Program-made: the position numbers and the translations under genes
Source: a bacterium
GTDB lineage: Bacteria > Electryoneota > JAOADG01
NCBI GenBank assembly: GCA_963681965.1
Contig: OY820579.1
Coordinates: 2,912,001 to 2,976,000 of the forward strand
Reading direction: 5' to 3'
Length of the DNA stretch: 64,000 nucleotides
Notes under the pieces: generated by a model
The model's database searches: none
What the model was told of the DNA's origin: nothing
Seen by the model: the letters and a program-made list of their open reading frames with translations, nothing else
Part shown: in pieces, positions 1 to 64,000 of the stretch
Layout of the letters: every line of letters starts with the position of its first letter
Numbering within the stretch: position 1 is the first letter of the stretch

Positions 1-1511
1 GCATTCGACGCGACTGGATTTGTCCAACCCGATACCGGGCTGTAGTTAACCGATCGCGCAGCCGCATTCTCGGCGTATACCCGGAATAAATATTGAACGC
101 TGGGTGAAAGACCGGTGAAAGTGTGCGTTGTCGTATTTGCAGCAGCAGTAGTAGCTAATACATAGCCGGTATCGCCTGCGGCTTTCATATAAATCGGGAA
201 ACCTGTTTCATTATTTGAATTGTCAACCCAGTTGATGGTTAGGGCACTCGATGTCGGAGCTGGATTTGTTGAGATTGCTGCATTCGACGGCGGTGTCGGT
301 GCGGAACCGGTACCGGTAGTAAAGCTCCAAACCGGACTGGAAGTTGACTGCGACGAATCGGCATTAAATGCGACCACTTGCCAGTAATAGGTCGTGCTAG
401 CCGATAATGTCGGGGTATAAGAAGTAGTTGTTAAATGTGTACCGAGTTGCGCAACGGGCGGATTTTCGGTATCGAAGAATAAATTGTAAAAATCGGCTTG
501 CGCAGCGGGATCCCAACCGAGCGAGGAATTGGTGGGGACGCCTGTTGAAGCATTCGCCGGTGTCGGATTCGCAACCGTACCGAGCCGATAAATCAAAATA
601 GCACGATTGGCAGTAAGTAAACTGTTTGGATTCGCATTGTAAGTCATCTGTAATCCAACAGTTCCAGTAGTATTTTGACAACCGACAGTGCATAGTGTCG
701 ATGCAGCAGTCGGAGCCAGCGAGTACTGCATTTTAATTGTACCATTTGGGTAGAGAATTACCTGAAAACGAATGATTTCAGTTCCGCTCAACTGAGTTGT
801 ATTAATCCAGCTGCAAATAAACGCTGTATCGGATGACAAATATTGGATTGCGTTTGTAGATGCAGAGAGATCATCCCACCAAGCAAAAATGGCACCTCGA
901 GGTGCGCCGCCATACTGGTTAGTATCGGCAGTTGGAAGTGCCGTATTTGTATACCAACCTCCTGCAATCGATGAATATCGTGGAAGGAACGATAACCATC
1001 CATTGGTGCTGATATAACAGCTAGTGTAATTATTTCCGTAATATGGAAATGTAAATCCTAATGATACAGCGCCAGTAGTTTGATCATCACCACTCGGTCC
1101 TGCAGTACCAGTTATGGTAATCCAAGAATAAGTCGGACCGCCGGTTTCACGATCATCCATCCAGCGATAACCCATCGAGTCGGGACCACCGAATGCATCG
1201 GTAGCAGGTGTCGAAGGGATGAAAGAATTGGGATGACGAGCGTGCATGATCGCATCAAGGTAGGGTGACACAAACGCCTTGATATCTGGCGTCATCTGCC
1301 GCTCTCCCCGGTAGATCTGCTCTGCTAACTCGCGAGCGTACCGTTCCTGATCGGGGGTTAGGTTCGGATTCGTCGCAATTGGCACGACCGAGGCTCCCGG
1401 CAGGATGGGTTTGTTTCTGTTTTCCAACGCAGCAAATGCTTGAGTGGAGATTAGTGCAATGAGCACAAAGATCACCCACCAAACAGTTTGCCTCGACCTC
1501 AAATTATGCAT
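1..1511 (-). CDS. Large secreted protein (signal peptide, NIDO-like domain, fibronectin type III repeats); runs off the left edge of the window
   Basis: Absent from the ORF track because there is no stop in the window. ATG at 1511 with GGAGG RBS; reads MHNLRSRQTVWWVIFVLIALISTQAFA...GGPDSMGYRW...LGFTFPYYGNNY...ISTNGWLSF...IFAWWDDL...FQVILYPNGTIKMQY, and in the same frame at the edge FN3-like LTINWVDNSNNETGF...GLSPSVQYLFRVYAEN. Confidence 0.85.
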   Translation of the reverse strand, partial: MHNLRSRQTVWWVIFVLIALISTQAFAALENRNKPILPGASVVPIATNPNLTPDQERYARELAEQIYRGERQMTPDIKAFVSPYLDAIMHARHPNSFIPSTPATDAFGGPDSMGYRWMDDRETGGPTYSWITITGTAGPSGDDQTTGAVSLGFTFPYYGNNYTSCYISTNGWLSFLPRYSSIAGGWYTNTALPTADTNQYGGAPRGAIFAWWDDLSASTNAIQYLSSDTAFICSWINTTQLSGTEIIRFQVILYPNGTIKMQYSLAPTAASTLCTVGCQNTTGTVGLQMTYNANPNSLLTANRAILIYRLGTVANPTPANASTGVPTNSSLGWDPAAQADFYNLFFDTENPPVAQLGTHLTTTSYTPTLSASTTYYWQVVAFNADSSQSTSSPVWSFTTGTGSAPTPPSNAAISTNPAPTSSALTINWVDNSNNETGFPIYMKAAGDTGYVLATTAAANTTTHTFTGLSPSVQYLFRVYAENAAARSVNYSPVSGWTNPVASN

Positions 1512-2330
1512 GATTACCTCCGCAGTAACATTCATCTAAAAATGCGACTGTTCATCGCATGGTGTTTTATTGAAGAAAACGAGACGAAGTTGATTGACTC
1601 TTGGCGAGCAGTACGGGAAGCAAATCTAGATGGTGAAAACATCTAACTTGCAGAATGTAGAGCAATCTTCGGGAAATGACAATCCATTTTCAATTAAAAC
1701 TCATTTTTTTGAGTTCAGTTTCTTATTTACGATTTATCTTATTGATATAGATATACTTCGGTGGCGTTGTGTCAAATCGGAAAGACAGCAGGATTTGCTT
1801 TTCTAGGCAATTTTCAATTGTAAATGACAATTACCGATTTTTCTTCGAGTTCGTTAATCTCGAAAGCACTAGTACGCATTGAATCAGGTCGATTTTTTAG
1901 GAAACATTAGTAAATCTTGATCCTCTGAGAGATTGTTTCCATTTCACCCGCTTTCTATCTATTGGTTAGGATATCGATTTTGACTTTGAAGTTCATACGA
2001 TGCTAAATTTTCATTGAAAGTAAATTCAATTTTAACTATTAGATAGCACTCCGATTGAGTTGAAATTGGCATCGATGATTTTGGAATATTCGAGTAAAAG
2101 AATTTCATATTTTCAGAGTTGTGATAGTAATCACTCATTTATTGTTATCTATATTACAATATATTATCTTATATCATGTTGTTTTAATTAGTTATTTTTA
2201 ATTTAAGCAAAAATAAATACTACTACTTGTGGAAGCTATTCTCTTTCCACCCGATATTATTAGAATTGGAAGAATACACCCTTGAATATTAAACAATTGA
2301 AGAAAGAAAACTCTATTACTGCTATTTACC

Positions 2331-2362
2331 AAAAAAAAAGGGGTAGACCAAAGGTCTACCCC
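2331..2362 (-). terminator. Intrinsic terminator downstream of the M6 protease gene
   Basis: Perfect hairpin GGGGTAGACC-AAA-GGTCTACCCC followed by a T-run on the minus strand. Confidence 0.8.
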
Positions 2363-2380
2363 AATTGTACTTCCGACAGA

Positions 2381-5300
2381 TTATTTGATGAGTAATAGCG
2401 GTTGTTTCTTGATAATGTTGTTCACTTCCATTATGGCAAAGTAAGATCCACTTGATACTCGCTTTGCTTCCCATCTTGTAGTGTAATAACCCGGTCGGAA
2501 CGATTGTTCCAATAACGTCGCTATCGTTTGACCATTAGCATTGATAATCCGAATTCTGACATTTCCCTGGTGAGGTACACCGAATCGAATTGTGGTTGAA
2601 TTATTGAATGGGTTCGGATAACTAGGTAGCAATTGATACTCAGTGGGAATTCCCGACATTTCATTCAACACAACCCCATTTCCCTGAATGAGAGTAAAAT
2701 TCGTGTCAGAAATATCGATGTTCGACAGATCGGTTGATCGAATCCGGATTCGAGCATTCAGAGTACCCTCTGATGCAGTAGCTGTCCAGATTTCTGAACC
2801 GTCATTCGGTGTATTGCTGATGATTGTTTCCCACTGACCATTCGGATAGGAGCGGTTCAAATCGATACTCAATTGAGTAGCTGCAATTCCGTTGCCAGCC
2901 CACCGAATAGTGACATGATCGCCACCAGTGAAATACTCTCCACCATTCGGAGCAATAATTCGGAGATCGCGAATTGTAAAAGTCGAATCGGTCACATCCG
3001 TTAATCCACCTGTGATGGTAGTAATCCGCATTCTGGCGTTGTTCGTCATCGGTCCGGTGACCAGCCATGAATAACTACCGCTATTCGCTATGCTGTCAAC
3101 GATCGTACCCCACGTACCGGACGGGTAATTCCGGTTTAATTGAATTCGGATTAAACTGGCATTGCCGTGCGGTAACCAAGTGATATTGGTTCGACTACCC
3201 GCGGTAAGAGTATCGAGTATGTTCGGTGCAGTTAATACCGGAGTACCAATCGAAATCGAGAAATTGGCAGTACCGACCGCGGTATTCAAGTTGTTAGAAG
3301 AGCGAATTCGAATTCGTGCCGTTTGCGTTACCGGTCCTGTCACTAACCATTGGTATGCACCGTTATTGGTAGCATTTTGAGCAATCGATTCCCATGTTCC
3401 ACTGGGATAGGTTCGATTTAATTCAATGATTAATGGTTGAGTGGTCGAATTCACATTCCAAACGATCGACTCGGTATTACCGATAAACCAGTTTGCGCCT
3501 CCGATCGGTGCCGTAAGGCGAATATCGTTAATCAAGAAATTACCATCGGAAGTATCGATCAAACCGGAAACTAACGAAATCAATCGAATTCGCGCGGTAG
3601 TGGTATTGGGACCACTAATCTGCCAATTCCAACTTCCATTGTTTGGGATACTATCTGCTAAAGTGGTCCAGGAAGTGCTAGGATAACTTCGATTCAACTG
3701 AAGTCGAACATAACCGGGTAGTCCAGCAGTTGTCCAAGTAATCGCACGTGTGGTTCCAGCAACGACGACATCTGAAGAGTAGGGGAAGCCCAATGCCGGA
3801 TTAGTATAATGAATTGTAAAATTGCTATCCGAAACATCAAAACATCGGTTGTTAGCTGTACGGATGCGAATTCGCGCAGACTGAGTGGCAGTTCCACTCG
3901 TGGTCCAGTTATGCCATCCGGAATTCGTTACGTTGGTGAATAGACTCTCCCAAGTTCCCGTGGGATAATTTCGATTTAGCTCAATCGTTACCGGTAAAGT
4001 CGTAGTTGTAGAATCCCAGAAAATCTGGTGTATTGTTCCGGTAGCCCAATCTTCATGACCGTTCGGAACATAGACTACGATATCGCGGATGGAAAATTCA
4101 TACCCCGACATACTAACGACATTACCCGGAATAGTAACAATTCTTACGCGTCCCGAAACCGCACGTGGTCCATTGATCGACCAATTCCATCGTCCATTGT
4201 TTGGCAAACTATCAGCCAACCTCTCCCAAGTTCCGGTCGGATAACTTCGATTAAGTTCGATCCGGATTAAATCAGTGTTTCCGTTACTCACCCATGTGAC
4301 AACGGTATCTCGTCCTGCTGTAAGTAATTCCCCACCGACCGGGAAAGAGATCCGTGGAGTACCTGCAGTGATTGAAAAATTTGAATCAGAAATATCGAAA
4401 TTTCGCCCGTTTGCGGAACGAATCCGAATTCTAGAATTAGTGGATGCTGGTCCAACAACTGTCCACGACTCCCAGCCATCGTTTGTCGTATTCGTATATA
4501 GTTGTTCCCAAGATCCAGCGGGATAATTCCGATTTAGTTCAATCGTCATCGGAACATTGACAATAGTGGAATCCCAGAAAATCATCTGTTGTGTTCCGAT
4601 TACCCAATTCTCTCGTCCATTCGGTGCGTAGACTGAGAGATCACGAATTCGGAAATTATTATCCGATATACACGATAAGTGACTGGTGAGAGTTGACAAT
4701 CGAACTCGCGATTGAGGCGATAAGGGACCACTGATCTGCCAATTCCATCTTCCAGTATTTGTAACACTGTCAGCTAATAATTCCCATGTTCCACTGGGAT
4801 AATTGCGGTTGAGTTCCAATCGAACTAATTCCGAGTTGCCATTATTTACCCATGTAATAACCGAATCTTGACCAGCAGTAAGTAATTCATAACCAACTGG
4901 AAATGTTAGCCGAGGTACACCATTAACAATTGTGAAATTCGCTTCAGAAGTTGCGATGTTTCGACTATTTGAAGATCGAACACGAATTCTCGCGATCGAA
5001 GACGAAGGTCCGGTTACAGTCCAGAATCGCCAACCACTATTAACGGCATTCGTGATGATCGTTTCCCACGTACCATTCGGGTAATTTCGATTGATATCAA
5101 TCGTCATTGGAACATTCACAATAGATGAATCCCATGAGATCAATTGTTGTGAACCGATCGTCCAGTTTTCTCCGCCATTCGGGGTATATAATGCTACATC
5201 TCGAATGGTGAAATTGCTATAGGTTACGCCGGTATAGCCACTATCGGAAGTGGTAAGACGGAGTCTCGCACTAGTGGTTCTCGGTCCAGCAACATTCCAG

Positions 5301-7969
5301 CTCCAACTACCATTGTTCGCAGCGGCAGCGACTAATGTAGCCCAAGAACCGATTGGATAATTACGGTTGATTTGGATTCGCACAGTCCCAGTTGATCCAT
5401 TGGGATTCCAGGTAACTGTCTGAGTCGTACCTGCGGTAAACGATTCACCACCAGCCGGGAAAATAAAAGTGGGGTCAGTGGATATGACGGTAAAATTGGT
5501 GTCAGATTCATCCAAATTGTTCGAATTCCCGGTTCGAACGCGAATACGTGCAACAGAAGTTGTGGGTCCGGTTACAGTCCAAGCAATTGTTCCGGTATTG
5601 GCGATATTCGTAAACAGTGGTTCCCATGATCCGCTGGGATAACTTCGATTAATATCGATCGAGACTGAATCGGTACATCCGTTTGCATTCCAAGTAATCT
5701 GATGAGAGGATCCAGAATTCCAAGTAACGGCACTGTTTGGCGAGGTAATTGCCATGGTTCTGATAATGAAACTCGTGTCGGAGATATCGTTACTGGAACC
5801 GGGAGTATTGGTAACTCGAATACGCGCATTGGAAGTTGCAGGTCCATTTACAACCCACGACCACGATCCTGTATTGGGAATACTCGTAACCAGAGTCTGC
5901 CACACACCATTGGGATAATCGCGATTGATCGAGATTCGAGCATTGCCAGTACCACTGTTGGGATTCCAGGAAACTTCGTGAGTAGTATTTGCAATCCAAT
6001 TCTCGCCACCATTGGGAATCAAGACAGTAGGAACTGGATAGATGATCGACATATTTCCGCTAGAGTAGGCAATATTAGCGCTATTTTGCGATCGAACGCG
6101 AACGCGCGCTGTAGTCGATATCGGACCAGTAACAGTCCAAACTTCCCACCCGTCATTGACCGTGTTCGTTGCAATGGTATCCCAATTGCCCGAAGGATAA
6201 TCACGATTGATTTCAATTGTCATCAGTTGGGTATTGATTGTTGCATCCCAGGTTATTGCATGTGCCGAACCGATCGACCATACATCACCAGCGGCAGGGG
6301 CGTATAATACAACATCGCGAATGGTGAAGACCGCAGCCGATTGACCACCAACTGATATATCAGTCGCAACCACTTTTATTTTTGCTGTTGTCGACATCGG
6401 TCCAGTTACTAACCAATCGTATTGACCAGTCGCAACGGGAATATTGGTTGCGATTGTTTCCCAAGCGCCACCGCTAGCACGTTGAATCGCGATATTTACG
6501 TTACCGTTATAATTATCCGATGCCCATTCGATAGTCTGTTGAGTATTCGCGGTAAAAATCTCACCCCCGGTTGGATACACGACGACTATCGCAGATTGAC
6601 TGGAGTTTGTCGACAAAGTCGCAGTCATCGTATTTCCGGAATTGGAAATATTGGTGACCATCACCTGAGTATTCACACCGTGATAACTTGAAGTGTTCGG
6701 TGTCGACATCTGACTAAATGATCGATTATTGGTCGATCCCGGCCAGGGATCGCCACTGTTACCGCTACTTTGGTCACGTTCTAATTCATACAATCCATCG
6801 GCTTGTTCCAATGCCACGCGATAGTGTCCACTGTCACTGTAGGTTGGATACCATTCATGATCGTCTTGAGATGTGACAGTTGTGTCGATGTGATAGATCA
6901 ATAAACCAGAGCCGGGCAAAGTAGTATCGTATCCCATCAATTGACGATTCTCGATCAGATAGTACTCCGGATCGTTCACATCTTGCGATCTTAGCATAAA
7001 TGTTGTCGCAGTGTTCTCGATAGCGGGAATAGATAGATTATTTGACGTCCCATAAATTTCAGTCGGAATCACCAAACCGGCAACATACCGGCTGTAAGCA
7101 TCGAAGTATGCTGGCGAGTTTCCCAAATTACCATTCCAACTACCACCAGCCATTAACGACCAACGACCAAGACCCCGTGATGTGTAGTCGCGATCATACC
7201 AATCCGGTACTCCAAAAACTGCGTGTCCCATTTCGTGTGCATACACACCACAGGTCATATCGCTGCTGTATTCCCAAAATTCCGGTTCGATTGAATAGTT
7301 TCGGACACGAACGCCATCGACCAATCGCGGTGTAATGTTCCAAGCATGAGACCAGATATCGGTACTATCGCCGGAGCTTTCGGCTCCCGTACCGGAGTGG
7401 ACGATGAAGAGACCGTCAACGTAACCATTCCCATCGTGATCGTAGAGTGCAAAATTGATGCGTGCATTGATTGAATCGACGATATCTTCGACCAGTGCCT
7501 GCGAATTGTTCGGATAAGCTCCAGTTCCATGATCGGTTCCGACGTAATAGGAATAAGGCATCGGTGCGCGGATCCAACCAATCGAACTCGGTAGGTTTTG
7601 AGTTTGAATTCGCAAGTTCCCGTAAGTTGCTGAACGCCAATAATGGTGCAACGATCCACGAGTAGTATCGAACATCAGATGGTCGAAGTAGGATGCCGGT
7701 GTTTGATGAACCTGATCGCTGAAATCAACCAAAACGACGAGAATATTGAAATAGACTTCGTCAGTAGCACTGGTCATTCCGACTCGATTTGGGGCATCGA
7801 CTCCCCGTGCCATCCGCTCCCGAATTTGTTGAGGTGTTCCCAGAGGATTAGGTAATCCTGCTCGGATTCGTGCTTCCAGTGCCGGACTCGGTGGCATCGC
7901 CGAGACTGTGGCTACAACCAGAATCACGAGTGAAAGGAGAGTGATGAAACGTAGAATAAGTCGATGCAT
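2381..7969 (-). CDS. M6 family (immune inhibitor A-like) metalloprotease with 14 Ig-like ~93-aa repeats and a T9SS-type C-terminal domain
   Basis: Signal peptide; LVDFSD, DGNGYVDGLFIVHSG, zinc motif HEMGH, WSLMAGGSW, EYYLIENRQ; repeated NRxYPxGxW units; C-terminal YPNPFN...LLLIK. Likely start ATG 7969 (GGAG RBS). Confidence 0.9.
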   Translation of the reverse strand: MHRLILRFITLLSLVILVVATVSAMPPSPALEARIRAGLPNPLGTPQQIRERMARGVDAPNRVGMTSATDEVYFNILVVLVDFSDQVHQTPASYFDHLMFDTTRGSLHHYWRSATYGNLRIQTQNLPSSIGWIRAPMPYSYYVGTDHGTGAYPNNSQALVEDIVDSINARINFALYDHDGNGYVDGLFIVHSGTGAESSGDSTDIWSHAWNITPRLVDGVRVRNYSIEPEFWEYSSDMTCGVYAHEMGHAVFGVPDWYDRDYTSRGLGRWSLMAGGSWNGNLGNSPAYFDAYSRYVAGLVIPTEIYGTSNNLSIPAIENTATTFMLRSQDVNDPEYYLIENRQLMGYDTTLPGSGLLIYHIDTTVTSQDDHEWYPTYSDSGHYRVALEQADGLYELERDQSSGNSGDPWPGSTNNRSFSQMSTPNTSSYHGVNTQVMVTNISNSGNTMTATLSTNSSQSAIVVVYPTGGEIFTANTQQTIEWASDNYNGNVNIAIQRASGGAWETIATNIPVATGQYDWLVTGPMSTTAKIKVVATDISVGGQSAAVFTIRDVVLYAPAAGDVWSIGSAHAITWDATINTQLMTIEINRDYPSGNWDTIATNTVNDGWEVWTVTGPISTTARVRVRSQNSANIAYSSGNMSIIYPVPTVLIPNGGENWIANTTHEVSWNPNSGTGNARISINRDYPNGVWQTLVTSIPNTGSWSWVVNGPATSNARIRVTNTPGSSNDISDTSFIIRTMAITSPNSAVTWNSGSSHQITWNANGCTDSVSIDINRSYPSGSWEPLFTNIANTGTIAWTVTGPTTSVARIRVRTGNSNNLDESDTNFTVISTDPTFIFPAGGESFTAGTTQTVTWNPNGSTGTVRIQINRNYPIGSWATLVAAAANNGSWSWNVAGPRTTSARLRLTTSDSGYTGVTYSNFTIRDVALYTPNGGENWTIGSQQLISWDSSIVNVPMTIDINRNYPNGTWETIITNAVNSGWRFWTVTGPSSSIARIRVRSSNSRNIATSEANFTIVNGVPRLTFPVGYELLTAGQDSVITWVNNGNSELVRLELNRNYPSGTWELLADSVTNTGRWNWQISGPLSPQSRVRLSTLTSHLSCISDNNFRIRDLSVYAPNGRENWVIGTQQMIFWDSTIVNVPMTIELNRNYPAGSWEQLYTNTTNDGWESWTVVGPASTNSRIRIRSANGRNFDISDSNFSITAGTPRISFPVGGELLTAGRDTVVTWVSNGNTDLIRIELNRSYPTGTWERLADSLPNNGRWNWSINGPRAVSGRVRIVTIPGNVVSMSGYEFSIRDIVVYVPNGHEDWATGTIHQIFWDSTTTTLPVTIELNRNYPTGTWESLFTNVTNSGWHNWTTSGTATQSARIRIRTANNRCFDVSDSNFTIHYTNPALGFPYSSDVVVAGTTRAITWTTAGLPGYVRLQLNRSYPSTSWTTLADSIPNNGSWNWQISGPNTTTARIRLISLVSGLIDTSDGNFLINDIRLTAPIGGANWFIGNTESIVWNVNSTTQPLIIELNRTYPSGTWESIAQNATNNGAYQWLVTGPVTQTARIRIRSSNNLNTAVGTANFSISIGTPVLTAPNILDTLTAGSRTNITWLPHGNASLIRIQLNRNYPSGTWGTIVDSIANSGSYSWLVTGPMTNNARMRITTITGGLTDVTDSTFTIRDLRIIAPNGGEYFTGGDHVTIRWAGNGIAATQLSIDLNRSYPNGQWETIISNTPNDGSEIWTATASEGTLNARIRIRSTDLSNIDISDTNFTLIQGNGVVLNEMSGIPTEYQLLPSYPNPFNNSTTIRFGVPHQGNVRIRIINANGQTIATLLEQSFRPGYYTTRWEAKRVSSGSYFAIMEVNNIIKKQPLLLIK

Positions 7970-8248
7970 AGCTAGCTCCACGAGCGTAAAATCAATGAGT
8001 TAATGCCTATTCCAAACCAAAGTACTCAATATAGATAAAAAGTGTCCGTTTTTTAAACAGATTCGTGCTGAAAACGTAATCGACCGGGTGATCGATGACA
8101 CTGATTGGAGGAAGAAAGAGGCGTGGGGGTTTAAGAGAATACGAAACCGGTTGAAAGTCTTTTTTCAATAAAAAGATGTAATAGTGACTTAAAACAATAT
8201 CTTTAATATTGTTATTTATGGAAATACAATGTGATATAAAGCATTATT

Positions 8249-8404
8249 TCACTTCCCCTGCAATCCTTTCCGAATCGTCTTCTTAAATGAACCGATCACC
8301 GATGCGTGGGTGTAGGGCTTGGTTTTATCAACTGGAGTAAATTTACCGGAACCGGTTTCATGACCTTTCGGGGTTTTTGCACCACCACTTTTCTTCGTAG
8401 CCAT
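8249..8404 (-). CDS. Small basic protein, 51 aa (MATKKSGGAKTPKGHETGSGKFTPVDKTKPYTHASVIGSFKKTIRKGLQGK)
   Basis: ATG at 8404 preceded by GAGG RBS, TGA at 8249-8251; below the ORF-track length cutoff; Lys/Gly-rich. Confidence 0.55.
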   Translation of the reverse strand: MATKKSGGAKTPKGHETGSGKFTPVDKTKPYTHASVIGSFKKTIRKGLQGK

Positions 8405-8509
8405 TGTAATCCTCACTCTCTAAATCAAAAATTGTGTTATCGTAACCTATTGATATTTTTCTCTCGAAAATGAGTTGTCATGATTCTGTGTCTGGCTTTG
8501 ACTGACCTG

Positions 8510-8536
8510 CGGGCGGACGTGGGAGTCTGCCCCTAC
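8510..8536 (-). repeat. Isolated GTAG-type REP-like palindrome
   Basis: Minus strand GTAGGGGCAGACTCCCACGTCCGCCCG: GTAG tetranucleotide plus imperfect palindrome, similar to copies at 57392, 57505, 58922 and 59081. Confidence 0.65.
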
Positions 8537-8676
8537 TACCGATGAAAACTTACTATCGAGAACCATTATAACATTCTCAATGTAAAACAGTTTCTGTCCT
8601 AAAAGCGAGACGATTCACAAGAAATATAAAGAAGTATTGAAGTCTCAGTACTGACTTGAGGGATTGATTTCGAATT

Positions 8677-8706
8677 AAAAAAAAAACGCACCGCAATCAC
8701 GGTGCG
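8677..8706 (-). terminator. Intrinsic terminator after secG-tRNA-Leu
   Basis: CGCACCG-loop-CGGTGCG hairpin followed by 10 T on the minus strand. Confidence 0.75.
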
Positions 8707-8720
8707 CTTAGTAAACTTAG

Positions 8721-8804
8721 TGCCGGAGACCGGACTTGAACCGGTATACCCTTTCGAGTGCCACCCCCTCAAGATGGTGTGTCTGCCAATTTCACCACTC
8801 CGGC
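8721..8804 (-). tRNA. tRNA-Leu (GAG)
   Basis: GCCGGAGTGGTGAAATTGGCAGACACACCATCTTGAGGGGGTGGC...GGTTCAAGTCCGGTCTCCGGCA; long variable arm; the secG-tRNA-Leu(GAG) arrangement is widely conserved; CCA not encoded. Confidence 0.95.
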
Positions 8805-8837
8805 GGAAAATCTCAGTTGCTAACGACGGTTAGCGAA

Positions 8838-9167
8838 TTAGCGGTTGTCAGGAACCTTGGGTAATTGATTACCTTGCGAAGAAGTCGGTTTCCGCTTCAA
8901 TTCTTCCTGAACCACAGAAGTTGGTTTATTCGCACCCGATGCGAACACCATGCCGAGACAAACGACAAAAAACAGCGCTGCCAATATCGTTGTCGCTTTG
9001 GAAAGGAAAGTTGCCGTACCGCGACCGCCAAACATGGTCTGCGCAGCACCACCGACGCCGCCGAACGCGCCCGATAAACCGCCACCCTTGGAAGATTGCA
9101 GCAGTACTACCACGATGAGTAGCGCGCAAACAATGACGTGCAGAACGATTAATATTGCGAAGAGCAT
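8838..9167 (-). CDS. secG: Preprotein translocase subunit SecG
   Basis: [16 protein letters not shown]...[18 protein letters not shown] signature; two TM helices. Confidence 0.95.
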
Positions 9168-9258
9168 GTAAGTGAATCCTTTTCGTTTTCGAAGCCATAC
9201 AAAATATATGCTCGAACCCCATCAAGTCAAGCGCACCCTCCCAGCGTGGTCAGGCACA

Positions 9259-10032
9259 TCACATTGGTCTTACGGTTTTCCGCGCCAACCAGTTTGCTGC
9301 TAAAGCAAATAATATCAATAAAGTAATCCAACTTGCCGCCGGAGAAATCGCAATCGAGTCGCTACTACTGAGCGCTTGATGTGCCCACCCGAGTGGGTTG
9401 AATTTCGCCGCCCACTGTACCCAAACCGGTGAAACCGACAACGGGAGGAAGATTCCCGAGAGAAACAACATCGGAAGTTGGACAAAATTGAGTACCGGAA
9501 TGATTGCGTCTTCGTGTTGCCCGACAAATGTCAAAGCAAACGAGAGCGAGCTGAATGCCAACCCGATAAAAGTGATAACTACGAAAATGACTGCGAAGAA
9601 TTCGAACGTCATTGGTGGTCGCCACCCCATCACAACTGCGGTAATCATCACCACCGATACTTGCCACCAAATCGATACAATCAGTGCCACCGAATACCCC
9701 AGGACGATTGCAGTGCGCGAAATTGGCGAGACCAGTAATCGATTGATGAAACCAGAACGTAGCCGATCCAGCAGCGCCAAACCGCACCATGACGCCGAAA
9801 AGAAACTCCCCATCACCAATAATCCGGGAACAAAAAAGTCAAGATAGGTTCTTGTTCCGAGAAACGACTTCGTCACTTGGTCGGTATATAGTTGAGTATA
9901 GAGGATCAACCACATGATCGGTTCGATCACTTCCATCGCTACCCATACTTTCACGCGAAGCTGTGCCCGTAGACGATCGGCGGCTACTGCCCAGACATCG
10001 TGAAAAAATCGACCGATCGCTATAGTACTCAT
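9259..10032 (-). CDS. ABC-2 type exporter permease (DrrB-like)
   Basis: Six TM segments, YLDFFVPG, LLVSPISR, FLSGIFLP, NPL motifs; overlaps the ATPase gene. Confidence 0.85.
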   Translation of the reverse strand: MSTIAIGRFFHDVWAVAADRLRAQLRVKVWVAMEVIEPIMWLILYTQLYTDQVTKSFLGTRTYLDFFVPGLLVMGSFFSASWCGLALLDRLRSGFINRLLVSPISRTAIVLGYSVALIVSIWWQVSVVMITAVVMGWRPPMTFEFFAVIFVVITFIGLAFSSLSFALTFVGQHEDAIIPVLNFVQLPMLFLSGIFLPLSVSPVWVQWAAKFNPLGWAHQALSSSDSIAISPAASWITLLILFALAANWLARKTVRPM

Positions 10033-10808
10033 TCTTCGTGTTCCTCCGCTAGCGACACTCCGGTATGATGGAGGAAAACATCATCTAAGGTCGGCTCGCG
10101 ATCGATCGATCCTTCCAGACTCTTTTTCAATTCGGTTGGTGTTCCTTCGGATACTAACTTGCCTTGATGGATGATGCCAACCCGATTGCAAATTCGATCC
10201 GCCTCTTCCAAGTAATGAGTCGTTAGTAGAATTGTCATACCACGCGCCTTCACGACCGCCATCAAATGTTGCCACAAATTGCGTCGGAACGGTACATCCA
10301 GTCCAAGTGTCGGTTCATCGAGGAACAACAATTCGGGTCGGTGGAGTAATGCAACTGCAACATCGACTTTTCGTCTCATCCCGCCGGACAGATCCTTCAC
10401 CCGGCGATTCAAAAACGACTCTACATCGAACACTTTCGCCAACTCGATCACCTCATCGTGAATAAAAGGGCGAGTGTGCGGGTAAAGGCTTCCGAACAAT
10501 TGAAAATTTTCTAGTACCGTTGCATATTCATTTAACGACACCGATTGCGCCACGAGTCCAATTTTTGGTCGCAACAATTTTCCTTGAGTAATGGGATTGA
10601 GTCCCAGCACTTCAAGTGTTCCACTAGTGGGTGTTAAGAGTGTTGTTAGAATTCGAACGGCAGTCGATTTTCCAGCGCCATTCAATCCAAGAAGTCCGTA
10701 GATTTCACCGGGTCGGACAGTAAACGAAAGATCGTCCAACGCCGTAACGGCAGGATTACCGCCGCGTTTGGGGTATATTTTACGTAAATTATCTACTCGA
10801 ATTGTCAT
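10029..10808 (-). CDS. ABC exporter ATP-binding protein (DrrA-like)
   Basis: Walker A GLNGAGKS, LSGGM, LFLDEPT, TTHYLEEA, C-terminal PTLDDVFL. Confidence 0.9.
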   Translation of the reverse strand: MTIRVDNLRKIYPKRGGNPAVTALDDLSFTVRPGEIYGLLGLNGAGKSTAVRILTTLLTPTSGTLEVLGLNPITQGKLLRPKIGLVAQSVSLNEYATVLENFQLFGSLYPHTRPFIHDEVIELAKVFDVESFLNRRVKDLSGGMRRKVDVAVALLHRPELLFLDEPTLGLDVPFRRNLWQHLMAVVKARGMTILLTTHYLEEADRICNRVGIIHQGKLVSEGTPTELKKSLEGSIDREPTLDDVFLHHTGVSLAEEHEE

Positions 10809-10881
10809 ATGAATAAAATAGTCCGTCGAGAAGCCGATTCAAAAAAGTCGGTATGTGGAGGAATATCCAACTCAGAGAATA

Positions 10882-11397
10882 TTAACGACCTCGCTCCAAA
10901 GCCAAAACAAAAGCGGTCGAGAGTTTCATAATATTGCGGTTGGCGTCGGCTAATCGCTTCGATAAAATTCCACCGAAATTGTAGAACAATTTAAATCCGA
11001 ATGCGGGATTTGCATCGCAATAGTGTAACAGATCGTTGCGATTGATCAAACCCATTGTTACCGCGGAAGTGGCACGAACTGTCGCAGTACGTCGCCCGTC
11101 ACCAAATAACGATGTTTCACCGACGGCGATGTGTTGATCGGCGCGAAGTCGAGCCAACGATTTATTGCGTTCGTCGTCGGCACTCTTATTTTCTGAAAGC
11201 ATAAGTCGTTGGGTAATTTCGATCTCACCAGCTAACAAAATAAAAATATCGGTACCTAATTCATCTTCGGCAATAATTATATCTCCTGCGGAATACTCTT
11301 TTACGACAATTATTGAGCGCAACATTTCAAGATCTTTGGTCGACACTGCGTGAAAGAGCGTAAATTTCGAAAGAAAATCGAGATTTATCGTCAACAT
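10882..11397 (-). CDS. Stand-alone cyclic nucleotide-binding domain protein
   Basis: GDIIIAEDE...IFILLAGEIEI...VGETSLFGDGRRTATVRA; no HTH domain. Confidence 0.85.
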   Translation of the reverse strand: MLTINLDFLSKFTLFHAVSTKDLEMLRSIIVVKEYSAGDIIIAEDELGTDIFILLAGEIEITQRLMLSENKSADDERNKSLARLRADQHIAVGETSLFGDGRRTATVRATSAVTMGLINRNDLLHYCDANPAFGFKLFYNFGGILSKRLADANRNIMKLSTAFVLALERGR

Positions 11398-11400
11398 CTT

Positions 11401-12642
11401 TTATGCTCCTTTACTGGATCGACCGGGTAGGGCAACTGCAATATCATGTTGCCGCAAGACCGTATCATCGGCGGGATTGAGCCGAACTTGTTCTTGTTCT
11501 AATTCGGTCGGAGTGAGTCCCGCTTCGATAAATTTACGCCGAATGAACTCGTCGATCGAAGCCGAATCGTGCGATAAAATATCGACTGCCGAGAGAATCG
11601 ACGTTTCCTGAATGAGTCCAACAATCATCCCACCAGTATTTCGACGATAGTCGGCAGAAAATTCGCCGAATGTTTTCCCAAACCAACTGGATGAAATCGG
11701 AACCCTGATAAACGAATGCTTGTTATTAGGATTTAATAGTTCATCGTAGACACGCGGAATACCCGGGCTAAGCGTATGAGCAGCCAGAAGAAATCCGGCG
11801 TAAGGTGCGACATTGACAACTTCGTCGACGCCGGCTCGTTTCAAATGATAGATATTTTTTTCTTCCGAAACTTGCGCGTAGATCGTTGCATTCTTATTCA
11901 ACGCGCGGGCAGCTAGTGCCACCATGATTTGACGATCGTCACCCTGTTCATCGCGAGCTAATAGTACGATCGTCGCAGCTTCGGCAACATTGGCACGCTT
12001 CAGGGTCTCTTCCTGGGTATCGTCGCCATGAACAAACGTCATTTTCAAACCGGGATGACGAGCAGTCAGATCTTGCACATCATCGGGATTCAATTGATTG
12101 ATTAATACTACGCGGATTTTTCGATCGGTTGTAAGTTCCAGAGTATTCAACAATTTCTCGGCGATCGAGTTCCAACCACAAATCAGGATATGATCCGTCC
12201 AGAGCACTTTCCTCAACCCCCTTCCTTCCCGTAATCGAAGGACGATGAACACCGACGAAATAGTCGCCGAAAAGACTGCAACTAACGCAATACCACCGAA
12301 CATCAACAATACACCGGCGCCTCGACCCAACCAGGTTTTGGGTACGACATCGCCGTAACCAGTAGTCGTCATCGTTACTACTGCCCACCACAACGCTTCC
12401 GGTAAATCGTGGATTAACGAGCCCGATTCCAACCGTTCAAAGGTTAAGCCTATCCAAGCACCGATAAACGCAAACACAAACATCGCAAACGCGACAACAA
12501 GGATACCATTTCGGTATAATTGATGCCACAATTCGTACAATCGCAACCAATTTGCAAGCGACACTTCGCGGATCCACCGATCAATCCGTTTTCTTCGCAA
12601 TAACCTTGCTTGCGATGTCGATTTATTTTTGTTATTTGCCAT
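11401..12642 (-). CDS. Two-TM potassium channel with RCK/TrkA-N domain (MthK/Kch-like)
   Basis: Selectivity filter WWAVVTMTTTGYGD; Rossmann-type HILICGWN. Confidence 0.9.
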   Translation of the reverse strand: MANNKNKSTSQARLLRRKRIDRWIREVSLANWLRLYELWHQLYRNGILVVAFAMFVFAFIGAWIGLTFERLESGSLIHDLPEALWWAVVTMTTTGYGDVVPKTWLGRGAGVLLMFGGIALVAVFSATISSVFIVLRLREGRGLRKVLWTDHILICGWNSIAEKLLNTLELTTDRKIRVVLINQLNPDDVQDLTARHPGLKMTFVHGDDTQEETLKRANVAEAATIVLLARDEQGDDRQIMVALAARALNKNATIYAQVSEEKNIYHLKRAGVDEVVNVAPYAGFLLAAHTLSPGIPRVYDELLNPNNKHSFIRVPISSSWFGKTFGEFSADYRRNTGGMIVGLIQETSILSAVDILSHDSASIDEFIRRKFIEAGLTPTELEQEQVRLNPADDTVLRQHDIAVALPGRSSKGA

Positions 12643-12661
12643 TATGTATTAAGTATCGTAT

Positions 12662-13030
12662 CTATTCAACTACTTCTTCATCCAATTCTTGCCATGCTGG
12701 ATCGACAACACAATAAAATTGTATCGTCGCATCTCCGCAATTATGCAATGACTGCCATGCGCCTGGTGGGATGTACACAACATCGCCAGTGGTGACATAC
12801 TGTTCTTCATCGTCAATCGTCATCAATCCACTACCGGAAACGATGCAATATATTTCTGCGGAATGGCGCAGTCGATGTTTCTTCGTTACACACCCGGGTT
12901 CGATCTTGGCAAACGCAATGCTTGCTTTCATCGCAAGCGATTCATCGCGCTGCGGGTGTAACAACTCGGTTAATACCGAGTAGTCACCTGCTCGGAAATA
13001 GTCATTGTGTTCGATCGAAACGACTTTCAT
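12662..13030 (-). CDS. Cupin domain protein
   Basis: HRLRHSAEIYCIVSGSG...GDVVYIPPGAWQSL. Confidence 0.85.
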   Translation of the reverse strand: MKVVSIEHNDYFRAGDYSVLTELLHPQRDESLAMKASIAFAKIEPGCVTKKHRLRHSAEIYCIVSGSGLMTIDDEEQYVTTGDVVYIPPGAWQSLHNCGDATIQFYCVVDPAWQELDEEVVE

Positions 13031-13872
13031 TTTGCTTTGACTTTGGCTACCGTGTTCGAACCAAAATTAATCTGAGTTGTAAATCCGTACTCCCAATGAT
13101 CCAGCATTTCATAAGTCGGTGGTCGCTTACCCACTACATACCGAACGAATGCGATTGGTTCGATACCGATCGGGAGTGAACCAGTCTGCATCGGCAACCG
13201 GTATGTGGCACCAGAAGTCAACAATGCATAGGGTTGAATGTCTTTTGCCCAATGCCCTTCACCAGTGGTAACCCAGCTAGTACCGCCTGCCATTGGAACT
13301 GTCCAATCAAGACCGGCATCGGCACGAATCGTCGATGAATCGATCGGTGGCAATTGTCGAATTAACGAGATCGCAGCACTCAATTTTGCCGGAGTAGCTG
13401 TCTTCGATACCGCATACATAAAATCGGTGAATGGAATTTGATGGTCTACGCCAAAGCTATATGTGTAGTTTTGCGCGTGATATTTTTTCAAAGTATCCAT
13501 TCGACTTTCAACACCCGTCTTAAGGAAGATCGATCCGACATATGTTCCTTGAAACATCGATGCTGGTACTGGAAGAGTCATTCCCCAATTCATTCCTAAA
13601 CCTACTGTTCCATTGAGGTGGGAAGCGGGATGATAATCGAAAGCATGGACAACATCGGCGGAAATTCGAATATCGTACCGGCGCACTGAAGCGAACCCGA
13701 CCGATCGACCGAAATTCAATAGCCGAGTTTCCGGTAATTGTAGCGCAACAGCCATCACATTCGGGTTACTCAGCATCATCAGTTCCAAATGCGGGACTTG
13801 AGCATAAGCATAGGTTGGTAAAATTGTCGTAATTGCGATCAATAACATTCCGATTAACAACAACCGCTTCAT
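13027..13872 (-). CDS. Hypothetical exported protein
   Basis: 281-aa ORF with signal peptide and GGAG RBS, coupled to the cupin gene; beta-rich. Confidence 0.7.
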   Translation of the reverse strand: MKRLLLIGMLLIAITTILPTYAYAQVPHLELMMLSNPNVMAVALQLPETRLLNFGRSVGFASVRRYDIRISADVVHAFDYHPASHLNGTVGLGMNWGMTLPVPASMFQGTYVGSIFLKTGVESRMDTLKKYHAQNYTYSFGVDHQIPFTDFMYAVSKTATPAKLSAAISLIRQLPPIDSSTIRADAGLDWTVPMAGGTSWVTTGEGHWAKDIQPYALLTSGATYRLPMQTGSLPIGIEPIAFVRYVVGKRPPTYEMLDHWEYGFTTQINFGSNTVAKVKAK

Positions 13873-13890
13873 TATATCTCCTTAATGATT

Positions 13891-15552
13891 TTAACGTAAC
13901 GTGCGATAAAGGCTTCGGCGTGGACGATCGTATACAGCGCCCACTTCTTTGCGTCTAGTGGCTTCATAGGCTGCGTAGTTCCCTTCGAACCATCGTACTT
14001 TTCCCAACCCTTCGAATGCTAAAATATGGGTACAGATGCGGTCGAGAAAAAATCGATCGTGACTGATCACCATCGCACAGCCATTGAAATCCAGTAACGC
14101 ATTTTCCAATAATCGAAGTGTCGCGATGTCCAGATCATTGGTCGGTTCATCTAATAACAAGAAATTGCCACCGCGTCGAAGCAGTTTTGCCAAGTGCACC
14201 CGGTTGCGTTCGCCGCCAGACAACTTGCCAACCAATTTCTGTTGATCCCGTCCTTTAAAACCGAACCGACCCACATAACTTCTGGCGTTCACTTCGATCG
14301 ATCCAAACATCAATCGGTCGTTATTATCTGCGATTTCTTCGAAAACCGTCTTTTCCGCTTTCAATGCATCGCGCATTTGATCGACATAAGCAATCTGAAC
14401 TGTTTCTCCGAGACGGATCTTGCCTTGGTCAGGTTGTTCCAATCCTGTGATCATTCTGAATAGCGTCGTTTTGCCGACACCATTCGGACCGATCACGCCG
14501 ACAATCGCGCCTCGTGGAAGATTGAGATCGAAGTTATCGATCAGTACCCGATCCCCATACCCTTTTGTGACTTTATCCAATTCCAGTACGACGTTGCCAA
14601 GATGGGGTCCCGGTGCAATCTGGAGGTCATTTGCGGAATCCCGGTACTCAAACGCTTCTTGCGACCGTTTCTCATATTCGAGAACGTGATTCATATTCCA
14701 TTTGCTGCGATCGATCGTCGAAAGCTTGATCCAGGATTGTTCCCGCTTTAACAGCGCTAATTTAGCCGATGATTTTCCATCCTTCGACATTAATTCGATT
14801 TTCTGATCCAGCCATTGGGAATAATTCCCTTCCCACGGGATGCCGTGCGCATTTTCCAGTTCAAGGATCCATGCGGTGATATTATCCAGAAAATAGCGAT
14901 CGTGGGTAATAATTATGACAGTTCCGGCAAATTCGCGGAGTTGTTTCTCAAGCCATGCCACGGTTTCGGCATCCAAATGGTTCGTTGGCTCGTCGAGTAG
15001 CAGCATGTCTGGCTGATCAAGCAGTACTTTACACAATGCGACACGACGCCGTTCACCGCCAGATAATTGTCCGAAGGTCAAATTATAATCAGGAATTACT
15101 AAAGCATCTGCTGCTTTTTCAATGTGTTGATCCAAATTCCAGCCATCTACTGCATCGATTGCATCTTGTAATTCAGACATCTTATTCAACGCTTTTTCCA
15201 TCTCATCGGGGTCCATACTCCCCATCGCTTCCGTAATGGCGTTGTAGTCGTCTAGTAACTTTTTGGTTTGTGCGAATGATTCTTCGATTAACTGTTTTAC
15301 GGTCTTTTCAGGATCTAATTGTGGTTCTTGCGGGACATATCCGACTCGAACTCCCTTCAGTGGCGCCGAATGTCCCAAGAAATTGTCGTCTTGACCCGCC
15401 ATAATCCTTAAAAGAGTTGTCTTACCTGATCCGTTGTCACCCACAACACCGATTTTTGCTCCGGCAAAAAACGCTAAATTGATATTGTCTAGAATTTTAT
15501 CAGTACCGTAAAATTTTTCAAGTCGGTACATTTCATAGACATACGGCGGCAT
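13891..15552 (-). CDS. ettA: ABC-F family ATPase, EttA-like
   Basis: Two ABC domains (GDNGSGKT, LSGGERRRVAL, GPNGVGKT, LSGGERNRVHLA), PWEGNYS, WFEGNY; start ATG 15552 with AAGGAG RBS. Confidence 0.8.
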   Translation of the reverse strand: MPPYVYEMYRLEKFYGTDKILDNINLAFFAGAKIGVVGDNGSGKTTLLRIMAGQDDNFLGHSAPLKGVRVGYVPQEPQLDPEKTVKQLIEESFAQTKKLLDDYNAITEAMGSMDPDEMEKALNKMSELQDAIDAVDGWNLDQHIEKAADALVIPDYNLTFGQLSGGERRRVALCKVLLDQPDMLLLDEPTNHLDAETVAWLEKQLREFAGTVIIITHDRYFLDNITAWILELENAHGIPWEGNYSQWLDQKIELMSKDGKSSAKLALLKREQSWIKLSTIDRSKWNMNHVLEYEKRSQEAFEYRDSANDLQIAPGPHLGNVVLELDKVTKGYGDRVLIDNFDLNLPRGAIVGVIGPNGVGKTTLFRMITGLEQPDQGKIRLGETVQIAYVDQMRDALKAEKTVFEEIADNNDRLMFGSIEVNARSYVGRFGFKGRDQQKLVGKLSGGERNRVHLAKLLRRGGNFLLLDEPTNDLDIATLRLLENALLDFNGCAMVISHDRFFLDRICTHILAFEGLGKVRWFEGNYAAYEATRRKEVGAVYDRPRRSLYRTLR

Positions 15553-15665
15553 TATCACTCCTTGGGTCTTCGAACACCGGAAATATAAGAACTTCTATCG
15601 AAAACATGAAGCCCTTGAGCCTTGTCTCGGAATCTTCTATCTTTTCCTGTCCTAGGAGAATACTT

Positions 15666-16451
15666 GTGAAAATTATCCATGAACCGGTTGTACGCGTTAT
15701 CGCTACGAGTAACTTATCCAGCGAAGGTCTTGACGATTTCTTAACCCTCGAAGCCGGCGAGTGGCAAACAGACGCTACTACCGATTGTGAAAAGTTACCG
15801 GAAATCGCTGGAAGAATCTGTTATATGTCTTTTGGTGCAAAGCAGGGTCGGAAATCGAATCAATCCTACCTTGACAATATTTTGACAAGCGCACACGGAT
15901 CGGTACTGGAACATGCCAATGTCACATTTCTCCTAAGCGGTATCTCCCGATCGTTAACTCACGAACTGGTCCGACATCGGGCGGGTTTTGCCTATTCGCA
16001 GCTTTCGCAACGCTATGTCGATGAATCGGAAACTGACTTCGTAATCCCCGATGCCATTGCAAACGATGCTGAATTGACAAATCTGTTTCAAGAGGCAATC
16101 GAACAGGCACACCAAGCTTATTTGAAGTTAGCGGATCGCTTATCGATTCTCGTCGAAAAAGATTTACCGGAATTATCGAAAACGGATCGACGGAAAATTG
16201 CTCGCCAAGCGGCAAGAAGCGTTCTTCCGAATGCCACCGAAACAAAAATCGTAGTCACTGCGAATTTGCGATCGTGGCGACATTTTGTCGAGTTACGTGG
16301 TTCACCACATGCAGAACCCGAAATTCGAAAGTTAGCAATCAAAGTCCTCGAACACTTACAAATAATTGCCCCCAATGTCTTTCGGGATTATTCGGTCGTG
16401 CCTTGCGAAAATGGTGGTTTTGCCGTAACAGTAATTCATCGCAAGGTTTGA
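15666..16451 (+). CDS. thyX: FAD-dependent thymidylate synthase
   Basis: HGSVLEHA, RHRAGFAYSQLSQRYV, ARSVLPNA, HAEPEIR; likely GTG start 15666 after AGGAG. Confidence 0.95.
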   Translation: MKIIHEPVVRVIATSNLSSEGLDDFLTLEAGEWQTDATTDCEKLPEIAGRICYMSFGAKQGRKSNQSYLDNILTSAHGSVLEHANVTFLLSGISRSLTHELVRHRAGFAYSQLSQRYVDESETDFVIPDAIANDAELTNLFQEAIEQAHQAYLKLADRLSILVEKDLPELSKTDRRKIARQAARSVLPNATETKIVVTANLRSWRHFVELRGSPHAEPEIRKLAIKVLEHLQIIAPNVFRDYSVVPCENGGFAVTVIHRKV

Positions 16452-16452
16452 T

Positions 16453-17406
16453 GTGTCCATCACTGATATTGATTTCGAAACCGCTGTTACTGAACTTCAA
16501 AAAGGGGGATTAGTCGCATTTCCAACCGAGACTGTCTACGGTCTTGGTGCCGATGCCTTCAATCCTGTTGCGGTCGCAAAGATTTTTGAAGCCAAAAATC
16601 GACCACATTTCGACCCGCTAATCGTTCACGTATTTAATCTAGAGATGGCACGATCAGTTGCTTCCGAATTTCCGCCGCTCGCGGAACAATTGGTCAAGAA
16701 ATTCTGGCCCGGACCGTTAACAGTTATTTTGCCGAAACGCGAATTAATTCCCGATATCGTAACTTCAGGTCTATCTACGGTTGGAATCAGAGTCCCGGCA
16801 CATCCCATTGCACTGGAGTTGATAAAGAGATTCGGGCGACCAATCGCAGCACCTTCAGCGAATCCGTTTGGTTCGATTTCACCAACAACCGCCGATCATG
16901 TTCGCACACATTTCGGCGATCGGTTTCCAATCCTTGATGGTGATGCCACTACAGTAGGCATAGAGTCGACAATTATCGATTTCAGTGAAGGTCAACCGGC
17001 GCTGTTACGTCCGGGTGGTTTAAGTTTAGAAAAGATCATTGCAGAAATTGGTAGAGTTAACATTCAAGAACGATCCGATGCACTTCCGAAAGCACCAGGG
17101 CAGCTATCGCGACACTACGCTCCAAAAATTCCACTGATTATATTTCCCTTCGGAACTCTACCGACACCAGTTTCCGGGAAAAAATGTGCGTGCCTCCTCC
17201 CTGCTCCCATGCTAGTATCAGGATTTGAGTACACCGAAGTACTTTCTCAATCCAATGATCTAACTGAAATCGCTGTTAATCTATTCGCTGCACTTCGACG
17301 TCTCGAAAACCTGTCAGTCGACCTCATTGTAGCAGTAGAAACAACTTCTTGCGGTTTAGGACTAGCTATCAACGATCGATTGCGCCGAGCTGCCAGTCCA
17401 AATTGA
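16453..17406 (+). CDS. tsaC: L-threonylcarbamoyladenylate synthase, Sua5 form
   Basis: VAFPTETVYGLGA, KNRP..DPLIVH, FWPGPLT, AAPSAN, APGQLSRHYAP, C-terminal SUA5 domain. Confidence 0.95.
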   Translation: MSITDIDFETAVTELQKGGLVAFPTETVYGLGADAFNPVAVAKIFEAKNRPHFDPLIVHVFNLEMARSVASEFPPLAEQLVKKFWPGPLTVILPKRELIPDIVTSGLSTVGIRVPAHPIALELIKRFGRPIAAPSANPFGSISPTTADHVRTHFGDRFPILDGDATTVGIESTIIDFSEGQPALLRPGGLSLEKIIAEIGRVNIQERSDALPKAPGQLSRHYAPKIPLIIFPFGTLPTPVSGKKCACLLPAPMLVSGFEYTEVLSQSNDLTEIAVNLFAALRRLENLSVDLIVAVETTSCGLGLAINDRLRRAASPN

Positions 17407-17441
17407 TCATTAACTTGAGTTACTTGTTTGATTAATCACAC

Positions 17442-17470
17442 AAACAGCCGTAACTAATGTTACGGCTGTT
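17442..17470. terminator. Hairpin between convergent tsaC and MCP genes
   Basis: AACAGCCGTAAC-loop-GTTACGGCTGTT inverted repeat. Confidence 0.7.
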
Positions 17471-17491
17471 ATTGTACCAATTCAGAACAGA

Positions 17492-20467
17492 CTAGAATTC
17501 TTTTAGATCGTCATCATCTAACGGAACAACATCCTGTGGTCGTTGGAGGCGACCTGTCTTCGGTAGTTCACGCTGCATGGTCCGGCGCCGATCGCTTGCC
17601 GTACTGGCAGAAGCAATGCTCTTGCGATTTATTGTTTCACGACGAGATGAACGGCGTGTTTCCGACAACTCAAACTCGTTCACCATCGCAGTCATTTCTA
17701 TCGCCTGACTGTTCAAAGTCTGGGCTGCACTAGCCGATTCTTCGCTATTGGCGGCATTCTGCTGAGTTAATGCATTCAACTGACCCACCGCGACATTCAC
17801 TTGCTCTATTCCGATCGTCTGTTCTTTGGAAGCAGTCGAAACCGATTCCACAAGTTCATTGATGCGCGATATTTCGCGTACGATCGACTTGAAGTGAACT
17901 GCAACTTCTGCTGTAATTGCAACTCCACTATCGGCTTTCTTGCGGGCCTCTTCGATCAAATCGGAAGTATTTTTTGCTGCCGAAGCAGATCGTTGTGCCA
18001 GATTACGTACTTCTTCTGCTACAACAGCAAATCCCTTCCCGGCTTCACCGGCTCGTGCCGCTTCTACGGCAGCATTCAAGGCGAGCAGGTTCGTTTGGAA
18101 TGCAATTTCGTCGATCGTCTTCACAATCTTAGCCGTTTGATCGGAGGCTTCTTTGATTTTACCAATTTCGACCGACATCTTCTCAAGCGATGAATCGCCG
18201 ATTTCAGCACTTTGTACGGTGCTTTGCGTCAATTGGCGTGCTTGATCGGCATTGGACGAGTTTTGCTTCGTCATCGCCGACATTTCTTCCAATGTCGCTG
18301 AGATCTCTTCCAATGAAGATGCCTGCTCAGAAGCAACCTGAGCTAGATTTTGACTGCTGGAACCGATTTGAGTAGCGGCATCGGAAACGGAATCGGAAGT
18401 CATCGATACTCGCTGAAGACTCTCATCAAGATTGGATACCGCCGTATTCATTGCATCCTTGATCCGAGCGAGATCGCCTTGGTAATTCCCATTCATTCTT
18501 GATGATAGGTCTCGATTGGCAACTCGCTCCAATGTTGCAGCCGCTTCGTTGATCGGTCCAATAACTGCATCTAAAGTGTCGTTTACCCCTTGAACAATGC
18601 GCTTGAAATCACCCCAATGCTTGGAAGCATCGGCACGGGTCGCCAATCTTCCCTCAACTGCAGCTTTAGCCAACATGTTGGCATCGGCAACCAGTAAATT
18701 CACAGCATCGATACAACGGTTCAAATTGTTCTTAATCACATTGAAATCGCCATTGTAATTGTCGATAATTTTACTTGGAATATCGCCTTTGGAGATTTTA
18801 TCGACATAGTCGGCAGCGACATTCAATGGACCAATTACCGAATCCAGTGTATCGTTAACACCTTGAACGATGCGCTTGAAGTCACCTTGATGTTTGTTAG
18901 CATCGGCACGAGTGGCAAGCTTTCCATCGACAGCAGCTTTAGCTAACATATTCGCATCGGTGACAAGTAGATTCACGGCATCGATACATTGATTCAGATT
19001 ATTCTTAATGATATTGAAATCGCCTTTATACTGATCGACGATCTTGGCGGGAATGTTACCTTTGGAAATATTGTCAACATATTCAGCAGCGACATTCAAT
19101 GGATTGATAACTGAATCTAAAGTATCGTTCACACCTTCGACAATCTTGCGAAAATCTCCTTGATGGTTCTTTGCTTCGGCACGAGTTGCGAGTTTTCCCT
19201 CGACTGCAGCCTTTGCCAACATATTCGCATCGGCAACAAGACTATTCACGGCTTCGATACATTGATTCAAATTATTCTTAATTACGTTGAAATCGCCGTT
19301 GTAATTGTCCGTAATCTTCGCTGGAATATTCCCTTTAGAAATTTTATCGACATAATCGGCGGCGACATTCAATGGTCCAATAACAGCATCCAGCGTATCA
19401 TTGACTCCCTTGACAACTTCCGAATACCCTCCATTGAATTTGCCAGTATCGCCACGCGAACCAAGTTTTCCAGCGATTGCAGCACTGGATAAGGATCTAG
19501 TTTCGTTTACCAATGCAGTCAAATTCTCTACTAGTTTGTTGAGAACGGGCGCAATCTCGTCGCGATTGCTTTGTGATGGAATTTTAATCGATAAATCTCC
19601 ATCCGAAATGCTTTTTAGTGCACCAATCACGAATTTTTGCAGTTTCTCGGCAAACTCATCCATTGTCTTCGCCATTTGTCCGATTTCATCGGTTCGATCG
19701 AATGCAAGCCTGGTAGATAGTTCGCCACGATTGAATTCATTAAGCATTTCTACCACTCGCTTGAGTGGTATAGTAATGTTTCGAGATAGATAAATCCCAA
19801 TGATCAAAGCTAGTATTGCATCGAGAATAACTAAGATCCAAGTATTTCTCGCGCCGTTCTCAGAGACTGCATCGGCGCTGTGGTCGGCTTCGGCAGCTTG
19901 TTTAACATTAATGGCGAGAATCTCTTTACAAAGCGGTATTGCTTCGTTGCGGAATTTGCGAATCCCGGTTCCAACTTCCCAGATCCGAAGGTCAAGGTCG
20001 ACAATCTGTTTCTCATTCTTCTTAGCATCGCCACTTACGAGCCGATCCTTGTCGCGATTCAACGATTGGAAATTCACATCTTGCTTTCGCCATTCTTCTA
20101 CTATTAAAACTAATTGCTTCCATTTAACTGCTTCTTCAGAAGTTTGTTTAAGTGATTCATAAACCGCTCTAGCTGCATCGAAGGACTTCCAACACTCGTC
20201 GGATTGCAAATACTGTGCTTCGCGTTCGGCACCCACCAAGCGGCGAAGTAACAATGCCCGTTCTTTCGTATTCAAATCCAACAAAGCCGATTGCATTTCC
20301 AAAATCGATACAGCACTAGGTAAGAATATTGTAGCAAGTTCGTCTTGTGCCGATTTGGTTGTGTTTTGAACCGACCGGGCGTATAAACCGACAATGATCG
20401 TTATAATCACAACGGCGATAAAACCGGAAATGAGTTTCTTGCCGATAGCGATGTTATCTAGACTCAT
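17492..20467 (-). CDS. Methyl-accepting chemotaxis protein (four-helix-bundle sensor, poly-HAMP)
   Basis: Two TM helices; ~90-aa repeats (VNDTLDxVIxP four times); [37 protein letters not shown]; C-terminal DLKEF pentapeptide. Confidence 0.95.
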   Translation of the reverse strand: MSLDNIAIGKKLISGFIAVVIITIIVGLYARSVQNTTKSAQDELATIFLPSAVSILEMQSALLDLNTKERALLLRRLVGAEREAQYLQSDECWKSFDAARAVYESLKQTSEEAVKWKQLVLIVEEWRKQDVNFQSLNRDKDRLVSGDAKKNEKQIVDLDLRIWEVGTGIRKFRNEAIPLCKEILAINVKQAAEADHSADAVSENGARNTWILVILDAILALIIGIYLSRNITIPLKRVVEMLNEFNRGELSTRLAFDRTDEIGQMAKTMDEFAEKLQKFVIGALKSISDGDLSIKIPSQSNRDEIAPVLNKLVENLTALVNETRSLSSAAIAGKLGSRGDTGKFNGGYSEVVKGVNDTLDAVIGPLNVAADYVDKISKGNIPAKITDNYNGDFNVIKNNLNQCIEAVNSLVADANMLAKAAVEGKLATRAEAKNHQGDFRKIVEGVNDTLDSVINPLNVAAEYVDNISKGNIPAKIVDQYKGDFNIIKNNLNQCIDAVNLLVTDANMLAKAAVDGKLATRADANKHQGDFKRIVQGVNDTLDSVIGPLNVAADYVDKISKGDIPSKIIDNYNGDFNVIKNNLNRCIDAVNLLVADANMLAKAAVEGRLATRADASKHWGDFKRIVQGVNDTLDAVIGPINEAAATLERVANRDLSSRMNGNYQGDLARIKDAMNTAVSNLDESLQRVSMTSDSVSDAATQIGSSSQNLAQVASEQASSLEEISATLEEMSAMTKQNSSNADQARQLTQSTVQSAEIGDSSLEKMSVEIGKIKEASDQTAKIVKTIDEIAFQTNLLALNAAVEAARAGEAGKGFAVVAEEVRNLAQRSASAAKNTSDLIEEARKKADSGVAITAEVAVHFKSIVREISRINELVESVSTASKEQTIGIEQVNVAVGQLNALTQQNAANSEESASAAQTLNSQAIEMTAMVNEFELSETRRSSRRETINRKSIASASTASDRRRTMQRELPKTGRLQRPQDVVPLDDDDLKEF

Positions 20468-20553
20468 TAGATCCCCCCAAGATGACTTTGAAACAGAAAC
20501 TGATTTGAATACCTGTAAAGCGGTGATTAGAAGGTAACATACACACTGATATT

Positions 20554-20580
20554 TTATCGGTAGATAATCGAAGGAAATTA
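20554..20580 (-). promoter_or_regulatory. Candidate sigma-28 (FliA) promoter of the first MCP
   Basis: Minus strand TAAT-N15-ACCGATAA versus consensus TAAA-N15-GCCGATAA, ~90 nt upstream of the MCP start. Confidence 0.5.
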
Positions 20581-20775
20581 ATTCTTTGCCTTAAATTTCT
20601 TAGAGTTAAGAGGGAATAAAATGTTTCACGGTGTATAATCAAGTAGTTACTTTTTAATTAATGCGATAACCTCTCAGAAGTTATTGTTGGTCAGCTAAAA
20701 GCCACAATTATGGATTCTTTATTTTTGATGCATTTCTTGTGTAATATTTTATAAATACATAATTTATACATAAAT

Positions 20776-20808
20776 AAAAAAGCGCATTCACTACAGTGAA
20801 TGCGCTTT
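20776..20808 (-). terminator. Intrinsic terminator after the second MCP
   Basis: AAAGCGCATTCAC-loop-GTGAATGCGCTTT with T-run on the minus strand. Confidence 0.75.
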
Positions 20809-20829
20809 CATAGTTGATAGCGTGAACAA

Positions 20830-23772
20830 TCAGAATTCTTTTAAGTCATCGTCATCGAGTGGAACAACATCCTGAGGTCGTAACATCCGACCAGTTTTCG
20901 GTAATTCACGCGGTTGTGTTCTTCTACGATCACTATTTCCACTAGTTGGAGCAACACTCTTTCGAGTTACTTGTTCTCGACGTGTGGTTCGCTGTACGGC
21001 TGAAAGTTGAAATTCATTCACCATCTCGGACATCTCGATTGCCTGACTGTTCAATGTTTGTGCAGCACTTGCCGATTCCTCGCTATTGGCAGCATTCTGC
21101 TGTGTCAGCGCATTCAATTGACCGACTGCAACATTCACTTGTTCGATTCCAATTGTTTGTTCTTTCGATGCGGTCGAGACAGCTTCCACAAGTTCGTTAA
21201 TTCGCGTGATCTCTTTCAGGATGGATTTGAAGTGCTTGGCAACCTCATTCGTAATTAAAACGCCACCATCGGCTCGTTTCCGAGCTTCATCGATGAGATC
21301 GGATGTATTCTTTGCTGCGGCTGCACTTCGTTGCGCCAAGTTACGCACTTCTTCAGCAACTACTGCAAATCCCTTTCCAGCCTCTCCCGCACGAGCAGCT
21401 TCCACTGCAGCATTTAATGCGAGTAGATTGGTTTGGAACGCGATCTCGTCGATTGTCTTCACGATCTTCGCAGTTTGATCGGAAGCTTCCTTGATCTTAC
21501 CGATTTCAACCGACATTTGTTCGAGTGAAGCATCGCCGATTTCGGCACTTTGAACGGTATTCTGGGTCAGTTGTCGAGCTTGATCGGCATTGGTCGAGTT
21601 TTGCTTGGTCATCGCCGACATTTCTTCCAATGTCGCTGAAATCTCTTCCAACGAAGATGCTTGTTCTGAGGCAACTTGCGCCAAACTCTGACTACTAGAT
21701 CCAATTTGTGTCGCAGCATCGGAAACAGAACTGGAAGTGATTGCAACTTGTTGCAGACTTTCATCAAGATTATTAACTGCAGTATTCAATGCTTCTTTTA
21801 TTTTGGCGAGATCACCGAGATAATTCCCAGTCATCCGGGAAGTTAAGTCGCGATTTGCGACTCGTTCCATCGTATCTGCAGCTTCATTAATGGGTCCAAT
21901 AACGGAATCCAAAGTATCGTTTACACCTTGGACGATCTTGCGGTATTCGCCTAAATGCTTAGAGGCATCGGCTCGTGTTGCAAGTTTTCCTTCGACTGCC
22001 GCTTGGGATAACATCATTGTGTCGTTAACCAACGCAGAAATCGAATCACGTGTTGTCTTGAAATCGGCGAAGATTGCCATATATTGATCGTACACACCCC
22101 GCATATCCGCCGTAGTTTCATCTACTTTTAGATTCAGATCGAGATCGCCCTGCGACATCTTCCGCAAATTGCTCGTGATCAAATCCACACCGTGTTTTCG
22201 ATAAGCAGCTTCCTTGGCTTGTGCTGTAATTTCCTGAACTACTTCAATGTGTCCGATCCGCTCCCCTTTCCGATTGGTTATATAGGAAGAATCTACTTGG
22301 AAATTTCTTCCATTTTGATCGAAAGCGGTTCGTGATTTTCCACGACGGAGACACTCCACACCGCAATTTTCAGTCCTACATATTGCCGCGTTCCAGTTAC
22401 TGCAAGGTTGACCGATCACATCTTTTCGCTTCACATTCAGGAATTGCTCGACCGGTTTGTTGATGAATGTCCATTTCATATCCATGTCGGTAACCGATAA
22501 CGGTTGCGGAACCGAGTCAAGCAGTGCTTCATACCAAAAGACTTTTTCGACAACTACATCCAATGTATTGTTGATACCGTCGATAATTTTTCGGTAATCG
22601 CCGCTGTGATGATTAGCATCGGCTCTTGTATCGAATTTCTCGGCTGTCGCGGCTTTCACCAACATATTGGTATCGTCTACCAAAAGGTTGATTGCTTCGA
22701 TACATTGATTCAAATTTACGATTAGAGTATTGAATTCGCCTTTAAACGAAGCTTTGTTTTTCTCAGGGATCTTACCACTGGAAATTTCACCGATCATCTT
22801 AGCTGCGACTTGAATTGGCTCGGTAAAAGCTTGCATCGATTGGTTGATATTGTCGATTACTTGTTTGTATGCCCCTGCGAATTTCGATGAGTCCGCGCGA
22901 ACGTTCAGTTTTCCTTCAAGAGCGGTGTTCGTTAAAGATATTTGAGCAGCAATCACATCGTTGAGTTTATCTCTCAACAATGACATCGATTTCCCAAGTT
23001 TATCTTCATTCGATAAGATGGGGATTGACACTGAAATATTGCCATTCGATAAATTCTCCATCGCATCGACTTTTGCTCGCTGTGCTTCAACGATGTTTTG
23101 AAACGACTCGGCAACCTTCGAGATTTCGTCATTGCCAGATTGAGCTACAGTTACACTAACATCACCTAACGCAATTTTACCGGCACAGTCGGTAAGATTG
23201 TTCAACCTTCTGGAAAGACCATTTACCAGCCAAAATCCCCATAATCCAACGATACTCACCGAGATTAATACGACGATTATAATTAAAATGAAATTGTTTG
23301 AAGTGGATTTATTGAGAAATCCCTTGGAGTACTCGATTTTGATGTAACCGAGCACTTCTCCATTGGCACTTTTCAAAGGTTCGGAGATGGTTAACTCATC
23401 TCCACTCTGTTGGATCTCTTGTTTGCTGATTTCGTCGATTTGTTTCGTAGAATCGGCACGGAAACCAAAAACGTAATTTCTTTTCTCGTCGTATACCGCT
23501 ACCGCTTTGATAGTTTCGTCGCTGTTTTTTCCACCCTGATCGAGTAATTTTAGTGTTTCCTTGATCGAATTGCCGCCATCAATTATCCGAGCCTGCATTC
23601 CCAGGGCGACACTTTCACGCGATAATTTCGAAATGAATGCTGCATCATTCGACAAGATATTGTTGCCTAATTTCTTCATTGTAAGTGGAGCAAAGATACC
23701 CGACACTATTAAGAAAATTACGCCGATAGAAAGCAATAGGACTAATATTTGGTATTTCAGTGACTTTCTCAT
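20830..23772 (-). CDS. Methyl-accepting chemotaxis protein (periplasmic PAS/CHASE8-like sensor, HAMPs, cytoplasmic PAS)
   Basis: Two TM helices around a ~150-aa alpha/beta domain; PAS-like [23 protein letters not shown]; MCP signalling domain; DLKEF tail; start ATG 23772 with GAGG RBS. Confidence 0.92.
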
Positions 23773-23880
23773 CGTAGTTTCCTCTACAATCGTTAAACAT
23801 TGAATGAAATAAATAAACGTCGAGCAACGCTTCAAATTGCGAATTTGAAGCGTTGCGAAGAAAGCAGATCTAGACCTAAG

Positions 23881-24399
23881 TTATTTGATCGTTTCGGCAA
23901 TTTTCATGATCGCCGGCTGCCAATTCAATCCTTCTTCCGAAGAGGAAGAAAGATTCAATAATATCTTCGGTTTACCACCTTCGGCGGCAATGCCCAAAGT
24001 AACCCCTTTGGCAACAAGTGCGACTTTATTCGTGAGTGAAATGATTTTCTTCGAACGCGAATATTTCACTGCCTTATCGACCGAACCAGCATCACCAACA
24101 AATAGTATTGTAGGTGTTTCCGATGGTAAATCCGATCCGCTGGTAACTTTCTTTAACACCGAACCACCGATCTTCGTACCAATTCCACTCTTAAAAGCAT
24201 CGATGATGTCTTGCGATCCACCCATAATGTAGATACTAACATCGCCTTTCGATGAGACACTGTTTTCCAGTGCCAGGATTTTAACGGAAATTGGTGCAGT
24301 AATAGCAGCAGGTGCATCATCGGCGCATCTTGCGACTGGTGCAATCAGTAAAATGACAAATGCTGCGATGACTGAGATCTTAAAGTAAAGCTTACACAT
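23881..24399 (-). CDS. YfiR/HmsC-like (DUF4154) periplasmic protein
   Basis: Signal peptide; ILFVG...KIISLT...GVTLGIAAEGGKPKILLNLSSSSEEGLNWQPAIMKIAETIK matches the YfiR-family C-terminus. Confidence 0.75.
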   Translation of the reverse strand: MCKLYFKISVIAAFVILLIAPVARCADDAPAAITAPISVKILALENSVSSKGDVSIYIMGGSQDIIDAFKSGIGTKIGGSVLKKVTSGSDLPSETPTILFVGDAGSVDKAVKYSRSKKIISLTNKVALVAKGVTLGIAAEGGKPKILLNLSSSSEEGLNWQPAIMKIAETIK

Positions 24400-24519
24400 G
24401 ATAATCCCCTTAAAAATACGCTCGACGCAACGACTTGACTAATCGATTCGTGTTTTCGACAAGCCAAGTCTTAACCAAGGAATAAGTTCCTTCAACAATA
24501 TAACAAAATTGATCATTAT

Positions 24520-26490
24520 TTACAGTGTTACAGCTAATTGATAAAGTATTGTACGCCCATTTCCAAGTGGAACTGTGTTCAACTTGCCACGAGCATATTC
24601 CGGTTCTAAAGTAACATTGTTCAACAAGTTCTTGCCAGTGACCGAATGATTAATTGTAGTCGAACCGACCTGTTGGGTAAATGTCAAACCCGATGAAAGA
24701 ACATACTGTAAGTCGATCGATTCAAGCGGTGCACCTCGCGCACCCCAGACTCGTACCGTCGAAGAGAACATGAAATTGCCGAACGGTTGCGAAACACCGA
24801 TAGTACCCTGATGTTTCGGGATGAATTTAAAGTTATACGCCGACGTACCGATTTGATCTCCGTTATCGCCCTCAGTCCAGCAATAATTGATAAACGCATT
24901 GGTCGATTTTGGACGATAGTACTTCAATTCCAATTCGATCCCCTTTGCCGAGAATAAATCGCTGTTTGTGTAAATCGTCGATGCATCCGTTGGAACGTCC
25001 GGCAGACGTTTTGTTCGGTAAATCTTTTTATCGTAGTTAGCAAAATACCCTAACACTTGATAAAAGAGCGGTCCGTTACTTGATAGATATGCCAATTCCA
25101 CATCAGTGCTAGTTTCCGGTTTCAAATCAGGATTCCCATAAACGGTAGCTGGTGACGGAATGTAATAGAGTTCGAAGAGTGAGGGCGCTCTGAACGATTG
25201 ACCGGCGATGAGCTTCACACTATTTCGATTGGTAAAAGCGTAAACAAAAGTTACACGCGACGAGATATTGTCGCCGAATAATTGATTGTGTGTGTATCGA
25301 CTGCCTGCTAACAAACTGAATTTTTGGAGTGTGTAGGATGCCTGTCCAAACCCGGATACTTCTTCGACATTGCGACCTTTCATGTTGTTATCGGCGGCAG
25401 TCGAATCTGTCTTCTTGATCGCATTTCGGAATTTGACGGTCTTCCGAATTTCGTAATCCGCACCTAAGTCGAATCGAATGCGATCACTGAATGTATACCC
25501 TAGTCGACCATTTGCTGAATTTCGATAAGTCACTAGATCACTTCGCGTTTGATCGTCGAGCGTTCTCGAATAATTCCAGTTTTGCCAATCGTAAATACTA
25601 GAGATCGATCCATCAAGATTCTTTCTGATCTGACCCGCGAATTTGTACTGGACCATGTATCCACGTGAAAATTGGTCATTACCTATGCCGGCTGAATAGG
25701 ATGGTGTCACTCCGATATAACTCTGATGAGCAGTAAATCCATTGTACAACAAAGAATGAGGACCGTATGACATTCCCATCGTGAAGTTAGATCCCCTGAT
25801 GTATTCCGGATACTCGCCTTTTACTTTCGATTCGTCGATAAATGGTTGTTTGTAACCGAGATCATCCGATGAATTCGCATACCCAAATACTCTGAAACCT
25901 TTATTCTCATACTGGGTTCCACCTCCTACGCCACTATTACCGCGAGTGCCAGAATAAATAAATGCAGAACCTTTTTCGTCACGTTGTTGTCCAATTACGA
26001 TGTTAATTGTCCCAGTGTATGCATTCGTTCCATAAATGACCGACGCTGGACCTCGCAGCACTTCGATTCGATCCACTTGACGGATATCGACTCTTTCCAA
26101 CCAAGGTTCCCCGGTCGTTCCATTCCACACCGGTACTCCATTGATTAATACAAGCACTTTGTTGGCGTATTGATCTTGAAGAATTCCGCGAGCTGTCGGT
26201 ATGCCACGCTTTAAGTAGGTTCGCATAACCTCCATACCGGGTACTTCATCGACGGCTTCTGCAATGGATTGATAATGATAGCGGGAAATGGCTTCGCGAT
26301 CGATTACATATACTGAGGAAGGAGTATGAAAAATATCTTGGGCAACTGTCGATGAAACTGAAATCTCAACTTTCAACAGTTCATCGAGTGATTGATTCCA
26401 CAGATCTTGATTTTCGGCAGCGTTTGCGGATAACACCATTGCACAGAATGCCGCAATTACAATAGAAAAGCATTTATTCTGAGTAGACAT
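24520..26490 (-). CDS. TonB-dependent receptor
   Basis: Signal peptide, plug (SLDELLKVEISVSS...VLVLINGVP...IEVLRGPASVIYG), FRAPSLFELY, GNPDLKPE; start ATG 26490 with AGGAG RBS. Confidence 0.92.
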   Translation of the reverse strand: MSTQNKCFSIVIAAFCAMVLSANAAENQDLWNQSLDELLKVEISVSSTVAQDIFHTPSSVYVIDREAISRYHYQSIAEAVDEVPGMEVMRTYLKRGIPTARGILQDQYANKVLVLINGVPVWNGTTGEPWLERVDIRQVDRIEVLRGPASVIYGTNAYTGTINIVIGQQRDEKGSAFIYSGTRGNSGVGGGTQYENKGFRVFGYANSSDDLGYKQPFIDESKVKGEYPEYIRGSNFTMGMSYGPHSLLYNGFTAHQSYIGVTPSYSAGIGNDQFSRGYMVQYKFAGQIRKNLDGSISSIYDWQNWNYSRTLDDQTRSDLVTYRNSANGRLGYTFSDRIRFDLGADYEIRKTVKFRNAIKKTDSTAADNNMKGRNVEEVSGFGQASYTLQKFSLLAGSRYTHNQLFGDNISSRVTFVYAFTNRNSVKLIAGQSFRAPSLFELYYIPSPATVYGNPDLKPETSTDVELAYLSSNGPLFYQVLGYFANYDKKIYRTKRLPDVPTDASTIYTNSDLFSAKGIELELKYYRPKSTNAFINYCWTEGDNGDQIGTSAYNFKFIPKHQGTIGVSQPFGNFMFSSTVRVWGARGAPLESIDLQYVLSSGLTFTQQVGSTTINHSVTGKNLLNNVTLEPEYARGKLNTVPLGNGRTILYQLAVTL

Positions 26491-27020
26491 AATCGTCTCC
26501 TTCTTAGTAAAGTAAATTCGAACCTCAACATCATTACAAGAATATTCATTCTTTCTTTCGTATCGTATCAAATTAAATCCAAAGCAATGACGACAATCAA
26601 AATTACTTCATGTATCCTTACAAATGCTCATCCCAAACGAATAATCGTAAGCCGACCTCGAAATTCGATCCGGCAAATATTATTTTGAGTATTTTTAATT
26701 CTTATCGACTTTCGGTAGCATATTTGCTCGACCTACTACATCCTACAACATTATCGGGAGAGTGAAGATCAAAGACCAATTAAAGCAGAGTAATAGCTAG
26801 TTCATATTGTCAACTCAAGAAAATCTGCAGACCAATTTGAAGAAGTGAAAATGGTTTATTGAATCGCGATTTTCTTGACCTGACGTTTACTCAAAAGATA
26901 ACTCATCTGATACTGTTATCGTATAGAAGACGCCAAAATATTAGTGAATTATTTACTAAGATAGCTTTTTGAAGCAGTTGCGTTTAAGGCGTTGTGAAAC
27001 AAATTGGATGAATGGATAAC

Positions 27021-28025
27021 CTACTGAACAAGGTTTTTCAGAATAGCAGCGATTGTAGATATCGAAGTGGTAGTTCTTATTTCGTTAGATATTTCAATGT
27101 GATAACTAGTCTTCGTCACGCTCGATTGAAGCGACCCGCAGCTTTTTGTTGTCTTCGCAGTGAAATGCAATGGATGGAGACCATCAAATTTAACAATTAG
27201 GTCATTTTTGAATAAATTCTTAGAAGATCGAATAAAAAATTCATTTTTCAATTTTAAATCTTCGACAGAAAATCCCGTGGTCGTTATCTCAAAATCAGCA
27301 TCAATCTTCTTTCGCTTTTTAAAACCGTGAATTTCAATTAATAGATCAAGAGGGGTATTCTGATCGTTTTCCATAATTGCAGCGAGATACTGCCGATACA
27401 CATTTTCGGCTCGGTTGGTTGGTAGTTCGATAAAACGATTTAACTTTGTTTTTAATTTTTCTGTTGGACGATTTACGTTAATGTACCTTCCAATCGGATG
27501 CGGAATAAATCGATCGCCGCGATCGCGATATCCCCACGCGATCACACATCGGCAATTCAAGATTTGTGATAACGACTTGGCAATAGCAGCAGTTTTTGTC
27601 TCAGAAGGGGCATGCGGAGCTGCCACAACTATCTTTGAGTGTTCCCCAGAAATACTCTCGAAGCATGGTGGAAAAAGCTGTTCGACGAATTGTGCAAGAT
27701 CGATAATCGAAAAATTAGCAGACATATCAAGATGTGTTTGGATATTTGAATATGCTATTGAGAAATCATTTTGTTTTTTTTCGAACTGAAGTATTCCATT
27801 TTCAAGCTCTATCGAAACTCTATCATCACTAATCAACATGTTGGATAAAATATTTTGTAAATTATGAGTAATTGTGTCTGAACAAAAAATTACCGGGAAG
27901 TCTGTACCGTGAAACATCAATTCCACTGCATTCCCTTGCCATTTTACGACAATACGAGGTTCGGTTTCAGGTACTTCACCTGCTAGCCAATAGAAACCTT
28001 TCGAATTACAAATCCATTTTTCCAT
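27021..28025 (-). CDS. Hypothetical protein with C-terminal Zn-peptidase-like domain (poly-gamma-glutamate hydrolase / N-formylglutamate amidohydrolase-like)
   Basis: AAPHAPSETKTAAIA, INVNRP, LIEIHG and HIEIS motifs; AT-rich. Confidence 0.5.
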   Translation of the reverse strand: MEKWICNSKGFYWLAGEVPETEPRIVVKWQGNAVELMFHGTDFPVIFCSDTITHNLQNILSNMLISDDRVSIELENGILQFEKKQNDFSIAYSNIQTHLDMSANFSIIDLAQFVEQLFPPCFESISGEHSKIVVAAPHAPSETKTAAIAKSLSQILNCRCVIAWGYRDRGDRFIPHPIGRYINVNRPTEKLKTKLNRFIELPTNRAENVYRQYLAAIMENDQNTPLDLLIEIHGFKKRKKIDADFEITTTGFSVEDLKLKNEFFIRSSKNLFKNDLIVKFDGLHPLHFTAKTTKSCGSLQSSVTKTSYHIEISNEIRTTTSISTIAAILKNLVQ

Positions 28026-28135
28026 CTTCTCGACTCATCTATTTCCGGAATATAATCATGGTACAACTACAAACACACAAAAAACGCGGATGAGTAATAA
28101 TTACTCACCCGCGCTAAAATCATCTGGGAAAAGAT

Positions 28136-30721
28136 CTACCGTTTTACTTGTGGTATTCCCTCGTCATCAATGGTTTCTTTTACCCAATCCGGAGCTACCA
28201 ACATAATTTCACCGGGTTTGGTATTCTTCACTGCATACGATGTCCGGATTGCTTCGCACATCGGTTCGGGAAGAACAGTCATCATTGCATTTTGTAATTC
28301 CAATGCTAATCGAATACCCATCGGTTCTGGATAAACCAGGATGTCGGGTTTTTGATCGCTGCCGATTTTGGCTTTGGCTTTGGCAATCTCAATCGCTAAT
28401 TCAAGACCACCAAGCGTATCGACAAGACCATTCTTTCGACCTTGCATGCCGGTCCAAACACGACCGTTGCCGATCGAATCAACAGATTCCCATTTCATCT
28501 TCCTACTGTCAGCGACTTTCTGAACGAATTCGCGATAGAAGTATTTAATCTGCCGCTCGACCAACGAACGTTCTTCAGGAGTATGCTTGCGGAATAGATT
28601 AAACATACCTGCATGTTTTCCAAATTTGATCTCTTCGTAATTCGAGCCAATTTTGTAAAGAGTGCTGTCAAGAACCGGTCTCATCGAGAATACACCGATC
28701 GATCCAGTGATCGAACCTTCCTCGGAAACAATTGTCGAACCTGGCGTTGCGATATAGTAACCACCCGAGGCAGCAACATCGGAAAATGAAACTACTACCG
28801 GTTTGATATTATTGGTATCATCTCGGCAAAGCATCAATTCTCGCCACATTTCATCCGAAGCAAAACCACTTCCACCGGGACTGTCGACGCGCAACACGAT
28901 TGCTTTCACTTGCTTGTCGTTGCGAGCTTCGCGAATAGCGCGAACCATCGTTTCACTTCCCATCGATCGACCGGACAACAAACTGCTACCGGAGTTTCCC
29001 GATGTAATCGTGCCTACTGCATAAATGACGGCAACTTTCGGTTCCAGTGGACGATCCCAACGCGGATCGACTTCCGAGTCCATAAAATAGAAGCCTGCTG
29101 AAATCAAGCGAAGATCGTGTCCAGTCGAAAAATTGAACAATTTCTTCTGATCGGATTCCTTCTTACCGGTAAACATTTCCTTGAATTTTTTGTCGACTTC
29201 GTCGGGATACATCGTACCGTCGATCAATTTTGCAGCTAATGCTTCTTTCGCATTGTACGGACCATTGTCGATCTTGGCTTTGACGGTATCGACACTCCAG
29301 CCCCGATATCGGGCAATGCGTTCGGTAAATTGACGATACAGATCACCAACCAACCATTCACGTTGTGCACGATCCTGATCGGTCATATGCTTTTCGGTAA
29401 ACATATTCGGAGCAGTTTTGTGTGGACCACTGGCTTCAACTTCCATTTCCACACCAAGCTTGTCTAATGTGCCTCTGACATAGAGACTACCTGAGGCATA
29501 GCCAACCAAGTAGACGTCGCCTTCAGGGTGAACATAAATCTTGTCTGCCATTGATGCGAGCATGTAGCTGCCGTTGCTTAACGATTTGCTGTAAACATAC
29601 AATTTCTTGCCAGCCTGCTTGAATTTATCGAATTCGCGCATAATCGCTTGCATTTTTGCCGCACCGATCGAGATACCATCGACATAAAGAATGACTGCTT
29701 TCACATCCTTATCGTTGGTTAAGCGACGAATCTTCTTGAGGAATTTTTCTAGTTCTGGATTCCGCGAGGCAAAGAAACTGAACGGAGCCATCTGTTCATC
29801 CAGCGCAGACGGCATTTTCATAGTAACGATTTTGGGTTGTTCGGGGAATTTCAATGAAAGCAGACCGTCACTCTCGAAGAGATAAGTTGTCAAACCACCC
29901 TGCATCTTACTATCGGCATTTCGGACGTTATGAGCAACTTGCGAGTGATTTGTCGCAAAGCCGATTCCTACTCGGGTTTCTTTCGGTTCGGCAGCATATT
30001 GTGCTTGAAGTTTGATGCCGTCAATGGGTTCAACTTCAATAAAATATCGTGGATCTAACTTGTCACCGTATTTGATTTTCTTGGTAGTCGTAGTCGAATC
30101 ACGTTCGTATAACGACACATCGGCACCAACCGTAACGCGATGTCCGTGCTTCCAAGAGGAGATTGCCAAAGGTCTAAAACTAAGTCCTAAATCGAAAATC
30201 GATTTGGTTTTCTCGGAACCGATGCGAGGTTCATTCACATTTCGCGCAACTGCGCCAAATGATAACCACGAATAGGGACGTGCCAGCATACCAATCGACC
30301 AGGCATTTTGCTGATCTATTCCGGTTGAATATTGATAGCGCGTTCCAAAATAGAAACCGTCGCCCATCTCCCATCCTAATCCCCAGTTGTAAATGGCGGC
30401 TTTGGACATTCCGGATGGTACTTCGTTGATATATTCGGCAGAATAAGCCAATCCGCTTATTCGAGCACCGAAACCACCATCTTTTACATAATCCTTGTTA
30501 TTCGTGGCACGCATATACATCAAACCGACACCATCATATACGCCAATCGCTGCAGGATTGCCCCACAACGCCATTAAACCATCGGTTGAGGAAATAGTTG
30601 TGATCGGGTGCGATCGAATACCAATTCCATCATTGTAGGGACTTCCATAGACAGGTGACGTTTGTGCAAACGTCAGTGTCGTCAGAAGTAATAATAGGAG
30701 AAGCAATGCGACATTCTTCAT
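28136..30721 (-). CDS. sppA: Signal peptide peptidase SppA (long form) with an extra ~290-aa N-terminal predicted beta-barrel
   Basis: GPHKTAPN (catalytic Lys), LRVDSPGGSG, VAASGGYYIA (catalytic Ser), TGSIGV, GRVWTG, GLVDTLGG. Confidence 0.9.
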   Translation of the reverse strand: MKNVALLLLLLLLTTLTFAQTSPVYGSPYNDGIGIRSHPITTISSTDGLMALWGNPAAIGVYDGVGLMYMRATNNKDYVKDGGFGARISGLAYSAEYINEVPSGMSKAAIYNWGLGWEMGDGFYFGTRYQYSTGIDQQNAWSIGMLARPYSWLSFGAVARNVNEPRIGSEKTKSIFDLGLSFRPLAISSWKHGHRVTVGADVSLYERDSTTTTKKIKYGDKLDPRYFIEVEPIDGIKLQAQYAAEPKETRVGIGFATNHSQVAHNVRNADSKMQGGLTTYLFESDGLLSLKFPEQPKIVTMKMPSALDEQMAPFSFFASRNPELEKFLKKIRRLTNDKDVKAVILYVDGISIGAAKMQAIMREFDKFKQAGKKLYVYSKSLSNGSYMLASMADKIYVHPEGDVYLVGYASGSLYVRGTLDKLGVEMEVEASGPHKTAPNMFTEKHMTDQDRAQREWLVGDLYRQFTERIARYRGWSVDTVKAKIDNGPYNAKEALAAKLIDGTMYPDEVDKKFKEMFTGKKESDQKKLFNFSTGHDLRLISAGFYFMDSEVDPRWDRPLEPKVAVIYAVGTITSGNSGSSLLSGRSMGSETMVRAIREARNDKQVKAIVLRVDSPGGSGFASDEMWRELMLCRDDTNNIKPVVVSFSDVAASGGYYIATPGSTIVSEEGSITGSIGVFSMRPVLDSTLYKIGSNYEEIKFGKHAGMFNLFRKHTPEERSLVERQIKYFYREFVQKVADSRKMKWESVDSIGNGRVWTGMQGRKNGLVDTLGGLELAIEIAKAKAKIGSDQKPDILVYPEPMGIRLALELQNAMMTVLPEPMCEAIRTSYAVKNTKPGEIMLVAPDWVKETIDDEGIPQVKR

Positions 30722-30887
30722 AATAACCTCTAGGTTGATCCGCTTCGTGACTTGAAATAATCCAAAATTGATGCAAGCAACTAGTATGATACTTCGAGGT
30801 GGAAAGAGGTTGCAGTGAGTATGAAAGCGAAGCAGAATGACAACTAGCAGAGTGTTATTAGATTGATTAAATCTAAGTAATTTGATT

Positions 30888-31787
30888 TTAGAACAGACGT
30901 GCTCGACAAGAGAGGTAGTGCATCAATGCAATATCGTAACTGGTATCGGTCGTCATTCTGACAATCTCGATCCCCCGATTGAGGGCTTCCCGCTGTAATT
31001 TCCCGAAAAACTCCGCAACCGTAGTTTGAACGGCACTCGCAACATGGCGCGGACGTGTTACGATCTCTTCGCTGGTTTCCATATCGACAAATCGACCGTC
31101 TTTGGGAAATGCAAACGATAGTTCCCATGGATCCAGAATATGAAAGACTAGCACTTCGTGACCATTATGGCGGAAATGCGCCAGACCTTTCCAGAGTTCG
31201 TCCGGATCGTCCAAGAGATCGGAAAGCACGATTACCAATCCGCGACGGTGAATCATTTCTGCAACTTGATGTAGCAGTGGACCCATGTCCGTCTCGCCAC
31301 CGGTATCCACTTGATCGAGAATAGAGTGAAGTACTGTCAAGTGACTTTGCGTAGATCGAGCAGGAATTACCTCGCGGATTTCCGAATCAAACCGAACCAG
31401 TCCTACAGCATCGCGTTGGCGTAACATTAAAAAAGCCAACGCGCCTGCTAAATCGCAAGCATATTGAAATTTGCTTATTCCTTTGGAGGCTGGTGATGAA
31501 AACGCCATCGAACCGGAGCAATCCAACATAATGGTAGCACGAAGGTTGGTTTCTTCTTGAAATTCCTTTACTACTAGACGTTCGCTTCGGGCATATCCCT
31601 TCCAGTCGATGCTGCGTAAAGAATCACCGGGGTGATATTGTCGGTGTTGTGCAAACTCGGCTGAGAAACCGTGATAGGGTGATTTGTGTAAACCCGTTAG
31701 AAAACCTTCAACGACGTATCGTGCACGAAGCTGAATGTTTTCCAGCCTTCTAACGATTTCCGGGCGAAGTGTTTCGCGTAAATTCAT
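30888..31787 (-). CDS. DUF58 (vWA-like) protein
   Basis: GLHKSPYHGFSAEFAQHRQYHPGDSLRSIDWK...EETNL...DCSGSM. Confidence 0.9.
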   Translation of the reverse strand: MNLRETLRPEIVRRLENIQLRARYVVEGFLTGLHKSPYHGFSAEFAQHRQYHPGDSLRSIDWKGYARSERLVVKEFQEETNLRATIMLDCSGSMAFSSPASKGISKFQYACDLAGALAFLMLRQRDAVGLVRFDSEIREVIPARSTQSHLTVLHSILDQVDTGGETDMGPLLHQVAEMIHRRGLVIVLSDLLDDPDELWKGLAHFRHNGHEVLVFHILDPWELSFAFPKDGRFVDMETSEEIVTRPRHVASAVQTTVAEFFGKLQREALNRGIEIVRMTTDTSYDIALMHYLSCRARLF

Positions 31788-31895
31788 TCTGACTTTCTCA
31801 CAACCGAGCTTTCATTAATTGTACAATACTCTCTTTATATGGATAAGGGCGGAAACAGTTCCGCCCTCATCTTCACTTAAGTGATTTCAAAATCA

Positions 31896-32492
31896 TCAAT
31901 TTGTGACGCTGGGAATACTATTGAGTAAGCGATTCAACACGGCGTTAATTTTAAAGAAAGTGGATGTTGATAGCAACGCCTGATGTGCCGAATCGGGATT
32001 TGATCGATGTAAGGTCGCCACGACTTCCTTGTCACCGATCGTTACATCGGCAAAAAGACCGCTCTCAACCTTAAATGGAGATTTGCGATCTTTACAGGTC
32101 ACTTTGCCAACGTCGGTTTTCAAGTCGAGTGGAATGCCAACCGGTACGGTTAATTCGTAGTTCACGGAATATCCCTCAACTCCTTTGGGATTTGGCGATT
32201 CGATCGAGAGACGATTTCCAACTCGGTGAACATATACTGCAGAGTGATTCAGAATCGCATTCGCTTTGTTCTCGGTTTCAGCAGTCGCATTTCGCACGAT
32301 CGCCATCTGAATCCGCGCACCACCTGTTTTTACGACGATGTCACCGTGATCGGTAACGACCGACAACAGGTTGATCCCATTCACATCGAAATCGCGAACA
32401 ATCGATTCGTGTTGCGTGACGTGGGCAGCGGCAAAATGCACTCCTGCGACAACAAGTAGTAATACGACAACAAACCAATTCAATTTTTTCAT
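31896..32492 (-). CDS. DUF4097-like exported beta-strand protein (short)
   Basis: Signal peptide; TDHGDIVV, SVNYELTVP, LKTDVGKV; paralogous to the neighbouring gene. Confidence 0.6.
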   Translation of the reverse strand: MKKLNWFVVVLLLVVAGVHFAAAHVTQHESIVRDFDVNGINLLSVVTDHGDIVVKTGGARIQMAIVRNATAETENKANAILNHSAVYVHRVGNRLSIESPNPKGVEGYSVNYELTVPVGIPLDLKTDVGKVTCKDRKSPFKVESGLFADVTIGDKEVVATLHRSNPDSAHQALLSTSTFFKINAVLNRLLNSIPSVTN

Positions 32493-32547
32493 AAGACCCT
32501 CGCAACTTGTGCGTAACAGGTTAAGATCGTAATCTTTTGTTGTTAAA

Positions 32548-33363
32548 TCAATAGCTCTTTACTTTGATATTGCCATTCGTAGTCGACAGGTTGATCGAAC
32601 CAGAACCATCTCCAATCGAGCCTTCCGCATCTGTTTCCTCTTTGTTGAGTCTAATTGACTTTTCAAAGTCGTCTATATCGATCCGACCATTCGTGGTCGA
32701 AGCGCGGAAACTGCCGTTACTGTTCTTGGGAATGGATAATTTCACATTTCCGTTTGAAGTCTCAGCTTTTAACTTACCCGATCCAGAGAGATCAACGCGA
32801 AGTGATAAAGTTCCATTCGATGTTTCAAACTCAGCCCTGCTCGAGGAGCAATTGGCATTGATGTTCCCATTCGATGTGTTTGCCTTGATCACACCGGAGC
32901 AGTTTGTTACTTCGATTGAACCGTTCGTCGAATTCAGCTCTAATTCTGCAGTTCTATCTGTGCATTCAATATTACCGTTAGTCGTTGAAATAAAAGCATT
33001 CATCTGTACTGGCAAGGTTACTTGATAATTTATCGATACATCGTAAAACATCTTCTCGGAATGGATTTGCTTCACTTTAATCCGTTCCCCGGTTTCTTTG
33101 ATATCGACTGTTAGTTTTTGCATGACTTCCCGGCACCCGGATTCTGTCGGACCGTGAACGCGCTTCTCTGCATGAATAATGATTTTATCGGAACTTCCAG
33201 CGATTACTTCAACATTTCCATTAATGTTTGACAGCTCAAAATCGACTTTTCCCGAAGCGGGCAACTCGCGCTGAAAAGTATCTTTTAGCTCAGCACTTAA
33301 AGCGCTTGATAAACCAAAAGCAGAGAAGTAAGCCATTGTTATCATTATGAAGATCCTTTTCAT
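32548..33363 (-). CDS. DUF4097 family beta-strand repeat protein
   Basis: Signal peptide; repeated T(T/S)NG(N/S)I motifs. Confidence 0.85.
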   Translation of the reverse strand: MKRIFIMITMAYFSAFGLSSALSAELKDTFQRELPASGKVDFELSNINGNVEVIAGSSDKIIIHAEKRVHGPTESGCREVMQKLTVDIKETGERIKVKQIHSEKMFYDVSINYQVTLPVQMNAFISTTNGNIECTDRTAELELNSTNGSIEVTNCSGVIKANTSNGNINANCSSSRAEFETSNGTLSLRVDLSGSGKLKAETSNGNVKLSIPKNSNGSFRASTTNGRIDIDDFEKSIRLNKEETDAEGSIGDGSGSINLSTTNGNIKVKSY

Positions 33364-33377
33364 GAAATAGCTCCTTA

Positions 33378-34367
33378 TTACTTGTTGGAAGATTCAGATA
33401 GCAGGTTTGCTATCAAATCGTCAGCGCTTTTGCCTTCAGCTTCGGCATTGAATGTTAGAACGATTCTATGACGCAAAACTGAATTAGCAACAGCTTTAAC
33501 ATCTTCAATTTCAGGCGTCGGTTTTCCGTATAAAGCAGCTCGCGATTTTGCGGCTACAATCAATCCTTGCGAGGCACGTGGACCAGCTCCCCATTTAATA
33601 AAGGACTTTATCTGCGAGGAAGCCTCTTTTTCGTTCGGTCGGGTTTTCCTTACTAACTCAACTGCATACCGAATGACGTTGTCAGCAACTGGGATTCTGC
33701 CGATTAATTCCTGCATACTAATAAGAGCTTCTCCCGATAGGATCGGTTGCAATGTATCGATTCGATACATTCCATTCCCTTTCACGATCGATAACTCCTC
33801 ATCGAAACTTGGGTATTCTACTCGCAACATCAGCAGAAATCGATCTAGCTGTGCTTCAGGTAGTGGATAAGTACCTTCTTGTTCAATCGGATTTTGGGTC
33901 GCAAGCACAAAAAAAGGTTCCTTTAGACGCAATGTTTGACCAGACGTAGTCACTGCGTGCTCTTGCATCGCTTCAAGTAGTGCTGCTTGTGTCTTCGGAG
34001 GTGTTCGGTTGATTTCGTCGGCAAGCACGATTTGCGCGAAAATCGGACCACGCAGAAATCGAAAATGTTTTTTACCGGTTCCGAGTTCGTCTTCGAGGAT
34101 ATCCGTACCGGTAATGTCGGAGGGCATCAGATCGGGGGTAAACTGAATCCGGGCGAAATCCAGCGCTAACAATTTCCCCATTGTCCGAACCAGCAATGTT
34201 TTTGCCAACCCCGGAACACCAACTAAAAGCGCATGTCCTCTGGACAACAAGGCAATCATAATCCCTTCCACCACGGGTTGTTGTCCAATTACAATTGATC
34301 CAACCGATTGTGTTAATTTAAGATATTGCTCTGCGAGGTTTTCCAATGCTTTGCGGTCGTCCACCAA
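33378..34367 (-). CDS. MoxR family AAA+ ATPase
   Basis: GVPGLAKT, RIQFTPDLMPSD, ADEINRTPPKTQ, ATQNPIEQEGTYPLPEAQLDRF. Confidence 0.95.
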   Translation of the reverse strand: MVDDRKALENLAEQYLKLTQSVGSIVIGQQPVVEGIMIALLSRGHALLVGVPGLAKTLLVRTMGKLLALDFARIQFTPDLMPSDITGTDILEDELGTGKKHFRFLRGPIFAQIVLADEINRTPPKTQAALLEAMQEHAVTTSGQTLRLKEPFFVLATQNPIEQEGTYPLPEAQLDRFLLMLRVEYPSFDEELSIVKGNGMYRIDTLQPILSGEALISMQELIGRIPVADNVIRYAVELVRKTRPNEKEASSQIKSFIKWGAGPRASQGLIVAAKSRAALYGKPTPEIEDVKAVANSVLRHRIVLTFNAEAEGKSADDLIANLLSESSNK

Positions 34368-34596
34368 GTGCTCCTGTAACTTCAGTATAATTGTAAGAAA
34401 ATGGAAATTCGGGTGAGAGATCGAGTAGCGATCCTCGACTTAAACCCGTATCGTATCTATAGGTTCCTAATTAAGATAGAATACGATGAAATCGCAAAGC
34501 ATCCAACAACCTGCTCCGACCAGTGAAGCGAGGTAATACAGTACATCCGCTTGTACAGCATACTTACTTGGACACCGATCCAACCGAGGAGTTACA

Positions 34597-36933
34597 GTGA
34601 TCTTGAAACTACGTAATCTTTTAATAATTAATATAATATTATTGGGATTGATTGGTATCAGCGTTAGTGCAGAGCAATCATTTTCGCCGATTTCGACGCG
34701 ACTTAGCCCTCCTCGGTATGCCAAAATTGAAGTAATCAATCAGGATAAACCGGCAATCACCAAACTGATTCACGGTGGTTATGATATTCAGGGAATGTCG
34801 AGTACACATAATTTTATCTTGATTGCCGACGATGATGACCGAGCACAATTGTCAGCCGATGGTATCGTTTGGCGCGAGTTGGAATCTGATTTATCTGCGT
34901 ATTTTCAACATCGACTTACAACTGAAAGTCAAGATTTAGTGGGTGGTTATCCCAGTTATCAGGAAACAATCGATTCGTTAAATCTATACCGCCAGCAATT
35001 TCCCAATTTAGTGTCAGCACCTGTTTCAATCGGTACTACTACTGAAAACCGCAGTATGTACATGATTCGAGTGACTCATAATCCCGACAGTATCGATCAG
35101 AAACCGCAAGTGTTCTACAATGGCTTAATACATTCTCGTGAAGCCATTACGCACACACAACTTCTCTACTTCATTCGATATCTGATTAGCCATTACAATA
35201 CCGATCAACGGGTTCGGAACATACTGGATACTCGAGCACTTTACTTCGTTCCATTAATCAATCCCGATGGTTATGTTTACAATGAGCAGTCCAGTCCCAG
35301 TGGCGGCGGCTTGTGGCGGAAAAATCGAGCAGTAGTGGGTGGTCGTATTGTCGGTGTCGATTTAAATCGAAATTTCGATGCTCATTGGGGATACGATGAT
35401 ATCGGTTCCAGTTCACAGTCGCGTTCCGACAGCTATCGTGGAACTGTGGCTTTTAGTGAACCGGAATCGCGCGCAATCCGCGACTTCTGCAATTCACATC
35501 GGTTTCGTGTGACTGTGAACTATCACTCATTTTCCAATCTCGTACTGTATCCGATGAGTTACCGACGGGAATATACCCGCGATAACCTGTTTTACAACAA
35601 TATGGGACATCGATTAGGCGATCCGAATCGATATCAAATCGGCACACCCTGGTGGTTGCTTTATACGGTTAACGGCGATGCGATCGAATGGCAGTATTCG
35701 AATTCTCCCGATTCTGTCAAGAATTTTGCATTTGGTATCGAAGTCGGCGACTCTACTGATAGTTTCTGGCCGGCACGATCGCGAATTTCAACGCTCTGTC
35801 AGAGTTTAATTGAACCGAATCTTCGACTTGCAGAAATCGCCAATGAACCAAGGATCGTACTACCGCCACCGGTACCGCTTATCATTTCTGCAGACACGAT
35901 CCAATCGACTCAAGCGATTCAATGGTCGACTAATCCGGATGAGCAGATTAATCCAGCTACGAACTGGGATCTGCGCGCGTCGAATACATACCCTACCGGA
36001 AATGAGAATTTCGATTCGACATCAATCCACAACTGGATTTCGAACGGAGTAATGCAGAATGATAGTCTCACAGCCCGTGGTCAATATGCCATGCGATTTG
36101 CCAATACGAACTCAACGACTTCGTACCTAGTCAATCGGTACCCAATTCCAATTCATTCAACCGATACACTTTCCTATCGGATCTGGTACGATATCGAAAC
36201 AGATTACGATTATTTCGTTGCACAGATCTCGACTGATGACGGTATTACTTGGTTTTCACTCCCGGGGAATCTCACAACGACCACTGATCCGAATCATCAG
36301 AATTGGGATTACGGAATCACTGGGACGTCCAATCACCTCTTTGTTCAAGCACGACATCCATTGATACAATACGCCGGCAAATCTGCCCTCTTGCGGCTTA
36401 TTTATATAACTGATGCCGCAACACTCAATGCCGGAGTTTGGATCGACAACGTAACACCATCACTTCTAGTGACTGAACCTTGGACAATTCATCACAACAA
36501 TCTGTTAAATGCATCTGATTCGCTCCCTGCGGGAAATTGGATCATCCAGATTAGAGCACGTGATGCTCAAGGTGATACTTCCGCATGGTCGCTCCCGACA
36601 TTGGTTACGATATCTTCATCTAATGCCATTTCTAATCGGGATCTTTCAATTCCAATTTCATTTGGGTTCGACCGAACTTATCCGAATCCCTTCAACAATT
36701 CGATTGCCATCACGTTTTCACTTACTGATCGAGCAAATACCGTTTTATCGATTTACAATACTAGCGGTCAGATCGTTTACCGCTACTCTTTCGGAATACG
36801 ACCTGCCGGTCAGTACTCTACCAGTTGGAATGGAATCAGTAACACCGGATCCTTGACCAGTTCAGGGGTATACTTCTTACAACTTTCCAGTGGGCAACAA
36901 GTAAGTCATCGTAAAATCCTCCTCGTTAAGTAA
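34597..36933 (+). CDS. Secreted M14 zinc carboxypeptidase (carboxypeptidase T-like) with InhA/MAM-like domain and T9SS/FlgD-type CTD
   Basis: HSRE, NPDG, WRKNR, GVDLNRN, FSEPE, NYHSF, GIEVG; YDIETDYDY; YPNPFN. Confidence 0.9.
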   Translation: MILKLRNLLIINIILLGLIGISVSAEQSFSPISTRLSPPRYAKIEVINQDKPAITKLIHGGYDIQGMSSTHNFILIADDDDRAQLSADGIVWRELESDLSAYFQHRLTTESQDLVGGYPSYQETIDSLNLYRQQFPNLVSAPVSIGTTTENRSMYMIRVTHNPDSIDQKPQVFYNGLIHSREAITHTQLLYFIRYLISHYNTDQRVRNILDTRALYFVPLINPDGYVYNEQSSPSGGGLWRKNRAVVGGRIVGVDLNRNFDAHWGYDDIGSSSQSRSDSYRGTVAFSEPESRAIRDFCNSHRFRVTVNYHSFSNLVLYPMSYRREYTRDNLFYNNMGHRLGDPNRYQIGTPWWLLYTVNGDAIEWQYSNSPDSVKNFAFGIEVGDSTDSFWPARSRISTLCQSLIEPNLRLAEIANEPRIVLPPPVPLIISADTIQSTQAIQWSTNPDEQINPATNWDLRASNTYPTGNENFDSTSIHNWISNGVMQNDSLTARGQYAMRFANTNSTTSYLVNRYPIPIHSTDTLSYRIWYDIETDYDYFVAQISTDDGITWFSLPGNLTTTTDPNHQNWDYGITGTSNHLFVQARHPLIQYAGKSALLRLIYITDAATLNAGVWIDNVTPSLLVTEPWTIHHNNLLNASDSLPAGNWIIQIRARDAQGDTSAWSLPTLVTISSSNAISNRDLSIPISFGFDRTYPNPFNNSIAITFSLTDRANTVLSIYNTSGQIVYRYSFGIRPAGQYSTSWNGISNTGSLTSSGVYFLQLSSGQQVSHRKILLVK

Positions 36934-37179
36934 TTTTAACCATTCTATTTACGTTTGCTGGCAACAATCCGTTGCCAGCGATTTTTGGTCAATATTCCCG
37001 AAAAAAAGAGATCAATTTCTTCTTCATCTAAAAAATTTGTTCCGGCTTGATAAATACTACTTTTGGACTGAAGTATTCGTAACACTATATTGAAGTATTA
37101 CGATTTTCGAAATAATTCGTATCATTCTGCTAATAACAATATTTATCGGAATTACGAATATCAAACAATAGGATCTGCG

Positions 37180-37470
37180 ATGAAAGTCAACTGTGAGAGC
37201 TGTAAGGGAACTTGGAATGCGTCGGAAAAAATCGGTACGTCGCGGAACTGCCCCCACTGTGGAAAACAAGGAAAATTGAAGTGTACTTGCAACAAGTGCA
37301 AGAAAACAATGATTCCCGATCAAACTTTTGAGAAGAATCAAACGAATATGATGAATCTGTACGCAACGAATCTGGTTATTCAATGCCCTAAATGTAAATT
37401 CATTGGTCATTGGGCAGATTTTGAATTGGTTCTGACCAAAGGTGGTGGATTGTTTGGTTTCAGTTTTTAA
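37180..37470 (+). CDS. Small zinc-ribbon protein (four CxxC)
   Basis: CESC, CPHC, CNKC, CPKC; likely start ATG 37180 after AGGA. Confidence 0.65.
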   Translation: MKVNCESCKGTWNASEKIGTSRNCPHCGKQGKLKCTCNKCKKTMIPDQTFEKNQTNMMNLYATNLVIQCPKCKFIGHWADFELVLTKGGGLFGFSF

Positions 37471-37611
37471 TTTTCTACTAGTTAAGAACGAAGTCAATGA
37501 AAGCATCGGTTGATGAACCGATGCTTTTCAATTTTTTGGGTCCAGATTGGAATCTTGCAGAGGATAAAGTTCTTTATTATCTTCACTCGCTTGATGAATG
37601 TCAGAGCTTCG

Positions 37612-37685
37612 GGGCGATTAGCTCAGTTGGCTAGAGCACCTGCTTTACACGCAGGGGGTCACTGGTTCGAGCCCGGTATCGCCCA
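37612..37685 (+). tRNA. tRNA-Val (TAC)
   Basis: GGGCGATTAGCTCAGTTGGCTAGAGCACCTGCTTTACACGCAGGGGGTCACTGGTTCGAGCCCGGTATCGCCCA. Confidence 0.95.
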
Positions 37686-37792
37686 CACAAAACAGGAACA
37701 TAATGTTCCTGTTTTTTTGTATTGATCTTTCCAAATCTGACGAATGGGAGTCGAAACGTGTAGAAACCTCGACCAAAGCTAACAAACACAAT
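37635..37792 (+). repeat. 158-bp direct repeat, copy 1 (3' part of tRNA-Val, terminator and downstream sequence; att-like)
   Basis: Identical to 42202-42359 except for 2 mismatches. Confidence 0.92.
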
Positions 37793-37870
37793 GTGAGGTG
37801 GTACCCTCCGTTTGGACAGTTTTGTGCGAATCTTAGTTAGATTGCACTGCCCACTGTCTGCTGTTTCTTG

Positions 37871-38680
37871 TCAGGCAGCTGCCTGACAAGAAAGATTTCT
37901 TAGACTATCGGTGTAGACTTCATCTGGGGTTTGATAGCCCAAGCCTTGGTGCGAACGTTCGCTGTTGTAGAACGAAAAATATTCACCGATACTGCGCTCT
38001 GCAATGCGAACTGAATCGTACCCTTTCAAGTATACTTCCTCGTACTTCAACGACTTCCACAATCGTTCGACAAAACGGTTATCCATCCACCGACCTTTAC
38101 CATCCATACTGATCCGAACGCCTGCCTCTTTCAAAACATCCGTAAATGCGACGCTGGTAAACTGACACCCTTGATCGCTGTTGAAGATCTCAGGCTTCCC
38201 ATACTTCGACAACGCATCCTTCAATGCTTCCACACAGGAATGCGTATCCAGCGTATTCGACAACCGCCACGACAACACCTTGCGACTGAACCAGTCGATC
38301 ACCGCCACCAGGTACATAAAACCCTTTGCCAGTGGGATGTACGTGATGTCGGTCGCCCATACTTGATTCGCGCGATCAACCGTCAAGTCGCGAAGCAAGT
38401 ACGGATAAATCTTGTGTTCCTTGTCAGGAACCGTCGTACGCGGCTTGCGGTACAATGCTTCCAGACCCAGGATGCGTAGCAAGGAACGAACCTTTTTCCG
38501 ACCAACATCGATACCCTGCTTCGATAACTCCACCACCAGTTTACGGGCACCGTAGAACGGAACCTTCAGGTGAAGCTCATCCAGCGTTCGCAACAGCATC
38601 AAATTGTTCGAATCAAGCGGAACAGGGCGATAGTAGTAACTGCTGCGTGGAACCTTGATCAAAGAACACTGCTGAACCAA
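37871..38680 (-). CDS. IS3 transposase OrfB (DDE/rve domain)
   Basis: [33 protein letters not shown]; joined to OrfA by a predicted -1 frameshift. Confidence 0.92.
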
Positions 38681-38703
38681 CGGTAAACGGGCACCCGGAT
38701 CGA

Positions 38704-39006
38704 TCAGCGCTTCACGCTCAGAACGCCCAAGCGACTGAGCCCCTTTGCTAAAAAATCGTTTTCCATCGTTAACTGGCCGATCTTGGCGCGCAGCTCCTTA
38801 AGATCTACTTCTTCACTTCCTGACGATTCAGTTTTGCCAAATACCGATGCAGCATGATCCAAAAGCTGCTTCTTCCACTGACTGATCTGGTTCGGATGAA
38901 CTTGATATAGACTTGATAGTTCAGATACTGTCTTATCACCCTTGAGTGCGGCTAATGCTACCGTCGCCTTGAAATCAGGCGATAATGTCCGTCGTAAACC
39001 CGACAT
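38704..39006 (-). CDS. IS3 transposase OrfA (HTH)
   Basis: FKATVALAALKGDKTVSELSSLYQVHPNQISQWKK...IGQLTMENDFL; ATG 39006 with GGAG RBS. Confidence 0.9.
   Translation of the reverse strand: MSGLRRTLSPDFKATVALAALKGDKTVSELSSLYQVHPNQISQWKKQLLDHAASVFGKTESSGSEEVDLKELRAKIGQLTMENDFLAKGLSRLGVLSVKR
38749..38755 (-). other. Programmed -1 frameshift slippery site T TTT TTA of the IS3 element
   Basis: X XXY YYZ heptamer at the ENDFL codons; the -1 frame is open into OrfB (FSKGAQSLGRSEREALIDP...). Confidence 0.75.
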
Positions 39007-39086
39007 TGTAAACTCCCTGCTTGCTGTCAAAATATCGGGCAAAGCAATCTAACTAACAAACTGTCCAGGAAAACGGGACCACTTCA

Positions 39087-39211
39087 CTTATCCCTCCAGT
39101 AGCGACTTTCCAAGTGTACGTGTGAAAGGAAACCGTTCGAGCTGCAGCATGTATCGAAATTAAACTGATAAGTGTGCAGAAAAGGAGAGAATATTTGACG
39201 ATTGACCGCAT
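39087..39211 (-). pseudogene. 5' fragment of a secreted-protein gene cut by the IS3 end
   Basis: AAGGAG RBS and ATG 39211; MRSIVKYSLLFCTLISLISIHAAARTVSFHTYTWKVATGGIS runs into the IS inverted repeat. Confidence 0.65.
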
Positions 39212-39249
39212 GGTAAACTCCTTTACAGTGAAAGAAAGTTGTGAACTGA

Positions 39250-41784
39250 TTACTTGAGAAGCATCATCTTACGTGTTACAACCTGCTTTCCGATTTGAAG
39301 TCGGTAAAAATAAATTCCAGTTGGCAACGTTTGCGCATCGAAGCGGACGCGATACTCTCCGGCATCTTTTTGAGCATCAACCAAGGTGGATACCTGTTGC
39401 CCGATCAGATTGAAGACCGTCAATTTGACGTGTGAAAAAGTTGGAACTGAATAGTGAATCAGCGTTGATGAATTGAACGGGTTGGGATAATTCTGTACTC
39501 GTGCAAATTCAATCGGAAATATAAATCTATTTTCTTTTGCAGCTTCTTGGTGCAGTTGAATACAAGAAATAAAACAATCGCCATAATATGTTCCCCCATT
39601 GTAGGTAGTATCATAACCGTTTGTCGATACAGGAAAATTATTACTTGTGGTCATACCAACAATAATGAAATTTCTTGATCTAGTTATTTCAAGTCCGTAT
39701 GCTTGATCTCTTCCATTCCCACCGAGAAATGTACTATAAATTAAATTAGAAAGTGATGAATCTAATTTTGATAAATAGCAATCGAAAGAACCACCATTAT
39801 AATCTGAATCAAAGGATTCAATAGAAGTTGGAAAATTTACACAACTAGTATATCCTGCAATTGTAATACTATTCAAAGTATCTTCTTTAACAGCTGTTGG
39901 TCCAGTAATGCCAAGTGACGTTCCAAAATAAGTACTATGCAATAAGTGAGAACCACTTGAATCGATTAACGTTATAAAACATCGTGTACTATCGCTTCGG
40001 GTTGTATCAAATGCATTCTGAGTAACTGGAAAATTCATACTACGAGTTATTCCATCTACTATAACTCCAGAAAGTGAACTTAATTCAATGTTCACACCTA
40101 CATCTTGTCCAGAACCACCAAGAAAAGTACTGTAGATCAATTGCATACAATTAGTATCTACTTTTACAATATAGCAATCTTGAATCCCTCCATTGTAGGT
40201 AGTATCGAATGAAGAAATAGTCGTAGGAAAACTTTGATTCGTCGAAAAACCAGTTATAACCAGACCATCACGAGACCGAGTCAAGTCAAATACTCCATCA
40301 TTTCCCGAGCTTCCTAAATATGTGCTTGCAATTAAGTTCATAGCATCATTACTTAAATGAGCTATATAACAATCTATTCCCCCATTTAAAATGCGCTGAA
40401 AAGCTGTTGTTGTAGTTGGGAAATCATTACTTTGAGTGACTCCAGTTATGAAACAGCCACCAGTTGAATCACTAGTAATACTGATCACATCGTCTCCACT
40501 AGAACCGCCTATTGTTGTACTATATATAATTTGGTTTCCTATTTGATTGAGTCTAGTGATAAAACCGTCAGAAATACCTGAAAGTCTAGAACCGTTAGTT
40601 GTTGGAAAATCAATACTGTAGGTTTTTCCAGCAATAATAAAACCACTACTTCCATCATTACAGATATCACTCCCCTCATCTCCATTTGATCCACCTAGGA
40701 AAGTGCTAAAAATTAGTTCAGTTCTATTTTCGTTAAATTGTGACACAAAACAATCATTATTATTGAATGTTCTATCAAGTGCACCAGGCGTTGTAGGGAA
40801 ATTGGTGCTCTCTGTACTGCCAATTATTGTAACATGATTCTCATTATTGTAGTTGATTGCTCGCCCACCATCATCTCCACTCCCCCCCAAATAGGTGCTG
40901 TACACCAGCGGATCGATTCGGAGCGTTTGCGCGGGGTCGTACCCATTCGGCAAATCGATCGCGAAGAGATTCCCCGCCAAGAGTCTGAATTGTGCCTCGA
41001 CATCGTTTCCGCGTACACCATTCGCAGTGGTTTGGTATGCCCCCGGAATTTTCATCCGCAATTCACCCAATGAGATGGGAAGGAGGAGTTGGGAATCGGG
41101 TGTTAGGTCAAGAGGATCGTCCAACCCCGCACACACCATCTTGATTTGTTTCGGATCGGCACCGGGGTGAATCACAAAATCGAATTCGAGATGACCCTTG
41201 CTCTCATACCACTCGACATCGATGCCATCCCACACTTCGTGATACACCACGCGAGAGAAATTCCGACAATCCGGTGCCCACTTCGACGAATCATTCCCCA
41301 AGAAATAATTGTTGTGCCATGAAAATTCCCCCTGTGCATCGATGGATTTTGCGCAAGTGTATTTTCGTGGGTCGGAATTTCTTCCGACATCCTTTTGTGT
41401 CGTGCATTCGCCGACAAATTTGAATTTGAGAGCGTGCGATTTTAGTGCATATCGTGGTAGAAGATCGCGATCCATCGGATCGAAACGGGTATTGTCGAGT
41501 GGTTTCGTCGAATCAATCACGGACGTAACGAGGGTAACGCCATCGCGCTCAAGGAACCACGTGAACCCATCGCGCCGCACCTCGCATTTGTAGACAACGG
41601 CGGAATCCCACTGTCCCTTATTCTCCGTAAACTGGAATGAGTGCGGGAGTCGCGATGATTGCACACTGACACCTTGCACCACACTGATCGCACACAACAC
41701 GAACATCAGCACCAAACACGTTGATCCTCGGTGTGATCTATATTTTCGGATGTCTGCTAGCCGGTTATGGGATTTCGGTTTCAT
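39250..41784 (-). CDS. SBBP beta-propeller repeat protein with conserved N-terminal domain and T9SS-type CTD
   Basis: FTENKGQWD, NNYFLGNDSSKW, LEFDFVIHPGADP, IDPLVYSTYLGG, repeated YSTFLGG and FPTT motifs, YPNPFN. Confidence 0.9.
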   Translation of the reverse strand: MKPKSHNRLADIRKYRSHRGSTCLVLMFVLCAISVVQGVSVQSSRLPHSFQFTENKGQWDSAVVYKCEVRRDGFTWFLERDGVTLVTSVIDSTKPLDNTRFDPMDRDLLPRYALKSHALKFKFVGECTTQKDVGRNSDPRKYTCAKSIDAQGEFSWHNNYFLGNDSSKWAPDCRNFSRVVYHEVWDGIDVEWYESKGHLEFDFVIHPGADPKQIKMVCAGLDDPLDLTPDSQLLLPISLGELRMKIPGAYQTTANGVRGNDVEAQFRLLAGNLFAIDLPNGYDPAQTLRIDPLVYSTYLGGSGDDGGRAINYNNENHVTIIGSTESTNFPTTPGALDRTFNNNDCFVSQFNENRTELIFSTFLGGSNGDEGSDICNDGSSGFIIAGKTYSIDFPTTNGSRLSGISDGFITRLNQIGNQIIYSTTIGGSSGDDVISITSDSTGGCFITGVTQSNDFPTTTTAFQRILNGGIDCYIAHLSNDAMNLIASTYLGSSGNDGVFDLTRSRDGLVITGFSTNQSFPTTISSFDTTYNGGIQDCYIVKVDTNCMQLIYSTFLGGSGQDVGVNIELSSLSGVIVDGITRSMNFPVTQNAFDTTRSDSTRCFITLIDSSGSHLLHSTYFGTSLGITGPTAVKEDTLNSITIAGYTSCVNFPTSIESFDSDYNGGSFDCYLSKLDSSLSNLIYSTFLGGNGRDQAYGLEITRSRNFIIVGMTTSNNFPVSTNGYDTTYNGGTYYGDCFISCIQLHQEAAKENRFIFPIEFARVQNYPNPFNSSTLIHYSVPTFSHVKLTVFNLIGQQVSTLVDAQKDAGEYRVRFDAQTLPTGIYFYRLQIGKQVVTRKMMLLK

Positions 41785-42201
41785 CGTCAACTCCTTGGGA
41801 ATGTCACTCTCTCAACATACAACGAAAAGCCCAACGCAGATAAGCATTGGGCAGCGATTCATTCACTCTACTCATGTAACCAGCGGTCTCCTGATAAACC
41901 TTGATTTTATCATTAGATCGGCATTCGTTGTATTCATGGAAGCAAATCATTGCATCTTATTCCCTTTTCTTTTTCACATTAACTAAGTAATACTAGAAAT
42001 ACAATAGTAAGGTTCATACATCAGAAAATTTCTTAACAAGAAAATAATCCCTTGACTTTGACTCGAAGATTGTCGAGATTGGTGCTAACGGTTATGTGCT
42101 CTGTCCAGTTAGCAGTTTTTGGTCTAAACCGTTAGCAGTTGAGATTATTGACACTTTGTAAGTTTAGGGTTATAAGTGATTTATAGGACAGAGTGAACCC
42201 T

Positions 42202-42359
42202 AGCACCTGCTTTACACGCAGGGGGTCACTGGTTCGAGCCCGGTATCGCCCACACAAAACAGGAACATAATGTTCCTGTTTTTTTGTATTGATCATTCTA
42301 AATCTGACGAATGGGAGTCGAAACGTGTAGAAACCTCGACCAAAGCTAACAAACACAAT
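42202..42359 (+). repeat. 158-bp direct repeat, copy 2 (partial tRNA-Val lacking its 5' end; att-like)
   Basis: Matches 37635-37792 with 2 mismatches. Confidence 0.92.
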
Positions 42360-42784
42360 ACCCCGGAATCTTACTTATTTTTCAATTCCATATTGTCATT
42401 AGAATGATCACACGGTATATTATTATTAGATTTCATCAGATATTCAGTAATTTATTGTAAATTATTAATATTAATTGGTTTGAGGTTTTCTAAGTAACCA
42501 CATTAGCTGATGACACTGTGCGAGGAAGCGATGGTTACAATGGTTCCGATCAATCTTCTGAAGTTGACTCGCTGCTTCTCCAATCACGCATCTCGCGGTG
42601 TTTCAGATTCGTCAACGATGTTGTGTATTGCCTTTTCATGTTCAAATCACTATCTGCCAATTTAGAATTATCATCCAAGTTGGTTGGTGTTATTTTTTCT
42701 TTGAGATCGGTATTTTACCATTAGTTCTAACTTATCCCACTCTGTTCTATGATTCTGCTCGACTTTGATAACTGGGAGGCTATC

Positions 42785-44860
42785 ATGAAACGATTTTTGA
42801 GCATGTTTATTTTGATTGCAATGCTAACATCAGTGGCATTTGCGAATGGTGTTTTAGTCATCGATGGTAGGACTGGAATCTATCTCCGACTGGACAGTAC
42901 AGTCGTCAATGTAGATGTCCAAAGCCAAATCGCGATCACGACTACGACACAATATTATTATAATGCTGGCGCAAGTAACTTTGGAATATTTGCGTTTCCC
43001 TTGCCTGAGCAAGCGAGTGCGGTGCGCTTGCGTACAGGTGTTGCCGGAATCTGGGAAACGGCGCGGATCGATAGTGTTCGACAAGATACGACAATCCCTG
43101 GTGGAACGTCTCCAGCAAATTTAACTACCTATCTGGGACACACTCCCCTATTTTATACCTTACCTCAATATATTCGTCACGATTCGACCATTGCTGTCGA
43201 GCTGACGTATGTTGAACTGCTGCCCTATACCGATGGTAGTGTGAGTTATACTTATCCCAGCGACTATCATTTGATTCAATCGAGTGTAATACAACGCCAA
43301 CGATTTAATTTCAATATTACTTCACCTCGATCGATCGACAGCCTGCTGATGACGAGTTCCCATCCGACAGTGGAGATAACCAATAATGGGACGAGTGGAG
43401 TGATCCGTGTTAGTCTGGTAGAAACCGCGATCAACCAAAACTATGGCGTCAGATACCGTCTCAATGCGAATCAACTTGGTTTATTCGCATACAGTACCAG
43501 TCTTCCAACGGTACCGGATACGCTGGGAAATGGATTTCTCACGTTTATCGCTGAACCCGATCCATCGCAAAACACCCGTGCAATCTCCAAGGTATTCTCG
43601 TTGATTATCGATCGCTCTGGTAGTATGTCCGGCACGAAAATAACCCAAGCGAAAAATGCTGCAACGTTCATCGTAAACAATCTCAACGAAGGCGATCGCT
43701 TCAATCTAATCGATTTCGACGACGCAATCACTTGCTTTCGACCGCGTCATGTGATGTTTACCAATCAGTCGCGTGATTCGGCGTTGACGTATATCAATGG
43801 ATTGTATGCTCGAAACATGACGAGTATTTCCGGTGTTTTCGCGCAAGCCATTCCGCAATTCACTTTTGCGAACGATAGCACAGCGAATATCGTCATTTTC
43901 CTGACGGATGGTCAACCGACAGTCGGAATCACATCCCCAACGACACTCGTCACTTATGTCGATTCCTTGATCAGAGCAGCCGAAACCAATATCTGTTTGT
44001 TCAATTTTGGAATCGGATCCGATGTCAATCGTCAATTACTGGCTCAGATGTCGGCGCATAATCATGGTGTTGCCGAATTCCTTGGCAATGATGAATTGTA
44101 CGCCCGAATCACCAGTTTCTACACTACAATTCGCAATCCGGTGCTGCTCGATAGCCGCATTACATTTACTCCCCCAATTGTCAGCCAAGTCTATCCCGAT
44201 ACGCTGCCGAATTTGTATAAAGGCAAACAGATGATCATCTCGGGACGGTACAGTCAAGCGGCTAACGTTCTGATTACGTTAAGCGGTAATGCTTTTGGCA
44301 ATCCAGTTGCATATAATTACAACGTGCAATTGAATGAAGGTCAAATTGAAAGTAATCAGTTCCTCCCGAAAGTGTGGGCAAAGCGAAAAATCGAATCGTT
44401 GTTAGTGCGATATTATACGTTAAGTCCCACCTCATCGGCGGCGGTAGCACTACGTTCGCAGATCATTCTGATCAGTCAGCAGTATGGTGTGATCAGCCCA
44501 TTTACCAGTTTCTCGGGGAATCCGAATGATGTCGATGAGAATCCCGGAGAAGCGGTTACGGATGCAAAACATCCGGCATCGTTTGAACTTCTCGGTAACT
44601 ATCCGAATCCATTCAATCCGACAACAACGATCAAATTCCGGTTGAATATCAATTATCGGGGTATTGTCGATGTGCGGATTTACAATGTACTCGGACAACT
44701 GATTCGTACTTTGCATGTTCGTGTGAATGGACAAGGCGAATACGAAATCTTGTGGGATGGGTTAGCAGACAACAGTTTGTCGCTCTCCAACGGCACGTAC
44801 TTTTATGCGATCGATATCCAGAACACGATCTTGATGGGCAAGATGAACCTGTTGAAGTAA
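42785..44860 (+). CDS. VIT and vWA domain protein (inter-alpha-trypsin inhibitor-like) with T9SS/FlgD-type CTD
   Basis: FAFPLPEQAS, MIDAS DRSGSMSG, FLTDGQPTVG, FGIGSDVN, ISPFTSF, YPNPFNP; ATG 42785 with GGAGG RBS. Confidence 0.9.
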   Translation: MKRFLSMFILIAMLTSVAFANGVLVIDGRTGIYLRLDSTVVNVDVQSQIAITTTTQYYYNAGASNFGIFAFPLPEQASAVRLRTGVAGIWETARIDSVRQDTTIPGGTSPANLTTYLGHTPLFYTLPQYIRHDSTIAVELTYVELLPYTDGSVSYTYPSDYHLIQSSVIQRQRFNFNITSPRSIDSLLMTSSHPTVEITNNGTSGVIRVSLVETAINQNYGVRYRLNANQLGLFAYSTSLPTVPDTLGNGFLTFIAEPDPSQNTRAISKVFSLIIDRSGSMSGTKITQAKNAATFIVNNLNEGDRFNLIDFDDAITCFRPRHVMFTNQSRDSALTYINGLYARNMTSISGVFAQAIPQFTFANDSTANIVIFLTDGQPTVGITSPTTLVTYVDSLIRAAETNICLFNFGIGSDVNRQLLAQMSAHNHGVAEFLGNDELYARITSFYTTIRNPVLLDSRITFTPPIVSQVYPDTLPNLYKGKQMIISGRYSQAANVLITLSGNAFGNPVAYNYNVQLNEGQIESNQFLPKVWAKRKIESLLVRYYTLSPTSSAAVALRSQIILISQQYGVISPFTSFSGNPNDVDENPGEAVTDAKHPASFELLGNYPNPFNPTTTIKFRLNINYRGIVDVRIYNVLGQLIRTLHVRVNGQGEYEILWDGLADNSLSLSNGTYFYAIDIQNTILMGKMNLLK

Positions 44861-44880
44861 CAATTACGATTGGTTAAATC

Positions 44881-44912
44881 AAACGGGATGTCCACTGGAC
44901 ATCCCGTTTTTC
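44881..44912. terminator. Hairpin between convergent genes; stem shared with a palindrome family at 57479, 58820 and 58948
   Basis: AAACGGGATGTCC-ACT-GGACATCCCGTTTTT. Confidence 0.75.
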
Positions 44913-44933
44913 TTACTATGATTACTTGATCGG

Positions 44934-47078
44934 TTATTTTACGAGTACCAACTTCCTCATTTCAGTTTGTTTGCCCGCCGTTAACCGCGCCAGATAAGTA
45001 CCGGACGATAATTGCTTGCCATCGAATGTTACTCGATAGGTACCGGCATTTTGGTTGAAATCGACCAGATTTGCGACTTCACGCCCGGTCAAGTCGAATA
45101 ACTTGAGTTCGACTTTTTCGCGTTGCGGAATCGAGTAACGGATGGTGGTCGTTGCGTTAAATGGATTGGGATAGTTGGGTAACAATGAGAATTGAGTGGG
45201 CGCGAAAGCAGCGAAATCATCGTGCTGGATATCGGTATTGAGTGAAGAAAAAGAAAAAGTCAGAAAATCATAACCATCAGCGAGATAGATAATATTTCCG
45301 CTGACGAATACATCGCAAGCATTAGATTGAGTGTTGTAAAAACCGACCTCACTTGCCTGTTCTGGGTTACTGATGTTATAAACATATAATCCCGCATATC
45401 TTGCAGCAATAAATATATAATTTTCAGAGATTGCAGCATTCACAACTGCATCGGGAAAATTATACCTTCCAACTGAAAAAGGTGTGCTGGGGTCAGCGAT
45501 GTTTATAATATTCAAACCCCCGAAATAATCAGAAACATATGCGTAATTGCCGTTAACAATCACAGCTACAGCCTGTCCAGGTGTATCAAACCTTCCTACT
45601 CGAGTAGGATTCTCAGGATTTGAAATGTTTAAAATTATTAAGCCTGAATCGCGATCTGCCACATATGCAAAATTATCTACAACGTCTACATCGTATGCTG
45701 CGAATGTGTCAAAATGTCCTACTAGCTGAGGTAAAGATGGCACTGAAGTATTAATTATTCGAAGACCATCGGTGCTATCTGCAATATAAGTGTAATCGCC
45801 TACAACCTTAAGATTCATTGCAACGTCAGGAGTTTGGTATCGAGCAATTTCTGTTTGACTCAATGGATTGGAGATATCCATTATTCGAACACCTGACCGA
45901 TAATCAGCAACGATTGCATAATGATCGGAAATCTCACAGCTCATTGCACCAGTCGGTGGAACTGAATTATGGACAAACACTGGACTAGCAGGATTAGTTA
46001 CATTGTAGATGTTCAATCCACCCCAGAGATTCGATAAATACGCATAATTCCCTGAAACATTTACTGAATGATTCCAGCCATTAATGGTACTCGTAGTCGA
46101 AAGAACACTTAGACCATTTGGACTAGCAGCTCTTCCCCAATTAAGAATCAAAAAATCCGAACCATCTGATAGATAAATGATGCTGTCTCTGACAGCTATA
46201 TTACATGCGATATTCGGAGTATCGTAATGTGCAACAAGTGTAGCATTTTCTGGATGAGTTACGTTATAGATGTATAAACCTGCGTATTTTGCTGCGACAA
46301 ACGCATAATTACCGTAAAGTTGGATATGCACAACAGCGTCAGACATTGGATATTGTCTTACTAAAAATGGTGATCCAGGATTCGAGATATCGATAATACT
46401 AAAACCACCAGTAAAATCCGAAACATACGCATAATGACAATTGACCACGACTGCAACGGCATATCCCACAGTATTATAAACACCAGTTTGAGTGGGATTC
46501 TCAATATCAGAAATATCAATTATTTTGAGACCCTGATCGCGATCGGCAATATAAGCGAAATCGCCTTGGACTTGAACATCATAAGCAGCAAATGTATCAA
46601 AATGACCTAACAACTGCGGACTAGATGGATTTGTAATATCCAGAACTCGAAAACCATCAGTACTGTCAGCAATGTATAATCTGTCACCGATGACTCGTGC
46701 ATTCATCGCTACATCAGGAGTCTGGTAACGTGTAATCTCGACCGGTTGAGCAGGATTCGAAATGTTGATGAATCGCATTCCCGAGCGATAATCGCATACG
46801 TAAGCAATACTATCAACAACTTCGCAACTCATCGCACCTGTTGGGGTATTGCATACTCCTAACAATTGTGGACTAGCTGGGTTGGTAATATCATAAATGC
46901 TTACCCCTCCCCACAAATTGCACAGATATGCACGATTTCCTGTAATATTGACGCCTCGGTTCCATCCCGAACCAATGTAAGTAGACCAAAGTTGAGTGAT
47001 ACCGGTACTAGGTTGCGAGTAGCAAATTGACGACGTAAGAATGAGAAATGAGAGGGCAATAAATCGCACGGTTTTCAT
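44934..47078 (-). CDS. LVIVD-repeat beta-propeller protein (two duplicated halves) with T9SS-type CTD
   Basis: Repeated (Y/F)AY(V/I)AD...GLxI(I/L)(D/N)ISNPxxP; signal peptide; YPNPFN. Confidence 0.9.
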   Translation of the reverse strand: MKTVRFIALSFLILTSSICYSQPSTGITQLWSTYIGSGWNRGVNITGNRAYLCNLWGGVSIYDITNPASPQLLGVCNTPTGAMSCEVVDSIAYVCDYRSGMRFINISNPAQPVEITRYQTPDVAMNARVIGDRLYIADSTDGFRVLDITNPSSPQLLGHFDTFAAYDVQVQGDFAYIADRDQGLKIIDISDIENPTQTGVYNTVGYAVAVVVNCHYAYVSDFTGGFSIIDISNPGSPFLVRQYPMSDAVVHIQLYGNYAFVAAKYAGLYIYNVTHPENATLVAHYDTPNIACNIAVRDSIIYLSDGSDFLILNWGRAASPNGLSVLSTTSTINGWNHSVNVSGNYAYLSNLWGGLNIYNVTNPASPVFVHNSVPPTGAMSCEISDHYAIVADYRSGVRIMDISNPLSQTEIARYQTPDVAMNLKVVGDYTYIADSTDGLRIINTSVPSLPQLVGHFDTFAAYDVDVVDNFAYVADRDSGLIILNISNPENPTRVGRFDTPGQAVAVIVNGNYAYVSDYFGGLNIINIADPSTPFSVGRYNFPDAVVNAAISENYIFIAARYAGLYVYNISNPEQASEVGFYNTQSNACDVFVSGNIIYLADGYDFLTFSFSSLNTDIQHDDFAAFAPTQFSLLPNYPNPFNATTTIRYSIPQREKVELKLFDLTGREVANLVDFNQNAGTYRVTFDGKQLSSGTYLARLTAGKQTEMRKLVLVK

Positions 47079-47277
47079 AGCTTCTCCTTGATTATTTGAT
47101 TAATATTAACATCAACACAATTTCAAGAAGAATCAAGCAATTTATCTTGAGATGACAAAAAAGAATTTAAAAAGTACAATACATGAATTACAAAATTAAT
47201 TATAACTATTTATTATTTAATAGCTACGGTATAAATCACAAATGAATCCTCTTAGAGACTATCTATTTATTTCGGCA

Positions 47278-47829
47278 TTACTTTGATGCACTAACATAAA
47301 ACCGTATTGGTTTAATTTTCATATATTTCGAGCGATTTTGTCGGGCAAAGCGTTCGATTGAAAAGCTCTTAAAACCTGCTTTTTCTAACAACCATTCCAA
47401 ATCTGTTTTAATAAATTCATGGAAATGAGCGCGATACTTTCGTTCAATTAGATGTTCAATTTTGTGATAAGCACAATAACTATCTGGCGTTGTGATATAA
47501 AGACTGCCATTTGGTTTAAGTACACGATGAATTTCACGCATAAAAAACAAAGGATTCATTAGATGTTCAATCAATTCGAAATTTGTTACCACATCGATAC
47601 TGTTATCCTCAAAAGGTAACGGTTCCATGTCTAAGTCAATATCTAATACTAGAGGGTGAATCTGAAATTGTTCCTCGAGTAAATCCCGTAGCTTATTTGT
47701 TCCAGATCCAGCATCGTACCATTTTCCAGAAATCTTAACTTTATCTTTCAAGAAAAAATACTTGTCATCTCCTGCCACTGTTTCGTGACAACCACGTTCC
47801 TCGTGGTACAATGTTCGGAACAATTTCAT
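47278..47829 (-). CDS. Class I SAM-dependent methyltransferase
   Basis: DAGSGT, LPFEDNSIDVV...IEHL...EIHRVLKPNG; AT-rich. Confidence 0.85.
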   Translation of the reverse strand: MKLFRTLYHEERGCHETVAGDDKYFFLKDKVKISGKWYDAGSGTNKLRDLLEEQFQIHPLVLDIDLDMEPLPFEDNSIDVVTNFELIEHLMNPLFFMREIHRVLKPNGSLYITTPDSYCAYHKIEHLIERKYRAHFHEFIKTDLEWLLEKAGFKSFSIERFARQNRSKYMKIKPIRFYVSASK

Positions 47830-47879
47830 TTTCTTTCCTCAGATAAGTCTTGGATTCTACTTTTAATAAATCAATCTAG

Positions 47880-48518
47880 TTAAGAATGTTCACCAACGAC
47901 AAAGTCCATCGTTGCAACGCGGTACTTCAATCGTCGGGCTAACGACGCGATATTCTGGGCATACATAAAGTCGTGACCCCACTTCTCCTGCCATTCCGCG
48001 CTTGCTACCAGTTTGGCATTCACCACAAAATTCAACGAATCGACTTCAGGATAACGTGGCGCATCGGCTAGATTTCGGGGAATGATCGAATTTCCTTTCA
48101 TTCCGAACAATCGCTCATTCCGATGGACATCCTTCACATTGGCAAATAAAATGCCGGTATCGTCCGACAACGCTTGTTCCAAAGCCGAAAATGCTCCCGG
48201 ATAATATACATTATCGTGATCGAAAAACCAGACCCACCCTTGTTCAATCTTCTCAATGGCGCGATTGCGTTGATAAATACCCCACACTGCCGTGCGCGGG
48301 GAAGAATAAACCTCTAGAGTGTACCAGTCAGGTGGTTTCGCGATTGTGAACTGCGGATCGGCATCGCCATCAAACACAACGATATGTCGCACCTGAAAAT
48401 GATGGTTTTGTTGCTGGATGATCGACTCTATTCCACGTTTCAGAACACCGTGAAATCGCGGGTAGTTGTAAGTAGGAGTGACAATATTCAGTAGCGTCTT
48501 CGTCACGAGTGGTATCAT
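47880..48518 (-). CDS. Glycosyltransferase family 2 (GT-A)
   Basis: IVTPTYN, IVVFDG, RNRAIE, WVWFFDHDN (DxD). Confidence 0.8.
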   Translation of the reverse strand: MIPLVTKTLLNIVTPTYNYPRFHGVLKRGIESIIQQQNHHFQVRHIVVFDGDADPQFTIAKPPDWYTLEVYSSPRTAVWGIYQRNRAIEKIEQGWVWFFDHDNVYYPGAFSALEQALSDDTGILFANVKDVHRNERLFGMKGNSIIPRNLADAPRYPEVDSLNFVVNAKLVASAEWQEKWGHDFMYAQNIASLARRLKYRVATMDFVVGEHS

Positions 48519-49192
48519 CCTCGCGGCAGTTCGGGATAATTCCCGATGGTGGTTAGTACTTGAAAATTCTCGAAGCCGTAATGACGACTAAAGTAGGTCA
48601 GATTTTCTTCGAACATGAAATCGGCGGTGGGACGTCGTTGAAAGTCGACCAGATGCGAAAGTGCACCATTCCACAAAAATCCAAAGATCGAATGTTGCGG
48701 TACTCCTCCCCACTGATCGGACCGATAATCGGGATCGTCGCCAGCGGCTGAATTAACTTGAAAGCGCAGCGTTCCAGCGCTTGCTCTAAGCTGATTTCGA
48801 ATACCCGAGAATGCCTGTTCATTGAATTCACATCCGGCAGGAACGATCATCACCCAACCGCTAGTAAGCGTATGGATAGCGGCATTACGCAACGCAGTTT
48901 CATCTCGTGCTGTTCCCGGTACAATCAGCCACGATTGCCGGTACCATTCAGGCAATTGAGCGGGTTGCGACAATTTCACTTCACCGGAAGCGACCAGAAG
49001 ATGTCGAACCTGAAACGGATGATTCGTCTGTGATACAATACTCTCAATCGTTTGCGAGACTCGCTTGACCGATTCATCATCCGGAATAACAGGAGTGATC
49101 AGCGTCAGTTCGTTGCCGATAACTCCCGATAATCGCTTCAATATCGTCCGGATTCGCCACCAATAATACACCCTCATTCTTCGATTTATCAT
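48515..49192 (-). CDS. Divergent GT2-like protein lacking the DxD motif
   Basis: Paralogous to the neighbour (IESIVSQTNHPFQVRHLLV vs IESIIQQQNHHFQVRHIVV) but WVMIVPAG replaces WVWFFDHD. Confidence 0.6.
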   Translation of the reverse strand: MINRRMRVYYWWRIRTILKRLSGVIGNELTLITPVIPDDESVKRVSQTIESIVSQTNHPFQVRHLLVASGEVKLSQPAQLPEWYRQSWLIVPGTARDETALRNAAIHTLTSGWVMIVPAGCEFNEQAFSGIRNQLRASAGTLRFQVNSAAGDDPDYRSDQWGGVPQHSIFGFLWNGALSHLVDFQRRPTADFMFEENLTYFSRHYGFENFQVLTTIGNYPELPRG

Positions 49193-49268
49193 GGTTGCCA
49201 GCGAATCCTACGTTATTCGATGTCTTAAATATACTGTCCTAACAGGTTGAATGCTTCACGAAATCCAG

Positions 49269-51773
49269 TTATTTAGAGAACGTACCGATCACAATCAGTG
49301 CCAGCAACGACAATCCGATAATGAGTGCGGTAAACCCGACACAGTACATTAGCACGCGCTTCCAAGTCGGAATCGGCAGTACTTTGATCTCGTCGATCTT
49401 CCCTTCCTGCACTAACCGATCGTACCAGAGCGGTCGTTCTTCCTTCAAATATTGTTCGCTGACACTACCGGTAAAAATCACTTCGTCTAGCGGGAAGTTC
49501 TCGCTGCGCAAGTGCTCGTTGAAAAAGTGAATCGTAAAGATAAAGCCTGTTGCAAGCAATGCCTCTTCCGAGTGGATGATATGCGCCGCATTGACGATCC
49601 AACCAGGCAACAACCGGGTAAAGAATTCCGGGAACCAAAGCGTTAAACCGGAAGCACCAATTGCAGCCACACCCCAGAATACCGCGAGATAATCAAACTT
49701 CTCCCAATAAGTGAAGCGATCAAATTTGGGTTTCTTGGCAATATGGAAGAAATATCCAATATGCTGGAAGAAATCAATCGCATCCTTCGGCTGCGGCACC
49801 ATACTGTCGGGACCCCACAGCATTTTCTTGAGCGGGAGTTGCCGTTTCGCAAATCGATAGGTCAAATTTCCCAAGTGCAGTGCAAAGTACATGAACGTTA
49901 ACACTGCCGCGACGCGATGCATCAATGCCATCGTATCGAGTCCGAGGAAATTGTGTGCAATCCAGTACGCCAGTGCTGTATGGCTGTATTTAAGCGGTAA
50001 CCCGGTCATCGCCAGTGTTAAAAAGCTTACAATGACGATGCCGTGAACCACCCGGTCGTATACGCCAAACCGGCGATAACGGAATTCGCCATGCCACCGT
50101 TTGTGCGGTCCGTGACGAACCCGATCGATCATTTGTCGACCGATCCAAGCGAGTGTATGGATACCAAAAATCGCCAGTGTGATGAGCAATAACCACTTCA
50201 TCATAAAGTGGATCGCATCCAATACCGGGTGCCCCGATGGTGCCATTGGATCGTAATGTTGCAATTGCGCAACGAAATTGGCATTCGCGTTCTTATGGCA
50301 TTTGGCACAGGTTTGGACGATGCGTTGCCGTGAAATCGAAGAGGCAGGATTGTCTTTCGGCAAAATCAGATGGTGATCGTGACAGGAAATACAGGTAGCA
50401 AATTGCTCGCCCTGATATCCCAATGAATATGCTTTGCCGTGATAAGTATTCAGATATCCTGCTACGACGTTCGGATTGATTTGAAAACGCATCGTGACTT
50501 CACGATTCGCGTGACACGATCCGCAGAGTGAGATTAATGTTTGCCCGGTAAAGCGACTACTGATGCGTTCGATTTTTCGTTCGCCGTGACACGTGATACA
50601 GGTCGGGGCTTCGGAATGTCCTTTGGCAAAAGCGATCCCGTGGGCACTCCGTTCGTAATCTTTGAATTCTTTGACATGGCAGTTCGTGCACGTCAATTTC
50701 AACTTGGCTTCGGCACGTTTCTTCGGATCGGGAAGTTTAAAGTGGTACACATGACATTCGGTACAATTTGCTTGACCACCGGTGGCATTCACCATCATTG
50801 CCTTGCCGTGTGCAGTATTATTCTCCATCCGGTGACGTTCGTCGGCATGACACGTTAAACAGGTGCCGGGGATCGTCGGTTTAACGATACCAGTACCACT
50901 CTTCCCCATCTCCGTTGAATGACCGGTATGGCAGGCGGCACAAGTCATTACTTTTGCATCGACACCACTCTTGCGGTGAACGGTCTGCTCGTAACCCGTG
51001 TGACAGTTGCTGCAGGTCTGATCCATACGATCGATATGAACTTTCGAACGCGTATCTTTTACTGCAAATATTTCATGATTGCCATGGCAATCGATACAGA
51101 TCGGTGCTTTGGAATTACCCTTTTTCACCTGATCGAAGTGATGCGATGTTAGATAATTCTTCGATTGCGGTTGATGGCAGGTATTGCATCGATCGACGAT
51201 TTTCAGTCGCCAATCGGCTGGAAGCATGTTTCCGCGTTCGTTTTTGTCGTGAGCATCGTGGCAGCTTGTGCAGGATACGACAGCCTTCCCGGATTTGGCA
51301 TTGCCATGAATTGAAGAATTGAATTTCTTGACTTCCAATGCGTGGCACACACCGCATACTTTGCGGGTATCCGGTTGTTTGTTGATTTCGTGGGTACCGT
51401 GGCACTGCTTGCAATCGGGGATATTGGTAAAACCGCGTTGTTTTAAATGATCGGCAAATCCCGCCATAAATTTCTTCGAGGCGTCGGCATGGCAATCCCC
51501 GCAATTTACCGGTTTGTATGGTTTAAAATGCGGAACATCATCGAAATTACCAGTTCCGTGACAATCGGTACAGGACTGAGAACGATGCATCGACGAATCG
51601 AAGCCAGTTTGAAATACTCCGACATTGCGATTGTCGGCGCTTTTCAAAGTGGTGTCGGAATGGCATTGAAAACAGTTCGAATTATCCGACCAATTCGTCT
51701 CGGCGGCGTAGTTTAGCATCGGTAAACTACCGAATATCAATAGCGCGAGTAAGAAAACAGAGTAGCGTTTCAT
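49269..51773 (-). CDS. Multihaem cytochrome c (17 CxxCH) fused to a C-terminal cytochrome b (FdnI/HydC-type) domain, CbcL-like
   Basis: Signal peptide from ATG 51773; 17 CxxCH counted; membrane domain RVVHG...LAMTGLP...HRVAA...FTYWEKFDYLAVFWG...IIHSEEALLA..FIFTIHFF. Confidence 0.9.
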   Translation of the reverse strand: MKRYSVFLLALLIFGSLPMLNYAAETNWSDNSNCFQCHSDTTLKSADNRNVGVFQTGFDSSMHRSQSCTDCHGTGNFDDVPHFKPYKPVNCGDCHADASKKFMAGFADHLKQRGFTNIPDCKQCHGTHEINKQPDTRKVCGVCHALEVKKFNSSIHGNAKSGKAVVSCTSCHDAHDKNERGNMLPADWRLKIVDRCNTCHQPQSKNYLTSHHFDQVKKGNSKAPICIDCHGNHEIFAVKDTRSKVHIDRMDQTCSNCHTGYEQTVHRKSGVDAKVMTCAACHTGHSTEMGKSGTGIVKPTIPGTCLTCHADERHRMENNTAHGKAMMVNATGGQANCTECHVYHFKLPDPKKRAEAKLKLTCTNCHVKEFKDYERSAHGIAFAKGHSEAPTCITCHGERKIERISSRFTGQTLISLCGSCHANREVTMRFQINPNVVAGYLNTYHGKAYSLGYQGEQFATCISCHDHHLILPKDNPASSISRQRIVQTCAKCHKNANANFVAQLQHYDPMAPSGHPVLDAIHFMMKWLLLITLAIFGIHTLAWIGRQMIDRVRHGPHKRWHGEFRYRRFGVYDRVVHGIVIVSFLTLAMTGLPLKYSHTALAYWIAHNFLGLDTMALMHRVAAVLTFMYFALHLGNLTYRFAKRQLPLKKMLWGPDSMVPQPKDAIDFFQHIGYFFHIAKKPKFDRFTYWEKFDYLAVFWGVAAIGASGLTLWFPEFFTRLLPGWIVNAAHIIHSEEALLATGFIFTIHFFNEHLRSENFPLDEVIFTGSVSEQYLKEERPLWYDRLVQEGKIDEIKVLPIPTWKRVLMYCVGFTALIIGLSLLALIVIGTFSK

Positions 51774-51894
51774 GGGAAATTTTCCACAATCTTTCGATGA
51801 ATAACTCGCGAATATATCTATAGAACGCTTTTCTAACAAATCCAATCCGAATCAACTTTAATTTTTTGGTTCTACTATGCTCCGATCGGATTGA

Positions 51895-53307
51895 CTATTT
51901 CACTAATTCGATTTGCTGTACTTGATTGATAGTCGGGGTTGAAAGCCTAACAAAATAGGTTCCTGAAGATAATCCCGCACAATCGATCGGTATCGAATAG
52001 GATCCGGCAGAATACTGCTGGATTGGCAATTGAATCTGTACTTTCCCAAGTAGGTCAATTACCTGGAGCGAAACTCGATCCGGTCGAGTTAGCTGGATTG
52101 GAGCTATTATCGTTGAGTTAAACGGGTTCGGATAACATGGCGATAAAGTCGTCAACTGTGGCAAATTACACGGTTTTGTTTCGGTTACTTCGAGTAATCC
52201 CTGAGAGGATAAATGCGTCAATAATAAATCGGTTCCCGAAGTGCCGGTTACGATGTAATCACTGCTAGAGGTCTGTGCGATACCATAACCTGTTTGTGAG
52301 TAGAACTCGCGTTCGTAAGTGCGTTGCCATTGTTCCTGATTTGTCGAATTTACTTTGCCGATCCAGAGTAGGAACCGCCCGGATGCAGCCTGCTGAAACC
52401 CGGTTAGAACTGCACCACCATCAGCGGTCAGAGTGCCGTGATACGCCCAACCATACAGCATTGTAAACTCGTGTCGATCGGTTTCGATACCACTCGAATT
52501 CGTACGAATGATTACCGGCATTGAGGAATCGGCATGAGATACATAGCCGAAAATTGCGTATCCACCACTCGGTATGAGTGACAAACCGAATGGCACATCC
52601 ATCCTGTTTTCACCAAATTGCCTCCCCCATTGCACTGAACCGGAGGCATCAGTATGAATCAGCCAGATATTGTAATCGGTGGTGCTGCTCTGCATATACG
52701 CAGTTATCATATACCCACCCTCTGGAGCTTGCACGACGCCGTAACCGCAGGTAGATCCCGTCGCGTGAAGATTGGTCAGCCATTGCTGATTTCCAAGTGA
52801 GTCTACTTTGAGTAACAGAATATCAGTACCGGCATTCACTACCATCGAACCTGTAATGATGAAGCCGTGATCGTCAGTGGGAGCGATTGCCAGACCAGTG
52901 CAAGCAGGTACTCGACCATTGTACAAACGGGTCCAGATCGTATCTCCGGAAAGATTCATCTTGTACAAGTACACATAATTCAGCGTTTGCCTAAAAGCGT
53001 CGCCGACGACAACAAATTGCGTTGAATTGACCGACAGGACATTGTTCGCATGCTCGGTACTATCTAGAATTTTTGTCCAAATGGTATCACCATTGCTATT
53101 GGTTCGAATCAACCAACTGTCATAGTTGTACCGGGCAGTGCTGCCAACCGCTAAAAAACCTCCATCGGATAGCGGAATTACTTTGCTGCCAGCATCGGCA
53201 CTGCTGCGATGATAATTCCGAGACCAATATGATTGTGCCAACACTGCTTGCGAGAAGAACAAAGCAAAGACAACGATTAGAATGCTGAATCGATGATCGT
53301 AACGCAT
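51895..53307 (-). CDS. Secreted beta-propeller repeat protein with T9SS-type CTD
   Basis: Repeats DGG(F/Y)xxxG...D(I/S)WL(I/L)(R/K)TDxxGxxxW; YPNPFN; ATG 53307 with GAGG RBS. Confidence 0.85.
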   Translation of the reverse strand: MRYDHRFSILIVVFALFFSQAVLAQSYWSRNYHRSSADAGSKVIPLSDGGFLAVGSTARYNYDSWLIRTNSNGDTIWTKILDSTEHANNVLSVNSTQFVVVGDAFRQTLNYVYLYKMNLSGDTIWTRLYNGRVPACTGLAIAPTDDHGFIITGSMVVNAGTDILLLKVDSLGNQQWLTNLHATGSTCGYGVVQAPEGGYMITAYMQSSTTDYNIWLIHTDASGSVQWGRQFGENRMDVPFGLSLIPSGGYAIFGYVSHADSSMPVIIRTNSSGIETDRHEFTMLYGWAYHGTLTADGGAVLTGFQQAASGRFLLWIGKVNSTNQEQWQRTYEREFYSQTGYGIAQTSSSDYIVTGTSGTDLLLTHLSSQGLLEVTETKPCNLPQLTTLSPCYPNPFNSTIIAPIQLTRPDRVSLQVIDLLGKVQIQLPIQQYSAGSYSIPIDCAGLSSGTYFVRLSTPTINQVQQIELVK

Positions 53308-53545
53308 GTTAACCTCATGATAAAACAACTACCGAATAAACTTGAATAGTATGAATTTATCAAGTTACCTATTCCAATTCTATCAAACAATGATTTTATC
53401 CATGTGACAAACAATATTTTGGTTTTCTAGGGCAATTTTTGCGACCGATCGGTCGGAATAATTACTACTATCTCCTCTGGAAATGGTAATTTTATCAATT
53501 AGGAAATGAGTTTCGTATAATTGAACAAGATAGAGGAATGATACA

Positions 53546-53761
53546 ATGAAGGGAAAAGTTGCCATTATGAAGGAAATCGGATTATACGTCCTAATTGTCG
53601 CGGCGTGGTTTGCTTTGCAGCGTTGGATCTTACCACGTATGGGGGTCTCGACTTGAGCTTCTCAAGCCTGTGCTCCGGCGGAGACACAATCCAATACGAA
53701 AGCAATCGAAACAAAATCACTACCAAGTCATAACCAAATAAATTCTGCAGATGTAAAATAA
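53546..53761 (+). CDS. Candidate small membrane selenoprotein (71 aa; in-frame TGA at 53654-53656)
   Basis: GAGG RBS; MKGKVAIMKEIGLYVLIVAAWFALQRWILPRMGVST-U-ASQACAPAETQSNTKAIETKSLPSHNQINSADVK-TAA; SECIS-like hairpin; terminator immediately after the TAA. Confidence 0.65.
53669..53688 (+). promoter_or_regulatory. Bacterial SECIS-like hairpin
   Basis: TGTGCTCC-GGC-GGAG(A)CACA starting 12 nt after the UGA; G-led apical loop about 20 nt from the UGA. Confidence 0.6.
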
Positions 53762-53786
53762 AAAAAGGGGCATCATTGATGCCCCT
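53761..53786. terminator. Hairpin between convergent genes
   Basis: A-run followed by AGGGGCATCA-T-TGATGCCCCT. Confidence 0.7.
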
Positions 53787-53804
53787 AATTAACGTTTTGA
53801 AAGA

Positions 53805-54293
53805 TTATCTCTCGTCAGGATCTGCCATGGGTTTCGGACCTCGACCTGCCCAAGGCGGTGGACCCATTGGGTTATCACAACGAGGACCCATCGGGCAATC
53901 GCCTCTCATTGCACCAGGACCAAAAACAGGACCACGTCCCTTTCGCATACCGGGGTGCATTCCACGATTCATGCGGGGATGCGGAGCCGCTGCACCAAGA
54001 TGATGTCGCGCTTTTACCAGTTCGCCCTCGGCTTCAGCTTCTTTTCCCTCTTTCAACAACTTCTTCGCGTTGTCGATATCTTTCTGAGCATTCTTCATCG
54101 CTTCTTCGCGCAGCTCTTCCATCGCTTTCATCCGAATCGACATTTTCTCAAGTCGCTTTTCCCAGTTGTCGATTCTTTCTTTTACCGATGGTGGATCTTT
54201 TTTATCCGGCATTTTCTTGTCGTCGCCAGCCAGTGCTCCTGTTACCCAACCCAACGCGAGAACCATCGCGAATAGGATCATATACTTCTTCAT
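53805..54293 (-). CDS. Exported coiled-coil protein with Gly/Met/Pro/Arg-rich tail (Spy/CpxP-like composition)
   Basis: Signal peptide, charged helical core, low-complexity C-terminus; GGAGG RBS. Confidence 0.7.
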   Translation of the reverse strand: MKKYMILFAMVLALGWVTGALAGDDKKMPDKKDPPSVKERIDNWEKRLEKMSIRMKAMEELREEAMKNAQKDIDNAKKLLKEGKEAEAEGELVKARHHLGAAAPHPRMNRGMHPGMRKGRGPVFGPGAMRGDCPMGPRCDNPMGPPPWAGRGPKPMADPDER

Positions 54294-54422
54294 GGTTTCC
54301 TCCCAATTTCCGTTACTTCGATTTTCTATAACGAAATTAACTTAATCCAGTTAATCTTCGATCAGTATTGCGGTCATCTGAGGATATGACATCGGGAATA
54401 AAAAATCCGTTTAATTTACCGG

Positions 54423-55268
54423 TTAAGCCACATCAGGCTTGGTTTTCGCGACCAGTACCGGACACTTCGAAGTACGCACTACCCGGTCGGCAGTCGATCC
54501 GATTAAGAGATCTTTCATTCCACCCGATCCATGCGGTCCAATCACGATTAAATCGATTTGATTTTCGTCTGCGACCTTCACTAATTCGCGATGAGCGATG
54601 CCGTGAGAAACATGATGAATAGGCGAATCGACGATGTGAATATTCGCTTCGAAATTGCCGAAGGCATCGTTGACTGTCGCTTCGGCATTCGGTACCAGAT
54701 TCTTCAGCGACGGAAATTCGAATGGAGTTCCTTCTAGAACGCCGCTTTCAATGATATGCATGACATGAATTTCGGCACTACATTTCGCCGCAATCAGATT
54801 CGCCCATTCCAAAGCATAATGCGATTGCAACGAGAAATCTACACCGACGAGAATTTTCTTGATCCCTTCCCACTTGCGAAGGGCTGAGTGCGGTGTAACA
54901 AGCAGAACGGGGATATTGGCAAACCGGAGAATGCGTTCAGTGATCGAGCCCAGCATCCACTTCGCGAGTGGAGTACGTCCGTGGGTACCCATCACAGTCA
55001 TGATCGGAGGGAATTCGGTAAATTCTTTCAACGCCAAATCGGCGATATCGTTGCCATCGGTCATCTGAACTTGAAATCCGATTCCAAGTTCTTCCGCTAG
55101 CTTCGCAAAAGGTTTCAATACACTGCTGTGTGGTTCGGATTGTTTCGGATGGCGACCGTGAAAAATTACCAGATCCGATTGAAACGACTGCGCTAAGGTC
55201 AGTGCAACCGGAAACGCTGCTTGTGAGGTCTCTCCAAAGTCGGAAGGAAAAAATATATGCCGTGCCAT
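54423..55268 (-). CDS. Tandem-domain universal stress protein
   Basis: VMGTHGRT...LGSITERILR; ILVGVDFS; IVIGPHG...IGSTADRVVRTSKCPVLV. Confidence 0.9.
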   Translation of the reverse strand: MARHIFFPSDFGETSQAAFPVALTLAQSFQSDLVIFHGRHPKQSEPHSSVLKPFAKLAEELGIGFQVQMTDGNDIADLALKEFTEFPPIMTVMGTHGRTPLAKWMLGSITERILRFANIPVLLVTPHSALRKWEGIKKILVGVDFSLQSHYALEWANLIAAKCSAEIHVMHIIESGVLEGTPFEFPSLKNLVPNAEATVNDAFGNFEANIHIVDSPIHHVSHGIAHRELVKVADENQIDLIVIGPHGSGGMKDLLIGSTADRVVRTSKCPVLVAKTKPDVA

Positions 55269-55304
55269 CTCGCCACCTTTCCCGATCTGGCACAGCCAAT
55301 ACTT

Positions 55305-56138
55305 TTACTTACAGGAACGCCGTGCCGCGTCGATTGTCGCTATTTGCTGTAATACTTGTTCGAACAATTCAGGTGTTAACATATTCGGTCCATCGGAAGG
55401 GGATTGATCGGGATTCGGATGTGCTTCGAGAAAGACACCCTCAACGCCATGCGCGATCGCTGCACGCACCAATCCTGCTACTTCCCGTCGATCACCCCCG
55501 GTACTCCCCCCACTTCCACCAGGACGCTGAACTGAATGTGTCCCATCGAAGATCGTCGGGCAACCTAACTGACGCATTCTCTCTAAATTACGCATATCAA
55601 CCACGAGTTCGCGATAGCCAAACGAAGTTCCTCGCTCTGTAAGTAAGATTCGGTCGCTTCCACCGGCTGAAACTTTATCGATTGCCCCTCGGAGGTCGTC
55701 GGGATGGAGAAATTGTCCCTTCTTGATATTAACGGCTTTGCCGGTCGAACCAGCCGCCATCAGGAGTCGGGTCTGTCGGCACAGAAATGCGGGAATTTGA
55801 AGAATATCAACAACTTCAGCTACGGAGGCACATTCATTGCTTTCGTGCACATCGGTCAGTACCGGTACTCCGAAAGTGGATTTCACTTTGGCAAGAATCG
55901 ATAACCCCTCATCGAGTCCGGGACCGCGAATCGCCTGAGCCGAAGTGCGGTTGGCTTTTTCATAACTCGCTTTAAAGACGAAACCGAATGGGAATTTCGA
56001 CACGATCTTGATCAGTTGCTCTGCCCATTTCAGCGTGAAATCCTCTTCCTCCAGCACACACGGTCCGGCAATAATCAGGAGCGGTGCATCGCCTCCGACT
56101 TCTACTCCCGGTGCAATTTCCCAACGTTTCGTGATCAT
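55305..56138 (-). CDS. kdsA: KDO 8-phosphate synthase
   Basis: IAGPCVLE, FKASYEKANRTS, QIPAFLCRQT, NIKKGQF, ERGTSFGY, DGTHSVQRPG. Confidence 0.95.
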   Translation of the reverse strand: MITKRWEIAPGVEVGGDAPLLIIAGPCVLEEEDFTLKWAEQLIKIVSKFPFGFVFKASYEKANRTSAQAIRGPGLDEGLSILAKVKSTFGVPVLTDVHESNECASVAEVVDILQIPAFLCRQTRLLMAAGSTGKAVNIKKGQFLHPDDLRGAIDKVSAGGSDRILLTERGTSFGYRELVVDMRNLERMRQLGCPTIFDGTHSVQRPGGSGGSTGGDRREVAGLVRAAIAHGVEGVFLEAHPNPDQSPSDGPNMLTPELFEQVLQQIATIDAARRSCK

Positions 56139-57136
56139 AGTTGATGCTCCCGCGACGGCAGACCTGCCGCCAAAAGGTCGTGAAGCCGCAACATTCCGAC
56201 CGGTTCCCGATTCTCATTGACCACTGGTAATACCGAAATCTGCGAAGGGCGGTCTTCCATCAGTTTCAATGCATCCAGCGCTAACATCTCGGAATTGATT
56301 GTGGTCGGCGATTTCGTCATCAGATCGATGATCGGTAATTCGATAGCGGCAGCGCCATATTTCCGGATGGCTCGACGAAGATCGCCATCAGTGAAGAAGC
56401 CCGCCAATTGACCGGTTTGAAAGACGATCGAGACCGCACCCAGTGGGATTGCGGTGAGCATTTCGATTGCGTCGCGTAATTTGGAATTATCGAGAATGAC
56501 CGGATTTTCATTCCCGACATGCATTAGGTCGGACACCTTCAACAACAGCTTCTTGCCCAAAGCACCACCGGGATGCAGCATCGCGAAATCGACTGGTTTA
56601 AAATTGCGTTCATTCAATAAAACAACCGCGATTGCATCGCCGAGAGCGAGGGTTGCCGTTGTCGAACTGGTGGGAGCGAGACCGCTGAGACCGGCTTCCG
56701 GTGCCGACCCGAGATTCAACGAGAGATCGCAGCCGCGCGCCAATTCGGAGTTGGGATTGGCAGTAATCGCAATGGTGCTGGCACCAATCCGTTTCAAAAC
56801 TGGCAGGATCGCGAGCAATTCTTCAGTCTCACCCGATTTTGAAAGCAGGATGCAGACATCTTTCGGACGAACGACACCCACGTCGCCGTGCAGCCCTTCA
56901 GTCGGATGGAGGAAAATCGATAGGGTGCCGGTAGAGGCGAGTGTCGCGGCGATTTTGCGCGCCACCAGTCCCGATTTACCAATACCGGTAACAATTACTT
57001 TGCCATCGGTAGCGAGGATCAATTCGATCGCACGAGCGAAGTTGTCGTCGATTGCCTGTTCCAGTGCATCGAGCGCGGCGCGTTCCATCCGCACCACTTC
57101 ACGTGCCTGAGTCAGAATGTCTTGAACTGGTTTCAT
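56135..57136 (-). CDS. kdsD: Arabinose 5-phosphate isomerase (SIS plus CBS domains)
   Basis: TGIGKSG, HPTEGLHGD, SKSGETEE, APTSSTTATLALGDA, HPGGALG. Confidence 0.95.
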   Translation of the reverse strand: MKPVQDILTQAREVVRMERAALDALEQAIDDNFARAIELILATDGKVIVTGIGKSGLVARKIAATLASTGTLSIFLHPTEGLHGDVGVVRPKDVCILLSKSGETEELLAILPVLKRIGASTIAITANPNSELARGCDLSLNLGSAPEAGLSGLAPTSSTTATLALGDAIAVVLLNERNFKPVDFAMLHPGGALGKKLLLKVSDLMHVGNENPVILDNSKLRDAIEMLTAIPLGAVSIVFQTGQLAGFFTDGDLRRAIRKYGAAAIELPIIDLMTKSPTTINSEMLALDALKLMEDRPSQISVLPVVNENREPVGMLRLHDLLAAGLPSREHQL

Positions 57137-57260
57137 GATCTTACCAATCAGTCTGAGAGTAATTTGAAAAGCGTTCCAAGATACGAATTTCCTCGCAATC
57201 GGGGAAAGGTGGCGGGATAAAAAATCAACAATTGAGAAAACAAGGGATGAATCTGCTTTA

Positions 57261-57702
57261 GTATGGGCGACCCACTGCGGTCGCCCACATATCTTAGTGG
57301 TTGGAATTTATTCCGACCACCTCTTGTGTCTTTCATGTTTTAATGAGGGAGGCCCACCGCGGCCTTCCGTTCTTGTATCCTCTACCTTGTGGTAGGGGCG
57401 TTCCTACACGTCCGCCCTTATCCGTTGATGATACTCGATTATTGACGGATTCACACATTGAAATATTTTTCGTATCCGCGTGATGTCTTTCAGACATCAC
57501 GTTTCGGGCGGTTCGCGAACCGCCCCTACCCAAGAAGATCCGGGCGACCTATCGCGGTCGCCCACCATTTATTCCGTAGGTCGGGCACTCTTGCCCGACT
57601 CTTTTCTGTCTCTTGTATCCTGATTATGTCTTTGCGAGGACCGAAGCGCAGGAACGTGCGTTAGCTAACGGACTTCCGAAGCGTAGTGACAAAGCAAACT
57701 CC
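57261..57702. repeat. Cluster of heterogeneous REP-like palindromes
   Basis: GGGCGACC..GGTCGCCC (57261, 57541), GTAGGGGCG..CGCCC (57392, 57505 reversed), GTAGGTCGGGCA..TGCCCGAC (57576), CGTGATGTCT..AGACATCACG (57479), GTCTTTGCGAG..AAGCAAACTC (57627). Confidence 0.75.
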
Positions 57703-57842
57703 TCATTTTCTGTTTGAGCATCTTGGACAGACACTACGCCGATAATTCTACAGATTTCAATAATTTCTGTATGTAACCTCTCTTTACTTGAAATCAACTA
57801 ACACGCTCCGTAATTTGTTGAATAAAATAATCTGTGCATCGA

Positions 57843-57995
57843 ATGAGCACTCGGTTCGAAAAATATCAACGATGATAAGGAGAACGGATCGGCGTCTTCC
57901 TCTATGTGGACGAGTATCAGAAGATTCTCGTCCAGTTGGGAGAATTGGATGAAATTAGCGCTTTCGATAAATCTGTAAGAATAAAAAGAGCCTGA
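57843..57995 (+). pseudogene. Decayed type II antitoxin-like gene
   Basis: MSTRFEKYQR**GERIGVFLYVDEYQKILVQLGELDEISAFDK; resembles the 'YITDxxGERxxVxLxxEEYExLLExLEELED' small antitoxin pattern, with two in-frame stops. Confidence 0.5.
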
Positions 57996-58041
57996 AAGTT
58001 AATTTTAATTAGCACAATACAATATTTTAACAAGGAATTTT

Positions 58042-58698
58042 ATGCAAAGCATAGGGAACTTCTTATTATCTGCACTAAAAAGCCTTTTTAATCACAAGAT
58101 TAACATTGAAATTGATGATAAAAAATATCCTCTCAATTTATTGATGATGTTAATTTTTGCATTTGTCTTGGGAATTTTTGTAGGCATAAAATATTTTTCT
58201 CCATTTTATCATAATATTAGTAAAGATTCACTATCAGTTTCAAAAGTAGCTGAGAATCGGAAAAATCTACCTCAACTTGTTGAGTTTAATGCTGACAAGC
58301 TATCTTTAGAATCTAGAGAACTTGGTCAAAATATTGGATTAAAAGAAATTAATGTTTCATGTAGAGTAATTAATTGCCAGATTAAAATTAATGCTATTAC
58401 TTATTTCTTCTCCCCAAATTACTTAGAATCATGGAGTGGAATGAGTAAATCTGTAGTTCAATTCAATACTGATTCAACAGTGATATCTAGTCAATCAAAT
58501 ATTAAAATATTTATTAATTTTGATGAACTCCCCAAGAGTTTGGCATCACTTCACAAATATGATCCTTCTAATAATGACAAAATAATAGGCACTTTAGATT
58601 TTACTGCTACTTTCGAATATTTAGATTCCATACCTGCTATAATCGATACAAAAAGTTTTCAATCGATAGTTTGTTTAACGAATAATCATCGCAAATAA
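58042..58698 (+). CDS. AT-rich orphan membrane-anchored protein
   Basis: 218-aa ORF, AAGGA RBS, one TM helix; very low GC (14/60 at 58081-58140). Confidence 0.75.
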   Translation: MQSIGNFLLSALKSLFNHKINIEIDDKKYPLNLLMMLIFAFVLGIFVGIKYFSPFYHNISKDSLSVSKVAENRKNLPQLVEFNADKLSLESRELGQNIGLKEINVSCRVINCQIKINAITYFFSPNYLESWSGMSKSVVQFNTDSTVISSQSNIKIFINFDELPKSLASLHKYDPSNNDKIIGTLDFTATFEYLDSIPAIIDTKSFQSIVCLTNNHRK

Positions 58699-58800
58699 TT
58701 TTTGTTTAACAATTTCTACATATAAAACACCACTCTATCCATTTTTGTGATCGGGATTTTTTCTTGGAGGCGGCAAAAATCAAACCTACATAAATCAGTG

Positions 58801-59143
58801 CGTAAGGCTTCCGTCCGAACGGATGTCTGCAAGACATCCCGCAGATGTGAAAAAGAATAGATTGCGACACTGCGCTTCGCTTCGTTCGCAACGACAAATC
58901 AGGATAGACGCATTTCCGACCGTAGGGGCGCATGGCATACGCCCGAACGGGATGTCTGCAAGACATCCCGCAAATGTAAAAAAAGAATAGATTGCGACAC
59001 TACGCTTCGTTTCGTTCGCAATGACAAGAAACAAATCGTATTTGCGAGCAATGACCGGCGTCAGGCGCTGCCTGCCGCTTGGGGGCGAATGCGATTCGCC
59101 CCTACGAAAAAGAAACAGATAGCGGACTAAAGTCCAACGCTAC
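58801..59143. repeat. Second palindrome cluster with a tandemly duplicated ~84-bp composite unit
   Basis: 58815-58897 closely matches 58943-59027; also GTAG-REPs at 58922 and 59081-59105 and GTAGCGTTGGACTTTAGTCCG (reversed, ~59123-59143). Confidence 0.8.
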
Positions 59144-59196
59144 AAAAAGAAGATGACAAGATAAAAAGTTAAAAGCCATATGTTCGCCCTGCTACC

Positions 59197-59226
59197 AAAA
59201 AAACCGACTATTCACATAGTCGGTTT
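59197..59226 (-). terminator. Intrinsic terminator after tmRNA
   Basis: AAACCGACTA-loop-TAGTCGGTTT with T-run on the minus strand. Confidence 0.75.
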
Positions 59227-59228
59227 AG

Positions 59229-59592
59229 TGGAGGCGGTGGGAATCGAACCCACGTCCGAAGTTAGGTCACCGTTCAATCTACAGGCTTAGGACCGGTATT
59301 ATTTCTCGCTACTCGGGGAGCACTGGTCCGGCTTCCGAATAACCAGCCACCTGAAGTTTTCGAGGGACGCCCGGTGGCGCACGTCCCCTTAGCCCATCGA
59401 AACGACGGCTGTGCCGAACCGGTTAGGCGCGGGTTCGGTTCGCCGAGCGCTTATATCTCTTTAGAGATTAAGCTGCCAGTGCATACGAGTAATCGTTGGC
59501 ACTTCTGAGTGTGGTTGCGTTTTGACGAGGGACAACCATCCCCGGCCTGCATGAATCGACCCCCGTAACCCCGTCGAAGCCAAGTCGCCCCC
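59229..59592 (-). ncRNA. ssrA: tmRNA; tag peptide ANDYSYALAA
   Basis: 5' GGGGGCGACTTGGCTTCGAC; 3' GTGGGTTCGATTCCCACCGCCTCCA; internal GCC AAC GAT TAC TCG TAT GCA CTG GCA GCT TAA. Confidence 0.95.
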
Positions 59593-59628
59593 CGGTTGAT
59601 ACTGGTCAAAATCGTGTGAAACTGATCG

Positions 59629-59671
59629 ATTGCCACGTCATTCGCCTGACGGCGAATTCCTCGCAATGACA
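59629..59671. repeat. GATTGC...CTCGCAATGACA-type palindromic repeat
   Basis: GATTGCCACGTCATTCGCCTGACGGCGAATTCCTCGCAATGACA has the same end motifs as the units at 58860 and 58990. Confidence 0.6.
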
Positions 59672-59848
59672 GATTATCGACACTCATTTGATAAGAGTCA
59701 TCATATAGTACGGCGGTTGCAGTCGTTCTGCAATAAATTCCAGAATTGGGAATAGGAGCGTGAGAAAGGTATGACATTCGCTCATCGGCGTTTATGTCGA
59801 ACCGGTAAATAAGACAAAAGAGACTCACTGATTCGTAAGTTAATACGA

Positions 59849-61390
59849 CTACCAATATCGCAGCGGCTTAATCGCATCCAATGCATAGCGAATACGGGAA
59901 GTCAATAGCGGTGCCGCTTCTAGCAACCTCCCCGCTTCCTCTACCGCATATCGCTGTTTCAAAAATTCGGCAAATTCGATCCGGTATTCATCGCGATCCG
60001 GTGCCAATTCCACCGCTTTCAGAAAATGCTCCATCCCATTCCAGAGGAACATCGGCAAGCTCGATCGCGAAAAACCGGGATCATAATCGTGACCCAGTTT
60101 CGTCAATGCATTCGCTGTCGCAAAATGACAATATCCGGGATCGGTCTTTAATTGATCCGGAATAAAATCGCTGCCGAGAATATCGCGCAGTGCCATCCGA
60201 AGCTGCGGAATCGCCGACTTCGGATCATTTTCCAATTCACTCCAGGCTAGCGCGAGCCGCAAGTACATGGACGTTGGAATTGCTTTCACCGCTTGCTGCA
60301 GCGTCGGGGTGATCTTGTCGCGCTGTTCGAGTTGCCATAGCAATGATGCACGATCCAGCCATGTTGCCTCATCGAAGTTCTCAACCGCACCCAATAGGGG
60401 CAATCCCCCATTCAACCAGATTTCCCGCTGCGGATGATTCTGCCAGCGCAATGCCATCCGTACTGGCACACCGGCATACTGCCATTCGGGAATATGAGGA
60501 TGCGATCCTTTCGGAGCCTCTTTCAGATACTTTGCCAATTGCTCGGAGCGATGCGTGAGTAGATGGCGCGAGTTCACCTCGTGCATTCCGGTAAAGCCAA
60601 TACTGGCAGCTTTCGTCGGTCGTGTCAGGATCAAATCGATCTGATCGCGAATAGTGTCCGGATCGTAACTCAGTAGATGTTTATTCTCGACAAACAGACG
60701 CGCCCAACATTGATCGCATTCCTCCGTCAACACCAGCGCACCGCACGCCATTGCCTCGAAGAGCCGTAGATTTACCGAGGGAAACATGTTCTCATTGATC
60801 ACGACCTGCGCGCGGCGGTAGAGATCAGCAACCTCCTGCGCTGAAACATTCCGCGTTCCACCACCATCGACAATCATCACGTCGCAGCACTGCTGAACCA
60901 CTTTTAACAGCGCCGAGCGCTTTGGTCGCCGGGCGCTATCAATTGTACCGACAAACAAAAATGGAATATCGCGCTGCTCCCACTTCCGGTCACCGTGATA
61001 GTACAAATCGCTATCAGCCGAAAGCGGGAGCCATTCGACTTTCATCGCAGGATCGTTATAGAAGCCATACTCATGCGGTTGATCGACCAGTAGCAGCGAC
61101 AAAGCCGGTGCGGCACGACGCATCCAGAACCGGTGGAGCGGTGCATCGGGTAGAAATGTTATAATTGGACATGATAAAGTGTTCAAATCGGCGGGAAAGA
61201 CTACCGGCGAGATCGCACCAGAGATGAATAAAACATCGTCAGGCTGGATGAATTTGGCGATCTCCGGACCAGTCCAAGCTGATAGAGGAAACGGAGTGGT
61301 TGCGTCATCCGGTGTTAAATGCAGCACTTCGAAGCCTAATCGGCGTAACCCCTCAACAAATAATCCATCACCCAATACGACAATGCGCAT
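59849..61390 (-). CDS. CgeB-like glycosyltransferase (GT-B) with C-terminal helical/TPR-like region
   Basis: LPLSAD, FLFVGT, LYRRAQVVINE, NLRLFEAMACGALVLTE; real start MRIVVLG at 61390 with GGAG RBS. Confidence 0.8.
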   Translation of the reverse strand: MRIVVLGDGLFVEGLRRLGFEVLHLTPDDATTPFPLSAWTGPEIAKFIQPDDVLFISGAISPVVFPADLNTLSCPIITFLPDAPLHRFWMRRAAPALSLLLVDQPHEYGFYNDPAMKVEWLPLSADSDLYYHGDRKWEQRDIPFLFVGTIDSARRPKRSALLKVVQQCCDVMIVDGGGTRNVSAQEVADLYRRAQVVINENMFPSVNLRLFEAMACGALVLTEECDQCWARLFVENKHLLSYDPDTIRDQIDLILTRPTKAASIGFTGMHEVNSRHLLTHRSEQLAKYLKEAPKGSHPHIPEWQYAGVPVRMALRWQNHPQREIWLNGGLPLLGAVENFDEATWLDRASLLWQLEQRDKITPTLQQAVKAIPTSMYLRLALAWSELENDPKSAIPQLRMALRDILGSDFIPDQLKTDPGYCHFATANALTKLGHDYDPGFSRSSLPMFLWNGMEHFLKAVELAPDRDEYRIEFAEFLKQRYAVEEAGRLLEAAPLLTSRIRYALDAIKPLRYW

Positions 61391-61478
61391 GGAATGCTCC
61401 AAATTGAAACGGTGTTTACAATACGTGATTAAGAGGAATTTACGTATTATCTTCCTAATAAGAAATGGAGCTAGAATT

Positions 61479-62369
61479 ATGCGCGTCGTAACTCGAGCCG
61501 ATCTGGACGGTATTGTCTGTGCCGTGATCCTGAAACGGGTCATCAAGGTGACCGATTATCTGTTTACTGAAGCCTTCCCGCTGCAACATGGCGAAGTGGA
61601 AATTCGCGAAGGCGATGTCATCAATAATTTACCCTATCGGGAAGGGTGTACACTTTGGTTCGATCACCACGCCTCGAATGAACCGAGCGGTGAGATTCCC
61701 GGTAAATGGGCGCTGGAGCCATCAGCAGCCCGCGTCGTTTTCGACAATTATGAGGCACATTCACCGCAAATCCACGCATTCTCAGAGATGGTGCACCAAA
61801 CTGATCGTGTCGATTCTGCGAATATCACTGCCGAAGAGATTGCCAATCCCAGTGGGTTCTTTCTAATCGAGTTAACAATCAATCCTAAGCAGCCCGCCGA
61901 TGAGCCGTATTGGTTACATCTCATTGATTTGATGAATCGGTCCGACGGTAAGGTTGCAGCAATCCTTGCCGATCCCGAAGTCAAGAAACGCACTGATGTG
62001 GTACTTGAAGAAATTGAACAGTATCGCACATTATTAGCGAAACACTCGCAATTGCGTAACAACATCGTAGTAACCGATCTCCGATCGATCGACAAATTGC
62101 CAGCCGAAAATCGGTTCCTGATCTACGGGATGTTTCCGGAAGCGGAAGTCTCGGTAAAACTGGCATCTGTTCGAAGCGACAAAGGGCATCTTGTGAAAAT
62201 ATCACTCGGACGGTCGATCGTGAACCGAAACTCCACCGTTAACTTAGGGGAATTGCTTGCAAAACATGGTGGTGGCGGACATGCTGCAGCCGGTTCGGTC
62301 CATGTTCCCTTTGGCGAAGAAGAACCGGTACTGTCCAATTTATTGTCCGCGCTAATTGTCGAAGTTTGA
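61479..62369 (+). CDS. DHH/DHHA1 phosphoesterase (NrnB / exopolyphosphatase-like)
   Basis: MRVVTRADLDG, NLPY, FDHHASN, PSAARVV, GGGGHAAAG; ATG 61479 with GGAG RBS. Confidence 0.88.
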   Translation: MRVVTRADLDGIVCAVILKRVIKVTDYLFTEAFPLQHGEVEIREGDVINNLPYREGCTLWFDHHASNEPSGEIPGKWALEPSAARVVFDNYEAHSPQIHAFSEMVHQTDRVDSANITAEEIANPSGFFLIELTINPKQPADEPYWLHLIDLMNRSDGKVAAILADPEVKKRTDVVLEEIEQYRTLLAKHSQLRNNIVVTDLRSIDKLPAENRFLIYGMFPEAEVSVKLASVRSDKGHLVKISLGRSIVNRNSTVNLGELLAKHGGGGHAAAGSVHVPFGEEEPVLSNLLSALIVEV

Positions 62370-62434
62370 TACAGAAACAAATTTTCGAGAAAAACGTATT
62401 ACATTACGTATTGTAAACCCTACGGAAGGTCAAC

Positions 62435-63055
62435 ATGAGCTTAGTTCCTATTGTAGTCGAACAAACCGGTCGCGGCGAACGCGCATTCGACATCTTCAGC
62501 CGCTTGCTCAAAGAGCGCATTATTTTCCTCGGCACCCCCATCGACGACCAGATCGCCTCTCTTATTGTGGCGCAACTTCTCTTCTTGGATGCCGAAGATC
62601 CCGACAAGGAAATCCAACTCTATATCAATAGTCCGGGAGGCATGGTCACGGCTGGACTAGCGATTTACGACACGATGCAACATGTGCGCTCTCCAGTGAG
62701 CACTATTTGCACCGGTATGGCTGCCTCGATGGGAGCACTCCTCCTCACCGCCGGTGAACCGGGTCGCAGATTGGCACTACCCAACAGTAAGATCATGATT
62801 CATCAGCCCTCGGGCGGTGCACGAGGACAGGCGTCCGACATCTTGATCGAAGCGGAAGAAATTTTGAAGATCAAGAAACAATTAAATGGAATTCTTGCAA
62901 AGCACACGGGACAACCGATTGAGGTCATTGATCGCGACACCGACCGGAATAACTACATGACTCCCGATGAAGCACTGAAGTACGGTATCATCGATTCCGT
63001 TCTGGTGAAACAGCCTGTCAGCGATAAAGAAACATCGAAATCGAAAAAGAAATAG
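62435..63055 (+). CDS. clpP: ATP-dependent Clp protease proteolytic subunit
   Basis: [45 protein letters not shown]. Confidence 0.97.
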
Positions 63056-63072
63056 TATTTAGTTTCAATCGC

Positions 63073-63102
63073 AAAAAGGGAGGTTTTCCTCCCTTTTTTT
63101 TT
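63073..63102 (+). terminator. Intrinsic terminator after clpP
   Basis: AAAAAGGGAGG-TTTT-CCTCCCTTTTTTTTT. Confidence 0.85.
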
Positions 63103-63180
63103 ATTTTAGTTGGATTAGTATAGATCCTCGGAGTAGTTTTAAAGATATTTATACCTATCCTTTTTGAAAGCGAGTTCAAT

Positions 63181-64000
63181 ATGATCTCTCCGATGGAAAC
63201 TGCGACCTTCGATTTGGTTACTGGAATTGCCGAGGCAGTCGACCTTATCAATCCAATTGTAGCTAATCATCACAAGAAAGTTGCCTATTTTGCGACAGCA
63301 CTGGCACTTGAAGGCGGATTATCCGAAAAAGAACGCGAGGAGATATTAATTGCAGGAATGTTGCACGATATCGGTGCAATCTCGCTTCAGGAACGGAAGA
63401 ATTTACTCTTCTTTCAAGCAGAACGAACGGTCTCCCACTGCGAAATCGGGTATCGATTGTTGAAGATGTTTCCACCATTTGCGAACATCGCCGAGATCGT
63501 CCGTTACCACCACACACCGTGGCGCAACGGCGAAGGAACGTATCAAAGTGGATACGATATTCCATTATCCAGTCATCTGATTCATTTAGCCGATCGCATT
63601 GCAGTATGCATTGAGCCGAATGAAGATATTCTCGATCAGTCTAATCACATTCTAGCGACCATAATAAAACACAAGAATACGCTGTTTCATCCTGAACATG
63701 TGGAATGGTTTGAAGCGTTGGCAGACAAAGAGTTTTTTTGGTTGGAAGCAACAGTTCCAAACATTGATTACTACCTTCGCAGTCACGTATCGTTAAGTCG
63801 GTATCAGCTTGAAGTCGATGATTTAGTTTCACTTGCACAAGTTTTTGCCCACGTGATAGATTTCAAGAGTACTTTTACCGCGACCCATTCGGCTGGAGTT
63901 AGTGTGGTTGCCGACAAACTGGCACAACTACTTCGATTTCAAGAAGAAGACCGCAAACTGATCCAAGTTGCTGGCTACCTCCATGATATTGGAAAATTAG
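63181..64000 (+). CDS. HD-GYP-type phosphohydrolase with tandem HD domains; runs off the right edge
   Basis: Absent from the ORF track. Reads MISPMETATFDLVTGIAEAVDLINPIVANHHKKVA...GMLHDIG...VRYHH...IHLADRI...IDFKSTFTATHSAGV...AGYLHDIGKL. Confidence 0.88.
   Translation, partial: MISPMETATFDLVTGIAEAVDLINPIVANHHKKVAYFATALALEGGLSEKEREEILIAGMLHDIGAISLQERKNLLFFQAERTVSHCEIGYRLLKMFPPFANIAEIVRYHHTPWRNGEGTYQSGYDIPLSSHLIHLADRIAVCIEPNEDILDQSNHILATIIKHKNTLFHPEHVEWFEALADKEFFWLEATVPNIDYYLRSHVSLSRYQLEVDDLVSLAQVFAHVIDFKSTFTATHSAGVSVVADKLAQLLRFQEEDRKLIQVAGYLHDIGKL

Follow-up and report, generated by a model that had tools for sequence, protein, structure and literature searches.

A candidate small membrane selenoprotein with a Sec-x4-Cys motif, encoded across an in-frame UGA and conserved in many anaerobe-rich phyla

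We analyzed a 64,000-nucleotide stretch of DNA (the window) in which the plus strand at 53546/53567–53761 encodes a protein of 64 to 71 amino acids with one N-terminal helix, an in-frame TGA, a Cys, and a polar tail. The elements listed in the original prediction (a ribosome-binding site, a transmembrane helix, the in-frame TGA, a Cys five residues on, and 34 open codons) are all present. A consensus scan upstream gave a sigma-70-like promoter candidate (TTATCA, 18 nt, TATAAT; 53492–53521, plus strand) that is a pattern match only, with 10 of 12 positions matching, and the scanned region held four such patterns, close to the shuffle mean of 2.6. Two ATG codons are candidate starts. The ATG at 53546–53548, from which the protein had been predicted to begin, follows a Shine-Dalgarno-like AGAGGAA (53532–53538) by 7 nt and would give 71 residues with Sec as residue 37; the ATG at 53567–53569 would give 64 residues with Sec as residue 30. 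Because 45 of 103 members have their ATG 29 codons upstream of Sec and another 34 have it 28 codons upstream (79/103 together), the second is the likelier start. We therefore number residues from 53567, which is probably the family start, and regard 53546, with its better Shine-Dalgarno sequence, as a possible one.

In the 64-residue form, the AlphaFold2 model has a single helix, predicted to be transmembrane, at residues 2 to 24 (53570–53638), with Trp14 and Pro23 invariant in the alignment. Mean pLDDT over residues 1 to 20 was 92 and 91, and the residues outside the helix are predicted to be disordered (pLDDT 50–66). An L-P-[RK]-x-G-[VI]-x-T linker (53630–53653), in which P23 and G26 are invariant and L22 and T29 reach 90% conservation or more among 105 sequences, leads to the TGA at 53654–53656, which we read as selenocysteine from the conservation of the TGA column and the presence of Cys in homologues. 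The Cys codon (TGT, 53669–53671) falls at position +5 from Sec, forming U-x4-C, and the polar tail of 34 codons (53657–53758), coding by its codon-position bias, ends at a TAA (53759–53761). The gene lies alone, between a gene for a protein with a T9SS tail and a convergent 162-residue gene whose product is secreted, rich in Met, Pro, and Gly, and contains two Cys. A G+C-rich hairpin between the convergent genes (53766–53786) had been cited as a terminator placed at the TAA rather than at the TGA. This argument proved weak: the terminator scores on the minus strand, where the T-run follows, and the plus strand shows a preceding A-run and only a weak T-run after the stem. The hairpin thus serves the convergent gene, and for the small gene it may be a shared terminator at most.

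A word search with the single protein yielded no candidate relatives and was replaced by profile searches. The family core is W-x2-L-x4-L-P-[RK]-x-G-[VI]-x-T-U-[ML]-x3-C. The Sec column held TGA in 21 of 21 best matches from a profile search of 61 related genomes, and a single TGA occupied the site in all 28 matching genomes among 79 of the phylum, counts that come from related genomes and hence not from independent samples. No TAA or TAG was seen at this column in the profile search of homologues. A degenerate DNA pattern permitting TGA, TGC, or TGT gave 79 TGA, one TGC (L116, a Cys form), and no TGT among the 80 loci listed, from many phyla; these loci were preselected for Cys at +5, so the 79:1 ratio is no census and, because that Cys was a pattern requirement, it cannot be counted in them. 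Among 86 protein-database matches, 70 stop exactly at the Sec site, while 14 carry Cys, one Ser, and one Trp. Both kinds of protein had been mentioned in the original prediction, as short proteins ending in LPxxGxST and as forms with Cys at the Sec position, and both are thus borne out. Of the best 161 representative sequences, 140 match the motif, with 113 Cys, 20 Trp, 2 Gly, 2 Arg, 2 Ser, and 1 Leu at this site. TGA translated under other genetic codes is the probable origin of the Trp and Gly forms, and several such proteins also end in W.

Conservation of the protein continues past the TGA. All 103 loci have at least 15 stop-free codons after it in this frame, as against 58% and 52% in the two alternative frames. 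Of 26 phylum loci gathered with no requirement for this Cys, 24 carry it at +5. Ser at +2 is encoded by both TCN and AGC codons across the family, and substitutions in the tail region are distributed over codon positions 3/1/2 as 46/31/23%. The genome also holds the machinery for selenocysteine insertion that the original prediction had proposed to look for: searches found selB (363 bits) and selA (481 bits), selD contains an in-frame TGA of its own and is itself Sec-containing, and a tRNA-Sec with anticodon TCA is present. Elsewhere in the window TGA is an ordinary stop that closes 10 of 28 long ORFs, on which basis we rejected an alternative genetic code (TGA as Trp or Gly). Across the phylum, selA occurs in 74 of 79 genomes and in 26 of 28 family carriers, the remaining two being fragmented assemblies; because selA is present in 74 of 79, its co-occurrence with the family is uninformative.

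Just downstream of the TGA, folding places a SECIS-like hairpin at 53669–53688 (plus strand), in which 53669–53676 pairs with 53680–53688 in eight base pairs with a bulged A at 53684 and an apical loop GGC (53677–53679). The hairpin begins 12 nt and its loop 20 nt after the TGA, and the structure is exactly the one originally described (8 bp, one bulge, a G-led loop, 12 nt past the TGA). The bacterial SECIS model, as quoted in a 2026 inventory (PMC13188914), places the apical loop 16 to 37 nt from the UGA with a G among the first two loop positions, and the geometry of our hairpin agrees with it. By itself the hairpin is within chance (−10.4 kcal/mol, z = −0.91; 32 of 200 shuffles fold equally well), and its significance comes from its conservation across roughly 100 loci. 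When we scored each sequence for a stem of at least 5 bp and a loop of 3 to 8 nt that starts 17 to 34 nt from the UGA (counted from its U) and has G as its first or second base, 81 of 103 members had such a hairpin, compared with 16.1 ± 4.0 in dinucleotide shuffles (maximum 27 in 30 sets). Mean folding z was −1.01 downstream of the TGA vs −0.08 upstream. A single consensus structure for all 103 sequences was dropped, since the register varies by clade (loop start 20–30 nt); we therefore used the per-sequence test together with one register class. In that class (41 sequences, chosen by GGA at positions 27–29 alone), 78% of cells paired vs 55.9% when shuffled, and covariation was 0.555 vs 0.201, a value matched by 0 of 500 shuffles and by none of the slid partners (≤0.188). 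Double changes occurred at all eight stem pairs, so that the hairpin is kept beyond the TGA with compensatory changes. We conclude that the locus is very probably a real gene for a small single-pass membrane selenoprotein, whose UGA would be decoded by SelB and tRNA-Sec by way of this hairpin. The earlier proposal of a mini-selenoprotein that annotation would cut short or miss is supported: we checked all the outcomes that it had listed as refuting, and none of them spoke against it.

The family matches no described one in the collections that we searched. Against Pfam, neither the window protein nor the 105 members gave a family match, and against NCBIfam, including NF045695, neither did the window protein, 10 Cys forms, or the 105 members; the hits in both, and in a PDB profile search, were transmembrane-helix noise. 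No counterpart appears in the 2026 inventory of 119 prokaryotic selenoprotein families (PMC13188914), and the deep-Sep and BSepDB supplementary lists may hold more candidates. Identity with OS_HP1 or OS_HP2 of an Olavius symbiont (PMC1976440) was considered and set aside only through the absent Pfam and NCBIfam match. The ESM Atlas contains a "hypothetical protein" cluster of 123 members (score 0.88), which we take as a lead only, and a representative protein library returned 2070 clusters at E ≤ 0.001. By record titles, the carriers among the matches listed belong to Desulfobacterota-type bacteria, Planctomycetota, Acidobacteriota, Armatimonadota, KSB1, Zixibacteria, Chloroflexota, Verrucomicrobiota, and Spirochaetota, and the cultured carriers among them are Geomobilimonas luticola JCM 17780, Pelotalea chapellei DSM 13688, and Geobacter sp. 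OR-1. The family is thus large, occurs in many anaerobe-rich phyla, and is apparently undescribed.

To relate the protein to its surroundings, we surveyed the genes around 105 family loci. The counts are soft, since loci were grouped as BLAST clusters, one representative of each was scanned against Pfam, and flank lengths were unequal. A thioredoxin neighbors the family gene in 20 of 105 loci, and in one locus (L079) a thioredoxin is fused in frame to the tail of the small protein. An ECF sigma factor with a zf-HC2/RsrA-like (ZAS) anti-sigma factor is present in 16 of 105; the anti-sigma proteins are about 90 residues long, contain zf-HC2, match TIGR03988 with E values of 1e-8 to 1e-10 that fall short of its cut-off, and are often accompanied by thioredoxin. 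In 15 of these loci, from two distant lineages, the small gene is the first of an operon that continues with an optional thioredoxin, the ECF sigma factor, and the anti-sigma factor, and in the 16th, a Cys form, it comes after the sigma/anti-sigma pair. In one family, all nine loci have a conserved promoter-like motif ahead of the small gene, as does one locus with no linked sigma factor; this motif differs from the SigR-type promoter consensus, which gave only two scattered matches upstream of the operons in nine loci. Other neighbors are an ArsR-type regulator just upstream on the same strand (15/105), a same-strand upstream rhodanese (12/105, often alongside the ArsR-type regulator), AhpC/TSA peroxiredoxins (9/105), OsmC (4/105), and a nearby AcrB-type pump (5/105). 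At least one of these neighbors is present in just 47 of the 105 loci, and the window locus lacks every one of the redox neighbors. Of note, the ArsR and rhodanese neighbors suit metal(loid) or sulfur chemistry as well as peroxide or disulfide chemistry.

Across the family, the N-terminal flank of the helix has a mean net charge of −0.57 and the C-terminal flank of +1.03. A short, uncharged-to-acidic N terminus followed by a more basic C-flank would place the N terminus outside and the tail inside, an orientation also suggested by the cytoplasmic look of the neighboring thioredoxins, which have no signal peptide. With this topology, the Sec-x4-Cys pair would lie on the cytoplasmic side, at the membrane surface. 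In some members the frame continues upstream through a basic N-terminal stretch that, if translated, would oppose an N-out topology. We propose that the selenolate would attack an oxidant or thiol-reactive compound (a peroxide, lipid hydroperoxide, disulfide, electrophile, or reactive sulfur species), that Cys+5 would resolve the product into a selenenylsulfide, and that a cytoplasmic thioredoxin would then reduce it. Placement of the gene beside thioredoxin and/or the ECF sigma and ZAS anti-sigma factors in several lineages would make it part of thiol-stress operons. When the Cys form from L116 and the thioredoxin of the same locus were supplied as alignments, complex prediction gave a score of 0.00 (mark 0.32), a result that speaks neither for nor against binding. 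We infer that the protein most likely works as a Sec/Cys redox pair tethered to the membrane and regenerated by thioredoxin, a mechanism to which we give about an even chance. Taken together, a selenoprotein with a thioredoxin-recycled redox role is the best explanation overall, with a probability of roughly 0.7.

Several other explanations bear on the same observations. One is that there is no selenoprotein: the UGA would end a micro-protein of 29 to 36 residues, and the conserved downstream part would act at the RNA level, for example as an attenuator or terminator. Gene callers do stop at the UGA in those 70 of 86 entries, and the window hairpin alone is no better than shuffled sequence. 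However, Cys homologues read through and retain the downstream motif, the open frame (103/103), the codon periodicity, and the two Ser codon families point to translation, and the hairpin has SECIS geometry with no T-run; together with the in-frame thioredoxin fusion and the complete Sec machinery in the genome, this leaves the micro-protein very hard to credit. If the protein does contain Sec, its Sec/Cys pair could instead bind a soft metal or metalloid (Hg, Cu(I), As, or Cd) at the membrane face and act as a transporter chaperone or sink rather than as a redox catalyst. The upstream ArsR-family HTH regulator (15/105 loci) and the nearby AcrB-type pump (5/105) are consistent with this, as are a Met directly after Sec in 59 of 103 members and the Met/Pro/Gly-rich secreted product, with its two Cys, of the convergent gene in the window. 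The heavy-metal-associated (HMA) motif is G-M-T-C-x-x-C, which G-[VI]-x-T-U...C loosely resembles. Against metal binding, there is no Pfam HMA match, the spacing is x4 instead of x2, thioredoxin and the ZAS/ECF module are commoner neighbors, and the ArsR family also includes sulfur and redox sensors and is therefore no exclusive pointer to metals, so that we consider this role unlikely.

The upstream rhodanese (12/105), often with an ArsR-type regulator, would also fit a membrane-tethered sulfur or selenium carrier that takes persulfide or perselenide from it, but most loci, that in the window included, lack a rhodanese, and settings with thioredoxin or with ECF/ZAS are no less common; we regard a carrier as quite improbable. 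A similarly small chance attaches to a sensor for the adjacent ECF/ZAS pair, in which rapid oxidation of the selenol would be passed to the anti-sigma cysteines and free the sigma factor. The lead position of the small gene in 15 operons of two distant lineages and the promoter-like motif shared by all nine loci of one family favor such a sensor. However, the pair is near only 16 of 105 loci and the copy in the window genome is unlinked to it, RsrA-type anti-sigma factors sense oxidants directly, and membership in the operon equally fits a regulon target. We thus retain the thioredoxin-recycled redox couple as the preferred reading.

If confirmed, the protein would add a large family to the prokaryotic selenoproteome, and, if the architecture is as predicted, the first bacterial selenoprotein to consist of nothing but a membrane anchor plus a disordered tail with the Sec/Cys pair. 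Annotation misses the gene or truncates its product to 29 to 36 residues, and selenoprotein finders built on listed families would be blind to it because it has no known domain. The family would further link selenium use to ECF/ZAS thiol-stress regulation. It may also offer a test case for recoding: 44 of 103 members hold two UGAs about 25 codons apart, the first presumably read as Sec and the second as stop. The three cultured carriers make the family experimentally tractable.

Among known systems, TsoA, listed as an "LULAXC motif selenoprotein" (NF045695) in Table 1 of the 2026 inventory (PMC13188914), is likewise a recently recognized bacterial selenoprotein with a short Sec...Cys motif. 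Its L-U-L-A-x-C, as given there, has Cys at +4, whereas T-U-[ML]-x3-C has Cys at +5, and NF045695 matched neither the window protein nor 10 Cys forms at E ≤ 10, nor the 105 members at E ≤ 1. The thioredoxin-recycled Sec peroxiredoxins and the GPx-like and Trx-fold proteins share with our family a Sec paired with a resolving Cys, the use of thioredoxin as reductant (putative here), and genes near thioredoxin, AhpC/TSA, or OsmC; they differ in that our family has neither a thioredoxin fold nor any other and no match to theirs, and its pair lies in an unstructured stretch by a membrane helix. HMA proteins differ as well, in their Pfam match and in x2 rather than x4 spacing. SigR-RsrA thiol-stress modules, in which an ECF sigma factor is paired with a cytoplasmic ZAS anti-sigma factor and the regulon includes thioredoxin genes, resemble the 16 of 105 loci with an ECF sigma factor, a zf-HC2 anti-sigma factor, and often thioredoxin, but a small selenoprotein is no known component of them, and the conserved upstream motif is unlike the SigR consensus. 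Eukaryotic SELENOS and SELENOK are the closest match in likely working mode: they too are small proteins that cross the membrane once, by an N-terminal helix, and bear Sec in a disordered tail, and the Cys174–Sec188 selenenylsulfide of SELENOS has been proposed to confer reductase activity (PMC3628699). They are unrelated to our family in sequence (no Pfam match), carry Sec at the C-terminal end rather than 5 to 6 residues past the helix (here 34 from the C terminus), space the pair as C-x13-U rather than U-x4-C, and have the SECIS element in the 3′UTR rather than, in bacterial style, within the coding sequence. As a long shot, the family could be a widespread bacterial counterpart of the SELENOK/SELENOS type and the smallest membrane-tethered selenoprotein, whose cytoplasmic-face selenol would be the first to sense oxidants or electrophiles arising from the membrane, relaying oxidation to the cytoplasmic ZAS anti-sigma factor to turn on the ECF thiol-stress regulon and being reset by thioredoxin. 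Such a relay, if true, would be a bacterial analogue of the redox relays that run from peroxidases to transcription factors.

The open reading frame behind the original prediction of a small membrane selenoprotein is present on the plus strand with every feature claimed for it. Read directly from the sequence, a Shine-Dalgarno-like AGAGGAA (53532–53538) precedes an ATG at 53546, a second ATG follows at 53567, and a hydrophobic stretch is encoded between the start and an in-frame TGA (53654–53656); the frame then passes a TGT codon for Cys (53669–53671) and reaches a TAA stop (53759–53761) after 34 sense codons beyond the TGA. With the TGA read as selenocysteine (Sec, U), the product has 71 residues from the upstream ATG or 64 from the second; a sigma-70-like promoter at 53492–53521 is a pattern match only. 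The hairpin proposed to follow the TGA is also real, beginning 12 nt 3' of it: a stem of 53669–53676 with 53680–53688, in which A53684 is bulged, carries a GGC loop (53677–53679). By itself this hairpin is unremarkable (–10.4 kcal/mol, z = –0.91), with equal folding in 32 of 200 shuffles. The accompanying argument from a terminator just after the TAA is weak because the T-run of that G+C-rich hairpin (53766–53786) sits on the minus strand, where it has its terminator score; the hairpin is primarily the terminator of the convergent 162-aa gene (53805–54293, minus strand).

The 4.24-Mb contig that contains the window also carries selenocysteine machinery, namely selB (363.6 bits, above cut-off), selA (481.4 bits), selD, and a tRNA-Sec (63.8 bits; anticodon TCA by ARAGORN). 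The selD gene, outside the window at G000:C1:4177383–4178309 (G000 being this genome), has one in-frame TGA, which marks its product as a predicted selenoprotein too. TGA is otherwise an ordinary stop: of the window's 28 stop-to-stop ORFs with 250 codons or more, it ends 10. Because 74 of 79 phylum genomes have selA, its presence in 26 of the 28 carriers of the small gene is uninformative. Two selA matches occur in all nine genomes of one phylum family (G007, G012, G017, G021, G025, G029, G033, G037, and G041); in eight both are full-length, above cut-off, and on separate contigs, the second in G041 being a contig-end fragment. G006, G011, and G016 likewise have two matches above cut-off.

The in-frame TGA is retained across homologs. 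When the read-through protein was searched against six-frame translations of 61 related genomes, 21 matches emerged (E ≤ 3.8e-4), each with exactly one in-frame TGA and an alignment extending beyond it; in the 20 retrieved loci, the TGA occupies a single column preceded by G-[VI]-x-[TS], with a Cys five residues after Sec (Cys+5) in 19. A profile search of the 79 phylum genomes matched 28, with TGA in 28 of 28, and gave no match in two families of the phylum (0 of 16 genomes each). We further scanned one genome per species with a degenerate DNA version of the family motif, in which the Sec codon could be TGA, TGC, or TGT, and found at least 120 stretches. Among the matches listed, 80 loci had 79 TGA, one TGC, and no TGT; the pattern required Cys+5, which is therefore not countable in these loci. 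By record naming, the 80 listed comprise 40 Desulfobacterota-type loci (Desulfobacterales, Syntrophobacter, and Geobacter relatives), 17 from Planctomycetota (a Kuenenia MAG included), four from Acidobacteriota, three Armatimonadota-type, two from KSB1, one each from Zixibacteria, Chloroflexia, Spirochaetes, Verrucomicrobia, "Proteobacteria bacterium", and "Candidatus Puniceispirillum sp.", and eight unclassified. Throughout, related genomes are non-independent samples, and several counts rest on loci chosen by motif pattern.

Protein conservation continues past the TGA. At least 15 codons without a stop follow Sec in the reading frame of all 103 loci (median 27); the corresponding figures for the other two frames are 58% and 52%. 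Cys+5 is present in 24 of 26 phylum loci, and the Ser two residues after Sec is encoded there by TCN in 19 and AGC in two. In 28 moderately diverged pairs, differences fall on codon positions 1/2/3 at 31/23/46% in the 15 codons after Sec versus 30/8/62% upstream, a split that points to a tail under weaker constraint, yet with coding periodicity. One Pirellulales MAG locus (L079:1151–1660, plus strand) lacks a stop and is a natural fusion, its tail reading in frame into a WCGPC thioredoxin domain. In 44 of 103 members (L014–L141) the gene's own stop is also TGA, about 25 codons past the Sec codon, giving natural pairs of differently read UGA.

The hairpin, too, is a property of the family. In the 45-nt segments flanking the Sec codon, mean folding z was –1.01 on the 3' side and –0.08 on the 5' side (n = 103). 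The published bacterial SECIS model, as excerpted from PMC13188914, has a G within the first two positions of an apical loop that lies 16–37 nt from the UGA. Under a version of this model (stem of 5 bp or more; 3–8 nt loop starting at positions 17–34), the minimum-energy structure was such a hairpin in 81 of 103 sequences, versus 16.1 ± 4.0 (maximum 27) in 30 sets of dinucleotide shuffles; the commonest loops were GGA, AGGU, AGUU, GGUC, and GGU. Because the register varies among clades, we tested covariation in a single register class, an ungapped alignment of 41 post-TGA sequences picked solely by GGA at positions 27–29; it also takes in sequences of other registers, the window's own included, which were scored as breaks. 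In this class 78% of cells were paired versus 55.9% in shuffles, and 82 versus 34 were changed on both sides. The covariation score of 0.555, versus 0.201, was reached by none of 500 shuffles, slid partners gave at most 0.188, and compensatory changes occur at all eight pairs.

The original prediction also mentioned short proteins ending at this site and others with Cys there, and both exist. A profile of 105 members, searched in a 5.8-billion-cluster set, retrieved 86 proteins, of which 70 terminate right at the Sec site and the others read on, 14 with Cys, one with Ser, and one with Trp; where given, source names are "hypothetical protein", except two spurious transporter names. A 1.84-billion representative set gave 2070 matches at E ≤ 0.001, 139 of them at E ≤ 1e-10. 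We inspected 161 of its sequences (146 new ids plus P0002–P0016), and 140 satisfied the motif expression: among these listed matches the Sec column holds C in 113, W in 20, G and R and S in two each, and L in one, with Cys+5 in 136, counts that are no Sec:Cys ratio since the top listed matches are biased to full-length forms. Together the two collections give a classical Sec/Cys pair. The W and G forms appear to be TGA codons translated with other genetic codes. About 20 predictions have Trp at the Sec site (P0093, P0095, P0102, P0174, and P0187 among them), several also ending in W, which suggests gene callers using a TGA = Trp code on those contigs.

Across the 105 members (64-aa numbering), W14, P23, G26, and U30 are invariant, and L17, L22, T29, and C35 reach 90% conservation or more. 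AlphaFold2 run on this alignment predicts a helix at residues 2–24 (pLDDT >90 over the first 20) and no structure beyond. An ATG is found 29 codons ahead of Sec in 45 members and 28 codons ahead in 34, together 79 of 103, which favors 53567 as the probable start in the window. Mean net charge is –0.57 over the first five residues and +1.03 over the stretch –7 to +15 relative to Sec, a difference suggesting, under the positive-inside rule, that the N-terminus is out and the tail in.

The window's small gene stands alone, without redox neighbors, among genes for a T9SS-tail protein, a multihaem cytochrome c, the 162-aa secreted protein, a tandem Usp, and kdsA. The cytochrome (49269–51845, minus strand; 858 aa) has many CXXCH sites, with cytochrome c7, c3, and MtrC-like Pfam matches, and a C-terminal membrane part weakly like cytochrome b561. 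The 162-aa protein has no Pfam match; it has a signal peptide, a Lys/Glu-rich coiled stretch, and a Met/Pro/Gly/His-rich C-terminal part containing two Cys, and could be a periplasmic metal-binding protein. A tmRNA gene lies at 59228–59592 (minus strand; tag peptide ANDYSYALAA).

We clustered the ORFs flanking the 105 loci by BLAST and scanned cluster representatives against Pfam and NCBIfam. At least one of the following neighbor types occurs in 47 loci: thioredoxin (20), ECF sigma with a ~90-aa zf-HC2 anti-sigma matching the RsrA model below cut-off (16), ArsR-type HTH (15), rhodanese (12), AhpC/TSA (nine), and OsmC (four). The thioredoxins have no signal peptide, score above the TIGR01068 cut-off where scanned against NCBIfam, and have WCGPC, WCAPC, WCMPC, or WCQPC active sites; in 11 of the first 20 loci, the thioredoxin gene comes directly after the small gene. 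The non-canonical WCMPC and WCQPC occur in thioredoxins just after the small gene in one phylum family (L016, L018, L023, L024, and L025), and relatives have WCAPC and WCGPC. The most likely chemistry is a putative Sec/Cys redox couple at the membrane that would be reset by thioredoxin. The pair may instead bind metal, or the small protein may act as a sulfur or selenium relay. A third putative role is that of sensor for the ECF/ZAS pair. The gene order is small gene, thioredoxin, sigma, anti-sigma in nine of nine loci of one phylum family, and small gene, sigma, anti-sigma in six Desulfobacterales-type loci. In the nine loci of that phylum family, the small gene is preceded by a conserved motif, G[AC]ATCC-14 nt-GCATC[TC]AA, ~180–240 nt before the Sec codon; L016, L018–L025, and L028 are these and one more, from another family, with no sigma gene within its 1.5-kb flank. 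This motif, absent from the window, resembles consensus sequences of ECF-type promoters and may be one.

Beyond transmembrane noise, Pfam and NCBIfam gave no match for the window protein, 10 Cys forms, or any of the 105 members; a PDB profile search found no relative, and the ESM Atlas neighbor is an unnamed cluster. Full-text literature searches returned nothing relevant, with figures, supplements, and Haft & Tolstoy 2025 outside their scope, so that an earlier description is possible. No such family appears in the portions covered of deep-Sep (PMC12013277), BSepDB (PMC13326102), Zhang et al. 2006 (PMC1794560), the Olavius paper (PMC1976440), or Haft & Gwadz. Table 1 of a 2026 inventory of 119 prokaryotic selenoprotein families (PMC13188914) has no small single-pass membrane protein and no T-U-x4-C entry; its nearest by name, TsoA (LULAxC, NF045695), was ruled out by model scan and spacing. 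We conclude that, with high probability, the window gene is a genuine selenoprotein gene, and it is the founding example here of a broad family that lacks annotation.
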